The notes under the pieces: model-generated | Databases searched by the model: none | What the model was told of the DNA's origin: nothing | What the model saw: the letters and a program-made list of their open reading frames with translations, nothing else | In this document: positions 1 through 54,966 of the stretch, one piece after another | How the letters are laid out: the number at the start of each line of letters is the position of its first letter | How positions within the stretch are numbered: position 1 is the stretch's first letter | Translations under genes and position numbers: made by a program | DNA from: a virus | Taxonomy: Duplodnaviria > Caudoviricetes | DNA length: 54,966 bases | Virus record (IMG/VR): IMGVR_UViG_3300020156_000036 | Span: 1-54,966 of that record | Reading direction: 5' to 3' (one strand)

Positions 1-700
1 GGTCCTTAACAGGCAGCGACTCCAGTTCTTCCAGATACTCCTCAGGCAAGTTTGCCATGTTGTGTATCGGGTTCATATGCATGTTGACGTACTGCTCGGG
101 GCGCTTCAGAGCTTCACCCGACTTCGGTTCAACGAGCTTGATGAACAGACGGTAAATCCAGTGCCCCACCGTCGGTGGGTTGCAGTCGTAATATGCCTTC
201 AGGGGCAGGTAGGCAGGGTTCTCGGGGTCATGCCCAGGCGGTTGCTCATCGAGCGGGCACTTCTGCGCCAAGCGAGTCATCGCCTTGTTGCGGGAGTCGT
301 AGCCAATCTGCGAGCATTCGTTCAGATAGATGGTCGCGTGCTCTTGACCCAGAATCTTCTCAGTGCGCTCCTTGTCGTCCAGACCGCCGAACCAAATCTT
401 GGAACCGTTGGCGAACTCAGCGTACCAATCAGTCTTGTCAAGGCGATACTTCACGCCAGGGAAGCATTTTGCCATGACATCCGGGAATGTCTGAGCGATG
501 ATCGACGACTTGATGTGGTTGAAACGGAAACGCAGGATAACGTGCGAGCTGTTCGACGCCTTCATGGCACGAATGCACACAGCACGTACCAGTAGCCATG
601 TTTTGCCAGACCGTGAACCACCGTACAGGAGAATATGCCGCGCGGGAGACCCGAGCAGTTTATTCCCCTCCTGTTGGCGTTCAGTGAGTCGGACTCTCAT
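1..700 (-). CDS. terL: Terminase large subunit, N-terminal ATPase part (continues across the window junction)
   Basis: Manual translation from ATG at 700: MRVRLTERQQEGNKLLGSPARHILLYGGSRSGKT (Walker A). Open to base 1 and rejoins the 54966 end in frame via the GGTCCTTAA overlap (..LESLPVKD|RQRFLEGKF..). Confidence 0.93.
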   Translation of the reverse strand, partial: MRVRLTERQQEGNKLLGSPARHILLYGGSRSGKTWLLVRAVCIRAMKASNSSHVILRFRFNHIKSSIIAQTFPDVMAKCFPGVKYRLDKTDWYAEFANGSKIWFGGLDDKERTEKILGQEHATIYLNECSQIGYDSRNKAMTRLAQKCPLDEQPPGHDPENPAYLPLKAYYDCNPPTVGHWIYRLFIKLVEPKSGEALKRPEQYVNMHMNPIHNMANLPEEYLEELESLPVKD

Positions 701-873
701 TCGTCGTCTCTGGGGTCCCTGTCGTTCATTTCCCGTTTCGCGATGACCCAAGCCACCGCACAGATCAGTACGATCACCGCCAAGATAATCGCTGGCATAT
801 AGCCAAGCGGCAATCCATCGAACTCCTCCACCTGCTTGGAGATGAGCTCAGCCGTGTTCCCGGCATCGTTCAC
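697..873 (-). CDS. Small single-TM membrane protein (58 aa) between terS and terL
   Basis: GTG overlaps the terS stop and TGA overlaps the terL ATG; hydrophobic stretch YMPAIILAVIVLICAVAWVIA. Not in the ORF track. Confidence 0.7.
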   Translation of the reverse strand: MNDAGNTAELISKQVEEFDGLPLGYMPAIILAVIVLICAVAWVIAKREMNDRDPRDDE

Positions 874-1355
874 AGGTCTGCATCCCCAGGGGTAATCGTG
901 ATATTGAAGCTGCCACCACCCAACGCGCCAAAGTTGGCGTACCGACCCGGGTTGCGGGCTTTAAGGAGGAACATGATGAGCTTCTCGGAACCGGCATGAG
1001 CCATGTTCATGGCCAGGTCCTCCAGGACCTCGGTTCCGATGTCGTGCGACTCTTTCCAGTCGTTCTTGAACTCTTCATTGCCGGGCTCATCGCGCCAGAC
1101 GTAGAAGGTCTTGCGGGCGGGGACGGCTCTGCCGAAACTGGGATGTGGCTCTTCGACGAGTTCTCGTCGCAGGTTGATATGCTTGTCAGGAACCGTCGCC
1201 CAGTCCTTCAGCATCTTGATCGCGCCGTCTACGGTCCAGCCATGAGCCAGCAGCTCCACGAAGTCCTGCATTAAGGACTCCTTGTCTTCGGGAGCATAGC
1301 CGAGCTTGCGGCTGTTGTTGGCTGAACCAGTGCCGTCGTAGCGCTCAGAACCCAT
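870..1355 (-). CDS. terS: Terminase small subunit
   Basis: HTH-like PARKTFYVWRDE..EFKNDW, helical LEDLA..SEKLIMFLLKARNPGRY; lies upstream of terL. Confidence 0.8.
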   Translation of the reverse strand: MGSERYDGTGSANNSRKLGYAPEDKESLMQDFVELLAHGWTVDGAIKMLKDWATVPDKHINLRRELVEEPHPSFGRAVPARKTFYVWRDEPGNEEFKNDWKESHDIGTEVLEDLAMNMAHAGSEKLIMFLLKARNPGRYANFGALGGGSFNITITPGDADL

Positions 1356-1444
1356 CGGTGTAAGCTACCTAGGTGAGTGACAATGACACCAAAGTAGTAT
1401 GCGAATGAATGCAAAGATACTGAACTGTGTGGCAAATGCCTTGG

Positions 1445-1648
1445 TTATTCAGTTTTTGCAGAATCTTCTGGGTTCTTTTCCAGATAGCTTTGGAACAGCT
1501 TATCTGGGAACAGGTCACTCACTTGTGGAGGACTGGGCAGGGTGAACAGCCACACGATCAGGCTGACCATCCCCGCCCCGGCTACGCACACGACGAATAA
1601 GAACTCGGGCGTCACGGACAAGGCATTTCCCTCCAGGATAAGTGACAC
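1445..1648 (-). CDS. Small membrane protein
   Basis: One hydrophobic helix; overlaps the 3' end of the upstream ORF. Confidence 0.45.
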   Translation of the reverse strand: MSLILEGNALSVTPEFLFVVCVAGAGMVSLIVWLFTLPSPPQVSDLFPDKLFQSYLEKNPEDSAKTE

Positions 1649-2000
1649 AAAGCAGCTGAGCGCTGAAAACTCCTAGGCCGAAATAATAATGCGGGTAGAC
1701 GGTTTCATAACCCTGGGCCTCTAGGAACCAGAACAGAGCCTGGCCCAAGAAGGATACGCCAAATAGCCACAGAACCAGTAACGCCCACCGTGGCCGCCGA
1801 GGTGGCATGCAGTAGGCACAGAGGCCAAATGCCCAGAAATCCATCAATAAGCTGCCAAGCTCTCCAGTCCACCCTGTATTCAGAGTGAGTATGGAGACTT
1901 GTACGAACCACATGACGCCGAGAACAAATACGTATGGCCTCGCGTGATAGTCACGCAAGGCTGTGAGCATCAGGAAAGGCCATACGTACTCGACCAGCAC
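1515..2000 (-). CDS. Multi-pass membrane protein
   Basis: 4-5 hydrophobic segments; GTG 1 nt after the stop of the poly-Pro ORF. Confidence 0.65.
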   Translation of the reverse strand: MLVEYVWPFLMLTALRDYHARPYVFVLGVMWFVQVSILTLNTGWTGELGSLLMDFWAFGLCAYCMPPRRPRWALLVLWLFGVSFLGQALFWFLEAQGYETVYPHYYFGLGVFSAQLLCVTYPGGKCLVRDARVLIRRVRSRGGDGQPDRVAVHPAQSSTSE

Positions 2001-2001
2001 C

Positions 2002-2112
2002 TTATTCGCCTTCGGTCTCGAACTTGGGTTGAGACGGCGGCGGAGGCGGCGGAGGCGGAGGCGGCGGAGGACGAACCCCGTCGTCTTCGGTCTGTTGGTT
2101 TTGATCGGTCAC
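2002..2112 (-). CDS. 36-aa peptide with 12 consecutive prolines
   Basis: GTG start, MTDQNQQTEDDGVR-P12-SQPKFETEGE; SD AAAGGAGGTGAT at 2116-2127. Confidence 0.75.
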   Translation of the reverse strand: MTDQNQQTEDDGVRPPPPPPPPPPPPSQPKFETEGE

Positions 2113-2139
2113 GTTATCACCTCCTTTCGGCTGACCTAA

Positions 2140-2168
2140 CTCTAGCACGTGGAGATGTCGGTGTATAC
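2140..2168 (-). promoter_or_regulatory. Sigma70-like promoter heading the late/packaging operon
   Basis: TATACA-N17-TAGAGT, with GC before the -10 hexamer. Confidence 0.5.
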
Positions 2169-2339
2169 ACAACGAAACGATGGCTTGGCAACCGGATTTT
2201 TGGTTTCTGTTATATGGAGGGAGGTATCGGGGTTTCGGTTATAGGAGAGTGACACACGGTTTTTGACTTTGGAGCTGTCGGGCGCCGCCCCTGACGACTT
2301 GGGCCCAAAATATATTGGCCAAATCGACTGAGCGAATAC

Positions 2340-2570
2340 TCAATCGCTCATGTTCTCTCTCCACCACATCTCAATACGACCGATAGCGGTTTGCATGTCA
2401 AGAGCAGTTGGCAAATCTTCATAGAGATCGTAATAAGTTTCGTCGTCAACATACTCAAGCACCATGAACGTGTTGTTTTCGAGTTTCGCGATGAAACACA
2501 CATCATCGTGCACATACACGACTTCAGCGCTCATGTTTTCGATAGCGATGGTCTCACCGACGTTGAACAT
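2340..2570 (-). CDS. Hypothetical protein
   Basis: GGAG SD; own TTTACT-N16-TAAGAT promoter. Confidence 0.7.
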   Translation of the reverse strand: MFNVGETIAIENMSAEVVYVHDDVCFIAKLENNTFMVLEYVDDETYYDLYEDLPTALDMQTAIGRIEMWWRENMSD

Positions 2571-2622
2571 GTCTCAATCTCCGTTGTTGAGATCATCTTA
2601 GCGCATTCGACGTAGAAGTAAA

Positions 2623-2638
2623 ATTACGATTTCGTAAT
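2623..2638. promoter_or_regulatory. Palindromic operator-like site ATTACGA-TT-TCGTAAT
   Basis: Abuts the -35 of the promoter for 2340..2570; near copy at 3482-3497. Confidence 0.5.
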
Positions 2639-2875
2639 ATTTGAAATCTTTCTTGAGTGTCACTCTCATTCGGACATGTTGATAATGACAGTCAGTATCA
2701 ATGTATCAGAAACAGATACTGATACAATACCAAGCAAATGAAAGCGACACTCACTTACGCGTGTGCCGCTGGGACTTCGCTGGGACTCCGCCAGCACTTG
2801 CAAGGATTTTCACTGGGACTGGGTGGGAACCTGCTGGAACCCACCCGTCACCGAGTACTCACGAGTCGATTACCT

Positions 2876-3394
2876 TCACGCCGCCAGTCGAAGACCGAGG
2901 GTTTCCATCACGCGACGGTAGTAGGCGAACAGAGCGGCGGGGTCGATCTTCGAGGCGAGTTTCCCCGAGTTGATGGCGCCGCCACAGATTTCCCCACCGC
3001 GCATGGCGTCATCCGGCGTGGTGATACCTTCGTCGGCCATGTAGTTGAGCAGAAGACGAACCTGGTTGGGCGCAGCCTGGAACGCCTTGTCGTAGTCCGT
3101 CGTGGACTTCACCGACAGGTCGTAGTAGTACAGCTTCGCCTTGAACGGCTGGTTGCCGGACAGGTTCCGCCCCGTCCTCACGACCTTCCCGTCCTCGCCA
3201 CGCTCTGCCGCACTCGGCTTCCGCTTCTTGACGTCCTTGACGATGTCGGCCAGAGCGGCGTTCTCACCGGCACGGTCGAGCAGCGCATCGGCTTCAGCCT
3301 CGTTCAGCTGCACCGGGGCGGCAGCAGCCTTGGTCTTGCGCGGGGCACGAGCCTTGGGCTCGGTGGTCGGGGCGGTTTGCTTCTTGGTAGCCAT
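2876..3394 (-). CDS. Putative DNA-binding protein: Lys/Ala/Pro-rich N-terminus plus winged-helix-like domain (paralog 1)
   Basis: C-terminal KLASKIDPAALFAYYRRVMETLG aligns with 17952..18725 and 19244..19633; high-GC3 codon usage; own promoter and SD. Confidence 0.7.
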   Translation of the reverse strand: MATKKQTAPTTEPKARAPRKTKAAAAPVQLNEAEADALLDRAGENAALADIVKDVKKRKPSAAERGEDGKVVRTGRNLSGNQPFKAKLYYYDLSVKSTTDYDKAFQAAPNQVRLLLNYMADEGITTPDDAMRGGEICGGAINSGKLASKIDPAALFAYYRRVMETLGLRLAA

Positions 3395-3481
3395 GTCTCA
3401 GTCTCCACGTTTTGCAGCGGATGTTCATTCATCCGATAGATGCATCCTACAACGTCCGCTGTCCGTGTACACAAAAGAAAG

Positions 3482-3497
3482 ATTACAAATTCGTAAT
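3482..3497. promoter_or_regulatory. Palindromic operator-like site ATTACAAATTCGTAAT
   Basis: Near copy of 2623-2638, upstream of the -35 of the promoter for 2876..3394. Confidence 0.45.
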
Positions 3498-3638
3498 GTT
3501 TTGGCCTGTTTACATCCGACCCAATCTAGTGTAGCCGCGCGTGCGCCCGCGAACTACTATGCGTGTCACCGAGCTCTCGCCCGGGCCAACGACATCCTCC
3601 CGCGCCTATCCCCGACCCACGCCCCCACGCGCCTTGCA

Positions 3639-3707
3639 CCCGCAAGCACTTTACTCGGCCGCTGGAACTACGCCCGCAAGCACTTTCGCCGAGCGCCCGC
3701 TGGAACT
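3639..3707. repeat. Imperfect direct repeat CCCGCAAGCACTTT...CGCTGGAACT (x2)
   Basis: Both blocks occur twice in a C-rich intergenic stretch. Confidence 0.7.
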
Positions 3708-3926
3708 TTACCGCCGCGCCACCTCATGACGCTCGATCTCGGCGCAACGCGGCAGCAGGTCCTCCTCCGTCGCCACGGCAACGCTACTGGGACTTTCACA
3801 GCCGAAGCCGACGAGCACAGTGTGAGGCGCGTTGTGCGGGTCATTCGCCGCATGGTCCCAGGCGATCAGCCCAATGATCGCGCCCAGCACGCCAATGATC
3901 ACGGCCATGATGTCGAACTTGTTCAT
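3708..3926 (-). CDS. Small protein with N-terminal TM helix
   Basis: ATG at 3926 after ACGTGGAG SD; MNKFDIMAVIIGVLGAIIGLIAW. Confidence 0.7.
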   Translation of the reverse strand: MNKFDIMAVIIGVLGAIIGLIAWDHAANDPHNAPHTVLVGFGCESPSSVAVATEEDLLPRCAEIERHEVARR

Positions 3927-4059
3927 AGTCAGTCTCCACGTTGATAGGTTGATAGTATCATGATTTGAGGAACACGTAATATGGCGCGGGTGGGTGGAAC
4001 CGAGAATGATGCGCGGCGGAGCGTGAGCGTAAAGGCGATGAGTGAATATTTCGCCCATA

Positions 4060-4590
4060 GAGCCCTCGGCCGCCGTCCCATCTTCGTCTCTCCTTCACCA
4101 AGTCTCTCTAGTCTTACTCAACTGTCCTCAATCCATGCTCTTCTCAATCAGTTCCATAGTCTCTTATTCATAGTGTCCTATTAGTCCTAGTTCAAATAAA
4201 ATAACCTATATATGCTAGGACACCGCCTCGTTCAACCAGTCACATAATACATGATTCTTGGTGTCTATCAAGTCCTAGTAGAACCATTGAAAAAGGTTTG
4301 GGCAAAAATCCCATAGGCTCTATCCATAGCCCTTTTCATAGACACCAAAGACACCATGATCACGCAACCCAATCCTCAAGTCACCACACGACTGTCCAAG
4401 CGTACAGGCTAGTCGAATATAGGAACTAGGCCACTGAGGACACCACGCTTTCAACACCCTTACCAGACCACGACCACAGTCGCCTCGTCACCTGCTACTT
4501 ATCCCAACACTTTTGGCACAGCATAATGGGGCAAGCACGATTACAACAGGCAAACCCTACACTATTCTAAGACACTAGTCTCGTGGTGAC
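4060..4590. other. AT-rich non-coding region with inverted repeats; candidate replication origin or genome-end region
   Basis: GTGTCCTA 4173-4180/TAGGACAC 4216-4223; TTGGTGTCTAT 4258-4268/ATAGACACCAA 4338-4348; recurrent GTCCTAG and GACACC. Confidence 0.5.
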
Positions 4591-4595
4591 AGTCG

Positions 4596-5186
4596 GTGTT
4601 GCCCTCGAATACCCAAGGAACAACAGAAATGCCGGGCCCAGTCAACTTCAACCCACTGAAACTCAACTCGAAACCAGAGCCGTTGAAAGACTGGGAGACC
4701 GTCTTTGCTCGTGACTGTCCTGACGGCGACCCACGCGAGGTCGCCGACCAAATGCTCTGTCGCACCAAGTCTGAGTTCCAACTGCTGGGTCGAATGTACG
4801 ACAAGCAGTGCGTCCGACGCCTGGATACTGGCAGCACACCGGTCTTCTTCGGGACTCAGCAGTCCTACCTCAACATGCTGGTCAACCGCGGCTTGGTGGA
4901 GCTCATCGCGAACCAACGCAACCGCTACCAGCTCACTTATCTCGGCATGCGAGTCTATGAGCTCAACTACTGGCTCGATCAGTGGAAGCGCAGCAAGCGA
5001 CAGGGCCGCATCCTCGAAGAGGCGAAAGACCGAGCGTTGCTCGACGCCCGCGGTGCCTGGGTCAATCCTAAACCAGACTCGGAACCCGACGCCGTTCCCC
5101 AGGCTGCCATCAAGCAGCTCGAAGAACAGGTCACCGAGAAAAACGAACCTACGCTCCCTCCAGGCGTGTATCCGCCTTTAAGTTGA
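4596..5186 (+). CDS. Putative winged-helix DNA-binding protein (lone rightward gene in the early region)
   Basis: SYLNMLVNRGLVEL..RYQLTYLG resembles a wHTH recognition helix and wing; start may be the ATG at 4629. Confidence 0.6.
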   Translation: MLPSNTQGTTEMPGPVNFNPLKLNSKPEPLKDWETVFARDCPDGDPREVADQMLCRTKSEFQLLGRMYDKQCVRRLDTGSTPVFFGTQQSYLNMLVNRGLVELIANQRNRYQLTYLGMRVYELNYWLDQWKRSKRQGRILEEAKDRALLDARGAWVNPKPDSEPDAVPQAAIKQLEEQVTEKNEPTLPPGVYPPLS

Positions 5187-5369
5187 CGGGGCAATCCACG
5201 CCTTGGAACGTATCCAGGCAAGTTGTGGGCTGGCGCCTGTGCCCATGGTGACCAGACCATTGCGAACGACATAGCGCTCAAGAATGCTGGCTTCAGGCCT
5301 GTGATGAAGTCGTGCCTTTGGAAAGGCCTCGAGCACCGCTTGACGATGAGTCTTGGGTCGGAGAACCAT
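5178..5369 (-). CDS. Hypothetical protein
   Basis: TGATG coupling with the upstream ORF. Confidence 0.55.
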   Translation of the reverse strand: MVLRPKTHRQAVLEAFPKARLHHRPEASILERYVVRNGLVTMGTGASPQLAWIRSKAWIAPST

Positions 5370-5548
5370 CACACCTTCTCCAATGTCAAGTTCTGCCCGT
5401 CCCACGCCTTGGCTCCACCTGACTTCTCACGCATGTCAGCCTTGTGAATCGCCTGCATACAGAGGGCGAAGGCATGGTGCCAGTCTCGCGCCTTGATCAC
5501 GATCGACTGACCAGTGTCCATGGTGAGTTTGAAGTTCTGCTTGGCCAT
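5369..5548 (-). CDS. Hypothetical protein (59 aa, MAKQNFKLTMDTG...)
   Basis: Manual translation; start and stop overlap both neighbours. Confidence 0.55.
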   Translation of the reverse strand: MAKQNFKLTMDTGQSIVIKARDWHHAFALCMQAIHKADMREKSGGAKAWDGQNLTLEKV

Positions 5549-5796
5549 TAGTCGTCTGCCTTCCTGACCAAGTCCATAATCGACACGGTCTCATAGTTCT
5601 CGGCGCGAAGTCGATCTTCCGAGGTAATCTCACCGAACTCCTCCTTGAGGACTCGGCGAAACTCGCTGGCTAAGAACGCAGCCCGCTTACCAGGCTCATC
5701 GTCTGGATGGTAGGCGTCTGCGAAGCTATCCCGCTCACAGATAGCATAGTGGAGGGCGAGGCGGTGGGCGTTTCTACGCGACAATCGTTTAGCCAT
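5548..5796 (-). CDS. Hypothetical protein
   Basis: ORF packed in the early operon. Confidence 0.6.
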   Translation of the reverse strand: MAKRLSRRNAHRLALHYAICERDSFADAYHPDDEPGKRAAFLASEFRRVLKEEFGEITSEDRLRAENYETVSIMDLVRKADD

Positions 5797-5953
5797 CAGA
5801 GTTTCACCATCTCAAACGACACCTTGTCGTACCAATGAGTCCAGTCGGGATGTTTCTGAGCCCGTTGCACAGCTTCAGTAAGATTATTGGCAAAGACTGC
5901 AAACGGTTTGCCGATAGGTTCGTCCCGCGACATTTGCATAACCCAGTATTTGT

Positions 5954-6535
5954 TCATGCCCGTAACCCTATCCACTCGAAATCTTCCACCAGGTCAAACT
6001 CGGGTGAACGCCATGAGTAGACATCCAGCTCGTCTACCCGGGACTCATCTACCTCAAGCCAGTCGCCCACGTTCTTGTTATAGAACCGGCCGTCCTCCCG
6101 CGCCTTGATCTGGGCCAGGACTTCCTCAGGGATTGGCGCCGGTCGCTTCCAACCGATCTGAATACGGTCAAGCAGTGGCGCCAGTATCGAAATCATAGCT
6201 GCCACGTCTGGGTCCCACTCCTTGAACTGACCCAGCCTTAGCTCGGTGATCAGACCCTCACAAGCCCGTGAGGCCCAGTCTACCTGCTCCTTGTTCGCAA
6301 GATGAGCTACGTCACCTTCCTCCGGCACCACCGCCCACACGGCTTGGATGCGTTCCAACTTGTTCCGCATCATCCAGGCCAGACTCGGCGCACCGCGCCG
6401 CTCAATCTCCTCAGCAGCCTTTAAGTATCGCCGACGGAGCCGGTCCAGTGCGTGCTTGACCAAGTAGACCTCAGCCGCCGATTTGAGGTCGACGGTGGGG
6501 CGGTCCTGTGGTGGTTTGCCGGGCTGACGAGCCAT
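5954..6535 (-). CDS. Hypothetical protein
   Basis: 193-aa ORF with TAATG coupling. Confidence 0.7.
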   Translation of the reverse strand: MARQPGKPPQDRPTVDLKSAAEVYLVKHALDRLRRRYLKAAEEIERRGAPSLAWMMRNKLERIQAVWAVVPEEGDVAHLANKEQVDWASRACEGLITELRLGQFKEWDPDVAAMISILAPLLDRIQIGWKRPAPIPEEVLAQIKAREDGRFYNKNVGDWLEVDESRVDELDVYSWRSPEFDLVEDFEWIGLRA

Positions 6536-6720
6536 TAGCCTTGACTACCTTCGACCTCATACCACCGATCAACGGCGCGTCGAGCCTCGGCTCGAGTCTT
6601 GCACGACCCTGTAATGAAGAAACCTTGAGCCGCGAAAAAGGCTCCATACACGCCGTTCTTGACGGCTATGGTAGCGCCTTCGTAGACTTCGCATTCAGTC
6701 CAGTCGTTGGGAATAGACAT
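6535..6720 (-). CDS. Hypothetical protein
   Basis: ACGTGGAG SD and TTTACA-N16-TACTAT promoter. Confidence 0.7.
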   Translation of the reverse strand: MSIPNDWTECEVYEGATIAVKNGVYGAFFAAQGFFITGSCKTRAEARRAVDRWYEVEGSQG

Positions 6721-6781
6721 ATCTCATCTCCACGTGATACATCGATAGTATCACGTCCTGCGATCATGTAAACCGCAGCCG

Positions 6782-7039
6782 CTAGGCGATTGCGAAGATG
6801 GGCCGCGGTTCCGTGGTCGTCGCCGAGTGCACCCAAGCCTGGTACAGACCGAACGAGCTCGACCTATAGCACGTCCACAGCACAGGGTGTCGGTTATCGA
6901 CTTCCACGGGCTCGGTGGAGCAGCTGTCGACAGGGTTGTGTTTACCCACGAACTCGCGTCCCTTGGCAATCGCCTCGTCACGATTTTCGAAGAGTTCGAC
7001 CGTGTCCCAGAACTTGGAACGGGTTTGCAGCAGAAACAT
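6782..7039 (-). CDS. Hypothetical protein
   Basis: GAGG SD; operon packing. Confidence 0.65.
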   Translation of the reverse strand: MFLLQTRSKFWDTVELFENRDEAIAKGREFVGKHNPVDSCSTEPVEVDNRHPVLWTCYRSSSFGLYQAWVHSATTTEPRPIFAIA

Positions 7040-7042
7040 GAC

Positions 7043-7339
7043 TCAGTCCTCTTCTTTCATGGGGCCATACCGCTCAATGCGGATGATCTTGTTGCCGAGC
7101 ATATCCCGACCCATGACCTGGGCACTGTTACCAACAGACAAGGTGAGGTCAATGCGGCGTTGTTGCCAAAACCGAGCATCCTTCCGATCAAAGTCGTCTG
7201 GAAACAGGGCTTTGTACTCTTCTTGGAACTCTTCCATGGCTTCATCAGTCGTGCCAATAAAGAGTCGACGATCTTGGTGACGAGGAGTTGAGCCCGCTTC
7301 AAACACCGAGATATAAAACTGTCCGGTATAGCGAGTCAT
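7043..7339 (-). CDS. Hypothetical protein
   Basis: GGAG SD and upstream promoter. Confidence 0.65.
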   Translation of the reverse strand: MTRYTGQFYISVFEAGSTPRHQDRRLFIGTTDEAMEEFQEEYKALFPDDFDRKDARFWQQRRIDLTLSVGNSAQVMGRDMLGNKIIRIERYGPMKEED

Positions 7340-7417
7340 AACGTCTCTCCGCAGTTGATACTCCTACAGTATCATGTTCTACGATTCATGACACAGGGCA
7401 ACTGAAACTAGCCGCGT

Positions 7418-7801
7418 TTACCACCCACCTGTTATGAGCAACAGAGCTTCATCGATTGTCTTAGCCCGCTGCACGAGTGGATGATACTGCCACGTTCCAA
7501 AATCGGCATTATCACCCACAACAACTACTTGCTTGCCGAGACCAAGAGCAATACCGGCCTCAACCAAGGCACCACGCAGCTTGTCTTCAGGCTCAGCGTA
7601 AACCAGCACAGCGTCTGCTTTGCGAACGTCGGCTACATCGTGGTGCCAGAACGCGACAGCATTCTCAGGCGTATCGGGCACGTGGCCTTCAATGTCTGGC
7701 CAACGAGCCGTGAAGAATACATCTTGCCGTTCTTCGCGTAGGCGTATCCACATCGGACCATGACGAAGCTTCGACGCGGTATACACAGAAGCCATTCTCA
7801 T
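7418..7801 (-). CDS. Nucleoside 2-deoxyribosyltransferase / dNMP N-glycosidase-like protein
   Basis: DVADVRKADAVLVY..RGALVEAGIALGLGKQVVVVG matches the NDT-fold motif with catalytic Glu. Confidence 0.75.
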   Translation of the reverse strand: MRMASVYTASKLRHGPMWIRLREERQDVFFTARWPDIEGHVPDTPENAVAFWHHDVADVRKADAVLVYAEPEDKLRGALVEAGIALGLGKQVVVVGDNADFGTWQYHPLVQRAKTIDEALLLITGGW

Positions 7802-8706
7802 GACAGCAAATCCAACGGGTCCCTGCGACCCAGTGCCACGGGGTGTCGTGCCTTGTCCTTGACGCCGACAGGGAAGTGCTTGTACTTCCAGACCTTACCC
7901 AGCTCCCGTTCACGATGGCGCCAAATCTCATCACGCTCAGCCGCGGTGAAGCCGGTTCCGAGCTTGACCTCACGTCCGTCGTGGATGTCCACTCCAACGA
8001 GCTTACCCATCGTGCCGCCTGGCACCATGTTCTCTTTGTGAGATGACCGAGCCCCGTAGCCCAGTTCATTCTCCTTGGATTCATTCATGTTGCGCATGAG
8101 CTCTTCCACGCCCGTGACCCGCATCTCAGAGTCAACGAAGCGCTTCAGCTTACACTTGCCACCCTCCTTGGGCGTTGACCGACCAAACTTGTAGGTCGTG
8201 TCAGGTCGAGCGATAATCAGGCCTTCGTAACCAGCGGCGAGGTAGCTCTCCTCACACAGGTAGAGCTGGTCGACCGAGGTAACCATAATCTGCTCAAGCA
8301 CCTTTACGCGTCCATTGGACTCCAACCTACCGAATCTGTGGGCGAAGTCCTGACCATTGAGGTCCCAGCGATCGAACACGTAGAACGTGAAGTCTGGTTC
8401 ACCGTCGTACGACATGACTTGGCTCATTGTTGTGCGATAGCAATCCTTGGCTGTCGGGTCACCGACAATGAGCTCACCGTCGTAGCCGTGCAGATTCTGT
8501 TGTTGGTGAAAAGCCCCACCAATCCCAGCGATAGCATTCTGCACAAACTTATTGCGGATAGGTTTCAGCGAACGGCTTAGCATCTGCTGGCCGTCAACCA
8601 GGCCACGAACACCGTCCAGCTTGGGCGAGACGAACAGAAATCCTGCGGCCTTTAAGTAGGCGTGGATATCGTCCTCGGTCGGCGTCGCACAGAGGTTCGG
8701 TCTCAT
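7798..8706 (-). CDS. lig: ATP-dependent DNA ligase
   Basis: Motifs KLDGVR, YDGEL, FYVFD, EGLII, KLK; OB domain LGTGFT. Confidence 0.95.
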   Translation of the reverse strand: MRPNLCATPTEDDIHAYLKAAGFLFVSPKLDGVRGLVDGQQMLSRSLKPIRNKFVQNAIAGIGGAFHQQQNLHGYDGELIVGDPTAKDCYRTTMSQVMSYDGEPDFTFYVFDRWDLNGQDFAHRFGRLESNGRVKVLEQIMVTSVDQLYLCEESYLAAGYEGLIIARPDTTYKFGRSTPKEGGKCKLKRFVDSEMRVTGVEELMRNMNESKENELGYGARSSHKENMVPGGTMGKLVGVDIHDGREVKLGTGFTAAERDEIWRHRERELGKVWKYKHFPVGVKDKARHPVALGRRDPLDLLS

Positions 8707-8957
8707 GAGCCGAACATCTCCATCTGTGCAGCCAAGAGATTCTGGCCTTTCTCAGCTGCTCGGTAGCCTACCTCAAATGCCATCATGACTTCCTGTCTAC
8801 GAACAATATCCATAGCTTTGAATCGTTGAATAAACAGGCTCATGATATGCTGAGCAGGAACCATGTTGCGACTGCCCTCGATGTATTCGAGAAGCTCCGC
8901 ATTGGTGAGCTGAGAGCTCGGCTTGTTGTAAAGCTCGAGGCGGCGCTCAGGTGTCAT
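8703..8957 (-). CDS. Hypothetical protein
   Basis: ATGA overlaps on both sides. Confidence 0.65.
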   Translation of the reverse strand: MTPERRLELYNKPSSQLTNAELLEYIEGSRNMVPAQHIMSLFIQRFKAMDIVRRQEVMMAFEVGYRAAEKGQNLLAAQMEMFGS

Positions 8958-9304
8958 GACAGATGTTCTCCGTTTTCGTTACCGCGTTCCCATGCCTTGA
9001 CCGCCGGCATGTGCTTCTCGAGCAGGCCGTCCTTCTTCAGGGCGCGATATTCCTTGTACAGAGCGCGGACGTCTTGGCCGGTCGCAGCCGCCCAGGCCCG
9101 TAGTTCGCTCGGGAGCGCGTTGGCGTACATGTCGAACTTGGCGTCGCCCGTCTCGAGCTTGGGCGCGGCCGGCCGGTTAGCGAAACCTGATCGCTTACGT
9201 GGAAGGTAGTCAGTCTTGGCGAGTCCGACAGAGACTCCAGCCTCGACTTGTGTGACCTGACCACCTTTGGCCAAGTATTGGGCGACAAGGTCTTGATCGG
9301 ACAT
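8954..9304 (-). CDS. Hypothetical protein
   Basis: ACGTGGAG SD and TTTACG-N17-TACTCT promoter. Confidence 0.7.
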   Translation of the reverse strand: MSDQDLVAQYLAKGGQVTQVEAGVSVGLAKTDYLPRKRSGFANRPAAPKLETGDAKFDMYANALPSELRAWAAATGQDVRALYKEYRALKKDGLLEKHMPAVKAWERGNENGEHLS

Positions 9305-9364
9305 CTGATACTCTCCACGTTTCTGAGGCTAGAGTATCACGAGTCGCGTCTTACGTAAATCGGC

Positions 9365-9829
9365 TTAAGTGAAGTTGCCGCGCAGAGCCTCGAGGACGAG
9401 TAGTTCCAAGGCGATGCGATCACGCCGAGTTCTCATGGTTTGATATCGCCTGGCTAACGGCTTCATAATCGCTTCAAGGTTCTCATCTTCCTTGATGATC
9501 TTGTCGCGAATCTTATCGGCAGCCTCAGCCGTCTGGACTGCACGACTGGCGATGTTCCACACCTGGCGCTGCTCTCGGTCAGGCCACATGTTGACATATT
9601 TCGCCATTCCACTCCTGACGGCCGTGTCTGTGGCTGGAACCTCGTAGATACAGCCGCTTTGAAACCGCGACTTCATCTTGCGATCAGGCTTGAACGCCAT
9701 CGGCTCACCAATCAGGCGCCACTCACCGTCTACTTCTTCACAACGTTGAAGACCGAGGCGCTGTTCGCCTTTCCAGTTAGCAGTGTAGCCAGTACACACG
9801 AAGAACTGGTTGGTAAAATCTTCAGACAT
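9365..9829 (-). CDS. Hypothetical protein
   Basis: 154-aa ORF coupled to the upstream gene. Confidence 0.7.
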   Translation of the reverse strand: MSEDFTNQFFVCTGYTANWKGEQRLGLQRCEEVDGEWRLIGEPMAFKPDRKMKSRFQSGCIYEVPATDTAVRSGMAKYVNMWPDREQRQVWNIASRAVQTAEAADKIRDKIIKEDENLEAIMKPLARRYQTMRTRRDRIALELLVLEALRGNFT

Positions 9830-10178
9830 GAGAAAGTTCCTCAGCTTGGGTCATGAGCCTGAGTGCAGCTTCAAAATGAGCGTAGCTCTTGGTCCAGCCA
9901 GTTTCACCGCCAATCACGGCTGTATAGTGCGCCCCCGTTTCTGGGCTATCAAAGCGCAGATACTTACGGGCTCGTTGAGCCAGGATGTGTGCCTTCGCTT
10001 CATGGTAAGTTGCCGAACGTGCCTGCGCACCGTCCCGCATCGGGCCGATGCCATTGCTGTACATGCAGGCCGTTGGCGGTCCCCAGTTAAGCTGAAATAG
10101 CTCGCTATGCTGCTCTTCTGTCAGGTTCACGTCAAGGCAAACCGTCAAGTCATGGTTGTAAAATCGAGCCTGACGCAT
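9822..10178 (-). CDS. Hypothetical protein
   Basis: Start at MRQARF after ACGTGGAG SD; TTTACA-N17-TACACT promoter. Confidence 0.7.
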   Translation of the reverse strand: MRQARFYNHDLTVCLDVNLTEEQHSELFQLNWGPPTACMYSNGIGPMRDGAQARSATYHEAKAHILAQRARKYLRFDSPETGAHYTAVIGGETGWTKSYAHFEAALRLMTQAEELSHV

Positions 10179-10237
10179 GACACACTCTCCACGTTTCTGA
10201 GAAGAGTGTATCGTGTCTTTCGCCACCTGTAAACAGG

Positions 10238-10492
10238 CTATTGCGACAAATGCCGTTCCCAATCTGCTCGCCAGCCTGAAGGACCGGTTGGCACCTCAAA
10301 GTAGGCTTGACGAATACGAACCCTGATTAAATCTCCACTGATTGGCTTTAAGCTCACCAGGTAAGCTACTGGGATTATCCAGTATAGGTCATGCCCGCGC
10401 CAAGGATGACGTAACGCAATAGTCTTCTCACGCAACTCAAGGTTACGCGCTGGCACTCGTAGCACAAAGGTGGCTGCGGCGTTAGTTGGCAT
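10238..10492 (-). CDS. Hypothetical protein
   Basis: Operon packing. Confidence 0.55.
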   Translation of the reverse strand: MPTNAAATFVLRVPARNLELREKTIALRHPWRGHDLYWIIPVAYLVSLKPISGDLIRVRIRQAYFEVPTGPSGWRADWERHLSQ

Positions 10493-10715
10493 GGATGCCG
10501 TTCAGGCTCGCCAGCACTTTTGGAATCATAAGCCCGATAACTTTGCCGCTGCTGTCGTGAACACTCACTGGAACTTCCATGTCACGAACCTGATAGCGGC
10601 CACGGTTGACGTGAAACCATCGGTTGTCTTGGCGATCGTGAACTCGGCGAATATCGTCGGCCCAGACCCAGATAACTTCACCGATGACGGGGTAAATGTC
10701 TTCGACGATAACCAC
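10482..10715 (-). CDS. Hypothetical protein
   Basis: GGAG SD, GTG start. Confidence 0.6.
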   Translation of the reverse strand: MVIVEDIYPVIGEVIWVWADDIRRVHDRQDNRWFHVNRGRYQVRDMEVPVSVHDSSGKVIGLMIPKVLASLNGIHAN

Positions 10716-10923
10716 GCGAATCTCCAGATATGATGAAGGGCCGTAGCCTATCGGAGACTACGACCCTTCAGAGCCGTCCTGGTTTCACAGTCGAGACCCT
10801 CCTCGCAGACGCACCGTGCGTCGCGATAACCTCAACATAGTCCAGGTGAACGGCCCTGTAAACCCCTCACGGCTTGGTGAAGTGTTGTTGAGGCCTTAGG
10901 CTCCAAAGACACTCAAACCGACA

Positions 10924-11010
10924 TTCCACGGTCAAGGGACGTGAGGTAGAGGGTTCAACGGGTGGTCCTCCTTAGGGCATATACATGTGGACCACCCGGA
11001 GGACCCTAGG
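10924..11010 (-). repeat. 87-bp dispersed element, copy A
   Basis: Collinear without gaps with 29560-29646 and 44236-44322. Confidence 0.85.
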
Positions 11011-11458
11011 AAATGCCAGCTTGCTGACGAGTCGGGAACTCATGGCGTCGATTTTTCCACGCTCTCCAGAATGCAGTGCCCATACCCTTATGAGGTGGCT
11101 CGATCGAATAGAAGTTGTCTTCAGCGAAGTAGACCCCGGTCGGAATGGAGAGTTCTTCGTCTTGGAGACCAGCGCCGCCGCTTAGTTCGAATGCCTCTCG
11201 TCGATTTTCAGCGAAGCCCTGGAGCAGAGCCTGCATCTGGTCGGTCTGTTGATTGAGCAGATCATTGAACTGTTCAGCTTCCTCGGGCGTAAGCTCGATC
11301 GCTCGGGGCTCAGCGACAAAGCTGTAGTCATCCTGAGCATTATGTTCGAACCAGGTTACGAAGACCCTGTCGTGCACCAAGCTGAAGCCGAAGATTGGTT
11401 CAGGCTGAACCAGCTCTTCCTTCTCCGGTACAGGTTCTACACCTTCATTCAAGTCCAT
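11006..11458 (-). CDS. Hypothetical acidic protein
   Basis: AGGAG SD before MDLNEG. Confidence 0.65.
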   Translation of the reverse strand: MDLNEGVEPVPEKEELVQPEPIFGFSLVHDRVFVTWFEHNAQDDYSFVAEPRAIELTPEEAEQFNDLLNQQTDQMQALLQGFAENRREAFELSGGAGLQDEELSIPTGVYFAEDNFYSIEPPHKGMGTAFWRAWKNRRHEFPTRQQAGIS

Positions 11459-11786
11459 CTGCCAGCTCCTCCTTGGTTTTGTGCGGATGCAGCCGACGCC
11501 AGTCGTCATACCGCATGGTATTCATAGCTTGGCGTAGTTCGTTATCATGTTGCCAGGCTTCAACGATTTCTGTGGCACTGAACAGCAAACCACCAGTCCT
11601 GGCTCGACGAACCAACTCGTCCATCTTAAAGGTCGGTGGTTCTTGGCCGACCCAGGTCTGGCGAACCTTGCGCTTCCACTCCTGGCAGCGATAGCAGGTT
11701 GGCACACCGTCTTCACGGCACACGGTGGGGCGGCCGCAGTCGCACGGTAGGAGGGGTGGCAGGGTGCCTGCAGTGCCGATAAGCAT
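11445..11786 (-). CDS. Hypothetical protein with Cys cluster (possible Zn ribbon)
   Basis: CDCG..C..CYRC. Confidence 0.6.
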   Translation of the reverse strand: MLIGTAGTLPPLLPCDCGRPTVCREDGVPTCYRCQEWKRKVRQTWVGQEPPTFKMDELVRRARTGGLLFSATEIVEAWQHDNELRQAMNTMRYDDWRRLHPHKTKEELADGLE

Positions 11787-11891
11787 CAGTAGTGTGCCGC
11801 TGCGATGTACTTGAGCTGCTGAACGATTTCAGCTAGGAAATAGACGCCAACTGACATGGTTCCCCACATCAGCCAGCGCCAGACGTCGTAG

Positions 11892-12212
11892 TCACGCTTC
11901 ATCGGTAGCCAGCTGCGCGTGGTGCAGGTCCATTTGGCCATAACCGAGTTCACCCATGGGGTACATCTTGTGGTCCCAGGGTCCGCCGGCAAGCCAGGAG
12001 AGGTGGCGGCGACCGGTGCCTTCGAGACGGATGCGCTTGCAGGTACGTCGACCAGTGAGGCGGTTCTCCCAGTATCCCCAGATGCCATAGCAGCCGACAT
12101 AGTCCCAGGTGAACTGAGAACGAACCCAGCGAATGAGGCCACGGTTGATGAGTGAGTCGAATGTGTTACTCACAGCAGCGACAGTGTTCAGAAAGTGATG
12201 GCGGACGTGCAT
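11892..12212 (-). CDS. Hypothetical protein
   Basis: ACGTGGAG SD and TTTACG-N17-TACAGT promoter. Confidence 0.65.
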   Translation of the reverse strand: MHVRHHFLNTVAAVSNTFDSLINRGLIRWVRSQFTWDYVGCYGIWGYWENRLTGRRTCKRIRLEGTGRRHLSWLAGGPWDHKMYPMGELGYGQMDLHHAQLATDEA

Positions 12213-12298
12213 CAGAAGTCTCCACGTTGATGTCTGAAGAGACTGTAACCTGAAAAAATGCGACCGTAAATCGGCTAGAGGAGTTTGACCTTGGAGAA

Positions 12299-12709
12299 CG
12301 GGAGGGAGATGCCGTTCACGAACTGTGGGTGCTTGACATGGCACCAGTCTTTGGTCGGGTGCCGCCAGTTAAGCGTGGCGGTGATCAGGAACTCAGGGTC
12401 CCAGGGTAAACGAAGGCGGACTTGCTGGCTCATCTAACTACCCACCCCGGTCGCACGCTGTATCACGTGGCCGGGGTCGGGTGTGCCTGCATTGCTTTCG
12501 CTGGAAGGTTCCAGCTGATCTGTGGCGACTAATCGTTCGGCAGGCTCCAAAGTAGCTGCAAGCAGCTCATGGTCTACTCGTCGATTGCCAGAGTCAAGAT
12601 CAATCTTGGCAGGTCTTGGTTCGCATGGAGACGGCAGTCACCGCCCCTGTGGCGTGTTTGGCGAAATGTGTACGGCCGCGCGACCAGCCTCAAGCGGGAC
12701 TCCCTCCCG
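12299..12709 (+). ncRNA. Candidate ~410-nt structured ncRNA with pseudoknot (RNA-2)
   Basis: Closing helix CGGGAGGGAG/CTCCCTCCCG; crossing helices 12310-12315/12631-12636 and 12377-12384/12638-12645; G-U pairs favour +; no convincing gene. Confidence 0.55.
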
Positions 12710-12847
12710 CACGGCGGAGGCCCATGTTTGTTTGCGCCGGCTCCGGCGGTGTTCGGCGATCATAGCGTGCTCGCTTCAACTGGCAGGACTGAATGTCCCG
12801 CGAACAAGAAGATTGTAGCACGTTAAGAGTGACTGTAAACAGGCCGA

Positions 12848-13114
12848 TTATTTCGGAGCCAGCTGTTGTACCAGGGTATGCAAGGTGCCAAGTACACCAC
12901 GCAGAATCTTCTTTTGTGTTTCTGACAAGCCTCGGTCACCAGGCTCCGTGGTCGTCTCATAGGTCGTAAAACGATGGCCGCAGTTGGCGCACTCGCGTCG
13001 ACGCCGCACGTAAGTGTCCTGAGGCCGACTGTCTACCGTAGAGCCTTTACGAGCACCACACTTAGCACAAGGTACTCCGACTGAGGTTCCACGTGGCCGA
13101 AAATGATCTGCCAT
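12848..13114 (-). CDS. NrdR-like N-terminal zinc-ribbon protein (no ATP cone)
   Basis: CAKCG..STVDSRP..VRRRRECANCGHRFTTYE. Confidence 0.85.
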   Translation of the reverse strand: MADHFRPRGTSVGVPCAKCGARKGSTVDSRPQDTYVRRRRECANCGHRFTTYETTTEPGDRGLSETQKKILRGVLGTLHTLVQQLAPK

Positions 13115-13120
13115 TAGGAT

Positions 13121-13411
13121 TCAGGACTCGCTCCTGATGATGCGACGGAACCTGTCAGGCTCAGCGAACTCGTCGTAAGGCCGCTGGTACTGCTCACGCG
13201 GATGCGGCCACAGGTGCTCATATGTGGCGAGCTGCTGGCCCTTTTGGACGTGAGGCCGGTTGCCCTTCCACTTGAGGTCCGAGTTTCGAAGACTGGTGAT
13301 CTCGAGGAGGCGGTAAATGCCGCCTCGTTTGTGGCGGTAAAGCTCGCCAGGCTCGTTGAGCGCTTCAGCCTCAGAAAGGAGGGACGAGGTCATCATCGTT
13401 TTACCGCTCAA
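13121..13411 (-). CDS. DUF1653-like protein
   Basis: GELYRHKRGGIYRLL...RPYDEF...RF pattern. Confidence 0.65.
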   Translation of the reverse strand: MSGKTMMTSSLLSEAEALNEPGELYRHKRGGIYRLLEITSLRNSDLKWKGNRPHVQKGQQLATYEHLWPHPREQYQRPYDEFAEPDRFRRIIRSES

Positions 13412-13543
13412 TGAAGCTTATGAAGATTTCTACAGGACCGATGATCATCCACCAGTTCTGCCAGCTTTTGCCAGCATCCAGTTGCCAGTCAAACGGTCTG
13501 ATGAACAAGCCGATTTCCAGATGCAGCGGGTTAGGGATATCCA

Positions 13544-13798
13544 TCACTTTTGTCTCCAGCGTTCAAACTCAGCACGAGCTTCGGCTTCGGTGAATGGTTC
13601 CGTGATCTGACGGTTAGGGTTTCCGTCGACGTAACCCACGACCTTGTAGTTCACGTCCCAGTGAAGGTCGAGTGAGTCTTCATCCTCGCCAGTCCAACAC
13701 ATGACATGCCAGCGATCGCCCTCGGCTTGCTTATGTAGCTCAAAGAGCTGAAACTGACCTGAGATGTCAGTGTGTTGGTGAGAGTCTATCAGAGCCAT
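13544..13798 (-). CDS. Hypothetical protein
   Basis: AGGA SD; operon packing. Confidence 0.6.
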   Translation of the reverse strand: MALIDSHQHTDISGQFQLFELHKQAEGDRWHVMCWTGEDEDSLDLHWDVNYKVVGYVDGNPNRQITEPFTEAEARAEFERWRQK

Positions 13799-13807
13799 GG
13801 CCGTTTC

Positions 13808-14200
13808 CTACAAGTCGAAATAGATATCGTCCTCGGTGCGTTCGACCAAGGAGCCGCCAGTGCGTTGACTGGTGTTGTCGCGAATAATCCATTTACCGTT
13901 ATCATAGGCAACAAGTCGACCATGATAATAACCCTCGTTAACTCCGGGTTCCGAGTTGTAACGCACCTTGTCGCCAACACGTAAAGGACGCTTGGTTACC
14001 TTCGCATCGAGAGGAGCGCGGAGCTCAGTATAACGGCTCACGTCGCTGAGATAGACTTCTGCGCCATACATTGGCTCAACGACAAGCCTGTCACCCTTGA
14101 TCTCAGTGACTCGGGCCTCGATCTGAATAATGTCGTTGACTCTGACCTTGTAGGTGTCGCCGACCACACCGGGGTGCGATTTATCTTGATGCAAAGTCAT
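13808..14200 (-). CDS. Hypothetical protein (two SH3/KOW-like beta repeats)
   Basis: VGDTYKV and LRVGDKVRY repeats. Confidence 0.6.
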   Translation of the reverse strand: MTLHQDKSHPGVVGDTYKVRVNDIIQIEARVTEIKGDRLVVEPMYGAEVYLSDVSRYTELRAPLDAKVTKRPLRVGDKVRYNSEPGVNEGYYHGRLVAYDNGKWIIRDNTSQRTGGSLVERTEDDIYFDL

Positions 14201-14201
14201 G

Positions 14202-14543
14202 TTAACCTACTAAGTGATTGGGCGGGCGGGGAATGAAACCGCTAACCGGTCGCCAGATGTGTAGGCAATACGGATGGCAGTTGATGTGCTCAGCTTCAGG
14301 GACATGGAGCTGCATACAGGTGTCGCTAGGCTCAAAGAAGCAGCGTTTCACCCACTCCATCTCTTCCCACGTAGGGCAACGGGTTTGGCAGGAGACAGAA
14401 ACGTGTTCCCAGCCTTCATCCGTCGAGGCGATTACCCTAAGGCGATCAGACTGCCAGGCTTTGAGCCCTAGCATATTTGGAATGGGTCTCCACAGAGACC
14501 TAGCGCTCATACCGGCGGCCATGATTGGGATTTCTCTCAACAT
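14202..14543 (-). CDS. Conserved phage protein (WEHVSVS..PTWEEM..HPYCLHIWRP family), probably leaderless
   Basis: Recognisable phage motif; TATACT -10 lies 6 nt upstream of the ATG. Confidence 0.75.
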   Translation of the reverse strand: MLREIPIMAAGMSARSLWRPIPNMLGLKAWQSDRLRVIASTDEGWEHVSVSCQTRCPTWEEMEWVKRCFFEPSDTCMQLHVPEAEHINCHPYCLHIWRPVSGFIPRPPNHLVG

Positions 14544-14583
14544 GTGGTCAGTATATCACGTCTAGAAGACAACGTGTAACGGC

Positions 14584-14620
14584 AAAACGAAAACGGCCGG
14601 CCCATCGCTGAGCCGGCCGT
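14584..14620 (-). terminator. Rho-independent terminator
   Basis: ACGGCCGGCTCA-GCGA-TGGGCCGGCCGT followed by TTTCGTTTT. Confidence 0.85.
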
Positions 14621-14647
14621 CCAGTCTGTGGAGACTGTGTTCAGCGA

Positions 14648-14908
14648 CTACTCGTCGCCGTCGCCGTCGCCGTCGTCGCCCAGCTCGCCATCGTCGCCGT
14701 CGTCGTCGCCCAGCTCGCCGTCGTCGCCCTGGTCGGTGTCGTCCACGGTGTCGGCCACCTGGGCCTGGTCTTCCGCCGGGGTGCCGCCGCCCGAGGTCGG
14801 TTCGTCCGCGCCGTCGTCGATCGTGGTGAGGCCATGGCCCTGGTCGCTGTTCATCATCAGGCAGGCGGCCAGCAGGCCGAACGCCAGCATTCCGTGGAGA
14901 TGCTTCAT
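14648..14908 (-). CDS. Exported or lipoprotein-like, very Asp/Gly-rich small protein
   Basis: MKHLHGMLAFGLLAAC signal/lipobox-like; GDDGELGDD repeats; own promoter and terminator. Confidence 0.7.
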   Translation of the reverse strand: MKHLHGMLAFGLLAACLMMNSDQGHGLTTIDDGADEPTSGGGTPAEDQAQVADTVDDTDQGDDGELGDDDGDDGELGDDGDGDGDE

Positions 14909-15005
14909 CGTCGTTGTTCCCTTGAGGGTGGTTGAACCGGAGTCGCTCCGGAGATTTGATAGTATCACGACGATTTTGGGAGGTAACTGGGCAAACGTTC
15001 GTTGC

Positions 15006-15146
15006 CTAGTTCATCTCGCTGAGCGTCTCCCGCAAAGCTTCAGCAGGGTCGGGCGAAGGCTCCTGAGTGTTCAAGAAGATAAGAACACCGATGAGGCATA
15101 ACGCTCCCAACAGTGCGGTTTGGATGATGGAAAGGGCGTGTTTCAT
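15006..15146 (-). CDS. Small membrane protein (46 aa)
   Basis: Manual translation MKHALSIIQTALLGALCLIGVLIFLN... Confidence 0.45.
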   Translation of the reverse strand: MKHALSIIQTALLGALCLIGVLIFLNTQEPSPDPAEALRETLSEMN

Positions 15147-15196
15147 GGAGGTGATTAGAGACTGCGAATCTTCAGCAGTACACCCTTACGGCTTGG

Positions 15197-15469
15197 TCAA
15201 TGTAGTCGACGTTGTAGTGGCCGAACCGTAATCAGGTCTGTCATAGGTTGGCAGTTCCTGAACGCGTAGAGCAAGGGCTCAGGGTCACCATTCAAGAACA
15301 CGCGAACCCACTCGATACGTCGGTTTGACGAGCAGCAGGCGTTGACGAAGAGGTTGTGTGCTTGCTGTTCATCTTTAGCAGGCATGCACTCAACGACTAC
15401 GCCGTTTCTGTCATAGGTCTGGACGTACAACCTAGAATGCTCCTGGATTGGCACGACGACCAGCCTCAA
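15197..15469 (-). CDS. Hypothetical protein
   Basis: ORF track; operon packing. Confidence 0.5.
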   Translation of the reverse strand: MRLVVVPIQEHSRLYVQTYDRNGVVVECMPAKDEQQAHNLFVNACCSSNRRIEWVRVFLNGDPEPLLYAFRNCQPMTDLITVRPLQRRLH

Positions 15470-15629
15470 TCTTGTTCTTGATTTCAGCTTCAGTAGCCGT
15501 CAGCCCACGCTCCTGCTGGAGAGTAGACAACCGCTCCATTGCTGCCGAGATGAACCGTCGCATCTCTGCGTCAGTAAAGTGCAGCGATCCCCGCACAGTG
15601 GTGATCGAGGCGTTATTGCGGTTGCGCAT
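15432..15629 (-). CDS. Hypothetical protein
   Basis: GGAG SD and TTTATG-N17-TATACT promoter. Confidence 0.65.
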   Translation of the reverse strand: MRNRNNASITTVRGSLHFTDAEMRRFISAAMERLSTLQQERGLTATEAEIKNKIEAGRRANPGAF

Positions 15630-15688
15630 GACAGTCTCCGTTGAACCTAAGGACAGTATATACTGCTTTCAGTTCACCATAAATAGGC

Positions 15689-17950
15689 TTAGAACGGCAC
15701 GCCGTCATCCTTGGAAATCGCTGCGGCTTGATCACCTTCGTCGTCTTGCCACGCTGTAGCGCCGCCTAGAACCTTATCGAACATCTCACGGCAGGCCTTT
15801 AGGGGCGGCAGCTCGTAACCCCAGGTTCGGACTGACTGGATTTGACCCAGATTGTCGAGTTGCTGAATGGTCATGCGCGAGCGCTTGAGCTCGCCACCAG
15901 GTACCAAGGCTGCAATCTCACGACCAAACTGGTTGTCAGCTACGCGCCGCCGCTCACCCCAGTCAGTGGCGCGCTTGATGTAAGCCTGGTAGAGGTGCTC
16001 GGTTGAAACTTTCTCAGGCCAACCCAATGTGGTGCGTGGCATGATCTCACCATCTCGCAGCCGTTCATACCAGAACCGCTGGACCGCGTCCATGGTGTGT
16101 ATCTTTTGGTCGACTAGTGCAGACGTGTTAGGGATGACTCCCACGTCCACCGTAGACAAGTCCAGGTGGAGTAGATGGTGGAGTAGACCCTCAAATCCCC
16201 CGTTCTTGAGCTGGTCCTCCATCGCTTTGAAATAGGCGCGGTTCTGTTTCTTACCTTCGCCCACATCCTGCACAAGGAATCGACGCTCGTCAAAAGCCGC
16301 TGGAACGATAAAGCCTTCGTTTGAACTGATCAGCAGCCGCATAAAGTTCTGGGTTTCGATAGAGTCCTTGCCTTTGAACTCAATGCGGTTCTTCTCAGAC
16401 GTCACCATGCCTTTAAGGCGACCAACGACTCGGGGGTCACCAGCGAAGAATGCTTCGTCAGCATGCAGCAGAAGGCAACTAGCTTGGTGGGAGTTGAACT
16501 GTCCCACGACATAGCGCGGGTCGTCCACCAAGATATAGTGCTGGGGCACCAGTGCACCGATGATCTTGCCGATGATCGTTTTACCTGTACCCTGCTTGCC
16601 ACGGAAACCGATTGATGTACCAGGCTTAATCTGAGGTTGCTGATACATCTGAGCAAACCATGCCCACAGCCAGTTGTTCAGCGACTCGTCACCCTGCGCG
16701 ACATTCTCGAACATGTGCTCCTTGAACAGTGAGAAGTCGCCATCCGGGTCAGGTTCATAGGCAAAGCCTCGCCACAGGTTGTAATCGCGCTTGATCACAC
16801 TGCCTGGTTTAAACGTAACGCCGTGGTAGGTACGACGCCGTTCCGACTTCATCCAGACATTGGGTGCTGGTTCTTCCTTGCGGCCCATCTGAACATAGCG
16901 GTTGCCGAACAGCATGCCGAAAGCCGTGGTCGACATGAACTGAATATCGACCTTGTTCGGGTGTTCCTCGTCAGGCTTTTCCCACAGCACAACTGTTTTA
17001 TCACCGACTAGGACGAGAGCGAACTGCTGGTTGTATTCAGAGACCAGGTCAAGTTGCTGCTCTTCGTAAAGCTGTGCAGTACGGACGAGGTAGATCGGGT
17101 CCAGTCCGACCGAGTCAGGGATAGTATCAGCCAGGTCCCAGCCCTCAGGCAAACCTGCTGGCAACTGCACAGTCTTTACGGTCCGAGCGCCCTCGCGCTT
17201 CAGGATTTCGCAAACTTGCGCTTGAGCCTTGTAACCAGGCTCATCGGCATCTGGCCAGAACACGACGTCTCTTCCAGCCAAGCCTGACCAGTCGACATAC
17301 TTGGCGGCTTTAGAGCCGCCTGGCCAGGTAACGACAAGGTATTCACCACCAAAGATGAGCTGAGCCGCGTCCGTCGTTTTTTCACCCTCAACAACTAGCA
17401 CAGGGGCTTCAGGGTATTCCTTCAGCAGGTTACCACGGTAAAGTGGCCTCGGTTTGACGAAACCTTTCCAGCACCAAGACTCCTTGGCAGAGTCAGCGTC
17501 GCGGCCCCAGCACATTGGCGCCAGTTCCTTGATCGTCTTGGTTCCGACGACTTTTTCAAAGCGACAGATAAAACCTACCAGTCGACCCTCAAGGTCACGG
17601 TACTCCCAGGTCTTTTCGGCCGGACCTAGTCGGGGATGGGTAAACGAGCCAGGTCTGCTGGCGTTGGCTGGTGCGAACTTCTGCGGGACCCAGTTACGAC
17701 GGGCTCTTGGCCAGAGGTCTTGGCGCTTGAGCGCGTCGATGACATCCTCTTGGCGACAGCCTGAATGACAGTGGACGAGTAGCCGTCCTCCGTTACCTTC
17801 ACTGACAGTAAGGCTGGGTCCTTTATCATTGTGAGCAGGACAGACAGTATTCCACGAGCCGTCGCCATTCTGAAACTCCTTGCCCTCGCCCAACGCATGG
17901 GCGATTGTCTCAGGTTTAATAACCTGCCCCGACTGCTGTGGTAATGCCAT
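15689..17950 (-). CDS. Primase-helicase (Zn-binding + TOPRIM + SF3/DUF5906-type helicase)
   Basis: CPAHND..SL..CHSGC; VEGEKTTDA and WPDADEPG; Walker A GKQGTGKT; ADEAF; DERRF. Confidence 0.9.
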   Translation of the reverse strand: MALPQQSGQVIKPETIAHALGEGKEFQNGDGSWNTVCPAHNDKGPSLTVSEGNGGRLLVHCHSGCRQEDVIDALKRQDLWPRARRNWVPQKFAPANASRPGSFTHPRLGPAEKTWEYRDLEGRLVGFICRFEKVVGTKTIKELAPMCWGRDADSAKESWCWKGFVKPRPLYRGNLLKEYPEAPVLVVEGEKTTDAAQLIFGGEYLVVTWPGGSKAAKYVDWSGLAGRDVVFWPDADEPGYKAQAQVCEILKREGARTVKTVQLPAGLPEGWDLADTIPDSVGLDPIYLVRTAQLYEEQQLDLVSEYNQQFALVLVGDKTVVLWEKPDEEHPNKVDIQFMSTTAFGMLFGNRYVQMGRKEEPAPNVWMKSERRRTYHGVTFKPGSVIKRDYNLWRGFAYEPDPDGDFSLFKEHMFENVAQGDESLNNWLWAWFAQMYQQPQIKPGTSIGFRGKQGTGKTIIGKIIGALVPQHYILVDDPRYVVGQFNSHQASCLLLHADEAFFAGDPRVVGRLKGMVTSEKNRIEFKGKDSIETQNFMRLLISSNEGFIVPAAFDERRFLVQDVGEGKKQNRAYFKAMEDQLKNGGFEGLLHHLLHLDLSTVDVGVIPNTSALVDQKIHTMDAVQRFWYERLRDGEIMPRTTLGWPEKVSTEHLYQAYIKRATDWGERRRVADNQFGREIAALVPGGELKRSRMTIQQLDNLGQIQSVRTWGYELPPLKACREMFDKVLGGATAWQDDEGDQAAAISKDDGVPF

Positions 17951-17951
17951 C

Positions 17952-18725
17952 TTACACGTTCATCGTATGATCTTCGAGCTTGTGTCGCTTGCCCGGATAG
18001 TACAGGAAACCGATATCGCCCAGTTCCGGCGCATAGTACGAGAAAATGCGCCACGGGTCTTGCTTCGTCTTGATGATGCCTTCACGAACGGCTTGGTGCA
18101 TCATATCTTTGAGTTCGGTCTCGACTGCTCGAGTCCTGCCGAACTTGATCAGTTCTTCACAGATTTGCCGCTTCTGTTTATTGAACTTGGCGATGATTTC
18201 CATGTTCTCAGGTAGGGTCATCCGGTCAAGCCGGATGGTGAACTGATCATCGTCAGCCACCTCGTTTATCGAGGTGGTTTGTTCGATGCGATCGGCGACC
18301 TGTTGTAATAGCAGCCAGAGCCAGTTCGCAGCGTCTATGCGACTGCCCATAAGGTCATCGGGCATGGGCTCAAAGTGTGGTGGTTCGATGGCCGCCGGAT
18401 TTTCCTGAGCTTGCTGCTTCCAGGTCTTATTCCAACACCTTGCGAAACCGGCAGCCTTGGCCTTTAGGCTGGTAGCGGCCGCGGTCTTGACGTTGAAGTA
18501 GGCGTAGGCGTCGAACAGGTCTTGGGTGCCAAAATGGCGAGCGAGGTCGTAAGGGCTCTGAAAGACTGTTCGACAGTTACTGCCGTATTTATCGGTGAGC
18601 AGGTCCATGGTGCGGAAAGTGCGTGCTGTCCAGCGCTGCGACTCTTCCTCATGGGCTTTCAGTTGCTTGCAGAGGAAAAGTACCCACTCGCCCTCTGGTC
18701 GTTCTTCATAGTCTGCATATTCCAC
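17952..18725 (-). CDS. Protein with C-terminal winged-helix-like domain (paralog 2)
   Basis: IIKTKQDPWRIFSYYAPELGDIG; ACGTGGAG SD and TTTACA promoter. Confidence 0.7.
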   Translation of the reverse strand: MEYADYEERPEGEWVLFLCKQLKAHEEESQRWTARTFRTMDLLTDKYGSNCRTVFQSPYDLARHFGTQDLFDAYAYFNVKTAAATSLKAKAAGFARCWNKTWKQQAQENPAAIEPPHFEPMPDDLMGSRIDAANWLWLLLQQVADRIEQTTSINEVADDDQFTIRLDRMTLPENMEIIAKFNKQKRQICEELIKFGRTRAVETELKDMMHQAVREGIIKTKQDPWRIFSYYAPELGDIGFLYYPGKRHKLEDHTMNV

Positions 18726-18819
18726 GTTGCAGTCTCCACGTTGATATCTGACATTACACTTTCCGGGTGTTCATGTAAACTTTCAGGGCGTGGATTAACC
18801 CCACTGATGGTGCAGATAC

Positions 18820-19198
18820 AACAATGGCCCCGATGCACGTGGATACACCGGAGCCATCATTGCCGTGCGACTTCCGTCTCCACGTTCCAAGCTAATCTCG
18901 CGACCCGTGGCCGGGAGATGCTTGGCGACCAGGCCACGCAAGCGTGTCCCAGCCCCTCTGATGCGGCGGCAGATATAAGTGCCTGCCTGTTACCCCTCGG
19001 GCACGCGCTTGTTCTCCTACACACCTGATCGGCCTGCCTTGAACGCGTCCTAAGAGGCGTAACCAGCAGACGGACCTAGGCTTCGGTGAGCCCGCTATCC
19101 CTCAGACCGCTTCGGTGCCCTGGTTGCCAGCCGATCGGACCCCTTGCGCACGGGCCATGCTGACAACCCTACCGTCAAAGACGGAGTCCCGGAGCCAG
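18820..19198 (-). ncRNA. Candidate ~380-nt structured ncRNA with pseudoknot (RNA-1)
   Basis: Crossing helices 19179-19188/18869-18879 and 19147-19153/18863-18869; inner helices 19129-19136/19027-19034 and 19120-19125/19061-19066; 14-bp 3' hairpin with three G-U pairs on the - strand. Confidence 0.6.
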
Positions 19199-19200
19199 GA

Positions 19201-19228
19201 AACCCTCCCCGCCGAAGCGAAGAGGGCA
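19201..19228 (-). terminator. Hairpin with UUCG loop and short U tract (weak terminator or processing site)
   Basis: CCCTCTTCGC-TTCG-GCGGGGAGGG-TTT. Confidence 0.65.
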
Positions 19229-19243
19229 ACCGTTGGACCAGGC

Positions 19244-19633
19244 TTACGCCGTGGCGCCGGCGGCCGGCTTCGGAGCCGCGGCGGCCGGCTTCGGAGCAGC
19301 GGCAGCGGTTTCCTTGGCGGCGCCGGCGGCGGCCGGCTTGGCGGCGGTCTCCTTGGCCGGCTTCTCCGGCTTCGGTTCCGCTTCCTTCTCGATGACGATG
19401 ATGCCCTTTTCGACCAGCTGCGGCTGGTAGAAGGACAGGATGCGCGCCGGGTCCTGGCGGGTCGTCAGCTCGGACGACTTGGTCAGGGTCTCGATCACCG
19501 TCTTGCGCTCGGCGCGCTCGCCCGGCTTGCCGTCCTTGACCGAGGCGACGACGGCGTTGGCGCAGGCCTTGATCTGCGGGCCCAGCTTGTCGTCGTCCTT
19601 GGGCAGACGCACCAGCTTGATGAAGGTCTTCAT
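19244..19633 (-). CDS. Histone-H1-like protein: winged-helix-like domain plus Lys/Pro/Ala tail (paralog 3)
   Basis: LTTRQDPARILSFYQPQLVEKG then KPAAAAPKPAA tail; GGAG SD; TTTACA-N17-TACATT promoter; strong codon bias. Confidence 0.75.
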   Translation of the reverse strand: MKTFIKLVRLPKDDDKLGPQIKACANAVVASVKDGKPGERAERKTVIETLTKSSELTTRQDPARILSFYQPQLVEKGIIVIEKEAEPKPEKPAKETAAKPAAAGAAKETAAAAPKPAAAAPKPAAGATA

Positions 19634-19894
19634 GGTCTTTCTCCGTGTTGAACGCCGCTCAGTGCGGCTTGCATCGAGCAGCGTTGAATGACTCGATGAT
19701 TTGAATGTAGCGTGTCGCATTCATCATGTAAATAGGTGAAATGAACTCGACGCTTGGCCACTTACTACGTGCCATGCTCCCGTGTGTATAGAGTCTATAA
19801 GGAGTGCCTCCGGGGCATGCGTCACTCTCCGCAGTTTACACACGTTTCTGAGCATGCTACTCTTGACCATCATTCAGCCTTAAAGGACACTGTT

Positions 19895-20863
19895 GTGGCA
19901 AACGAACGGGGCAAGTCGATCGACAACACCCACCTGTCGATCGATCAAGCGGAGGCTCGTGGGTTTATCCACCGCGACTACATCGCTCACTGCCTTCGCT
20001 GGACTCACGTCGCGAAGTATATGCAGAAGAGCACTGTCTATCCGCGTGCCAGGGTCCTTGACATCGGTTGTGGCGTCGACTTGCCGCTGGCTCGTCTGCT
20101 CTATTCCTCTCGCCTGATCGTGGAGGACTACGTCGGCGTGGAATACAACAAGTCGCACAAGTTCAAGACCGAACCGTTCCACACCGGCAAGTTCCCGATG
20201 TCTGCCTACGGCTCCATCGATTTCGCGCACCCTGACCAGGTGATCATCGCCAACCCGCCTGAAGGTAGCAAGCTCACCGACAACCGCGTGATGTGGTATG
20301 GCGGTGACAACGAGCAAGCCTTCCACCGCCTGCCCAACGTTTTCGTTTCCTTCGAGATGCTGGAACACATCGAACCGGGGCATGCTCGCGCGGTTATGCG
20401 CAAGGTCTATGAGATGATGGTCGCCTGCCGAGAGGACACCGGCGACAATCCCATCGGCTTCTTCAGCACACCTTGCTGGAGTCCGCGGGTTGGCGCCGCT
20501 GCTAACCACGTCAACGAGATGCTGTACGAAGCACTCGGCGCAATGTTCGAAGACCTGGGCTTCGTCATCGAAAATGTCGCTGGGACTTTCGCCAGTCAGT
20601 CCGACTACAAGGGCCAGCTGATCGCCGACGGACACCTGTCGGCCTACAACGCGCTGTCTGAACACTATGACAGCAACTACCTGGCGACCATCTTCGCACC
20701 GCTCTATCCTCACTTGGCTCGTAACGCCCTTTGGACTCTGCGCGTTCCGAAGCCCGGCCAGGAATACGAGCGCAAGTTCCTGCCGCTCGCTGAGGTCGCT
20801 GGACCTTGGACTTCGTCGGCTCACTGGGAAGACCTGGCCTCGGATGAAGCCTATGGAAGCTGA
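19895..20863 (+). CDS. Class I SAM-dependent methyltransferase (small-molecule/O-MTase type)
   Basis: VLDIGCG, YVGVE, FEMLEHI, FFSTP, HVNE. GTG at 19895 follows AAGGAC and a TTTACA-N17-TACTCT promoter. No DPPY/NPPY or PCQ DNA-MTase motif. Confidence 0.85.
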   Translation: MANERGKSIDNTHLSIDQAEARGFIHRDYIAHCLRWTHVAKYMQKSTVYPRARVLDIGCGVDLPLARLLYSSRLIVEDYVGVEYNKSHKFKTEPFHTGKFPMSAYGSIDFAHPDQVIIANPPEGSKLTDNRVMWYGGDNEQAFHRLPNVFVSFEMLEHIEPGHARAVMRKVYEMMVACREDTGDNPIGFFSTPCWSPRVGAAANHVNEMLYEALGAMFEDLGFVIENVAGTFASQSDYKGQLIADGHLSAYNALSEHYDSNYLATIFAPLYPHLARNALWTLRVPKPGQEYERKFLPLAEVAGPWTSSAHWEDLASDEAYGS

Positions 20864-21788
20864 GCTCATCAACATTCAGAAACTGCCCGATGAACTTAAC
20901 GGTCAGGCTCTGGCAATCTGCATAAAGAACGTGCAAGGTTTCAACGAGCTGAGCGCCGGCACCAAGACTGATATCCACCGCGCAGTGGCTGAGGCCTTGG
21001 CTGGCGTTCACCATTCGGAGAAGGTTCAGACCGAACCACATCGAGTCTGCCAGAACTACTCCCAGATGCGCAATCAGGAAATGGCTTCGCGTATTGTGGG
21101 CATCGTCATGCCTCACTGGCGTGGCTCCGTGAAGACTGCTGCAGCTGCTCAGGTCCAGCTTATGCTGGACCGTGAGCTGACCCGCATGTGGAACGACATC
21201 GAGTCCTTCCACCACAAGTTCCGGCTCGATTATGGTGGACCGCCTCGGCCACTGCCCTTTGAGCTGGCACAGTTTCGTATCAAGTTCTTGCAAGAGGAAC
21301 TGGACGAATACGCGGCGGCGTATGAGGCTGATGACAGTCTTGAAGCACGTGAACAAATGCTGGATGCACTCGTAGACCTCGTCTACGTCGCTCTGGGTAC
21401 AGCCTATCTGCATGGGTTCAACTTTGCAGAAGCCTGGCGACGGGTCCAAGTCGCGAACATGTCCAAGGTTCGAGTCGAACGTGCTGAGGACAGCAAACGT
21501 GGAAGCAAGTTCGATGTCGTTAAACCTGAAGGCTGGAAGCCTCCTTGCCACCTTGACCTCGTGGGCGTCTTGGTTGCGCAGACTGGCGTGGCCCCTGCCG
21601 AAGGACCTGAAGCCCGACGAGCCGGGGATAACCCTGATACTGGGTCGGGGGACAGTGTTTCTGGATGGTCAGCCGATTGGGTTGGCTCAGGAAGTGAGCT
21701 TCGAGACGCACAGCTCCAAGCCGGGCAAGGCGACGAGGAAGGCGAATCTGAAACCGGACAACCAGCCGGGGACCACGACCTCTTCTGA
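20853..21788 (+). CDS. MazG-like (all-alpha) NTP pyrophosphohydrolase with extra N-terminal domain; probable dCTPase/dUTPase
   Basis: LQEELDEY, LDALVDLVYVALG, AWRRVQVANMSK, KPEGWKPP. Confidence 0.85.
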   Translation: MEAELINIQKLPDELNGQALAICIKNVQGFNELSAGTKTDIHRAVAEALAGVHHSEKVQTEPHRVCQNYSQMRNQEMASRIVGIVMPHWRGSVKTAAAAQVQLMLDRELTRMWNDIESFHHKFRLDYGGPPRPLPFELAQFRIKFLQEELDEYAAAYEADDSLEAREQMLDALVDLVYVALGTAYLHGFNFAEAWRRVQVANMSKVRVERAEDSKRGSKFDVVKPEGWKPPCHLDLVGVLVAQTGVAPAEGPEARRAGDNPDTGSGDSVSGWSADWVGSGSELRDAQLQAGQGDEEGESETGQPAGDHDLF

Positions 21789-22071
21789 CGGCTTTAAGCC
21801 GACAGTAGGTAAGCAGTTCTTTGAGTGTCCCTGCTTCAGCGCTCGACCCAAGGTGGCCAACGACCGTGAGGCTTGGCTGGCCGGTCACATGTATAATGAG
21901 ATACGTGACGAACTCAACCGTCGTGGTATCTGTCCCAATCGAGGCATGGTGATCGCGCTTAAGATCGCAGCAATCATGGCTCGCAACATTGAACCTGAGG
22001 ACCGAGCCTGGGTCGAGCCCCAGCTGCACGAGTTCTTTGACCATGAACTAGCCCACAACCCGAGCATGTAA
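21412..22071 (+). CDS. Hypothetical protein overlapping the NTP-PPase 3' end (start uncertain)
   Basis: Stop lies 1 nt before the kinase ATG; protein-like C-terminal half. Confidence 0.55.
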   Translation: MGSTLQKPGDGSKSRTCPRFESNVLRTANVEASSMSLNLKAGSLLATLTSWASWLRRLAWPLPKDLKPDEPGITLILGRGTVFLDGQPIGLAQEVSFETHSSKPGKATRKANLKPDNQPGTTTSSDGFKPTVGKQFFECPCFSARPKVANDREAWLAGHMYNEIRDELNRRGICPNRGMVIALKIAAIMARNIEPEDRAWVEPQLHEFFDHELAHNPSM

Positions 22072-22072
22072 G

Positions 22073-23062
22073 ATGAAGCACCCTGTGATCGTTCTCGAGG
22101 GCGCTGACTGCGCCGGTAAATCCACTTTGGGTGAGTTCTTGCGAGGCAAGTGGGGCGGCGCTCTCATCCACGCTACGTATCGCTTCCCCAACCAAATGTT
22201 CGACTACCACACGGCGCTGCTGGAGAAGGTGTTAAAGCTCCGTGAGCAAGGTCCAGTCATCCTTGATCGTTGGTGGCCGTCAGAGCTGATATATGCTGAC
22301 GTATTTCGCGGTGGTTCTCGCTGGCCCATGGGTGGTCGAATGCTGGACCGTGTCGCTCTGAAGCACGGGTTCATCTATGTCGGCTGCATTCCATCTGACG
22401 ACGGCTGGCATACGCGTGTGTTCAACGAACGGGCCGAGGCTGGCGGTGAGATGTATACTCGCAACGAAGGCGTCGCAGACCAGTATAAACAGTGGCATCA
22501 CCGTATGGTATGGCGCCCTGACTACCGGCGTTATGATGTCTGCACCCATGGCCAAGATATGTCAGGTTACGCCGACATTCTCCTCCAAGCTCATGAGACA
22601 GTTCAGCGAGACCTGCCGCCCCAGTTTCTTGATCGGACTTATCGCCAGATCGCCGGCAATCCTCGTTCACCACTGGTCATGATACTGGGTGAACGGTCCA
22701 ATCCGAAAGGCAGACACCACGTCTGGCCGTTCTTCGAACACGCTCATTCGTCTTTATGGGTGACTCAGGCCGCGGCAAACGCCGGTCTGAAAGAAGAACG
22801 CATCTGCTGGTATAACGTGCTGCCAGAGGACGGTAATGATCGCTACGTGGTTAGTGGGCTGCGAACAGTCTATGATATCGTAAAACCGCATTATGTGTTG
22901 GCTCTGGGTCGAACGGCTCAGATGATGTGCGTAAAGGCTGGTATGATGGTACCGGAACATGGCTATCGAGCACTGCCCCATCCCGCATACGTCAAGCGGT
23001 TCCAGAACGGCAACATGTCGAGTTACATCGATATGTTTGAAACCATGATCAGAGAAGGTTAA
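22073..23062 (+). CDS. dNMP (thymidylate-type) kinase fused to a uracil-DNA-glycosylase-like domain
   Basis: VLEGADCAGKST and ILDRW (kinase); GNPRSPLVMILGERSNP, VLALGRTA, LPHPAY (UDG superfamily). Confidence 0.8.
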   Translation: MKHPVIVLEGADCAGKSTLGEFLRGKWGGALIHATYRFPNQMFDYHTALLEKVLKLREQGPVILDRWWPSELIYADVFRGGSRWPMGGRMLDRVALKHGFIYVGCIPSDDGWHTRVFNERAEAGGEMYTRNEGVADQYKQWHHRMVWRPDYRRYDVCTHGQDMSGYADILLQAHETVQRDLPPQFLDRTYRQIAGNPRSPLVMILGERSNPKGRHHVWPFFEHAHSSLWVTQAAANAGLKEERICWYNVLPEDGNDRYVVSGLRTVYDIVKPHYVLALGRTAQMMCVKAGMMVPEHGYRALPHPAYVKRFQNGNMSSYIDMFETMIREG

Positions 23063-23065
23063 ACC

Positions 23066-23878
23066 ATGATCGGATACGACACTGCAGATCACGTCTGGCT
23101 CGACCTGCTCGATCACATTAACCGGGTTGGCGAGCCGCATGCTCCGCGTGGTATCGGCACCCGCGAAATACTAGGTTATCAAACCCGAGTCGATATGCGG
23201 TTCCCAATCGTTACGAACCCTGACCGCAAGATGGGTTATAAGTTCATGGCTGCCGAGGCTGCCTGGATACTCTCGGGTGATAATCGTGTATCGACCATCA
23301 GTCCGTTCTCCCGGGCCATCTCCTCATTCAGCGATGATGGCGAAACATTCTTCGGAGCTTATGGCCCCAAGATCATCGACCAGTTGGCCTACGCCGTGAA
23401 GACACTTGAGCAGGACCCAGACTCCCGCCAAGCGGTTATCAACATCTGGCGCGAGAATCCGCCGAAGTCGAAAGACATTCCCTGCAGCATCTCGGTTCAG
23501 TTTCTGATCAGGAACAACAAGCTGCACTGTCAGTACACCATGCGCTCTTCCGACGCGTGGTTAGGCTGGGTTTACGACGTCTTCAACTTCAGCATGCTGA
23601 GTGGCGTCGTGCTGCTAGGACTTAGCGAGAGGTTCCCACAACTGGAACTGGGTCACCTTACACTCACGGCTGGGTCGCAGCACCTTTACGACCGAGACCG
23701 GGAAGGTTATTCTGCTGTGTTGACCGGCAGTCGCGAACGCTGGCGGTATTTCCCCTTCAACCCTCGTGCCCAGTTTAGGCATGGCAATCACCTTGTGTCG
23801 GTTCTGTGGAATGCAGCTCACGGCGGTGGCGCACTTCAGCTGGCTCAGACTGGCTGGAACCTTGACGAGGTGAACTGA
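23066..23878 (+). CDS. Thymidylate-synthase-superfamily enzyme, dCMP-modifying type (hydroxymethylase/methylase-like)
   Basis: DSRQA, DIPC (catalytic Cys), MRSSDAWLGWVYD with Asp at the specificity position, SQHLY. Confidence 0.85.
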   Translation: MIGYDTADHVWLDLLDHINRVGEPHAPRGIGTREILGYQTRVDMRFPIVTNPDRKMGYKFMAAEAAWILSGDNRVSTISPFSRAISSFSDDGETFFGAYGPKIIDQLAYAVKTLEQDPDSRQAVINIWRENPPKSKDIPCSISVQFLIRNNKLHCQYTMRSSDAWLGWVYDVFNFSMLSGVVLLGLSERFPQLELGHLTLTAGSQHLYDRDREGYSAVLTGSRERWRYFPFNPRAQFRHGNHLVSVLWNAAHGGGALQLAQTGWNLDEVN

Positions 23879-24366
23879 TGAGACCATCATCTGATGAAAA
23901 CTACATCGAACAAGCTCTCGTCATCGCTAAACGTGCGACCTGCGCTCGTCGATCGGTGGCTTGTATCCTTGTGGATGTTCACAAGCAGATTCTATCCACC
24001 GGTTATAACGGTCCCGCAGCTGGTGAAGCACACTGCATTGATCACCCTTGCGCGGGCGCTCATCTGGCTTCTGGAACTGGTCTCAGCGTGTGTGAAGCTA
24101 TTCACGCTGAAGCCAACGCCCTCCTCCAGTGCCGAGATAAGTTCGCCATTCATACCGCCTACGTAACCACACCGCCATGCCGCGACTGCGTAAAGCTGTT
24201 GATGAATACAGGGTGCCGTCGCATCGTGTTCGTGGGCGACTATCCGCAGATGGAAGAGGCGCGAGAACTGTGGCAGCGCAACAACCTGGAACATCCTCTA
24301 TCGACCATAGACCCTACAATCACCTATCCTGATAAACGCAATCGTGAATGGGTCCGCCTTGGTTAA
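23878..24366 (+). CDS. dCMP deaminase
   Basis: ATCARR, TGYNG, HAEANA, PCRDC. Confidence 0.93.
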   Translation: MRPSSDENYIEQALVIAKRATCARRSVACILVDVHKQILSTGYNGPAAGEAHCIDHPCAGAHLASGTGLSVCEAIHAEANALLQCRDKFAIHTAYVTTPPCRDCVKLLMNTGCRRIVFVGDYPQMEEARELWQRNNLEHPLSTIDPTITYPDKRNREWVRLG

Positions 24367-26446
24367 GGTCCGGAAAGCCAAAGCGTACCGACATCCTGAT
24401 CAGCTTCCACTGATCACGCCTGATGCTGACTGGGTGGCACCTGAACAAGCAGATTGGATTGATTTCCGAGACTGCAAGTACTTGGGTCTTGATACCGAGA
24501 CCCATGACCCTGGTCTGACCGAGCACGGCCCGGGGTTTATCCGTGGCGACGCTTATCTATGCGGCTTCTCGTTGGCTGATGAGAATGGTCGTAAGATATA
24601 TCTGCCTGTCGGTCACGCCGAGGGCAATGTTGACAAGCAAAAAGCCCTCGAATATCTGAGATATCAACTCAAGCGACCTGGCCTCGTCAAGGTTGCTGCC
24701 AACGCCATGTATGAGCTCGAGGTTTTGTGGTCAGAAGGTCTGGAGATACCGGGCGAGCTTCGTGATGTACAGATTGCCGAACCCTTGCTTGATGAAGACA
24801 AGGCTACAGGATACAGCCTGGATGTCTTGGCAAACGAATATCTTGGCCGGCGTAAGAACGAGCAAAAGTTGAAGGAGGCTGGCGCCGCTTACGGCGGGGA
24901 TAAGGCGAACGTTAAGGCGATGGCGGCGATTATGCCTGCCAAGTATTGGGGTGAGTACGGTGAGGATGACGCTGACCTTCCTGTCCAGATTTATCTTAAG
25001 CAGTTAGAGCGCATCAAGGCTGAAGACCTACAAAGTATCTTCGACCTAGAAACCCGACTTCAACGCGTACTCTTTAAGATGCGCTTGCATGGGGTGGCTG
25101 TCGATCTAGACTACGCTGAGCGCTTGGCTAAGCAGACTCGCGAAGAAGAAGACAGACTTCTGAAATGGCTTCACCGAGAAGCTCACTGGGACTTCAACCC
25201 ATTCAGTGGCAGTGATTGTCATGCGGTGATGCTGAAACGCGGCTTTGAAGGTCCATACAACAAGCCTACGAAGAAGCATCCAGGCGGCGCGCCTTCGATC
25301 ACCAATGAGTGGCTGCAGGAGATTGGTCATGTCGACCCGGACACGAAACAGCCTTCCGGTTCCGGTGACGAGCTGGCGGCTAACCTATATGAGCTACGAC
25401 GCATCAACAAGATGCGGAAAGATTTCCTTGAGGGCGCTATTCTCGAGCGAAACGTGTGTGGTCGACTACACCCTCAATGGCATCAGCTTCGCGAGTATGA
25501 TGAAGAGGGTAAACGCACTCGCGGAACTCGATCGGGACGGATTGCTGCAAGTAAGCCGAATCTTACGAATGTCCCGGCACGAGACCCGGTGTGGGGGCGT
25601 CGCGTCCGTGGATGTTTCGTGGCTGACAAAGGAAAGCGATGGTTCAAGTTTGACTATTCCCAGCAAGAACCCCGCTTCCTGCTCCATTTCGCCTACTTGA
25701 TGGACCAACTGCCAAGGCATCTTGGCGGTGAGCCAATGCCTGGTGCTGCTGAGGCTGTTAAACGCTGGTGCGACGACCCCACGATCGACTATCACCAGAT
25801 GGTTGCCGATCTGATTGAGGAACGGTCTGGTAAGCCAATGAAGCGCCGTCCCGCTAAGGATATCAACCTTGGCGGTGCGTACGGCATGGGTTTCATGAAG
25901 CTGTTCAACAAGCTCAAGGTTCACTTCCCAGGCTTGACGACTGACATGTGTAAGGAAATCTTGGCTACCTACCATGAAGGTGTGCCTTACGTAAAGTCGA
26001 TGAGCAACTCCTGTATGAGGCGTGTTGAGGAGAAAGGCTTCATCCGAACCATTCTCGGTCGACGGCGCCGGTTCAACCGATGGGAGAAGAAGAGCTGGGG
26101 CAATAAGGATGACGGCTACAGCTGGACTTACGGCAGTTATGAAGAAGCGGTCGCCGAGTGGGGTGCCGAGAATGTTCAACGTGCTGGCATTCACAAGGCT
26201 TTGAACGCGCTTATTCAAGGCAGCGCCGGTGATCAAATGAAACTGACGCTGTGTCTACTGGATGACGAGGGGCTCACTCCTCAAATCCAGGTGTATGACG
26301 AACTAGACGGTTCATGGGAAACTCCCGAAGAAGTTCGACGCATCGTGCACATCATGACGCATTCTGTGGAACTTGTCGTACCTCACCTCGTGGAACCTGA
26401 GGTTGGTTCTAGCTGGGGTAATCTGAAGGATTGGGTTGATGGGTGA
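24344..26446 (+). CDS. polA: Family A DNA polymerase with 3'-5' exonuclease
   Basis: LDTET, DYSQQEPR, KDINLGGAYGMG, IQGSAGD, VYDEL. Confidence 0.95.
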   Translation: MNGSALVKVRKAKAYRHPDQLPLITPDADWVAPEQADWIDFRDCKYLGLDTETHDPGLTEHGPGFIRGDAYLCGFSLADENGRKIYLPVGHAEGNVDKQKALEYLRYQLKRPGLVKVAANAMYELEVLWSEGLEIPGELRDVQIAEPLLDEDKATGYSLDVLANEYLGRRKNEQKLKEAGAAYGGDKANVKAMAAIMPAKYWGEYGEDDADLPVQIYLKQLERIKAEDLQSIFDLETRLQRVLFKMRLHGVAVDLDYAERLAKQTREEEDRLLKWLHREAHWDFNPFSGSDCHAVMLKRGFEGPYNKPTKKHPGGAPSITNEWLQEIGHVDPDTKQPSGSGDELAANLYELRRINKMRKDFLEGAILERNVCGRLHPQWHQLREYDEEGKRTRGTRSGRIAASKPNLTNVPARDPVWGRRVRGCFVADKGKRWFKFDYSQQEPRFLLHFAYLMDQLPRHLGGEPMPGAAEAVKRWCDDPTIDYHQMVADLIEERSGKPMKRRPAKDINLGGAYGMGFMKLFNKLKVHFPGLTTDMCKEILATYHEGVPYVKSMSNSCMRRVEEKGFIRTILGRRRRFNRWEKKSWGNKDDGYSWTYGSYEEAVAEWGAENVQRAGIHKALNALIQGSAGDQMKLTLCLLDDEGLTPQIQVYDELDGSWETPEEVRRIVHIMTHSVELVVPHLVEPEVGSSWGNLKDWVDG

Positions 26447-26687
26447 TATGGTCGAAGACTTCAAGCTTCTGAAACAACGCGACAAAGAACGGCGCGAGCG
26501 AAACTGGCGCAATGCTGATTCAGAAGGCTGGACTCAACACACTCCGTACCATTGGTCACGACAGCTTAACGGCAAGCGTCTTGACTACTGGCCTAGTCGA
26601 AACAAGTTTCAATACGATGGTGGCCGCGTTATGGTAGGCGACGTCGTTGGTTTTATTCGCAAAAGAGAGAAGAACAATGCAGGTTAA
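26436..26687 (+). CDS. Conserved phage hypothetical protein
   Basis: MGDMVEDF..LDYWPS pattern; overlaps both neighbours. Confidence 0.7.
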   Translation: MMGDMVEDFKLLKQRDKERRERNWRNADSEGWTQHTPYHWSRQLNGKRLDYWPSRNKFQYDGGRVMVGDVVGFIRKREKNNAG

Positions 26688-27357
26688 GTACGTGGACCAT
26701 CTTGGCAGTGACCTGTTTGTTGCCAACGCTGCTCGCAAGTCTTTTGGAGCTGGTTATGAAACATGGTCAGATGTCCCTCGAACAGCTCGCGGTCGTTCCG
26801 ATGGTGAGCTTGTGGCAAGCCTTGCACGTGATGGCCACCTGCTCCCCTTCCGACATCCACACATCACGATTGAATGCGATGCGCCGATACCTGTGGCTCG
26901 GCAACTCGGCAAACATCAGGTCGGCCTGGATTGGTCAGAGATTAGCCGACGATACAAGACGAAGGGCATCGAGTTCTACCGCATTGGAACGCGTTGGCGT
27001 GGCGACGTAAAGGACCGGCGCCAAGGTAGTGGTGGGCTGATTGACCCTGAAACTCAGCTAGTGCTTGAGTCAATCGAAACCCACGTTATCAGAACCTGTG
27101 TCGAAGCCTATGAAGAGGCCTTGACACTAGGAGCTAGCCCAGAACAAGCCCGTTTTCTGCTACCGCAATCCATGGAGGTCTCATGGACCTGGACAGGCAG
27201 CCTGTTGGCTTTCGCGCATCTCTATAACCAGCGCACCCATCCTGATGCTCAGACGGAGACTCGTGACTTTGCTGAGCAATGCGGCCAGATCATGGCAAGG
27301 CATTTCCCTGTGTCGTGGCTTGCTCTCACTGGTGTTGAGTATGCGAACCTGGACTGA
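26677..27357 (+). CDS. thyX: Flavin-dependent thymidylate synthase
   Basis: VANAARKSF, HLLPFRH, RQLGKH..SEISRRY, EQARFLLPQ, AQTETR. Confidence 0.93.
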   Translation: MQVKYVDHLGSDLFVANAARKSFGAGYETWSDVPRTARGRSDGELVASLARDGHLLPFRHPHITIECDAPIPVARQLGKHQVGLDWSEISRRYKTKGIEFYRIGTRWRGDVKDRRQGSGGLIDPETQLVLESIETHVIRTCVEAYEEALTLGASPEQARFLLPQSMEVSWTWTGSLLAFAHLYNQRTHPDAQTETRDFAEQCGQIMARHFPVSWLALTGVEYANLD

Positions 27358-27577
27358 GCTTGAAAAAGCGAAACTTCGCCGACTTAAAGTCGAAGGTGTG
27401 AAGCTGCCTGAGATTATGCGACAGCTGAATAAGACCAAAGGCCAGGTCTGCGGGCAGTGGAATCGCATGAACGGCTACAAGGTACCTAGTCGCAAGAAAA
27501 TAGATAACCGAGGCGATCGGACCATGTGGACTGATGAGTCTCTTACTGAACGCTGGGCGGACCGTCGCCGTGCTTGA
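27341..27577 (+). CDS. GcrA-like N-terminal HTH protein
   Basis: MRTWTELEKAKLRRLKVEGVKLPEIMRQLNKTKGQVCGQWNRM resembles the GcrA N-terminus. Confidence 0.7.
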   Translation: MRTWTELEKAKLRRLKVEGVKLPEIMRQLNKTKGQVCGQWNRMNGYKVPSRKKIDNRGDRTMWTDESLTERWADRRRA

Positions 27578-27983
27578 ACAGGATTTCGCCAATGACCATG
27601 TCTTGCCCCGCTTACGAGCCAAAGGCCACGCTGTCCATGTACAGAATAGCGCTGAGACTGGCACTCCGGACATCAACTACGCTGTCTTCCCCAGGCAAGG
27701 CTGGATTGAAGTTAAGGTTGCCAAGTCCGGTTGGCTATACTTTGAAAAGTTCCAGATACCTTGGATACGGCGCCGTCACCGGGCATTCCCATTCAGTGTA
27801 TGGGTACTGGCAAGGATTGGACCAGAGGCTGCACTATATAGCGCTGAGGCGATTCTTGGGGCTGACCGCGAGCCTTACCGCAAGTGGACACGATGTCGCG
27901 TCGATGGCCTCGAAAGCGTTGCACGAACAGGGCTTTCTGACGATTGGTCACACATAATGTCGGTACTTACCGACCCTTCGTAG
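27570..27983 (+). CDS. PD-(D/E)xK nuclease (VRR-NUC / Holliday-junction resolvase-like)
   Basis: GTPDINY..WIEVK..QIPW. Confidence 0.75.
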   Translation: MLEQDFANDHVLPRLRAKGHAVHVQNSAETGTPDINYAVFPRQGWIEVKVAKSGWLYFEKFQIPWIRRRHRAFPFSVWVLARIGPEAALYSAEAILGADREPYRKWTRCRVDGLESVARTGLSDDWSHIMSVLTDPS

Positions 27984-28039
27984 TTTACATCGCGTCCAGA
28001 GACGCTATAATCGAACAATCATACACGTGGAGCAGAAAC

Positions 28040-28663
28040 ATGACCGAACCTTTGGATGCCGTACAACAGGCAATCGCTGATGCTGCTGGTGGCGTGGCTA
28101 AGGTCGACGATAAGGTCAAGTCCAGCATCAGTCAACTTGCTGTACGTCAACTGGACTTGATGCGCCGCAAGAGTGAAACCGAAGCGCAGCTGAAACGTAT
28201 CGATGAAGACCTGAAGCGCATTTCAGAGTTTGATCTGCCCAATGCCATGGCTGAAGCCGGCATGAAGACGTTCGAACTGCTGGACGGCTCCAAGATCGGC
28301 GTAAAGCGAGTTTATGCTGCCGGTATCAGGGTTGAGAACCGACCCGAAGCCTTCGCGTGGATGCGCGAGCGTGGTCATGACTCCTTGATCAAGACCGAGG
28401 TTCAGGTGCCCCTTGGTAAAGGCGCTCACGATATTGCTGAACAGATTCTCGAGGCACTTCGTGAGAAGTTCCCCGACTATTCTGGGAAGCTAGACGAATC
28501 TGTTCACTGGCAGACGCTGCGTGCGTTCGTTAAGGAACAGATCGAGGCCGAGGAAGCGGCCGCTGCTGGGGGAGACACCGTAGACGACCCGCTGCCCCGA
28601 GAACTTCTGGGCGTCTATATCATCGATAAGGCGGAAATCACTCTGCCTAAGAAAAAGGACTAA
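28040..28663 (+). CDS. Conserved phage replication-module protein
   Basis: TTTACA-N16-TATAAT promoter and ACGTGGAG SD; AFAWMRERGH, VHWQTLRAFVKE. Confidence 0.75.
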   Translation: MTEPLDAVQQAIADAAGGVAKVDDKVKSSISQLAVRQLDLMRRKSETEAQLKRIDEDLKRISEFDLPNAMAEAGMKTFELLDGSKIGVKRVYAAGIRVENRPEAFAWMRERGHDSLIKTEVQVPLGKGAHDIAEQILEALREKFPDYSGKLDESVHWQTLRAFVKEQIEAEEAAAAGGDTVDDPLPRELLGVYIIDKAEITLPKKKD

Positions 28664-28669
28664 CAGACC

Positions 28670-29509
28670 ATGGCTACCGGAAAAGGACAGGCAGTAGCCC
28701 CTGTCACCGCTGAAGGTCAACTTCCCGTGGGTTACGACCTGCAGGACATCATGGCAGACGCCGGCGTCGGCTCGGCTGATATGGGTGCCGGCGATCTTGG
28801 CATTCCCTATCTGTCGCTGCTTCAACCCGGCTCGCCGCAGATCAAGCCGGGCCACGCCAAGTACATCGAAGGCGCGCGCGTCGGCGAGTGGTTCAACTCG
28901 GCCACCGGCGAAACGTTCTCCGGCGCGATCACCTTCGTGCCGTGCGCCTATGAGCGGAAATACGTGCAGTGGCACGACCGTGACCTGGGCGAGGGCGGCT
29001 ACGTCATGGACCATCCGATCGACTCGGATATCATGTCCAAGACCGCCAAGAACGCAAAGGGGCAACCCTGTCTCCCTGATCAGGGTCACGACCTGATCAT
29101 CGAAACGGCGTATCAGTACGGTCTGATGCAGAATCCGAACACCGGTCGGTGGGACCAAGTCGTCATGCCGCTGAAGTCGACGGCTCTCAAGGCCAATCGA
29201 CGCATGAACAACCTGATCGCCGGCTCGACCATCCCCGGCACTCAGATGCAGGCGCCTCGCTGGCTGTTCCCGTTCACCCTGTCTACGGCTCTCGAGTCGA
29301 GGGGTCAGAACAGCTGGTACACGCCGGTGCCCGAAAAGCAGCCTGAACCCGTGTCGGCCGAAGTCTACCAGGCCGGCAAGCAGTTCAACTCGATGTTCCA
29401 GGCTGGTCTGGTGTCGCGAGCCAACGAAGGCGATCTTGCCGAAGGCAGCACGACGAGCACTTCGGCTGGCGAACGCGCTGGTCCGGGCGACGACGAGGTG
29501 CCCTACTAA
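28670..29509 (+). CDS. Putative single-stranded DNA-binding protein
   Basis: IPYLSLLQPGSPQ motif, acidic-aromatic C-terminus DDEVPY, strong codon bias. Confidence 0.65.
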   Translation: MATGKGQAVAPVTAEGQLPVGYDLQDIMADAGVGSADMGAGDLGIPYLSLLQPGSPQIKPGHAKYIEGARVGEWFNSATGETFSGAITFVPCAYERKYVQWHDRDLGEGGYVMDHPIDSDIMSKTAKNAKGQPCLPDQGHDLIIETAYQYGLMQNPNTGRWDQVVMPLKSTALKANRRMNNLIAGSTIPGTQMQAPRWLFPFTLSTALESRGQNSWYTPVPEKQPEPVSAEVYQAGKQFNSMFQAGLVSRANEGDLAEGSTTSTSAGERAGPGDDEVPY

Positions 29510-29514
29510 GAACC

Positions 29515-29552
29515 GTGGCCCCGTGGACGCAAGTCTGCGGGGCCATAGTTTT
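29515..29552 (+). terminator. Rho-independent terminator
   Basis: GTGGCCCCGTGGAC-GCAA-GTCTGCGGGGCCAT then AGTTTT. Confidence 0.85.
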
Positions 29553-29559
29553 CTGAATC

Positions 29560-29646
29560 CCTAGGGTCCTCCGGGTAGACGTGATGTAGTTGCATCCATA
29601 GAGACCACCCGTTGATGCCACTTCCTCACGTCTATTGACTCTAGAA
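29560..29646 (+). repeat. 87-bp dispersed element, copy B
   Basis: Shares CCTAGGGTCCTCCGGGT, GACCACCCGTTGA, CCTCACGTC and TTGAC with copy A at identical spacing. Confidence 0.85.
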
Positions 29647-29673
29647 CCACCGATTGAACCCCTTTGAGGCCAC

Positions 29674-31134
29674 ATGTCCCTACCAACCTTTGAGTTTCGT
29701 CAGCCTCCATTTGGTGATCACCAGGCTCGACTCTTTCCGCTGCGTCGTGAGCAACGTGGCTGGGGTCACTTCTGGGAGATGGGTACCGGCAAGTCCTGGG
29801 AAATCTGCCATGAGGCAGCTTGGGCCTTCTGTCTAGGTGAGATCGACTGCTTGGTCATCATGGCCAAGAAAGGTGAGTATGCGAACTGGGCTCAGTTCCT
29901 TATTCCTGATCTGATGCCACTCAATATTCCGATCGAAGTCGTGCTATTCAACAGCAGCCTATACTCGCAGGGCAAGCTTCGTGAGCAACTGGAAAGCCTG
30001 ATGCAACCCAAGCCAGATGTGCTTCGCATTCTGGTTGTAAACGTCGAATCGATGGCCTACAGACTACCGGAAGTCTTAAAGGCATTCTATGCGTCGGCTC
30101 GACGTGGTGTGTTCTTTGCTACCGATGAGTCGACCTGTGTCAAAGAACCGAAGGCCAAGCGATCGAAGGAATCCTATATCTGGTCAACCAAGGCACGGAT
30201 ACGCCGGATTATGACCGGCACCCCGGTCACACAGTCCCCGCTCGACCTCTGGGGTCAGAGCATGATGCTGGGTAAGCACACGCTCGGTTTCAGCAGTTTC
30301 TTCAGCTTCCGCAACACCTTCGAGGTACGCGAACCTCTGTACCTGGGACCACAGCGAACGATCATGGTTACGAAGGGTTACAAGAACCTGGACCAGCTCA
30401 ACCGCATCTTGGACAGTTTCAGCGATCAGGTCTACAAGAAGGACGTGCTGGACTTACCGGAGAAAGTTTACAAGAAACACGTTGTACCGCTCGCTCCGGA
30501 ACAGCAGAAGCTCTACGACCAGATGCGCGATGAAGCTATGCTTGAAATCGAAGGACATGAAGTCGAAGTTACCACTGTCTTGGCACAGATCGTCAAGCTT
30601 CACCAGATCGCCTGTGGCCAACTTAAAGTCGGTGAGAATGAATATGTTTCGATTGAGAATAACCGCATCGAGGCATTGGAGACCATCCTCGAAGACTTCA
30701 GCGGAAAAGCTATTATCTGGGCGAACTACCGACAGACACTTGTTGATGTCGTCGCGGCCCTTCGGAAAAAGTTCGGCAATGAGGCTGTGGTTCATTATTA
30801 CGGCGGAACATCCGCCGACGAAAGAGACTATGCTTATCGTGCCTTCCAGGACCCTGCCAGTCCTGTTCGATTCTTTGTCGCGAATGCCCAGAGCGCTGGC
30901 TACGGCCTTACACTCACGGCAGCGTCCCTGGTCGTATACTACAGCAACGGGTATAACCTGGAACATCGACTACAGTCCGAAGACCGGGCTCATCGGATTG
31001 GCCAAAATAAGTCGGTCACCTATATCGACTTGGTCAGTCCCGATACCGTGGACGAACGTATCATTGACGTTCTCAGAAGCAAGAAGAACCTAGCACACGA
31101 AGTGCTAGGTTCTCCGATCAGCGCCTGGATTTAG
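29674..31134 (+). CDS. SNF2-family helicase
   Basis: EMGTGKS, DES, MTGTP, GYGLTL, QSEDRAHRIGQ. Confidence 0.92.
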   Translation: MSLPTFEFRQPPFGDHQARLFPLRREQRGWGHFWEMGTGKSWEICHEAAWAFCLGEIDCLVIMAKKGEYANWAQFLIPDLMPLNIPIEVVLFNSSLYSQGKLREQLESLMQPKPDVLRILVVNVESMAYRLPEVLKAFYASARRGVFFATDESTCVKEPKAKRSKESYIWSTKARIRRIMTGTPVTQSPLDLWGQSMMLGKHTLGFSSFFSFRNTFEVREPLYLGPQRTIMVTKGYKNLDQLNRILDSFSDQVYKKDVLDLPEKVYKKHVVPLAPEQQKLYDQMRDEAMLEIEGHEVEVTTVLAQIVKLHQIACGQLKVGENEYVSIENNRIEALETILEDFSGKAIIWANYRQTLVDVVAALRKKFGNEAVVHYYGGTSADERDYAYRAFQDPASPVRFFVANAQSAGYGLTLTAASLVVYYSNGYNLEHRLQSEDRAHRIGQNKSVTYIDLVSPDTVDERIIDVLRSKKNLAHEVLGSPISAWI

Positions 31135-31343
31135 CGCCGGCTTGCCTGGTCCAGCTTGACGTCGAGTCGTTGGAACAGCTGATCGTTGATCGGCTTGATC
31201 TTGGCGAGTTCGGCGTCGAGTTGCTCTTGCTCGACGGGGCCGAGGCTGGCGCGAATACGGTTGGCATTCTCGAGCAACTGAGGAAGGGTCTGCATGGCTT
31301 GGTTAGCCAGCTCCAGGCCCTTCAGAATGGCAGCGAAGTCCAT
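31131..31343 (-). CDS. Small helical lysis-module protein
   Basis: GGAG SD; last gene of the late operon. Confidence 0.6.
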   Translation of the reverse strand: MDFAAILKGLELANQAMQTLPQLLENANRIRASLGPVEQEQLDAELAKIKPINDQLFQRLDVKLDQASRR

Positions 31344-31346
31344 GGT

Positions 31347-31733
31347 CTACTCCCGACTACGGATAGTGAGCTGAATCTGGGAAATCAGACCCAGCACCCT
31401 CGTGGTCTGTTCCACGTAGGTACGAGCATCGGCGGTGACCTGCGCCTGACGCGCAAGAACCAAGGCGTCATACGCCTGCCGATTGAGATCACGCACCAAA
31501 GCCGCACGCTCGCCGACGAGCAGGCCGGAGTCGACAGCCGCTTCCACCAACGTACCCACGCCATTGTAGGCGGCTTCAGCGACCAGCAACGCCCGTTCAT
31601 CGATCGAGGACGAAGAGGCAGTGAAGGGAGACTCCGGGTAACCCCCATGTGTATTCCCATTGGAGAGACACCCGGAGATGCTCAGGGTGGCCGCACACGC
31701 GACAGAGATGAGCAGAAAGCGGGACTTGATCAT
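31347..31733 (-). CDS. Lipoprotein, spanin-like
   Basis: Signal peptide with LSISGC lipobox, downstream of the endolysin. Confidence 0.65.
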   Translation of the reverse strand: MIKSRFLLISVACAATLSISGCLSNGNTHGGYPESPFTASSSSIDERALLVAEAAYNGVGTLVEAAVDSGLLVGERAALVRDLNRQAYDALVLARQAQVTADARTYVEQTTRVLGLISQIQLTIRSRE

Positions 31734-31744
31734 GACGACGTCCT

Positions 31745-32428
31745 TTAAGCGGCCAGTTCAGGTTGAAGCCCTTTGACGAGCTTCTCCATGACCTTAGCGG
31801 CGGCCTCCGCCTTGGTCACGACCGAGTCCTTGTTCTTGTCAAGGCCCGAGTTGACAGCGTAGGTGCTGGAACCCTTCACCCACAAACGGTATTCGGACGG
31901 CTTACCCATGCCAGCCGGCCACAGGATAGCCATATAACAGTCGTCCAGCGACCGAATAGGGCCGCGCGCCTTGATCATCTTCTCAAAGTACCAGAAGACG
32001 TAGCGCAGCTGATCTTCATCGGTCATTGCCGCAAGTTTAGCAGTAGTCGTGCCAAACATATCGCGTGCGGTCTTCTCCATGAACTGGATAAGACCGGTAG
32101 CCGAAGACGCCGGGTTCTTCTTCTTGGCTGAGAACGTCTCGCCGGTTTCGAAGGCCATGCAAGCCATCAACCAGTTCGCATCGAACAGCGAACCTTGAAT
32201 CTTGGTGAGCTCGTCGGCAATCCACCAGACCCGATCGCGGAAGACTTCACTGACCTTTGCGCCCCACGCCAAAGTCGGCCGCTGCCCAGGAACCTCAGGC
32301 CGTTCTTCAACGACTGGCGGCAAAACCTCCGGCGGCTTGGGCTGTTCAGTAGTGGGTTTCCACCCAAGCTGGGCGAGCGCTTGCAGCAGCAGGTTGATGA
32401 CCGCTTGGTTGGGGTTCGACATTTCCAT
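31745..32428 (-). CDS. Endolysin (lysozyme/lytic transglycosylase fold)
   Basis: MAFETGETFS, SATGLIQFM, YMAILWP. Confidence 0.85.
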   Translation of the reverse strand: MEMSNPNQAVINLLLQALAQLGWKPTTEQPKPPEVLPPVVEERPEVPGQRPTLAWGAKVSEVFRDRVWWIADELTKIQGSLFDANWLMACMAFETGETFSAKKKNPASSATGLIQFMEKTARDMFGTTTAKLAAMTDEDQLRYVFWYFEKMIKARGPIRSLDDCYMAILWPAGMGKPSEYRLWVKGSSTYAVNSGLDKNKDSVVTKAEAAAKVMEKLVKGLQPELAA

Positions 32429-32732
32429 TCACCGTGGTGTTTTCAGTTTCGACGATGACCTCTCTAGTCGACGTCGGTTGCGGAGTTGCAGCCGCGGCAG
32501 TAGCCAGGGTCTGGGTAACCACCTCATTACTGCGTTGTTGCTGAGCGTTGGTCTTCTGAATGATACCATTCACCAGACCCGTGATGATGATACCCGTGGC
32601 CAGATACATGAACCCTTCATTTGAAGTGAGGTCAGGCTCCATCCAAATCATGACGAGAATGATCAGGGTGAGAATGAAGACAACCAGCAGAATCAGGTTC
32701 TCTTCAATAATGCGGACAGCACGATCAGACAT
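32346..32732 (-). CDS. Two-TM holin-like protein
   Basis: Two hydrophobic helices; overlaps the endolysin start. Confidence 0.6.
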   Translation of the reverse strand: MSDRAVRIIEENLILLVVFILTLIILVMIWMEPDLTSNEGFMYLATGIIITGLVNGIIQKTNAQQQRSNEVVTQTLATAAAATPQPTSTREVIVETENTTVNGNVEPQPSGHQPAAASARPAWVETHY

Positions 32733-33177
32733 TTTCTTCGTGAGCTCTCTTAACGGCCTCAGGTGAGGCATTCGGGGGAACGACTTTGTAGCCTAGACTT
32801 GCCAGAATGGCTAGGGCGCCACCATTTGCACAGGTCGCCAAGTCTTCAATATACTTGAGTCGGTTCCACACCCGCACCGGAAAAGTCCGACGTAGAATGT
32901 GGACAGCTAAGGCCGTAAAGGTGTAGCAGATGATGATGGTTGCGACCATCGATTCTTGGTTCATGTGGCCTGCACTGGTCGGCGGAACTTCACCAGACAA
33001 GATTGCCAAGTTGATGCCACGATACATGATCGCGGCACCTGCGACAAAGAAACCGACTCGCACATAGTTGGGCAAATCGACCCAGTGGCCCCGACGAGGA
33101 CTTGACAGAACATGTATGATGAAGCAGGCTACTGCCATCATAAAACAGAGGAAGCTGGCCAGCGCGTCCAAGATCAT
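32725..33177 (-). CDS. Membrane protein (lysis module)
   Basis: Three TM segments. Confidence 0.6.
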   Translation of the reverse strand: MILDALASFLCFMMAVACFIIHVLSSPRRGHWVDLPNYVRVGFFVAGAAIMYRGINLAILSGEVPPTSAGHMNQESMVATIIICYTFTALAVHILRRTFPVRVWNRLKYIEDLATCANGGALAILASLGYKVVPPNASPEAVKRAHEENV

Positions 33178-33506
33178 TAGGCCGAACCCTTCATGCTCTT
33201 CAACATCGAGATAAGGGTCTCAATATTGAATAGTTTTGGAGCGACTGGATTTGCCAAGAGACCTACGATCGCTGCAATCGCCATAGTCTCGTGGCTGCCG
33301 TCCCGCTTGAGAAAGTGCTGGACCCAAGGTGCAATCAGCGGAGAGCTGATCGTTCCAATAGCCAAGCAGATTACTGTCTCCACTATGCAAACCAGGCTTG
33401 ACACACCCGCTTGCCGATTTGCGAAGAAGCAAGCCGAAAAACGCGGCGCCGAGTAGATGAAGGCCCCGAGAAAGCCCCATAATGCCAGCATATACCACGG
33501 CGCCAT
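33177..33506 (-). CDS. Holin-like membrane protein
   Basis: Three TM segments, 109 aa. Confidence 0.6.
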   Translation of the reverse strand: MAPWYMLALWGFLGAFIYSAPRFSACFFANRQAGVSSLVCIVETVICLAIGTISSPLIAPWVQHFLKRDGSHETMAIAAIVGLLANPVAPKLFNIETLISMLKSMKGSA

Positions 33507-33567
33507 AGCAGTACACTATCCCGTAAGGGACAAAGAATATACGGCTCTGTACGTTTTTCCGGAAAGG

Positions 33568-33900
33568 TTAAGCTTCCGGCGGCGTCTCAGCCTCGGGTTC
33601 TTCAGGCGCAGGCTCAGGCGGGGCCAGGCGAGCTTCCAGCCGCTGGATGTGCTGCTCCACGATGACAGGAACGTTCTCGAAAGGCACGATCGCGTTAGCG
33701 ATCAGGGCGCTCAGATCTGAAGCCGATGAACGATGAGTAGCAGTGGTATCGTTCGGGTCCTTTAGACCCTGAAGATCGGCGAGAGCTTCCTGTATCGCAG
33801 GACGAGCAATGATGTCTCGAACTGCCTTTGCCCTGGTCAGATCAAGCTCGTCAAGCTGACGCTGAAGAACTGCACGTTGTTCATAGATAGTCTGGGTCAT
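33568..33900 (-). CDS. Hypothetical tail-associated protein
   Basis: ATGA coupling. Confidence 0.65.
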   Translation of the reverse strand: MTQTIYEQRAVLQRQLDELDLTRAKAVRDIIARPAIQEALADLQGLKDPNDTTATHRSSASDLSALIANAIVPFENVPVIVEQHIQRLEARLAPPEPAPEEPEAETPPEA

Positions 33901-34370
33901 TTCTGCCTCAAAGTAGTCGCAAAGCGACGGTTACCGGTTAAAACCGGCGGATTTGGCCACACCACGTCTTGGGGGTGGTTAAACGTACTTGTGATGTCTC
34001 TTAGTTGTTGTCTGTAAGCCACCCAAGCCGTTTTTTCTTGCTCTGTAAGAGGAGCATCGTTAACCTGTGTCCAGTCGCATCTACTTAATAGCGTGTTCCT
34101 TTGAGCTTGAACACCAGACCAGTCAGGGCCAGCTGCCTCAGCTTCTTGAGCCGCTATTTCAGCACAAGCTTCCCGGTAAGGACCACTAGCGCATGTATGA
34201 CAAATAAAAGCCGGAAGTGTTCCTGGCAGACCTTCAGTTGATACGAGACCCTGGGCTGGAAACTTACGAGGACAAGACGGACACTTATAAAGCGGCTTTA
34301 CATCTTCTCCACGGTTTTGAAGCACTGTCTCCAGAGTCAAGAGCTCATAAAGGTTGCTAGGTAGGGTCAT
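33897..34370 (-). CDS. Tail fibre assembly chaperone with N-terminal CxxC..CxxC
   Basis: RNTLLSRCDWTQ..WVAYRQQLRDI..VVWP. Confidence 0.8.
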   Translation of the reverse strand: MTLPSNLYELLTLETVLQNRGEDVKPLYKCPSCPRKFPAQGLVSTEGLPGTLPAFICHTCASGPYREACAEIAAQEAEAAGPDWSGVQAQRNTLLSRCDWTQVNDAPLTEQEKTAWVAYRQQLRDITSTFNHPQDVVWPNPPVLTGNRRFATTLRQK

Positions 34371-37300
34371 TGTGGTCTCACAGTCACGCGGGTTTTCTGA
34401 CCATTCGGAGTAGCTGTTCGCACACCGGAGCTACTGCCTGCCGACTGCCAGGTGTACGGGCCAACTCCGGTCACGGAGCCAGCCATTCCATTGGACGACC
34501 CACCACGTACTATGGCCAAGTCAGTCATTCCCGATCCTACCTGTACATCAGAAGAAATGCTCCAGAACTCCGTTACCGTCTGAGGGCCTGGAGGATACAT
34601 GTCTGGGTCCGCCTCGGTTGGAGCGAACAGAGTTGCCACCCGCGTCCAGACACCACCCTTACGGGCATACACATACAGGGTGGTACTTTGGTAATCTTCG
34701 TTACCGAATTCGATAGCACCACCACTGCTTCCCTGTACAAAATGGTTCTGCTGGCCGTTGGCCGCTACCGTGTACACGCCGTCTGCAGATTCCGGCAGAG
34801 CACCTCGCGCGATGTAATAGCCGGGAAAACCTTCAATGGTCACAGCCACGTCCGGACCACTGATGGATTGCGCCGAGGGCGTACCGGGGACGTTGATTTT
34901 AGCACGCATCGTGAACCCTGTTTGGGTCAGGTTCTCGGCCCGCACGTCGTAAGTCTCCCCGGCGGCAAGCGGGGCTAGATTGTTCATAGCAAAGGTCAAG
35001 GCGGGGAGGCCGCCAAGGTCGGTTCCGAACGAAACCACTTCGCCATCGGCAGCGCTGAAGTCCACCGAACGAAGCGCAACTGGCCACCCCTGCCCGTTGC
35101 CGAGGCGAATGAACGCCCCGGCCTGAAGACCACCGGTCAGCACCACGTTGCCATTGCTGACTTCCAGGGCCTTCTTCCAGTCTTGCCCTTGCGGGTTGAA
35201 GACAGCGAACTGGCGAGCTCCGATGGCCACCGACGACGTAGGCGGTGCTCCAGGGGTCAGCTCGGCCCGAGCTTCGATGAAGGCGTCTGCGCCAGGGACA
35301 GCGGCTCCAATGGCCCAACGAGCCATCGTACGGCCTTCCAGATCGGCCACAGCCTCCTCAGTCTCAGTAACACGAGCGTAAAGCTCCGCATCCAGGCCGT
35401 CAATGCGCAAATGATCGATAGAGACCCCGATATCCGGGTTACTATCATAGTTGGCAAGGAACACCAGCCGAATGTGAGTCGTTCCAGCTGGGAAAGCTAG
35501 ACCCGAGTTTCCACCAATCTTAGTCGACAGTTCAATAATGTCGAGAGGATTGTAAAGCTGACCAGAAGTCAGCAAATAGATGTTACCGTTAGCGGCTCCT
35601 ACAAGGTTGCCTGCAGAATCGAAGCACTTGATACCAGCGTAAACTCGAGCCTGACCAGAACCATGCACGAGGAACCGGGTGGAGATGTCGTATTCTTCAT
35701 TGACATCTACCGGGAACTTGTTGAGGCTGTACAGCTGGCGATAGTTGCCAGTGGCACGGAGCAGATTTGAATAACCACGATACGTAGCGATGGGTTGCCA
35801 GATAGATGGATTGGCTGGAGTCCAAGCTACATCCTGAGCCCAGCCCTCAACACCACGATCAAAGGACATGTTGCCCTCGATCATGGACAGGGCATCAACA
35901 CGAGCTTCAACCGTAGTTACACGACTGGCATCAGCCTTCAATAGTTGAAGGTTAGAGTTTGCTTGCTCAGTGCTGGCAATCCGCGCAGCGACTGAGGAGA
36001 AGCTGCCACGAGCTTGTTGAGTTTCAATCTCCTCAGGTCTGGCCGGACGTATGCCGCACAGATACCAAGTCAGACTATTCTCACTGACAACCGTCCCAAG
36101 ACCACCTTGGTGAGCCGAGGGGTCAATGCGAGCTCGCGTGGTGTTGGGGTTCACCGCCCGAATCAGCTTGGAGAAGCGATAGGTACGACCAATCTGGCCA
36201 TCACCAATAGCAACACCCATACTGTTATTGGGATCGGTGGTGAAAGGTATCAGATGACTATCAAGCGTCGTGCCGCCATTATCAACCTCACGCACCCGTA
36301 CCCCGGCTCCGTGCAGAGTCCCTGCGTCCAAGCGGAAATGTCCTTCAACGACCATGTACTGGTCTTTGACCCAAGTCCCAGGCTCAGTTGTTTGAGCCAA
36401 GTAGGCTGAACCTCCGGCAGGTGCAGTGACCTTAAAGCCGTATTGGGCTACTTCACCGGGGACGCGAGTGCCATCAGGACCGCTCTTAGCCCAATGAGTC
36501 GGGACACCGGTTGTAGTATTTTCTGGCCACAACGCCATCTGAGCGTTCTTGTTGATGAACCCTCCAGAAGCAGCTACTGCTGCTTGAGACTGAGCCTCAA
36601 GCGTAGTAACACGACTGGCTTCAGCCTTACCGGTCTCAAGATTGGCCGTTGCAGTTTCCAACAGACCAATACGAGCAGCGGCCGTATGTGTCTCAGTAAT
36701 GTCTTGAAGCGCAGACATCGAGCGAACTTTGACTGAAGCTCCGGCTCCAGGCGCCCGCATTGATGAAAACGACACACGACCAAATGCAGCATTCGCAGGG
36801 AAGAATGAGTCTACCCCAGTGACCCCACCACCACTTCTAGCGAACGTTAAGGAAACCTCGTGAGACCCTACAGCGTAGTTAACGTCGAGTAGAGAAGAAC
36901 CGCCAAGATAGTTACCATCCGCATCCCAAGAATAGCGCACGAAACGAGCATCGGCCGGAGCACCAACTTGGTCAAACTGAACCGAGACTTTGTAAACCTT
37001 GCCTAAAGCCAGAGGGCTGAGAGGCTGAGGAGCAATAGCGCGGGCATCGGTGAAGTTAGCATAATACCCACCAGCATCTTGAGCAACGTAAGCAGTTCCG
37101 AGAGGACCTGCCGGGTTGGCAGACGGGTCACGCGTAAAGTTGGCGCCGGTAGGCTCTGTGATGCGGTTTGAACCGACGTTTGAGACAGAAGCCTCAAGGA
37201 TGGCCACCCGGCTGGCATCAGCCTTGCCGGTGTTCAGATTGCCGATGGCTAGCGTCATGTCCGCAACCCGGGCTTTAATACCCGTGGTTGGTGTGTTGAG

Positions 37301-40300
37301 ATCGACTTCTACTGCCTCAACACGGCTAGCGTCAGCCTTACCTAGTTCAAGATCAGAAACAGCATCCTCAACTTCAGCTGTTCGAGCCAACAGGCCTGTC
37401 GTCGGAGTCTGTACCTGAGTTTCAAGAGTTGATACGCGAGTAACTGAGGCCTTGCCGCTATCCAGATCGGACACGGCATCCTCCAGTTGGGTGGCGCGTG
37501 CCATCAAGCTGATTTCGTCGCTGTGGTCAAACAGCGGAGACATCTCGCGGACTTTTGCAGTTCCGCCAGCTGAATTACGAAGAGGTTGCCACGCTATTCT
37601 AACATATACAGTACCATCAACCAACGTGGTATCAACGCCATCCACCCCGATACCAAATGTGCGAGTAATCTCACTTGCACCAAGAGGAGTGGGATAAAGT
37701 GCCGTGCTCTGGCTGCCGAGGTAAACGCCATTAGCGTCAAATCGATAAGCCACGAACCGACCAGTGTCTGCGACACCATATTGCTCATGAAGTACACGGA
37801 CTTGATAGGCTTTACCGGCAACGAGACGCTTAACTCGCTTGTGGGCGATGTTTTGCTGACTATTAAACTCTATATTCGGACCGACCGCATCAACGGTGAT
37901 ACGGCCCACAGGCATGTCCGGTGGAGCAAAGGCGCTAGCACCTTGAGTATGGCGAGTTCCGGTAGCGTCAATGACAGGGCTATCAATGCCAGCCAACGAA
38001 GCTTCTACGACACTTACGCGGCTTGCATCAGCTTTGCCAAGGTTTAGACTGGCAACAGCGCTATCGAGCCCAGCCACCCGAGCAAGAATACCCGTGGTCG
38101 GGGTATTGATCGACTGTTCCACAACCGACAGACGACTCGCACTGTCCTCAGTCGCTTCCTCGACTTGACCCACTCGAACCTTGAGTCCAGTAGTCGGGTT
38201 ATCTATATCGGCTTCAACTTCTTCAACTCGGTCCTCAAGCAACGCCCGTGCCTGATTGGCCGCAGCCAAACCTTGAGTCAGCCTAGTGTCGAGTTCGCCA
38301 ACACTAAGGTTAAGGTTGCTGATAGCAGTATCTAGCGCCGTTTGTGCGCGCTGCTCAGCTTCAGTAATCAATCCCGGTACAGCATCAATCGCACTCAAGA
38401 CGCCATCTCGAGGACGTCCCCCGATATTTACAGTGTCATCACTTACATTGGAGCCACCCGGAATGGACACTGGGTCCTCGAGCCCCACGTAAACCCAATC
38501 CGAGACCCAGTTGTCTTGAGTCCTAAAGCGGCCGCGAACGATGTAATCTTCGCCAGCGATAATATTTCTGAAATCACCGATAGGATTTGACGCAGGCAGA
38601 GGCTGGCCAGCACTGTCAAAAATGCCTTCGCCTTCTGAATCAAGCTGGGCAAACTCAACATCCAGATACTGAATGTCACCAGCCGTGATCGGGTCAGCAA
38701 TCACCGCGATCACAGGATAAGATGAACCAGTCGCCGCAGTCCTCACGACCGCTATGGCATCAAAACCCGTCGGCGCCAGAACAGTCTTACGAACCTCAAT
38801 CCCAAGAACAGTGGTAGGTGTTGAGAAATCACCTCGGCGAAGCAAAGTTCTAATCTCAACATCGATCAGCGTCTGGATATCCAGGTCAGGGTCATCGGGG
38901 TCATAAGCCGGACGCTGAATAGGCGGAGTTTTGAAGACTCGTGTATCAGAGCCCAGGATAGGCAACGTGTTCCAAGAACCGCCACTATACCGCCACCGAG
39001 CAACAAAGCCCTGAATAGGATTGTTCGCCGTCTCCACAACGTCGTAGAGAACCTCGACACCATCAGGCTCGCCACGAGTACTGATAATGCGCGGCTTAGG
39101 AGCAGCCTCACGTGGTTTCAGACCAGTACTGATATCCGGTATAGGACCAGTTTCAGCGGCTTCAATAATGTCTGCAATATACGGAGAAGCAGAGATGCGG
39201 ATAGACGACGCATCTTGTGAGTCGAAGTTATCGATTTCAACATCTTCAGTAACCAGGTTCGTTTCACCGAACACAACCAAGTCATCTTTATGCGGGGCAT
39301 CTGCCTCCGCCAAAGGAACCTGGAAATACAAGTTACGAGACGAACCTGGGTTATTTGTCAGTGCGATGCCAACAATAGACTCAGCCGCCCTGCGCACGTC
39401 AATCGAATAATCCAGACCGACATCCATCTCTGCGGCGAAATCTACACGAATGCCAGTAACCATCGTCTTCTCGGCATTAAACCACCGATTGACGACTCGA
39501 CCAGCAGCCTTGCCATAAAGTGCTGCGTGGTGTGAGACTTTGATGCGATCACCGTAGGTTGCGGTAACCCCGTCAAACCCAGCCGTGAACTCATGCACTT
39601 CAGTCTTGTATTCCCGCTTAGCGAGGTAGACTCGACCTTCTTTGAAAGCACGCTCTAACGTACAGGCATACGGAAGACGCAGAGTTTCAAACTGGGTGGC
39701 GTTCTCAGCAGTGTAGCCGTCAGCATACACCCAGACTTCATCAGCACCAGAGCTCTCGTCAAGGTTCTTGAACTCGACGAAAACGGCATGGATTTCGTCT
39801 TGGAACTCGCGCCGATACTTATATGCTGAAACATTTACCGCGCTGAACACTTGACGCGGGATTGGTTTTTCCCAATCTGTAACAAAACACAGGTCTTCAC
39901 CTGACCAGTAGGTGCTGAAACGACCTGCTTGCCCACAGACTCGCATCAAATCTTCTTGAGACATTTCGTCAGTGACGAAAATGCCAGCCCTCCAGTCATT
40001 GGCTTCAATCAACTGATAGGCAGTCTCACAAGAACCGTTGATTTCTTCAGGTGTGAGAGGATTATTCGCCGGAGGCCCTGTCAGCACCCACCGCAGACAC
40101 GCTGCCATGTTAGAGGACGGTTCTGCAGTATCCCAGTTCCCATTCTTAAAAACTGGTACGATGGGAGTGACTACACCACTGACAACGGGCAAGGTGCCGT
40201 TCAGGTCTCCTGAGGACTTAATCCGCAGGACGATACAGGAAAGGTTTTCGTCATTGATGGGCTTGCGGTTGAATACAGACCGAACGGCGGTCCAGTAAGT

Positions 40301-41401
40301 ATCCCAAACCGATGTATCATCAAAACGGTTGTCATAATCATAAGCCTTGACCCGAACCTTGTACTGTTTGGTCTGGTCAGGCAGGTTGAACGAATACGTA
40401 CGGCGAATGGCGTTCTGAGTGCGAGCGTTGATATAGAACGAACCAGCCGGCATGAGCTGACCATTCTTGTTATATGCAGCAGGCAAGCCAGCATTGACCC
40501 AGGCTTCAGTGTCTACTTCCGCATATTGAATTTGCCCCGCGACTTCTTCGTTTTTCTTGCGGCCCTTATCATCAGTAAAGTTCAGGCCATTCGGGAGGGT
40601 GATGTCGATCTCAGCACGATCGGCGCCTTCTTGAAGAGTGGCGACTTCCCAGGTGCCGTGCAGGTCCAGTTCGTCGTTTCGATTCTCTTGAAACTTTGAT
40701 TGCCTATACAGGTTGCTGTTACGTGGACCAGGCGTCAGAAAATATTCGATCTGATAATCTGAAGCTGGATAATCAGCGAGCAGAGTCTCGCCGATCTTAA
40801 TATCTTCAACCTGACATGGTCCGTAGTGCACGCCAAAGATGACGTTAATCCAGGACTGGTCTCCGCGGTTTTCTGTATAACCAAGTGCTGCTACATCGAA
40901 ACCAACCCGCTGACGACCTAGCACAAGAGGCATGGGATAGCGTCGGCGAATGTTATTCGATTGATCTCTTAGAGACCCACTATCGTTTGCGTCTGCGAGC
41001 TGTTCAGGATGGTTAGGCGGGAACAAAGCTGTAGTCAGCACAGCTCCGGCCACTTGAACTGCAGCAGCGGCCCACGGTCCATACATTGCGCCAACTACAA
41101 TGGCAGCAACCTGAACGAAGATTTGGAACGCTGTCCGTAGCGGATTGTCACCATGCGCTTTGACATCGATGACAACCAAGTCGCCATCAACCAAGCATCG
41201 ATCTAGCGCCTCAGGTGTCTTGGGCTGCAGCTCGCCGTTGACTCGGATTTCTACACGCGGCAAATCAACGTAGTCAAGCTTCTTCTGAGCAATCGCACAG
41301 CGAAGGGCTCCGGCCAGATTATTACCAGGCACTGTCCTAAGACGCTCAATCCGAGGCTTGAGCGGCTCAGGTGAAATGATAACGTCGTTACCGGAGCTCA
41401 T
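34367..41401 (-). CDS. Tail tip / central fibre (lambda J-like) with coiled-coil repeats and several beta-sandwich domains
   Basis: 2344 aa; PLVLGRQRV and FN3-like regions; GKADASRV and PTTG repeats. Confidence 0.88.
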   Translation of the reverse strand: MSSGNDVIISPEPLKPRIERLRTVPGNNLAGALRCAIAQKKLDYVDLPRVEIRVNGELQPKTPEALDRCLVDGDLVVIDVKAHGDNPLRTAFQIFVQVAAIVVGAMYGPWAAAAVQVAGAVLTTALFPPNHPEQLADANDSGSLRDQSNNIRRRYPMPLVLGRQRVGFDVAALGYTENRGDQSWINVIFGVHYGPCQVEDIKIGETLLADYPASDYQIEYFLTPGPRNSNLYRQSKFQENRNDELDLHGTWEVATLQEGADRAEIDITLPNGLNFTDDKGRKKNEEVAGQIQYAEVDTEAWVNAGLPAAYNKNGQLMPAGSFYINARTQNAIRRTYSFNLPDQTKQYKVRVKAYDYDNRFDDTSVWDTYWTAVRSVFNRKPINDENLSCIVLRIKSSGDLNGTLPVVSGVVTPIVPVFKNGNWDTAEPSSNMAACLRWVLTGPPANNPLTPEEINGSCETAYQLIEANDWRAGIFVTDEMSQEDLMRVCGQAGRFSTYWSGEDLCFVTDWEKPIPRQVFSAVNVSAYKYRREFQDEIHAVFVEFKNLDESSGADEVWVYADGYTAENATQFETLRLPYACTLERAFKEGRVYLAKREYKTEVHEFTAGFDGVTATYGDRIKVSHHAALYGKAAGRVVNRWFNAEKTMVTGIRVDFAAEMDVGLDYSIDVRRAAESIVGIALTNNPGSSRNLYFQVPLAEADAPHKDDLVVFGETNLVTEDVEIDNFDSQDASSIRISASPYIADIIEAAETGPIPDISTGLKPREAAPKPRIISTRGEPDGVEVLYDVVETANNPIQGFVARWRYSGGSWNTLPILGSDTRVFKTPPIQRPAYDPDDPDLDIQTLIDVEIRTLLRRGDFSTPTTVLGIEVRKTVLAPTGFDAIAVVRTAATGSSYPVIAVIADPITAGDIQYLDVEFAQLDSEGEGIFDSAGQPLPASNPIGDFRNIIAGEDYIVRGRFRTQDNWVSDWVYVGLEDPVSIPGGSNVSDDTVNIGGRPRDGVLSAIDAVPGLITEAEQRAQTALDTAISNLNLSVGELDTRLTQGLAAANQARALLEDRVEEVEADIDNPTTGLKVRVGQVEEATEDSASRLSVVEQSINTPTTGILARVAGLDSAVASLNLGKADASRVSVVEASLAGIDSPVIDATGTRHTQGASAFAPPDMPVGRITVDAVGPNIEFNSQQNIAHKRVKRLVAGKAYQVRVLHEQYGVADTGRFVAYRFDANGVYLGSQSTALYPTPLGASEITRTFGIGVDGVDTTLVDGTVYVRIAWQPLRNSAGGTAKVREMSPLFDHSDEISLMARATQLEDAVSDLDSGKASVTRVSTLETQVQTPTTGLLARTAEVEDAVSDLELGKADASRVEAVEVDLNTPTTGIKARVADMTLAIGNLNTGKADASRVAILEASVSNVGSNRITEPTGANFTRDPSANPAGPLGTAYVAQDAGGYYANFTDARAIAPQPLSPLALGKVYKVSVQFDQVGAPADARFVRYSWDADGNYLGGSSLLDVNYAVGSHEVSLTFARSGGGVTGVDSFFPANAAFGRVSFSSMRAPGAGASVKVRSMSALQDITETHTAAARIGLLETATANLETGKAEASRVTTLEAQSQAAVAASGGFINKNAQMALWPENTTTGVPTHWAKSGPDGTRVPGEVAQYGFKVTAPAGGSAYLAQTTEPGTWVKDQYMVVEGHFRLDAGTLHGAGVRVREVDNGGTTLDSHLIPFTTDPNNSMGVAIGDGQIGRTYRFSKLIRAVNPNTTRARIDPSAHQGGLGTVVSENSLTWYLCGIRPARPEEIETQQARGSFSSVAARIASTEQANSNLQLLKADASRVTTVEARVDALSMIEGNMSFDRGVEGWAQDVAWTPANPSIWQPIATYRGYSNLLRATGNYRQLYSLNKFPVDVNEEYDISTRFLVHGSGQARVYAGIKCFDSAGNLVGAANGNIYLLTSGQLYNPLDIIELSTKIGGNSGLAFPAGTTHIRLVFLANYDSNPDIGVSIDHLRIDGLDAELYARVTETEEAVADLEGRTMARWAIGAAVPGADAFIEARAELTPGAPPTSSVAIGARQFAVFNPQGQDWKKALEVSNGNVVLTGGLQAGAFIRLGNGQGWPVALRSVDFSAADGEVVSFGTDLGGLPALTFAMNNLAPLAAGETYDVRAENLTQTGFTMRAKINVPGTPSAQSISGPDVAVTIEGFPGYYIARGALPESADGVYTVAANGQQNHFVQGSSGGAIEFGNEDYQSTTLYVYARKGGVWTRVATLFAPTEADPDMYPPGPQTVTEFWSISSDVQVGSGMTDLAIVRGGSSNGMAGSVTGVGPYTWQSAGSSSGVRTATPNGQKTRVTVRPQ

Positions 41402-41786
41402 AAGCGCCTTCTAACCTTCTTAACCACGTCTTCTTCTGGAACGTATCGACACAGGTTCCATAAACCCGGCGAGCGTGCAAGAAGTTGTGAGCATCAAGCA
41501 TGAGGCCCACGTGAGCAACTCTTTCGCCTACTCGTAGAAGCACAACAGCTCCAGCTTTCAGCTCACATTTTTTCCAAGCTGCAACTCTTTCCTGCATTGC
41601 CTGAGCAACGAAGGTAGGGTTTTCAGCCTGCTCAACAGGATACCAGCCGTCCATTCCAGGTGAGTCAAGACCTAGCCAGTTTCGACGGCCCCAAGCTACA
41701 CAGCCTCGGCAGTCCCAACCTGAAAGATCAAAACCATTCAGTTTGTATGGGACAGTGAGAACCTTCTCTGCTGCCTCATAGAACAT
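41388..41786 (-). CDS. NlpC/P60 tail tip protein
   Basis: GWDCRG, HVGLM, FLHA; TAATG coupling. Confidence 0.85.
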   Translation of the reverse strand: MFYEAAEKVLTVPYKLNGFDLSGWDCRGCVAWGRRNWLGLDSPGMDGWYPVEQAENPTFVAQAMQERVAAWKKCELKAGAVVLLRVGERVAHVGLMLDAHNFLHARRVYGTCVDTFQKKTWLRRLEGAYELR

Positions 41787-42259
41787 TAGAACAGTCCTGG
41801 AGTTCTCGCCATCACGTACCTTGCAGCGCATGCAGGTTCACGCTTAAAGTCGCGTGGTGAGATAGTGAAACTAAGTCTGTTGTCGTCCACCTCCACATCG
41901 TCCATCCTCACACCGATGAGCGACTGCTCAACGACATCAGGTTCAGAAAGGCGGACAACACGAACGTCCAGACGAGGCCTGTTTTTGACTGTTCGAGCAG
42001 CCAACATCAGACTACCGTCGATGTTATCAACCTCAAGCCTAGCAGTTTTGCTAGGCTCGTCCATACTAGCCCCGCCAAAGCCTACTGTAAACGCGGCAAA
42101 CTTGTAGAAAACCCCACCGCTAGTCACTCCATCTGGGTGATCACAGACACGGATAGGTTCAGCCAGATTTGCAGCCGTGATAGTCAGAAGAACTGCCTCA
42201 GGCTCGACCACCGAGGAATAGGCGTTCTTGATCGCATCATCAGACAGGTCTTGAGCCAC
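41786..42259 (-). CDS. DUF1833-type tail tip protein
   Basis: LLTIT..PIRV, LEVDN; synteny. Confidence 0.8.
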   Translation of the reverse strand: MAQDLSDDAIKNAYSSVVEPEAVLLTITAANLAEPIRVCDHPDGVTSGGVFYKFAAFTVGFGGASMDEPSKTARLEVDNIDGSLMLAARTVKNRPRLDVRVVRLSEPDVVEQSLIGVRMDDVEVDDNRLSFTISPRDFKREPACAARYVMARTPGLF

Positions 42260-43155
42260 TACAGCACCTGTATTTGAAGGCCGAATGATGCCATTTTATC
42301 AGCACCTAGACCAGAGTAAACGGGCTCACCATCCGGAAGCCACGTAGCACGACACAGCTGAAGAGTATCAGGGCGAACAAACCAAAAGGGTTCGCTGCCA
42401 GTTCTAAAGAACTTATCCAGGATGGCATGGCCTTCTTGGTTCACCTTCACACTACCACGTGCCAAGTACCACGGTACAGTAGTCACTTTCTTAGTCAGAG
42501 TAACACCAGTCTCGCCTTGAAAGCCCTTACGGGTTGGGATAGGTTCAACTGAGAAGTTGTCGGCACGAATATGAGGCAGCTCAGATGGCCAATGTGGCAA
42601 GTCAAGATCAGGATTGATTGAAAGACCCGGGTCCCAACAACGATACTTAGTTTTCGAAGAAGGTAGGGCTTCCAAATAAGGCTTCATCAGCAGTAGATGA
42701 GCGTTGCCAGCGCTTTGAGACGTGCCTAGCAGACGCAGTCGAGCTCTGGTGGCGCCGGCAGGAACAATACGCCGAGCATGAGAAAAGTGAAACGAGCTTG
42801 CCAACCCAAGTCGCGGATTGCCGTCACCAAATCGAACAATCGGAATCTCAACAGCAGCCCCCACCATTGCATTGGCTGCATCATAGTATCGAACCGTCAG
42901 TTGAGACGTTCCCCGCGTAAAGACGTGGTGGCCGAATACTTCTATTGTCTGACCAGCGGTAACTGCCACATCATAAACTGTTCCGCTGGTAATGCTGACT
43001 GTTTCAGGATTGGCTACTACCTTTTCGGCTTGTAGCACAGTACGGCCTTCATAGCCGTATGTATTCTCGTTCGCAGTTAACACAGCTCCAGCGCTGGGAC
43101 TCCAGGCGGTAACACCATCCTGAAAGCCTGCATTAGTGAGACCATTGCCCGGCAT
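42259..43155 (-). CDS. Distal tail protein with N-terminal carbohydrate-binding-like domain
   Basis: LTNAGFQDG..W start, WPSELP; follows the tape measure gene. Confidence 0.7.
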   Translation of the reverse strand: MPGNGLTNAGFQDGVTAWSPSAGAVLTANENTYGYEGRTVLQAEKVVANPETVSITSGTVYDVAVTAGQTIEVFGHHVFTRGTSQLTVRYYDAANAMVGAAVEIPIVRFGDGNPRLGLASSFHFSHARRIVPAGATRARLRLLGTSQSAGNAHLLLMKPYLEALPSSKTKYRCWDPGLSINPDLDLPHWPSELPHIRADNFSVEPIPTRKGFQGETGVTLTKKVTTVPWYLARGSVKVNQEGHAILDKFFRTGSEPFWFVRPDTLQLCRATWLPDGEPVYSGLGADKMASFGLQIQVL

Positions 43156-46100
43156 CAGACTCTCCGTTTAGGACGTGGCGTTGATTTTTGAGCCTTGTCG
43201 ACAACGCCTCGACGCCCAGCGCTCATGATGCCTTCATCGATCAAAGGCTCCAAGCGAACTTTGGTGTTACCTTGATCGTCCTTCTCCATCGTAGCCTTAG
43301 CGGGCACGCCCGTAGCATTGATGATGGACAGACCTAGATTAACATCACCCTGACGAACATTCGTTTCAGTACGATTAGGCAGGACTCGACCCGCTTGGTT
43401 AAAAGCGACATATTCAGGCCCATTCTCACCGACTTTGACAACTTCGCCGGACTGGAAGTTGGCGCCACCAGCAGCTTTCTTACCGAAGCCAAAGAAGCTA
43501 CCAATGGAGCTGGCAATCGACCCGAAATCAAAACCTCCGCCTCCACCTTGCTGGTTCATCAAAGCCGCGATCTGCTCAGCAAAGAAGTCGTAAAGGATGT
43601 CGAGAGCGTTTGAAAGACCTTCGACAGACTTTTCTTCAATGGTGTCAGCAAAAGCTTGGCCCCAATCACCACCTCGGTAGGCTTCAAGGAGCGCGTCCTT
43701 AATGGGGTCAAGTACGATGCCTTTGATCTTACCTTTCAGTTCAGCTTCATCGAGGTCTTCTTCATCACGAGTAACTCGGTTTTCTGCGGCCTCAGGAGTC
43801 AGACCGCCCTGCTCAACTAGAGCACGAATACGCTGCAAACGATCAATAATCCGATCAAGCTCACGTACGCGTTCACTGTTACCAGCAAGCCTAGCCAACT
43901 CACGCTGAAGCAAAAGGTCTTGCTCTTGCAGGAACGCCTGCTGCTCTAGTCGAGTCTGACGGGCTTCTTCATCTTTCTCGCGCTGTTCATCAGCACGCTC
44001 ACGTGCTTCTTCAGCAAGTTCAGTCTGACGTGCCAGTTCACGGGCGGCTCGAAGCTCATTTATATGAGCCTTGGCCATCTCTTCTGCTTGCTCAGGCGTA
44101 TATTGCTGATCAATAAGTTCAGCAATCAAACGACGACGAGTAATCTCATCTTCGGTAAACTGGGCAAGACTCTCTGCTCCAGCTTCCCGCTGAAGTTGAG
44201 CCCGACGCTCGAGCTCTGCCATTTCACGGCGAGCCTCTAGTTCCTCCCGGGTTTCCTCCCTTCTAGAGCGTCCACGGCGGCCACCCGTTGAACCCTCTCC
44301 ACCTCCTCCATTGACCGTGGTAATGTTTGAAGTGTTAGGAGAGGGCCTCTCGAGAGTGGGGTCGTCAATAGACTCGAAGATGACATTGCGTGCAGAAACA
44401 GCCTGCCGCAACATATCATTGTTGTCGTTGTAGACCGCTACAGCGTTACGATACTCTTGTTCGGCTGTTCTCAGGGCCTGGCTGGCGTTTGGAGAAGCAG
44501 CAGCTTCAAGCGCCCGTCGCTCCAGATCAGCGCTACTGGAGTATCGGCTCGAACCACGTGGGAAACCGGCTTCTCGGAAGAGTCTGTCACGAGCGTTATC
44601 AACTCGTTCTCGGTTATCTGTCTGGAAGATATCGGACCAGTTTCCGCCGGTTTGCGCTCTACGCAGGTCCGTGATTTGCTCATCAAGTTTTTCAAGCCTT
44701 TGCTGCCGTTGGGCGGCAGTCAGATATTTCACATACTCTGCAGCATTCGCTGCAGCAACAGCGACTGAGTCATAAGCAGAGGCACTATCGCGAGCATTCC
44801 TAGCAGCTTCAGTAGACGCGCGAGCACCATCTCGCTGCTCACCAGCCAACGTATCTACACGCTGGGCAGTTTCCCCAGCAGACTGCTCCATCTCTTCAAG
44901 AGTCGCACGCAGATTATCGCCAGCAGCTTCAGCCTTAGCAGCCTCAGTAGAGAAGTAAGCCAAGGCACCGGCCACGACCATAATCGCGATGCCGATTGGG
45001 CCACCGAAGAAGCCCATAGCCACGCCCAAACCGCGCATAGCCACGGCTGCAGCATTTGCCACAGCAGTGCTGGCACTCATTGCTGTGCGAAGAACCCGCT
45101 GGGCGTTACTCACACGTTGAAGCGAGCCCGACAACGCAACATGCTGCGCATTGAGACGAGCTTCAGCTAAAGCAAGTTCATCCGTAACTCGTTTCAGCTG
45201 CATACGATTGGCGATCATTGCCTTCGTAGCAGTATCTCGAGCGGCCGTAGCAGCACCTTGGTCAGCACCACTTACAAACTGACCACGATTTCTGCCCGAA
45301 GCAATCCCGGCAACTGCAGCGCGCTGTTGTTCAGCAAGCGCAATATTTTGCTGATAGGCCAACGCTTCTTGACGAAGCTGGTTAATCCGCTCCTGAGTAG
45401 CCACCACGCTTTCACGAGCTGCATCTCGATCAGCCTGGGCCTTACGAAGCAGGGCTCCAGCACTGGCTCGAGCGGCCTGAGCTTCAAGTTGGAAGGCTGT
45501 ACGACCTTGCATCAGGCTTGCAACGAACTTAGCGTTCGAAACAGCAGCCTGTTGCAGAGGCACAGTCATGCGACCGACCACAGCGCCGCCCACTAGAGCA
45601 GCAGACACGATGACAGCCTGAGCCATCAGGTCAAAGTCGTTAGCAACTTTTTGAGTAAACTCAGCAACGCCAGTCGAGACGCCCAAAGCACGATCAAACG
45701 TACCAAGGAACTCAGTAGCTTCATTCTTCAGCAGAGTGAATGACTCACCAATAGTAGCACGAGTGCGACCAAACTGCTCGTCAATCTGCGGACCATATTT
45801 CAGAATCGCTGAGAAGACTCGATCTGAAGTAAGTTCACCCTCGGCACCCAACTTCTTCAGCTGACCGATCGTGACCCCAAACTCAGTCGCAATAGCCCGA
45901 GCAATCAGAGGTGAGTTTTCACGAATGGAGCGAAGTTCATCACCTTGAAGATTACCAGAGGCAAGAGCCTGACCAAGCTGTGTGATGGTGCTGATCTGTT
46001 CAGCAGTAGTAGCACCACCAGCCTTCACGGCCTTGTTGATCAGCTCCGTGACACGAAGACGTTGGTAATCAGTGGCGTTAAGCTCTTGGGTTGATCTGGT

Positions 46101-46484
46101 GACCCGAGCATAGATATCAGCAGTCTGGATATACTCGGAGCGAGTCTCACGAGCAGTTTCCATAAGCTGACGTTGACGAGCACCAAGGCTCTCGATTTCG
46201 ACACCAGCAGCAGCAAGCTTGTTACCGGTGGAAGTCCAGGCATCAGCAAGTTGCTGAGCTTCTCTGACTACGGCCCCGACAGCAATAGTCGCGATAGCTT
46301 GGCCCATGCTAAACTGCATGCGGCGACCAGCAGCAGAAACCTGCCGCTCCATGCGATCAGCCGACAGGCCCATCGCACTCATTTCACGGTTAAACTGAGC
46401 GCGACTCATGCGGACGTTGCCGAGATAGCGAGTAGTCCGAGCATCAAGCTCCAGAACTACCTTATCTGCGACAACGTCCACCAT
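43155..46484 (-). CDS. Tape measure protein
   Basis: QLGQALASGNLQGDELRSIREN, VGENGPE; Ala-rich helical, 1109 aa. Confidence 0.95.
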   Translation of the reverse strand: MVDVVADKVVLELDARTTRYLGNVRMSRAQFNREMSAMGLSADRMERQVSAAGRRMQFSMGQAIATIAVGAVVREAQQLADAWTSTGNKLAAAGVEIESLGARQRQLMETARETRSEYIQTADIYARVTRSTQELNATDYQRLRVTELINKAVKAGGATTAEQISTITQLGQALASGNLQGDELRSIRENSPLIARAIATEFGVTIGQLKKLGAEGELTSDRVFSAILKYGPQIDEQFGRTRATIGESFTLLKNEATEFLGTFDRALGVSTGVAEFTQKVANDFDLMAQAVIVSAALVGGAVVGRMTVPLQQAAVSNAKFVASLMQGRTAFQLEAQAARASAGALLRKAQADRDAARESVVATQERINQLRQEALAYQQNIALAEQQRAAVAGIASGRNRGQFVSGADQGAATAARDTATKAMIANRMQLKRVTDELALAEARLNAQHVALSGSLQRVSNAQRVLRTAMSASTAVANAAAVAMRGLGVAMGFFGGPIGIAIMVVAGALAYFSTEAAKAEAAGDNLRATLEEMEQSAGETAQRVDTLAGEQRDGARASTEAARNARDSASAYDSVAVAAANAAEYVKYLTAAQRQQRLEKLDEQITDLRRAQTGGNWSDIFQTDNRERVDNARDRLFREAGFPRGSSRYSSSADLERRALEAAASPNASQALRTAEQEYRNAVAVYNDNNDMLRQAVSARNVIFESIDDPTLERPSPNTSNITTVNGGGGEGSTGGRRGRSRREETREELEARREMAELERRAQLQREAGAESLAQFTEDEITRRRLIAELIDQQYTPEQAEEMAKAHINELRAARELARQTELAEEARERADEQREKDEEARQTRLEQQAFLQEQDLLLQRELARLAGNSERVRELDRIIDRLQRIRALVEQGGLTPEAAENRVTRDEEDLDEAELKGKIKGIVLDPIKDALLEAYRGGDWGQAFADTIEEKSVEGLSNALDILYDFFAEQIAALMNQQGGGGGFDFGSIASSIGSFFGFGKKAAGGANFQSGEVVKVGENGPEYVAFNQAGRVLPNRTETNVRQGDVNLGLSIINATGVPAKATMEKDDQGNTKVRLEPLIDEGIMSAGRRGVVDKAQKSTPRPKRRV
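44236..44322 (+). repeat. 87-bp dispersed element, copy C (inside the tape measure gene)
   Basis: CCACCCGTTGAACCCTCT (18 nt) and TTGACCGTGG (10 nt) identical to copy A at the same spacing. Confidence 0.8.
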
Positions 46485-46485
46485 C

Positions 46486-46746
46486 TCACACCTGTATAGA
46501 GGGGTCGTCGCGCTCGCGCAAACCCTTCAGCTCTTGTTCGTACCACTCCTGGGTGGGTGGCTCAGTGACTATCTCAGTAGCAGTCTTGATATTATGCTCT
46601 TCGACAATCGCTGTATACTGCCAGAGTGTGAGCTCCTCGATCTGAAATGGGCTCAGACCGCCAAGCGTTACTCCGTCTGCGTACGCCGCGGCGAGGTTGA
46701 ACCAGCCGTCTCTGGGGTCTTCGTCGTCGCGGCTTCCCCGTTTCCC
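46486..46746 (-). CDS. Tail assembly chaperone, -1 frameshift extension (gpGT-like)
   Basis: Slippery G GGA AAC at 46746-46740; -1 frame open to TGA at 46486 (..LSPFQIEELTLWQY..). Confidence 0.8.
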   Translation of the reverse strand, partial: GKRGSRDDEDPRDGWFNLAAAYADGVTLGGLSPFQIEELTLWQYTAIVEEHNIKTATEIVTEPPTQEWYEQELKGLRERDDPSIQV

Positions 46747-47135
46747 GACTTCTTAGCCTCCGGCGTATCATAGCCGTGGATACAAGCCTGATAAACGATT
46801 TTCGCGATTTTGTAGACGTCTTCGAGAGGTCGATCGCAATAACGCTCCACCAGTTTATTCGCCAGCTCAGGACTTACTCTGATTTCAGTCTCGCTAACGA
46901 CACCCTGAGCGCCACCCACCAAACCAAGCCGAATGCCTTGAAGCAAGTCTTCGATGTGGTAATGACCCAGCATCACCCGAGCATAGATTTCTCCGATGCC
47001 CGCACCACATTTTTCTTGCAACTCAGCAATCTGCTTGAGTTTGAGTTTGAACAGATACCTGCCATCCCCAAACTCAAGCCAGACTTCATTCGGTGAATAT
47101 GCCCGAGGGTCCTGGCTTACGTCGCCGGAACCCAC
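46668..47135 (-). CDS. Tail assembly chaperone (GTA-gp10-like)
   Basis: IAELQEKCGAG, IRLGLVGG; between tail tube and tape measure. Confidence 0.8.
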   Translation of the reverse strand: MGSGDVSQDPRAYSPNEVWLEFGDGRYLFKLKLKQIAELQEKCGAGIGEIYARVMLGHYHIEDLLQGIRLGLVGGAQGVVSETEIRVSPELANKLVERYCDRPLEDVYKIAKIVYQACIHGYDTPEAKKSGNGEAATTKTPETAGSTSPRRTQTE

Positions 47136-47563
47136 GTGACCTCGCCGCTCGACTCCAGGCTGATCTCGACCTGGGTGAGTTCGCCGTCGTTGCCGGTGAC
47201 CTGGAAGTTGGTCAGCATGAACTGCCCAATCCAGTGGCCGCCGTGTTGCAGGGCCGGCACGGCGATCTCGAAGCGGTAGGTTGCCGCATCTTCATCGTCG
47301 TAAGCCGCCTGGAACGACTCCAGCGATGCCATGTTCAGCAGGCCAGAGCCGCTGATCGAGACGTACTTGCCGGACTTGGCGAGCTCACGCCAGGCCGGCG
47401 CGTCCGGATTGTCACAGTCCGGGACGAACGTTTCGTTCGTATTGGTCTGGAAGTTGATCGCCTTGGCGGTCAGACCGCAGAATGCGGTAAAAACTTCCGG
47501 GTCAGCACCATTGCCCTGCAGGAGCCGGACCTTGGTACCTTTTACGGTAACAGGCTTTGCCAT
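47117..47563 (-). CDS. Tail tube (major tail) protein
   Basis: FCGLT, PDCDNPD, SISGSG, ESSGEV. Confidence 0.88.
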   Translation of the reverse strand: MAKPVTVKGTKVRLLQGNGADPEVFTAFCGLTAKAINFQTNTNETFVPDCDNPDAPAWRELAKSGKYVSISGSGLLNMASLESFQAAYDDEDAATYRFEIAVPALQHGGHWIGQFMLTNFQVTGNDGELTQVEISLESSGEVTWVPAT

Positions 47564-47564
47564 T

Positions 47565-47981
47565 TCAGTCTCCAACGCCCGTCAGGGCTTCGAAAGTGAT
47601 GCGGTCCTGCCAATGAGTAGACTCAGTTTGCGGAACCGCAGTAGTGCGGACGTAAGTCAAGTCGAGACACCAGCCACCGTCCAACTCAAGCTGGGCATCG
47701 TCCAACGAGGCCACGACAGCCGCGCTGATAGCGTTGATCACTCCCGAGTCTTCACCATCGGCAAAAACATTGAGATTGATCGGTATTCTTCCACCCTTGA
47801 TACAGGTGGCGTTGAATGCCTCGATAGACATCCGCGACGGAGCAATGTACGGCTTCTTACGGTTCGCAGGAACTCGCTCCCCATAGATTTGGAGCGCAGG
47901 CACCAACGCAACTACGGTGGCGTCGGCCCGTAAGTGAGCAATCAAAGCTTCGCGTAAAGGTGTGCGGAGGTCTCGAGACAT
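47565..47981 (-). CDS. Tail terminator (DUF3168-like)
   Basis: Synteny; LRADATVVALV..IY..P..PY. Confidence 0.75.
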   Translation of the reverse strand: MSRDLRTPLREALIAHLRADATVVALVPALQIYGERVPANRKKPYIAPSRMSIEAFNATCIKGGRIPINLNVFADGEDSGVINAISAAVVASLDDAQLELDGGWCLDLTYVRTTAVPQTESTHWQDRITFEALTGVGD

Positions 47982-47990
47982 TCGAAATCG

Positions 47991-48311
47991 TTACGTCGCC
48001 GACGTAGTCCCTCCAGCCGTGGTACCAGCGCCGGCAGCCGCGCTCGACGGAGCTTCGGGCTCGCCGAGTTCAGCTTCAGTCGGCATCAGATGCTGACCAT
48101 CGGCGCGCGGCCGCACGCCCTTGGTGTCGGCGTACTGAGCAGCTTCGGCCTTGCTGGGCGCCTTGGTTTCCTCGGCAGCGCCAGCAGCGATCGCTTCTTC
48201 GCCGCACCTCTTGGTGACGTTCTTGACCATGCCCTTCTTATAGGCAACGATCGCCGTGGGACGTTCGCGCCAGTCGAAGTCCCTTTTGAACTTGACCCAC
48301 ATGTCAGACAA
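47991..48311 (-). CDS. Hypothetical virion-module protein
   Basis: WVKF..DFDW..AYKKG pattern. Confidence 0.65.
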   Translation of the reverse strand: MSDMWVKFKRDFDWRERPTAIVAYKKGMVKNVTKRCGEEAIAAGAAEETKAPSKAEAAQYADTKGVRPRADGQHLMPTEAELGEPEAPSSAAAGAGTTAGGTTSAT

Positions 48312-48720
48312 CTCCTCTGCTTGCTGACTTAATCACCGCCGCGATGTCACGACGGATACCAGGCCGTTCTTTTTGACCTGCAGGCCCCAAGAACGGACGT
48401 TCTTCCATCTTTTCAGTACCAAACTCCAGCGGAATAGCGTGATCAGCTGTGAAGGTTGCCTTACCGTGAAGGGTTTGCCGGTTCATCTCGACCTTCCCCG
48501 ATTGGTCGAGTTCATGCGTATCAGCGTTCGGCGGTTCACCCGGCGCGGACGGCACGTGCCCAGGTCCCGAGACCGCACCTTCAAGGATGGAGTCTTGAGC
48601 AGTCTTGACGATGCGTTCCAAGCCTTCCTCGACGACCTGACCAACTCGTCGACGAATAACAGGACTTGAAAGCCTACGTAGACGATCACCGTGCACTCGT
48701 TGTCCGAAAATCTTAGCCAC
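48304..48720 (-). CDS. HK97 gp10-like neck/tail completion protein
   Basis: SAPGEPP, LEFGTEKM, RPFLGPA. Confidence 0.85.
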   Translation of the reverse strand: MAKIFGQRVHGDRLRRLSSPVIRRRVGQVVEEGLERIVKTAQDSILEGAVSGPGHVPSAPGEPPNADTHELDQSGKVEMNRQTLHGKATFTADHAIPLEFGTEKMEERPFLGPAGQKERPGIRRDIAAVIKSASRGVV

Positions 48721-49090
48721 CGGTCACCTCCGTGGCTCGGGCTATATAGGCAGCTCTTACAGGGTCTTGCTTGATCGGAGCCTTCAGCTTCCAATCCTGA
48801 GACTTGCCCTCAACCACCGTTGTGACTTCATCATCTCCGTCCAGTTCAACACCGTCAGGGATGTGATGCTGCAGAATGAGCAAAGCAGAATCTTGTTCAG
48901 AATAGTTCGGCTCACTGCGCATCTCTTCAGTTTGTTCTTCAATCAGAACAAAAATCGGGTACTCCTCATGGGTGCTAGTATAGCCACCCTTCCCGTTGTC
49001 AACGAGATTGGTCTTATGGAGCCATCCGGGGAACAGAAAATCCTCGAACACCTCTCCAAAGAGTTGCTGAAAACCGTCAAGGACGCCCAT
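48713..49090 (-). CDS. Head closure protein
   Basis: Synteny; DNGKGGY. Confidence 0.65.
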   Translation of the reverse strand: MGVLDGFQQLFGEVFEDFLFPGWLHKTNLVDNGKGGYTSTHEEYPIFVLIEEQTEEMRSEPNYSEQDSALLILQHHIPDGVELDGDDEVTTVVEGKSQDWKLKAPIKQDPVRAAYIARATEVTGG

Positions 49091-49475
49091 CGGCCACCAT
49101 GATCGCTGGATGGTTCAGACGGAGCATATCCAGAAACCGTTTACCGAAAGAAGTCCGGCTTAACAGGCTGGCAGTCTTTGTGGTGTCCGCACCAGGTGCC
49201 TTCATCGACACACTGAGCGAAGAAATCTTGATCTGGGAGATGCCAGCGTCGCCTAGCGCCGCAAACTTGGCTTCTCGACCAGTGCCGTGACCATCCATGG
49301 TCAAGACATGGGCTGCATAAAGCAGTTGAGCTTGTTGAAAATCCTCCTCGCGCCAGGTTTGGTCGACCTTATTAGCTGCTTCTCCCAAAGCAGCTTGCAG
49401 CACCGTATCCGCCACCCCAGCGAAGCTGGGGAAGCGGGTTTTCAGGTCCTGTACGGTCGGCGCAACATATGGCAC
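49077..49475 (-). CDS. Head-tail adaptor (DUF4054-like)
   Basis: KTRFPSF, LYAAHVL, TSFGKRF. Confidence 0.8.
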   Translation of the reverse strand: MPYVAPTVQDLKTRFPSFAGVADTVLQAALGEAANKVDQTWREEDFQQAQLLYAAHVLTMDGHGTGREAKFAALGDAGISQIKISSLSVSMKAPGADTTKTASLLSRTSFGKRFLDMLRLNHPAIMVADGRP

Positions 49476-49499
49476 GAGGAGGTTCCAGCCCGAGCAGTC

Positions 49500-50102
49500 T
49501 TACGACTGCTGTTCGGCGCCGTCGCCGGCGTCTTCGGTGTTGTCCGTCGACTCCGCGCCGCCGCCGTCGCCGGGGTCGGTCACGTCACCTTCGTCCGAAG
49601 GGTCGGGGGTCACAGGCGATTGCAGGTTGTGTTCGGCCGCGTAGGCGTTGGCCTCGTCTTCGTTCATCGCCTGCGTGATCTTCTCGTCGCCGCGCATGCC
49701 GTAGAAACGACCGAAGCCACGGTGCTCGACGTGGGTCGGACCGTCGGACTGTTCGTCGTCGAGACCGTCATCGTCGTCGCCGCCAGTCGGTTCTTCCGGC
49801 ACGATATCGCCTTCGCCACCGACCGTGGCAGCATCGACAGGGTTCCCTGTCTTGAGTTCCGGCTGCTCGCCGCCGATGTCCACGCTGGTCGCCTTCGGCA
49901 GGTCATCTTCCGACGCGGGTTCCAACACGAAGTGCTTCAGGTCGATGTAGGGCTGAATGCCCTTGACATCGTTTTCGCTGAGACGAAGGACCTTCGACTC
50001 ATCCTTCTGCAGGCTATGCCCGCCGGTGGCCGTCAGAACCATCCGCGGTCCCGGGGCCTTGTTCGTAACGCGGAAAACCGCGGTCTTCTGTTCGTCGGCC
50101 AC
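49500..50102 (-). CDS. Acidic hypothetical protein downstream of the capsid gene
   Basis: GGAG SD, GTG start; Asp/Glu-rich. Confidence 0.7.
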   Translation of the reverse strand: MADEQKTAVFRVTNKAPGPRMVLTATGGHSLQKDESKVLRLSENDVKGIQPYIDLKHFVLEPASEDDLPKATSVDIGGEQPELKTGNPVDAATVGGEGDIVPEEPTGGDDDDGLDDEQSDGPTHVEHRGFGRFYGMRGDEKITQAMNEDEANAYAAEHNLQSPVTPDPSDEGDVTDPGDGGGAESTDNTEDAGDGAEQQS

Positions 50103-50132
50103 CTCGTGGCACTCCTCTCGCTATGAAACCAG

Positions 50133-50166
50133 CAGCCGCTGACCCAGTTACCCAGGTCAGCGGCTG
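50133..50166 (-). terminator. Hairpin terminator/attenuator after the major capsid gene
   Basis: CAGCCGCTGACCTGG-GTAA-CTGGGTCAGCGGCTG. Confidence 0.75.
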
Positions 50167-50176
50167 TGTTCAGGCC

Positions 50177-51145
50177 CTAGATGCCGTCCAGGTAACGGAC
50201 AGCCGCCTTACGACGGATTTCCGTACCACCCAGGCGGAAGATGCCCGGCACCTTGAAGATGATGGAGCCCGGGACGTTGGCGGCCGTCAAGAAGCGGTGC
50301 GGCATCGGCAGATGCAGCTTCACGACCTGACGATCGTAACGGTAGGCGATCATCCGCTGGGTGCCGCCGGCGCCGGCGGTCTCCAGGCCCAGCACCGCGA
50401 AGACGCGAAGCTGGCGGCCGGTGGTCACCGTCAGGACGTTCGTCCGGAGCAGGTAGCTCAGGATGGACTCATCCGACGTGTCCGACCGAGGCGTCGTGGC
50501 CAGGTAGTTGTACCGTTCCAGCGACATCAGGATGGTGTCCGCGACCTCGATACGCCGGGTGTCGACATAGATGCCGCCGACCAACGCGTTGATGTCACGA
50601 AGCACCTGGTTGGAGGTCTTCGACGGGAAGGTCCGCAGACCGCCAGTGCCGTCGTTGGGCGCGAGGCCCGCCGTGACAGTGGCATTGTTGAGCAGACCAG
50701 CCCAGCCCTTCTCGGCGGCGCCGTAAAGAGCGACCGCGTCGACGAACTCCTCGTAGGCGCGGAGAGCGGCATCGGCACGATCGGTATCCAGCGGAATGCC
50801 CAGGCGACGAGCCTGCGCGATTTCCTCGAGGGTGTACTCGTAGCCGATGGCGGCCATCTCGATGGCGACTTCGGCTTCCGACCGGATGACGTCCGCGTAC
50901 GGCACATCCTGGGCCTTGTGGTGGAACCACTCGGCGCGGCCGACCTTATCGGTCGAGTAGTAGGTGACCGATTTGGCCCACTCATCCAGCCCCGTGTCGA
51001 CCGGCACCAGATTCTGGTACTGGGTATCGGCATAGGGAGTCTCGTAGACCTCGGCCTCGATCTCAGCGGCCTGCTGACGCAGGAAGCTGAGAGCCTGCTG
51101 GGCGTCGAACAGGTCGACGTCCTGGAGCTGAAGTTGTCCGAACAT
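50177..51145 (-). CDS. Major capsid protein (DUF2184-type, HK97 fold)
   Basis: GYEYTLEEI, GLLN, RLGGTEIR..AVRYLDGI; strong codon bias. Confidence 0.92.
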   Translation of the reverse strand: MFGQLQLQDVDLFDAQQALSFLRQQAAEIEAEVYETPYADTQYQNLVPVDTGLDEWAKSVTYYSTDKVGRAEWFHHKAQDVPYADVIRSEAEVAIEMAAIGYEYTLEEIAQARRLGIPLDTDRADAALRAYEEFVDAVALYGAAEKGWAGLLNNATVTAGLAPNDGTGGLRTFPSKTSNQVLRDINALVGGIYVDTRRIEVADTILMSLERYNYLATTPRSDTSDESILSYLLRTNVLTVTTGRQLRVFAVLGLETAGAGGTQRMIAYRYDRQVVKLHLPMPHRFLTAANVPGSIIFKVPGIFRLGGTEIRRKAAVRYLDGI

Positions 51146-51160
51146 GATGTGATCAGCTCC

Positions 51161-51607
51161 TTACGGGTTGACTTCGATGCGAACGAGGGCGCCGGCGGCA
51201 GCAGAGCTGTCGAAGACGGACCGTCCGGCCGCGAAGTTCGCGCCGCCGCCATCCACATTCGTGTAGGCGCCGGCAGGGGTGATGTAGACGGGGTCGCCCT
51301 TGACGACCGCGGCTGCACCGTTGGTGACCCAGATCACACCGCCGCGCTTCGCAGTAGCGTTTTCGCCCTGCTTATAGCGGTCGACGTCCGCGCCCTTGTG
51401 GACGAGGGTGATGTCGATCGGCGTGATGCCCAGGAACTTGGCCGACGGGGTCGCCGTCGCACCGTTGTCCTTGACACCCTGGAAGACCGGCACACCGAAA
51501 CCGACGCCGGCGGCGTCTTCGATGATGACGGTGACGCCGTCGCCAGGACGGCTGTTCGCGATCATGCCCGGCAGGGCCTGCGCGATGCGAGCGTCATACG
51601 GAGGCAT
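51161..51607 (-). CDS. Head decoration/cement protein
   Basis: FGVPV, GVIWV, GDPVY; upstream of the capsid gene. Confidence 0.8.
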   Translation of the reverse strand: MPPYDARIAQALPGMIANSRPGDGVTVIIEDAAGVGFGVPVFQGVKDNGATATPSAKFLGITPIDITLVHKGADVDRYKQGENATAKRGGVIWVTNGAAAVVKGDPVYITPAGAYTNVDGGGANFAAGRSVFDSSAAAGALVRIEVNP

Positions 51608-51613
51608 GGCGCG

Positions 51614-52834
51614 TTACGCTCCTTGTTGGCGGCTGCCGTAATCACGGCCTCCGCGCAGGCGGGCCAGATAGGCATCGCGGCCTTGCGGCTGGTCGGATTG
51701 ACCATCCTGCAGGGTCCGACGAAGCGGCGGGCGGGGCTGAAGCGGCTGATGCAGGGCATCGCCGACGGTCGTCCGGACAGTGTCCTGCGCCGAACCACCG
51801 GCCGGCTTCACCGTGGTGAAGAGGGCTTCGATGTATTCCGGCGAACGGTCCTTGACCGCTTCGGGACCGTAGGCCTTCGAGGCGACGTCCGTCATCAGGT
51901 CGATGTTGGACTTGCCCTTCGGGTCATAGTCCTTGCCGAGGACCTGTTGGACGGTGGCGACGAGGTTGGCACGTTCGGCAACGCGCTTGTCGAGGGCCTC
52001 GTCGGTGACCTGCGCCTTCAGGCCGGTGATTTCACCGTCCTTGGCCTCGAGGGCCTTGGCGTGGTCGGCGGTTGCGGTTTCCAGCGCGGCTTTCGCCGTC
52101 GCCGTCTCCCGCTGAGCGTCGGCCAGCTGAGTCGTCAGCTTGTCGATCGCTTGCGCACCCTGCGGGGTGACCTCGATGGTGAGGCCATCCACGAGGCGCG
52201 TCACGAGCTGAGGGCTCGCCGGCCCGTTTCCGCTCATTTCGTCATCTCCATGACAGTTGCAAGGCACCTCTGTTTGACCCGCGCAGTCTTCACAGATTGC
52301 TCCGTCCGACAAACGACAGGACCCACCACAACGCCCGGCGCCAACAATGGCGATGTGGTTACCTCTGATATTCCGCTTGATCGCGTCGTATTCCTGGCCA
52401 TTCCAGACACCGGACTTCAACTCGATCTCGCAGGAATAACCATCGGAAAGCTCAACCTTGCCGTTATCGACCTTGGCGATCGCTCCGGCGTCCTGGATGA
52501 GGACCTCACCGACGGTATGATCACCTTGACGCGTCCGCTTTCCGAGAGCCACACCGACTCCGTATTTGCGAACGTTCAAAGAGGTAACGTTCTCGGGCGG
52601 ATGATCATCCGTGATCGGAACGTTTTCGAAACTGTCCAGACTCTCCTGGGAGAAGACCTCCTCTTCGGGGCGGTATACCCTAAGAATATCACCAGGAGGA
52701 CGCCCTTGTAAACCTAGCTCACGTGCTGTATACCTTTGAATGCCCACACGGGAAAACGTAGCGCCAACGCGCATACCCCGATGGTCGAGCACGCGGCTGG
52801 TAACCGTGGCCTTATCATGCAGATGAACAGTCAT
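51614..52834 (-). CDS. DUF2213 prohead protease with C-terminal scaffold
   Basis: RVGIQRY, VYRPEEEVF, PITDDHP, ELSDGY, NHIAIV..GRCG. Confidence 0.9.
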   Translation of the reverse strand: MTVHLHDKATVTSRVLDHRGMRVGATFSRVGIQRYTARELGLQGRPPGDILRVYRPEEEVFSQESLDSFENVPITDDHPPENVTSLNVRKYGVGVALGKRTRQGDHTVGEVLIQDAGAIAKVDNGKVELSDGYSCEIELKSGVWNGQEYDAIKRNIRGNHIAIVGAGRCGGSCRLSDGAICEDCAGQTEVPCNCHGDDEMSGNGPASPQLVTRLVDGLTIEVTPQGAQAIDKLTTQLADAQRETATAKAALETATADHAKALEAKDGEITGLKAQVTDEALDKRVAERANLVATVQQVLGKDYDPKGKSNIDLMTDVASKAYGPEAVKDRSPEYIEALFTTVKPAGGSAQDTVRTTVGDALHQPLQPRPPLRRTLQDGQSDQPQGRDAYLARLRGGRDYGSRQQGA

Positions 52835-52838
52835 AACT

Positions 52839-54314
52839 TCAGGCTCCAGCGTCAGGCTCTTGTTCAGAGGGTTTGGGTTCCGGCTCCGTCCCAGTAGGAG
52901 GCTTGGTTTCTTCAGACTTCTTAACAGGTCCAGGGCCAGTCTTTTCACCGTTTTCCTCGAAAGCTGCTTCAAAGCCCGGGAACTGACCATCTTCGATCAG
53001 TTGGTTCGCCTGAGTGCGAGCCAGGACTTCCATCGGAATGAGATTAGTCTCAGCGATCGTGCGAATCGTATCCGCACGGGTTTTCGAGACAGCTGCAGCA
53101 TCTTTCTCACTCATCTGCCACAGCGGCGCCCACACGTAATACATATCACGCGGCGATTTACCCAAAGCAGAGCGCTTAACCATCTCATCCAACGGCGCTA
53201 TGGCAGGGCTCAACTCACTTTTTTGTTCTGATTTGACTCGATCGTAATAGACGCGCTCTTCCGTATCGCCGGTGGCGTTAAGGCCTTGAGGCGACAGACC
53301 AACCATCAGGGTTGCTGGAATAGACAGAGCTCCAGAAGCGATCTGCAGATACAGCTTCAGAATATCCGGCAATTGCGTAAAGTTGATTTGTTTGCGTTCC
53401 CACTGCTCTTCAGAATCCAGGATGAGAGTGTTCTGCGAAGACTTGGCGGCCGCGGCGTACATAAAGCGCTTGGTGAGGCGTTCCGTATAGTCCGCGGTCG
53501 ACAGGTGTTCCATCAGGTTCGGAATACGCACGACATCGATCTTGGCCTCTTGCACCAGGCCCGCAATACCAGCCTGAGCCACGGCGGCGTGCATGATCGC
53601 GTCCTTCACCACCTGCAGAACCGAGTCAGACCAGAAATCGTTCTCGCCCTTAGCCAAACGACGATGCGGAACCTGATTGCCGAAGAAGCGGATAACTCGC
53701 GAGGGGTGGATGCGCGGGTAACGCACGCTACGAGCACTGCCCTGATTGGTCAGCTGCAGTTCCCAGTACATGGGTTCACCAAACCAAGGCGAAAGCAGGT
53801 CGGTGTCTAGCCCAATCGGACGAAGGTCATAGCGAGAGACCGGCAGGAGATACTTCAGACCACCCCTCGTGACCTGAGAGGGGATGAGAGGCTCGTCCGG
53901 GTTCCCAGGACCACCAATGATAATAGCCCCACCCCCGTAGAGTCGACCGAGGATACGAGCCTTCTTAATCGCAGCCCACATCCCCAGCCGAGCTTCCTCG
54001 AGCTCGATCTTTTCGATGTTGTCTTTCTTGGTTTGCCAGTTACGACCTTGGCGAACCGAGTCCTCCGCTGGCAACAGAACAGCCTTGCGGGCAATCCAAT
54101 CGCCACGGAACGAGTTCTCGAGCTCGACTTCGCCCATCGGAGCGAATACAAACTGATTGGCCGTATTCTTGTCATGCGACATGCCAAGACCTGAGACCAG
54201 GTTCAGCATAGAGTCGAAGAGCATCACACCCTTGTCAGCCGCGGCTTGGGCTCCACCAGGCGGCAAGCGCTGGGCAGTGGCCGGGTCGACGTCGGTGTAT
54301 GGAGTATCGGTCAT
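52839..54314 (-). CDS. Portal protein (DUF1073-type)
   Basis: RLYGGG, IHPSRVIRF, IPATLMVGLSPQGLNATG. Confidence 0.92.
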   Translation of the reverse strand: MTDTPYTDVDPATAQRLPPGGAQAAADKGVMLFDSMLNLVSGLGMSHDKNTANQFVFAPMGEVELENSFRGDWIARKAVLLPAEDSVRQGRNWQTKKDNIEKIELEEARLGMWAAIKKARILGRLYGGGAIIIGGPGNPDEPLIPSQVTRGGLKYLLPVSRYDLRPIGLDTDLLSPWFGEPMYWELQLTNQGSARSVRYPRIHPSRVIRFFGNQVPHRRLAKGENDFWSDSVLQVVKDAIMHAAVAQAGIAGLVQEAKIDVVRIPNLMEHLSTADYTERLTKRFMYAAAAKSSQNTLILDSEEQWERKQINFTQLPDILKLYLQIASGALSIPATLMVGLSPQGLNATGDTEERVYYDRVKSEQKSELSPAIAPLDEMVKRSALGKSPRDMYYVWAPLWQMSEKDAAAVSKTRADTIRTIAETNLIPMEVLARTQANQLIEDGQFPGFEAAFEENGEKTGPGPVKKSEETKPPTGTEPEPKPSEQEPDAGA

Positions 54315-54966
54315 GCCACATTCGCCAAGGTATAGGTTGAGCCAGTGAGCAGAAGCTCGGTGAAGCCCCAGATCATTGAGTCAGCACGGTCCGGAGACTT
54401 ACCGCCCTCATAGCCAGAGCTTGAGAAGTTGCAGAGTTGTTCTTCCAGGTCAGGGAAATAACCGACATGGAAGATTTTTCCGATCGGTTGGTTGTTCACC
54501 GCCTTCATCGGGTCACCGTACAACAGTGCCACAGGCTCAGCTCGTTGAGCCTTGCCGCGAGACGCTGTAATGATCTTTACAGGAGCAGCGGGCCAGTGGG
54601 CTCGAATGGTCGCTTCCACCATTGCGCCACCATAGTTACGTTCAGCGATGATGACGTCTGCGCCGTATTTGTCGTAAAGTTGTTTGGCCTTGATGGCCCA
54701 TTGTTTCGGTGAGTATCGGCCCGAGGCGTCTTCAAGCAGATAACCACGCTTCTGGTGGTCCTTGGCCGTGACGGTAATACCGATTTCATCTGAACGGTAA
54801 TCCTCCTCGCCTTCACAACCGGACGGGTCGATGTTCACCGAGATACGGGCCAGGAATGGCACCTGCTCAATCTTGCGGCGGTGACGATCGATCAGGTCTT
54901 GTGTCCAGAGTGCGTTGTCGACCTGCGCCAGGAACTTACCCTCGAGGAAGCGCTGACGGTCCTTAA
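54311..54966 (-). CDS. terL: Terminase large subunit, C-terminal nuclease part
   Basis: VNIDPS, DEIGI, AERNYGG, SPDRADS; frame open to the window end. Confidence 0.93.
   Translation of the reverse strand, partial: KDRQRFLEGKFLAQVDNALWTQDLIDRHRRKIEQVPFLARISVNIDPSGCEGEEDYRSDEIGITVTAKDHQKRGYLLEDASGRYSPKQWAIKAKQLYDKYGADVIIAERNYGGAMVEATIRAHWPAAPVKIITASRGKAQRAEPVALLYGDPMKAVNNQPIGKIFHVGYFPDLEEQLCNFSSSGYEGGKSPDRADSMIWGFTELLLTGSTYTLANVA

Follow-up and report, generated by a model that had tools for sequence, protein, structure and literature searches.

A polyproline mini-gene ahead of the membrane-protein and terminase genes of an uncultured phage: a possible cis-acting leader ORF

Bacterial ribosomes stall on stretches of at least three prolines in a row unless EF-P assists them, and runs of 12 or 13 prolines are among the sequences hardest for these ribosomes to translate. 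The window analyzed here, a 54,966-nt uncultured viral contig from soil, carries on its minus strand a conserved phage gene of which a run of this length makes up a large share, and this gene bears the best ribosome-binding site of the contig. The locus raises the question of whether such a mini-gene is real and, if so, whether it acts through the ribosomes that translate it, through the peptide that they would make, or through its RNA.

The mini-gene and its neighbors

The coding features of the locus, all within the window, are as follows.

2127..2116, minus strand: Shine-Dalgarno (SD) sequence AAAGGAGGTGAT, with AAC (3 nt) between its last base and the GTG
2112..2002, minus strand: polyproline mini-gene, GTG start at 2112..2110, 36 codons plus TAA (2004..2002)
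2070..2035, minus strand: run of 12 proline codons (4 CCT and 8 CCG, no CCC or CCA)
2000..1515, minus strand: multi-pass membrane protein gene, 161 codons, recognized by hydropathy, with no Pfam or PHROG family
1355..870, minus strand: putative small terminase subunit gene, 161 codons, named from its position only, directly upstream of TerL
873..697, minus strand: ORF of 58 codons encoding a single hydrophobic segment, located after the putative small terminase gene and before TerL
751..2, minus strand: large terminase subunit (TerL), N-terminal part (PHROG 979, E=1e-36; Pfam Terminase_3 and Terminase_6N)

The first-pass annotation had described a GTG-initiated mini-gene with 12 consecutive prolines behind an SD, followed after 1 nt by the next gene, and both observations hold on the minus strand. 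The translation is (M)TDQNQQTEDDGVR-P12-SQPKFETEGE, 36 residues in length, and the junction reads TAAgGTG, with the single base G at 2001 separating the stop from the GTG at 2000. The 11-nt match AAGGAGGTGAT is the longest anti-SD complement on either strand of the contig, followed by one site of 9 nt, with the motif taken as a complement of the 16S rRNA 3' end, which may not be that of the host. A screen of the window's short ORFs (2,708 candidates) left the mini-gene as the sole one both rich in D, E, and P and led by an SD, and a rough collection of 50 long ORFs (approximately 14,800 codons) contained just one other PPP. The run itself (2035..2070) is called as a tandem repeat with periods of 3, 9, and 15 by Tandem Repeats Finder; contigs from the probable source run break within this repeat yet match the window over 2041..2070. 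A second soil run contains pieces identical to the flanks (1300..1361 and 2442..2622), between which only unrelated repeat matches were found. On the strength of these features and of the comparisons below, the mini-gene is more than a chance ORF; it is a genuine phage gene, the translation of which we infer from its sequence.

The gene that follows encodes a membrane protein without any Pfam or PHROG match, for which a word-indexed database returned only the protein itself. Exhaustive HMMER searches recovered 15 relatives of 142 to 187 residues at 28 to 55% identity, all from metagenome assemblies. None of the 15 carries a polyproline N-terminal extension, and the alignments start at their N-termini, which argues that the mini-gene is a separate cistron. 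Two strongly hydrophobic stretches stand out in the hydropathy scan of this protein, and its relatives show additional ones; from the alignment combined with the positive-inside rule, five segments are predicted, with an external N-terminus and an internal Arg-rich tail, and the sequence carries RRPR in addition to this tail. The nearest clusters in the ESM Atlas are viral hypothetical proteins (scores of 0.90 to 0.91), and the Atlas record of the protein has a pTM of 0.64, with every structural neighbor below a TM score of 0.5. An SD-like GAAGG is located 8 nt before the membrane-gene GTG, inside the last codons of the mini-gene.

A 159-nt gap separates the membrane gene from the putative small terminase gene, the product of which has no Pfam or PHROG match, and the TerL gene is truncated by the contig end. 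A 217-codon open frame (54311-54964, minus strand) enters the right end of the contig, and 250 TerL codons exit the left end. TerL is thus apparently split over both ends, with the family check covering its N-terminal part only, and the contig may be a circularly permuted, nearly complete genome. Elsewhere in the contig, triplet-type tandem repeats that are apparently coding occur at 14652-14743 and 19258-19357 (TCG/CGTCGC units and GGC-rich units of 21 to 24 nt). A 2,344-codon ORF (34367-41401, minus strand) includes internal copies of a 37-nt repeat, three of them at 114-nt spacing, and adjoins a protein with PHROG matches to tail fiber assembly proteins. The contig contains no tRNA genes.

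The mini-gene had also been said to open a late operon. It does follow a gap of 227 nt (2339..2113), upstream of which is a 76-codon ORF, and it does precede the membrane and terminase genes; a consensus scan of 2113..2339 on the strand of the gene found neither a promoter nor a terminator, so that an operon opening here is plausible only. The long ORFs upstream, to approximately 21.5 kb, are mostly on the same strand as the mini-gene. A motif, AACGTGGAGAC(T), recurs on the minus strand (3391-3411, 3931-3951, 10175-10195, 12217-12237, and 18722-18751); its copy at 3394 is just upstream of a minus-strand gene start, and it may represent a shared ribosome-binding context. A complement-like sequence, CATCTCCACGTG, is found in the opposite sense upstream of the mini-gene.

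Close relatives and a second polyproline family

The closest relative of the membrane protein is encoded on L084, a metagenome contig of 1,744 nt, which also carries the mini-gene. The L084 copy has the SD GAGAGGAG, starts with GTG-ACC-GAC, and consists of 45 codons (49..186) encoding MTDTTKTEEAEVDGVRPRPDN-P13-TSAPAAEETDA; its TGA overlaps the GTG of the membrane gene by 4 nt (GTGA). The genes that follow are in the same order as in the window: membrane protein, putative small terminase, small hydrophobic ORF, and large terminase. Identity between the two contigs is 84% for the putative small terminase, 83% for the N-terminal part of TerL, 65% for the 58-codon hydrophobic ORF, and 48% for the membrane protein. 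In the mini-gene, 22 of 36 aligned residues are identical, including the 12 of the run, which leaves 10 identical residues among the 24 aligned outside it. The sequence DGVRP is preserved despite three synonymous third-base changes, and the other differences include in-frame indels. The extended 11-nt SD is not retained in L084, where an SD-like GAGGA is present before the membrane gene, within the last codons of the mini-gene.

These comparisons bear on the simplest explanation, that the run is a low-complexity tract born of slippage in a dispensable or untranslated short ORF and has no selected function. The codon order of the run is irregular in the window and forms a near-perfect (CCTCCG)5 in L084, and the length is 12 or 13 codons in both, which suggests that the tract turns over by slippage while its length is held. 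A slippage origin is also consistent with the tandem-repeat call, with the other triplet repeats in the contig, with the absence of the cassette from another close relative (see below), and with the fact that the ORF is not in the protein database. However, the run has kept its length while the membrane protein drifted to 48% identity, and the start, an SD, the frame, and the stop junction are all retained in L084. A separate family with an invariant run of seven prolines, avoidance of CCC inside the runs only, and the lack of look-alike ORFs on other strands or elsewhere in the filter scans described below likewise argue against a tract without function, which we consider unlikely. The first-pass annotation had taken the mixture of CCG and CCT codons as a sign of selection on the protein. 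The mixture alone also fits slippage of CCGCCT-type units, and it is the relatives that provide the evidence for selection: the ORF is conserved in L084 with in-frame changes, an SD precedes all four polyproline ORFs for which DNA is available, and the run is conserved, at 12 and 13 residues in this family and at seven in all four members of the second, contrary to the refuting condition of an unconserved run set in the first-pass annotation.

The other close relative found, L003, encodes a putative small terminase 74% identical to that of the window and is missing the cassette of mini-gene and membrane gene. The slot ahead of the putative small terminase gene resembles a site where accessory or envelope-related genes are exchanged. 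In L003, the same slot (3389-3915) contains a 52-codon proline-rich, lipoprotein-like ORF with a lipobox-like LFLASC and a 126-residue BTLCP transglutaminase-like cysteine peptidase (Pfam PF06035, E=8e-43). The window (2876-3394, minus strand) and L003 (2206-2823) also share, upstream of this variable slot, a conserved protein of 172 and 205 residues, respectively, that has a Lys/Ala/Pro-rich N-terminus and no PHROG or Pfam match. An ORF with one hydrophobic segment precedes TerL in all three close relatives (window 697-873; L084, 1284-1442; L003, 4410-4598).

The contents of the L003 slot bring to mind a lysis-related peptide of the Rz1 kind, that is, an o-spanin. The lambda Rz1 protein is small and proline rich (PMC5295617), and one ORF of the second family, in the contig L027, follows an Amidase_2 gene (an endolysin cassette) and ORFs with hydrophobic N-terminal stretches. 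The defining feature of an o-spanin is a lipoprotein signal peptide with a lipobox Cys. The mini-gene peptide lacks a hydrophobic N-terminus and a lipobox and does not contain a single Cys, and extending the frame upstream adds no signal peptide; on this evidence the o-spanin assignment was rejected, and a lysis role of this kind is very improbable.

Family 1, as the mini-genes of the window and L084 are called here, consists of these two sequences. Scans of IMG/VR with queries A2, P0008, and A6 returned nothing further; a scan of species genomes with query A2 returned nothing, and a scan of metagenomes returned L084 only. Cultured phages gave no family 1 match, and Synechococcus phage Ssp-JY42, the closest cultured phage by TerL (52% identity), shows no comparable ORF in the gap that precedes its putative small terminase gene. 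A profile of the membrane-protein family, run against all ORFs of at least 60 codons in the collected loci, matched only the window's own copies and L084. A peptide search of the protein database with query A5 gave six candidates, none of which scored. A DNA pattern combining DGVRP with eight proline codons matched 1 viral sequence and 18 genomes, all of which were discarded as chance matches in high-GC DNA, matches in other frames, or matches inside long ORFs; these include L089, located in a bacterial pyruvate-carboxylase region.

A wider survey retained 80 loci with TerL proteins 53 to 61% identical to that of the window, from at least 596 confirmed matches. The membrane protein was found in the flanks of none of the 80, and a comparable proline-rich ORF was found in one, L027. 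The mini-gene is therefore dispensable, to judge from its absence from L003 and from 79 of the 80 distant loci, and the missing cassette of L003 together with the rarity of the membrane protein and the ORF at the 80 loci indicates that it is not essential for late-gene expression. In two contigs with a related large terminase, mutually related and extremely proline-rich ORFs of 73 and 79 codons (L067:56-277 and L069:366-605; MGQNLPTH...PIRQSV) are located approximately 2.5 kb upstream of TerL.

The L027 ORF has 40 codons and encodes MFEPEEEVPQATNGE-P7-AGPPKPPPTEPILPHEIC; it starts where the preceding gene stops, and its end lies within the small terminase SD, TAGGAG. A 42-codon homologue, which also ends in a TAGGAG SD, was found in L105 through relatives of this small terminase gene, and the protein database supplied another two members (43 and 44 residues), of which one is encoded on a contig of 765 kb. 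This second family follows the pattern MF[ED]P[ED]E..P7..GP.K..HEIC over 40 to 44 residues, with exactly seven prolines in all four members. The DNA that encodes HEIC is also part of the conserved small terminase ribosome-binding region, so that HEIC may be conserved as DNA. Comparison of the two families by hhalign aligned a single column at a probability of 39%, and homology between them is not demonstrated. A blind filter applied to both strands of 91 loci (P of at least 25%, D+E of at least 15%, K+R of at most 12%, SD present) passed 4 of 27,156 candidate short ORFs; three of these are distinct, and all are polyproline ORFs described here, on the terminase strand.

It is possible that the product itself matters: a small, strongly acidic peptide, stiffened by a polyproline-II rod, could act in trans on the membrane protein or on a host or packaging protein. 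Such a peptide, with a net charge of about -5, would face RRPR and the Arg-rich loops and tail of the membrane protein, the gene for which accompanies the mini-gene in both contexts that can be viewed. The second family holds its run at exactly seven prolines in all four members and also conserves the GP.K and HEIC that follow it. Against a trans-acting peptide, the sequence outside the run drifts fast (10 of 24 residues identical, compared with 84% in the putative small terminase), no fused forms occur among the 15 relatives of the membrane protein, the second family has no adjacent membrane protein of the window's family, and the conservation of HEIC may be imposed at the DNA level by the small terminase ribosome-binding region. 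We also know of no polyproline-binding target in the bacterial cytoplasm. This reading is tentative, and it is taken up again below with the codon evidence.

Codon choice, leader RNA, and the preferred reading

CCC is found at none of the 39 codons of the long proline runs (18 CCT, 17 CCG, and 4 CCA), compared with 7 of the 20 other proline codons of the same ORFs and a background use of 18 to 24%. The depletion has a Fisher p of 2e-4 overall and of 0.015 and 0.045 in the individual families, values computed on codons that slippage and shared ancestry make non-independent. Among proline codons CCC is the slowest, and CCC/U followed by C/U favors +1 slips (PMC8129111). Its avoidance inside the runs points to in-frame translation that must finish rather than to maximal stalling, and the read-through that it suggests to be obligatory speaks against a pure stall or sink; a ribosome/EF-P sink was one of three roles proposed in the first-pass annotation, beside an EF-P-sensing leader or timer and a polyproline-II ligand for the membrane protein. 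The same avoidance fits selection for a finished product, as a trans-acting peptide would require.

The proline run could also be the site of a programmed +1 frameshift, at CCU-C, with a fusion of peptide and membrane protein as its product. The membrane gene of the window is in the +1 frame, which is open from 2108 through the run, and CCC/U-C/U sequences promote such slips (PMC8129111). In L084, however, the membrane gene is in the other frame, and a TGA at 168..170 intervenes between the run and its start; no relative of the membrane protein has a long N-terminus. The L084 stop excludes the fusion as a conserved feature, although it is possible in the window, and among the readings weighed here we give this one the least credence.

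Two further features belong to the untranslated leader.

2280..2176, minus strand: C-rich, G-poor untranslated stretch of rut-like composition (60-nt windows, C of 0.35 to 0.37 and G of 0.08 to 0.13)
2157..2137, minus strand: block common to the window and L084 (CAYCTCC..GCTANAGTYA), found by alignment

The C-rich tract might act as RNA, for example by loading Rho together with the C-rich leader, with the coding frame being incidental. The C/G ratio of the leader stretch reaches 4.4 (the 99.9th percentile of the contig is 3.22, and its maximum is 4.8), which places it in the top 0.1% of windows, and the proline run has the highest C content in the contig (0.53). C-richness is common to proline-coding and rut sequences (PMC5021804). 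The composition of the leader fits a Rho site, a role that it may play. On the other hand, an incidental frame would not be expected to preserve the start, the SD, in-frame indels, and the stop junction in two families, and avoidance of CCC is unexpected where CCC would only add C. That the RNA alone is what counts is therefore quite improbable.

The shared block contains an anti-SD-like CATCTCC (2157..2151) and a -10-like TAGAGT (2144..2139); its pattern matches once in the window and at least once in 34 of 100 shuffles, so that the block alone is not significant. The minimum-energy fold joins CAUCUCC to the SD by pairing (z of -1.16), and the SD-pairing hairpins are no better than ordinary (z of -1.16 and -1.07). 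Folding the 241 nt of 2200..1960 gave no improvement over shuffled sequences (z of +0.51), no consensus RNA structure was found between the window and L084, and no attenuator-type alternative structures (terminator/antiterminator or hidden ribosome-binding site) were found at the mini-gene.

The preferred reading, to which we assign a probability of about 0.4, is that the mini-gene works in cis, as a leader ORF that is difficult to translate and that limits or gates the downstream gene coupled to it. The strong SD would load ribosomes efficiently onto the mini-gene, which would then present an acidic N-terminus followed by 12 prolines while the nascent chain is still within the ribosome tunnel. 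By extension of the general rule for runs of at least three prolines, ribosomes would cross the run slowly and only with host EF-P. Those that complete the mini-gene would feed the adjacent start: because the membrane gene starts 1 nt after the stop (and overlaps it in L084), the flow of finishing ribosomes would set membrane-protein output through such coupling. This flow might also decide whether the transcript behind the C-rich leader stays covered into the packaging genes, where translating ribosomes may shield C-rich RNA from Rho as they do in polyproline-plus-rut reporters (PMC5021804).

Published work is consistent with several of these steps. The strongest stalls are described when Arg immediately precedes PPP (PMC4176338); the residue before the long run is Arg in the window (VR-P12) and Asn in L084. 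N-terminal chains rich in D, E, and P can destabilize the ribosome and abort translation, mostly within the first 30 residues or so (bioRxiv 10.1101/2021.02.02.429294). D, E, and P account for 13 to 16 of the first 26 residues in all four ORFs with DNA, and the net charge is about -5. A polyproline stall has been reported to uncouple transcription from translation and lead to Rho-dependent termination, and CCN-rich RNA resembles rut sites (PMC5021804).

The case for a cis-acting leader ORF is built from its conservation and specificity, its codon choice, its acidic and proline-rich composition, the stop/start junction, and its apparent status as a separate cistron. Several observations weigh against it. 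No switchable RNA structure was found near the mini-gene in the folds or in the comparison with L084, the extended SD is lost in L084, and the cassette is missing in L003. SD-like sequences also precede the downstream genes themselves (GAAGG in the window, GAGGA in L084, and TAGGAG in L027), so that coupling need not be obligatory. The second family is conserved on both sides of its run, which fits a functional peptide at least as well, and avoidance of CCC indicates pressure to complete translation, not to stall. With these points taken into account, the trans-acting peptide is nearly as likely as the cis-acting leader. A bolder version of the cis reading, and a rather unlikely one, is that polyproline mini-genes are phage ribosome-parking gates at the entrance to packaging genes, with strong initiation and passage for EF-P-proficient ribosomes only, that arose at least twice and make expression a readout of the translation state of the host; downstream expression would then depend on reinitiation, Rho protection, or nuclease protection.

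Comparison with known systems

A literature search of main texts, incomplete in coverage, found no paper on polyproline mini-genes in phages. A mini-gene with a role in cis would be the first polyproline leader ORF found in a phage, far longer in its run than the bacterial ones, and would tie the expression of phage membrane or packaging genes to host EF-P. Should the peptide instead be what acts, it would represent a new class of phage proteins that are tiny, acidic, and polyproline-bearing. In both cases the locus offers a small natural system in which to test EF-P, ribosome stalling, and translational coupling.

Among phage proteins, the o-spanins of the lambda Rz1 type are likewise small (approximately 40 residues) and proline rich; they differ from the mini-gene product in the signal peptide and lipobox Cys noted above. 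The 5' mRNA stabilizers STAB-SD of Bacillus thuringiensis and hbs of Bacillus subtilis depend on a strong SD or a bound ribosome, and ribosomes held there can block nucleases (PMC5737220, PMC4113751); the mini-gene likewise has a very strong SD, close to what may be a 5' end. In contrast, the extended SD of the mini-gene is not conserved in L084, and the ORFs of the second family are in the middle of a string of genes.

Control by a slow or aborting ribosome offers closer parallels. In tnaC and in synthetic reporters that combine PPPPPP with a rut site, a slow ribosome near C-rich RNA decides Rho termination (PMC5021804); the mini-gene shares with these the C-rich, G-poor leader and the C-rich run by composition alone. 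Intrinsic ribosome destabilization, as in MgtL (MEPDPT), also depends on an early sequence rich in D, E, and P. All four polyproline ORFs with DNA show this enrichment within approximately the first 30 residues, and the second family starts with MFEPEE, whereas the acidic cluster of family 1 is at residues 8 to 13 rather than at residues 2 to 6. The stop and start signals resemble those of coupled gene pairs throughout, with TAAgGTG in the window, GTGA in L084, and a TAG inside the SD of the next gene in the second family. The 8-codon intergenic upstream ORF mgtQ controls translation of the next gene by being translated itself (PMC8092293). Its translation opens a hairpin that hides the next ribosome-binding site, and no such hairpin is seen at the mini-gene.

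The proline-codon leaders of Salmonella bear comparison at the level of gene arrangement. The mgtP leader ORF, which contains proline codons and is linked to EF-P, precedes mgtCBR. Similarly, mgtL is a short ORF with proline codons before the membrane-protein gene mgtA, and its action depends on proline supply or EF-P (PMC5021804, PMC12856214). The mini-gene resembles such leader ORFs in being short, in being positioned directly before the next gene (1 nt, or overlapping in L084), and in containing consecutive prolines, on what is assumed to be a common transcript. It differs from them in RNA structure, since the leader ORFs rely on alternative structures set by the ribosome, and only weak SD-pairing hairpins were found upstream of the mini-gene. 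Whereas mgtL and mgtP have 3 or 4 proline codons and work through alternative hairpins and Rho, the mini-genes of family 1 have 12 or 13 consecutive prolines and no switchable structure that could be found. Unlike either of the Salmonella leaders, the mini-gene belongs to a phage and is linked to the next gene by a stop/start junction.

Follow-up and report, generated by a model that had tools for sequence, protein, structure and literature searches.

The window, a soil phage contig of 54,966 nt, contains two stretches that the initial annotation had put forward as a possible new phage ncRNA class, RNA-1 on the minus strand and RNA-2 (12299-12709) on the plus strand. The letters quoted for both stretches are found at their positions: on the minus strand, RNA-1 has GACTCCGTCT at 19188->19179, CATGGC at 19159, CCGTGCG at 19153 and CGCACGG at 18869, and on the plus strand, RNA-2 has GATGCCGTT at 12308, CATGGC at 12337, GGCGGTGA at 12377 and TCACCGCC at 12638. 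RNA-1 and RNA-2 are different things and not one RNA class: RNA-1 follows a gene for a 129-aa protein, and RNA-2 overlaps a gene for a 52-aa protein on the opposite strand (Table 1).

Table 1. Features at the RNA-1 and RNA-2 loci (positions in the window).
Feature	Positions	Strand	Remarks
52-aa protein gene, conserved	12275..12433 (12433->12275)	-	under the 5' third of RNA-2
Non-coding spacer with the rest of RNA-2 and motif copy 12626-12641	12434..12847		no plausible ORF
Strong promoter-like site TTTACA-16-TACAAT with TG	12812..12839	-	10/12 matches; antisense through RNA-2
Recurrent early leader AACGTGGAGAC	18732..18742	-	the GTG start codon of the 257-aa gene follows after 6 nt
RNA-1 trailer, 439 nt	18805..19243	-	from the 129-aa gene stop codon to the next operon's promoter
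Hd, long terminal hairpin	18818..18863	-	invariant apex GUAUCCACGUGC, 3' side UUGUUGUAU
Hc, motif as local hairpin CGYG-GA-GAC-GGAA-GUC-G-CRCG, GGAA tetraloop	18864..18884	-	from the window/L006 alignment
Hb, 3'-domain hairpin	18887..18925	-	shape differs between window and L006
Ha, conserved 3'-domain hairpin	18927..18954	-	same hairpin in the window and L006 folds
Strand A (GACUCCGUCU)	19179..19188	-	pairs with AGACGGAAGUC at 18879-18869
h0, 11-bp GC-rich hairpin, UUCG loop, then UUUCCU	19202..19227	-	in predicted folds; directly after the stop codon
129-aa gene	19244..19633	-	same transcription unit as RNA-1
Promoter-like site TTTACA-17-TACATT	19704..19732	-	129-aa unit; the only one found in 18500-20000 by scan

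RNA-1 lies on the same strand as the coding sequence of the 129-aa protein, directly behind it and without a promoter of its own, and its terminal hairpin Hd is located just before the TTTACA-17-TAATGT promoter and leader of the next operon. As no own promoter is seen, RNA-1 would be transcribed by read-through from the promoter of the 129-aa gene. The gene product, a putative DNA-binding protein, combines a folded N-terminal domain with an Ala/Pro/Lys-rich tail (pLDDT 72 in the AF2 model); there are 29 metagenomic homologs, and the identity to the copy of L002/L006 is 71%. The protein has no match in Pfam or PHROG, and the fold search returned no PDB match at E <= 0.001. Winged-helix look-alikes of the protein were also seen, which we regard as a lead only.

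On the minus strand, RNA-1 reaches an MFE of -220.5 kcal/mol with a z-score of -5.79, and none of 100 shuffles folds as well, whereas the z-score of the opposite strand is -1.27. The fold is strand-specific because the conserved helices hold G-U pairs. Coding potential was rejected, as no conserved frame was found when all 19 stop-to-stop frames of at least 20 aa were tested by tblastn for frame-specific conservation. The z-score as such is not unique in this genome: the best 300-nt window of RNA-1 has a z-score of -3.86, 8 of the 168 background windows of that size are as low, the mean of this background is -1.13, and one coding stretch (49201-49500, plus strand) even reaches -5.58. In this genome, a fold z-score by itself is a weak criterion. 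With the conservation described below, the data nevertheless support that RNA-1 is a genuine non-coding, strongly folded and strand-specific element that is conserved in one relative, L006.

The predicted fold would combine a variable 5' hairpin array with a 3' domain that is conserved and comprises the four hairpins Ha to Hd. At the 5' end, h0 may be a leaky terminator or a hairpin for processing or stability, and with its short U-rich tail right behind the stop codon it might already end most transcripts. In the 3' domain, Ha includes one double change from G-C to A-U between window and relative, with several of its G-U pairs being conserved, and the only two differences in the Hc block amount to a paired change from U-A to C-G (alignment columns 82/98). 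Hc has a pair probability of about 0.9 in L006. It competes with the long-range helix A, and in the window it is helix A that is predicted with high probability (about 0.8-1.0 in the ensemble, and present in the MFE structure) and not Hc, although enforcing Hc costs only 1.9 kcal/mol. Helices as good as helix A occur in 7/200 shuffles of the window sequence and in 53/200 for L006, where helix A is not kept. The Hd stem comprises 21 bp (-32 kcal/mol) in the window and 19 bp (-33 kcal/mol) in L006; reading the pair lists from the stem base, we count 6 positions with changes on both sides and 2 with a change on one side, and no position is broken. The RNAalifold table for the two sequences lists four predicted pairs that changed on both sides, including the U-A to C-G pair of Hc. 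As RNA-1 is known from two sequences only, the window and L006, this covariation rests on one pairwise comparison.

Hd is a GC-rich stem-loop at the 3' end of the transcription unit. Its U tract is interrupted, with UUGUUGUAU forming the 3' side of the lower stem, and a terminator scan of 18500-20000 (at least 5 T in 8, loop 3-8) gave 0 sites and did not flag Hd. Judged by its modelled structure and its position, Hd is a probable intrinsic terminator, possibly a bidirectional one. It resembles intrinsic terminators in its GC-rich stem, the A-rich 5' flank, the U-rich 3' side and the position at a unit end, which in L006 is between convergent genes, but it differs from them in the unusually long stem (19-21 bp), the invariant 12-nt apex and the interrupted U tract UUGUUGUAU.

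The homolog in the relative (L006 10421-10712) has a z-score of -7.45, and 0/200 shuffles fold as well. It is shorter than RNA-1 of the window (292 versus 439 nt), and the 5' two-thirds cannot be aligned by blastn; the 3' domain is 80% identical over 74 nt, and the hairpins Ha, Hc and Hd are shared. Positions 18815-18888 and 19258-19737 of the window match L006 10697-10627 and 10373-9916 in reverse, with both flanks being colinear; by this alignment, the relative carries promoter, 129-aa gene and RNA-1 as a single inverted block. Contigs with an inverted joint occur in two metagenome runs, connecting 18732 with 19710 in run X1 and 18051 with 19710 in run X2. A programmed DNA inversion was considered and rejected, as there are no inverted repeats at the block borders. 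In L006, Hd follows 19 nt beyond the stop codon of a convergent gene for a 350-aa protein. In a more distant locus, L005 (69% aa identity), the gene is directly followed by a plain terminator without RNA-1, and the element is therefore dispensable. Other searches added no further copy: scans of viral contigs for RNA-1 homologs gave only one related contig (IMGVR_UViG_3300007790_000315), a metagenome contig scan gave only the L005 locus, and a protein scan of genome contigs gave no match. Blastn and tblastn against a phage collection found no match for RNA-1, RNA-2 or the 129-aa protein, the primase having only distant matches there (<40% identity), and two metagenomic DNA runs contained no relative covering 18804-19057. 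No RNA run containing the stretch was found.

In case of RNA-2, the first 135 nt (12299-12433) are the antisense of the conserved 52-aa gene. This gene had been missed in the initial annotation, and therefore a coding stretch was read as RNA. Its counterpart in L006 (4161->4006) is 56% identical over 52/52 residues (tblastn, E 1e-20), the protein P0030, also of 52 aa, is 83% identical, and the differences by codon position are 23/13/30. The proposed terminal closing helix of RNA-2 does exist as a perfect 10-bp inverted repeat (12299-12308 / 12700-12709), but its 5' arm lies inside the 52-aa gene, as do strand A, CATGGC and strand B. For the spacer 12434-12847, coding potential was rejected, judged by eye only. 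Its z-scores are -1.46 and -1.47 on the two strands, and the 300-nt windows of RNA-2 are typical of the genome, with 43 to 99 of 168 background windows being as low. L006 lacks the spacer, its 96-aa and 52-aa genes being directly adjacent, and relatives in metagenomic DNA runs cover 12207-12617 with about 87% identity and 7-8 gaps. Most likely, 12434-12847 is the minus-strand leader of the 52-aa gene, and 12434-12709, which is part of this poorly structured spacer, would, if transcribed, be read as this leader from the minus-strand promoter at 12839. That RNA-2 is an RNA of the RNA-1 kind is thus not supported, given its part that is antisense to a gene, z-scores of about -1.5 for the non-coding part, an opposite promoter-like site and a likeness that is confined to the motif: R1, a covariance model of the RNA-1 3' domain, was run against 12100-12950 with filters off and found only 15 nt of the motif (6.2 bits, E 0.052, in 851 nt). 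Of the two proposed large non-coding elements, RNA-1 thus holds as such, and RNA-2 does not in its first 135 nt. Because RNA-2 partly overlaps a small opposite-strand protein gene, there is no new shared RNA class; what can be kept of the proposal is RNA-1 itself, which is folded, present in one relative and without an Rfam family.

A scan for known families had been suggested along with the proposed class, and in it no Rfam 15 family, GOLLD, ROOL, HEARO, ribozymes and riboswitches included, reached its gathering threshold in the window; for RNA-1 and its L006 copy, only generic hairpin matches far below threshold were obtained. ARAGORN found 0 tRNA or tmRNA genes in the window. The suspected likeness to RNase P RNA did not bear out, as no RNase P model scored at gathering in the whole window, at E <= 5 in 12000-19500, or even at E <= 10 in 18780-19260 or L006 10400-10730. 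RNA-1 shares with RNase P RNA only a long-range closing helix, seen in the window MFE structure, and a GGAG..GAAGUC string, which we take to be a faint resemblance to the conserved P4-forming sequence; it differs from RNase P RNA in that it matches no model and in that its homolog does not preserve the long-range helix.

With a probability of about 0.6, we regard RNA-1 as a structured 3' UTR behind a small phage gene, with a terminator at its end. The unit would then consist of the promoter at 19732, the 129-aa gene, the trailer RNA-1 and the terminal hairpin Hd. We infer the start and end of transcription, the termination by Hd and any stabilising role from this arrangement. Hd with its U-rich 3' side would end the transcript and thereby insulate the unit from the adjoining replication operon, and in L006 it would do so with respect to the convergent gene. 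Protection of the mRNA 3' end is a probable role of the stacked hairpins, and the trailer may also be freed as a stable 3'-UTR-derived RNA.

What alternatives exist for such a structured trailer? That RNA-1 (-) and RNA-2 (+) constitute one new large phage ncRNA class, recognizable by a shared motif and a shared pseudoknot, is hardly credible and largely refuted. The 16-nt motif is, as had been claimed, 14/16 identical in its two copies, TGGAGACGGAAGTCGC at 18882->18867 (-) and TGGAGACGGCAGTCAC at 12626-12641 (+), and among 128 other 411-nt genome tiles only 3 match RNA-1 at this level, but matches of at least 14/16 in either orientation also arise in 41 of 500 dinucleotide-shuffled pairs of the two stretches. 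The significance of the sharing is marginal, and the pair was picked post hoc. The CATGGC that had been noted behind the first hairpin is indeed present in both, but a shared hexamer is to be expected by chance, as by our own arithmetic about 39 common 6-mers are expected between two 400-nt sequences. The energy of the crossing A and B pairing is reached by 1/200 shuffles in case of RNA-1, where helix A belongs to the MFE structure, but by 80/200 for RNA-2 and 143/200 for the RNA-1 homolog of L006, and the common A-hairpin-B...A'-B' pseudoknot is thus at shuffle level in these two. In RNA-1, the motif would be the hairpin Hc with its GGAA tetraloop and not a pseudoknot strand: the local hairpin fits both homologs, the only two differing bases form a compensatory pair, and B' shares bases with the 3' strand of Hc, the hairpin that bears this change. 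The perfect closing helix of RNA-2 could be cited for a common class, but the opposite-strand gene contains its 5' arm, A, CATGGC and B. Moreover, the covariance model detects no further likeness, the promoter at RNA-2 points the other way, and the related phage has RNA-1 without the RNA-2 region. A less far-fetched alternative, although still unlikely, is that RNA-1 has no function beyond its terminator and is a quickly evolving GC-rich spacer, possibly derived from a decayed gene start, that folds by a general tendency of the genome. The low background mean with tails beyond -5, the 5' two-thirds that elude blastn alignment and differ in length, the absence from L005, and the leader copy AACGTGGAGAC in Hc without a start codon behind it would agree with a mere spacer. 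Against it, the two copies fold far more stably than their shuffled counterparts do (0/100 and 0/200), compensatory changes preserve Ha, Hc and Hd, and the Hc block, in which 2 bases differ, is more conserved than the neighbouring coding DNA, the flanking genes being 70-75% identical between window and L006. Clearly less probable than a spacer is an action of RNA-1 as DNA, i.e. as a replication origin or protein-binding region by the primase-helicase module, with the hairpins as by-products of inverted repeats. In both phages, less than 1 kb separates RNA-1 from the 257-aa and primase genes, the antisense strand of the L006 copy folds well too (z -4.97), and the invariant Hd apex holds the palindrome CACGTG. 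However, the fold in the window is strongly strand-specific, the many G-U pairs of the conserved helices become C-A on the other strand, no iterons and no long direct or inverted repeats were found, and in the inversion RNA-1 moves with the 129-aa gene and not with the replication genes.

A purely cis-acting role leaves one aspect unexplained, namely why the Hc block and the Hd apex stay invariant when the Hd stem has drifted. RNA-1 could alternatively be a trans-acting regulator, a 3'-UTR-derived sRNA or sponge that would shut off early-gene translation, which we judge to be improbable, a shade more so than the functionless spacer. The target of RNA-1 would be ACGUGGA in the leader AACGUGGAGAC that precedes early start codons, bound by UCCACGU of the Hd apex, and the leader copy in Hc would serve as a mimic or decoy inside RNA-1, directed at the same partner. 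The 11-mer AACGTGGAGAC, which also makes up the 5' side of Hc, occurs with at most 1 mismatch at 7 sites, all on the minus strand, versus 1.13 expected, and 0/100 shuffles reach 7. Six of these sites, together with those at 6735 and 28025 (shorter pattern), are situated 4-7 nt before a start codon, and most of them follow a TTTACA-N17-GATACT-like promoter; the seventh site of the 11-mer is Hc. In support of a trans-acting regulator, the Hd apex is complementary to ACGUGGA by 7 contiguous pairs, it is identical in L006, whose leaders keep ACGTGGAGA, and no other part of RNA-1 is as conserved as the Hc block and this apex. However, only CCAC of the apex is unpaired in the fold, the rest being engaged in four weak pairs, TCCACGT is not rare (7 copies on the minus strand), and the complementarity was found post hoc, with an estimated chance of about 0.01, uncorrected. 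In addition, the Hc copy in L006 has drifted to ACGCGGAGAC with a change that is compensated inside Hc, and therefore selection there acts on the hairpin and not on the leader sequence. RNAduplex of the leaders against whole RNA-1 gave uninterpretable long-loop duplexes. The most far-reaching form of this idea, in which RNA-1 would be a global translational switch whose UCCACGU silences at least 8 early units via ACGUGGA, with Hc as decoy or auto-inhibitor, appears slightly less plausible again. In a weaker version, the motif common to RNA-1 and RNA-2 would be a trans pairing site and not a shared fold; the minus-strand leader of the 52-aa gene is complementary to Hc at 15/16 positions, counting one G-U pair.

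How does a structured 3' UTR of this kind relate to known systems? In Pseudomonas phage PAK_P3, 3'-UTR-derived ncRNAs without own start site are described, ncRNA1 of about 210 nt and ncRNA2 of about 120 nt (PMC10914365). RNA-1 resembles them in being located downstream of a same-strand gene, in lacking an own start site, in being structured and in its position at the 3' end of a unit, but it is longer (290-440 nt) and has no sequence or Rfam relation to them, and whereas the PAK_P3 RNAs were seen experimentally, RNA-1 is a prediction. GOLLD, ROOL and OLE are large structured bacterial or phage RNAs of unknown function that are sometimes phage-borne (PMC12286853); RNA-1 is like them large, structured and phage-borne, but smaller, found in two contigs only, and devoid of an Rfam match or a supported multistem junction. 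Base-pairing sRNAs of phage origin that occlude ribosome-binding sites are among the subjects reviewed in PMC12197685. Like these, RNA-1 has in its terminal hairpin a conserved 7-nt stretch with predicted complementarity to an RBS-proximal leader shared by several mRNAs, but in contrast to them its putative seed would be mostly buried in the stem apex according to the modelled fold, and the pairing is a predicted one.

Should RNA-1 be no more than a structured trailer that ends in a terminator, it represents an ordinary, though unusually elaborate, phage gene architecture, and the proposed RNA class disappears. The contrast between the invariant Hc block and Hd apex and the drifting stem, together with the relation to the early leaders, offers a cheap and testable lead, which concerns post-transcriptional control in an uncultured soil phage group.

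What stands of the initial annotation, which had proposed a new phage ncRNA class from two large elements (RNA-1 and RNA-2) with a common motif and pseudoknot, is RNA-1, the 439 nt from the stop of the 129-aa gene to the next promoter. Its minus strand is predicted to fold with an MFE of -220.5 kcal/mol (z -5.79; 0/100 shuffles as good), whereas the plus strand reaches z -1.27, and a conserved reading frame was looked for and not found. One related phage contig (IMGVR_UViG_3300007790_000315, here L006) carries a 292-nt homolog behind its own copy of the gene (71% amino acid identity), with z -7.45 in sense and -4.97 in antisense orientation. This argues for a real, structured, non-coding element, and for RNA-1 only. 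In L005, a more distant metagenomic relative (69% identity), the gene is directly followed by a plain terminator, and RNA-1 is missing. In a genome sample of 168 windows of 300 nt (20 shuffles each; mean z -1.13, sd 1.5), 8 are as low as the best 300-nt window of RNA-1 (z -3.86), and strong fold scores occur elsewhere too, as the 300-nt coding stretch 49201-49500 (+), in a region whose long ORFs are minus-strand, reaches z -5.58 with 0/200 shuffles as good. Because of this background tail, the main arguments for RNA-1 are that it is non-coding, that it is linked to the gene and that its hairpins are conserved, the latter compared in two sequences, the window and L006.

Local folds with base-pair spans limited to 60 nt give the same 3' series of four hairpins, Ha-Hb-Hc-Hd, in both copies. 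Their 5' parts are of unequal length, and blastn does not align them. Hc contains the proposed motif as a local hairpin (CGYG / GA / GAC-GGAA-GUC / G / CRCG), and its block differs between the copies at just two positions, which pair with each other and change from U-A to C-G (alignment columns 82/98). Hd is a hairpin of 19-21 bp with identical apex GUAUCCACGUGC and 3' side UUGUUGUAU; in our reading of the pair lists, about 8 positions of its lower stem differ, 6 on both sides and 2 on one side, with no pair broken. In the window, the promoter of the next operon follows it directly; in L006 it lies 19 nt beyond the stop of a convergent gene. We read it as the probable terminator of the 129-aa gene unit, perhaps a bidirectional one, although the consensus terminator scan did not flag it. 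Promoter, 129-aa gene and RNA-1 are inverted as one piece between the window (about 18790-19800) and L006 (about 9815-10712), both flanks being colinear, and inverted joints of 18732 with 19710 and of 18051 with 19710 occur in contigs of two metagenome runs (X1 and X2, respectively). No inverted repeats were found at the block's borders, and we therefore regard the inversion as an evolutionary rearrangement. The joint inversion shows that RNA-1 belongs to the 129-aa gene. The nearest known kind is a phage ncRNA that derives from a 3' UTR and lacks a start site of its own, as described for PAK_P3 (PMC10914365), combined with an intrinsic terminator. A literature search found nothing on this element, which does not prove it unpublished.

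The window is a linear IMG/VR virus record of 54,966 bp (completeness estimate 75%), also present in one soil metagenome run, with minus-strand genes from about 1 to 21 kb. A search for tRNA and tmRNA genes in it gave none, and a scan of its whole length gave no Rfam match at gathering score. Two sub-threshold matches at 14587-14660 and 14802-14868 (-), to Xoo2/Xoo8 (a terminator-like hairpin with U run, E 0.16-0.77) and to Pseudomonas sRNA P10 (23.6 bits, gathering score 37, E 0.021), are probably generic hairpins. For the 129-aa protein, 29 metagenomic homologs were found, and Pfam, PHROG and PDB gave no match; its conserved alpha/beta domain of 88 residues, with invariant PARILSFYQ, precedes a disordered Ala/Pro/Lys-rich tail. 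Its structural look-alikes (Atlas) are winged-helix domains (HTH_36, Fur, PriA 3'BD; TM 0.6-0.68), a likeness that can serve as a lead only, and the arrangement of domain and tail is reminiscent of a linker-histone-like DNA binder.

Features of the window and of the related contig L006
Feature	Position	Strand	Remarks
Primase-helicase	15689-17950		minus-strand gene region; DUF5906; PHROG 'DNA primase' E 4e-41
257-aa gene	17952-18725		minus-strand gene region
129-aa gene	19244-19633	-	
RNA-1	18805-19243	-	
NrdR-like zinc-ribbon gene	12848-13114		88 aa; PF22811 E 9e-14; minus-strand gene region
52-aa ORF	12433->12275	-	full-length homolog in L006, metagenomic homolog P0030, codon-position pattern
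Proposed RNA-2	12299-12709	+	
10-bp inverted repeat, perfect	12299-12308 / 12700-12709		CGGGAGGGAG / CTCCCTCCCG; 391 nt between arms
Best promoter-like site, RNA-2 area	12839->12812	-	TTTACA-16-TACAAT with TG; 10/12
Early cassettes	18741, 12227, 10194, 9320, 6735, 3941, 3410	-	
Early cassette	28025	+	
Early cassettes, L006	640, 1343, 5796	-	
Early cassette, L006	17966	+	

All strings quoted for the two elements are present at their assigned positions, and the motif copies are indeed identical at 14/16 positions. Such a match, in either orientation, arises in 41/500 dinucleotide-shuffled pairs of the two stretches, 3/128 other 411-nt tiles of the genome match RNA-1 equally well, and the pair was chosen post hoc from 55 kb, so that the likeness carries little weight. 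The proposed crossing pairing was scored as the best summed duplex energy with A then B upstream and A' and B' adjacent, and the upstream part was shuffled 200 times for comparison. The observed energy is reached by 1/200 shuffles for RNA-1, by 80/200 for RNA-2 and by 143/200 for the RNA-1 homolog, and the latter two values leave a common pseudoknot unsupported. The MFE of the window's copy includes helix A, at high probability; however, enforcing Hc costs just 1.9 kcal/mol, and helix A is missing in L006. As strand B' shares bases with the 3' strand of Hc, an A-to-G change creditable to helix B is more simply explained by Hc. The suggested likeness to RNase P finds no backing, as no RNase P model scores in RNA-1 or its L006 homolog even at E <= 10, nor in 12000-19500 at E <= 5; no other Rfam family matches either element. 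A covariance model of the RNA-1 3' domain, run against 12100-12950 with filters off, sees just the 15-nt motif (6.2 bits, E 0.052), which speaks against one RNA class.

The RNA-2 region looks different. The 52-aa ORF, shorter than common ORF-length cut-offs, has a full-length homolog in L006 (4161->4006, 56% identity, E 1e-20) and a second one, also of 52 aa, on a 53.9-kb metagenomic contig (83% identity), with the conserved pattern RLPWDPE...DWCH.K...VNGIS.P.SKVK; window and L006 differ at 23/13/30 sites of codon positions 1/2/3. Because of these homologs and codon-position differences, we judge it to be a true gene. It covers the 5' closing arm, strand A, the first hairpin with CATGGC and strand B, and with these parts inside a conserved gene on the other strand, RNA-2 is unsupported as a non-coding RNA. 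In the rest, 12434-12847, no ORF is convincing, and the fold z of the two strands is -1.46 and -1.47; 43 to 99 of the 168 background windows are as low as the spacer's 300-nt windows, which are thus typical of the genome. The z of -2.41 (+) and -2.79 (-) for RNA-2 as originally delimited is largely due to the terminal 10-bp inverted repeat, whose left arm falls within the 52-aa coding sequence and whose chance we estimate at about 0.2 per 600-nt stretch. The best promoter-like site lies on the minus strand, so that a transcript from it would be antisense to the proposed RNA. The segment 12434-13114, with the zinc-ribbon gene and a 410-nt spacer with its own promoter-like site, is absent from L006, where the 96-aa gene directly adjoins the 52-aa gene, and 12737-12900 is skipped in one metagenome contig. 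Metagenomic relatives span 12207-12617 with 7-8 gaps and an identity of about 87%, which fits a non-coding leader.

Could RNA-1 act in trans or as a decoy? The idea arose post hoc, the Hd apex is mostly paired in the fold model, and its 7-mer UCCACGU is not rare. This 7-mer, within the invariant apex, is nevertheless the complement of ACGUGGA, and the 5' side of Hc, AACGTGGAGAC, is also the leader and ribosome-binding region of the early genes. With up to one mismatch, this 11-mer occurs at 7 sites, all on the minus strand (1.13 expected), and all but the one in Hc lie 4-7 nt upstream of a start codon. Most are preceded by a TTTACA-N17-GATACT-like promoter, and the recurrent early cassette reads TTTACA, ~17 nt, GATACT-like hexamer, ~10-13 nt, ACGTGGAGA, 4-7 nt, start codon. 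In L006, the leaders retain ACGTGGAGA. In our reading, ordinary Shine-Dalgarno pairing would leave the ACGU part of the leader unexplained, and the match of both hairpins to the early-gene leader suggests that RNA-1 may have a trans-acting or decoy role.
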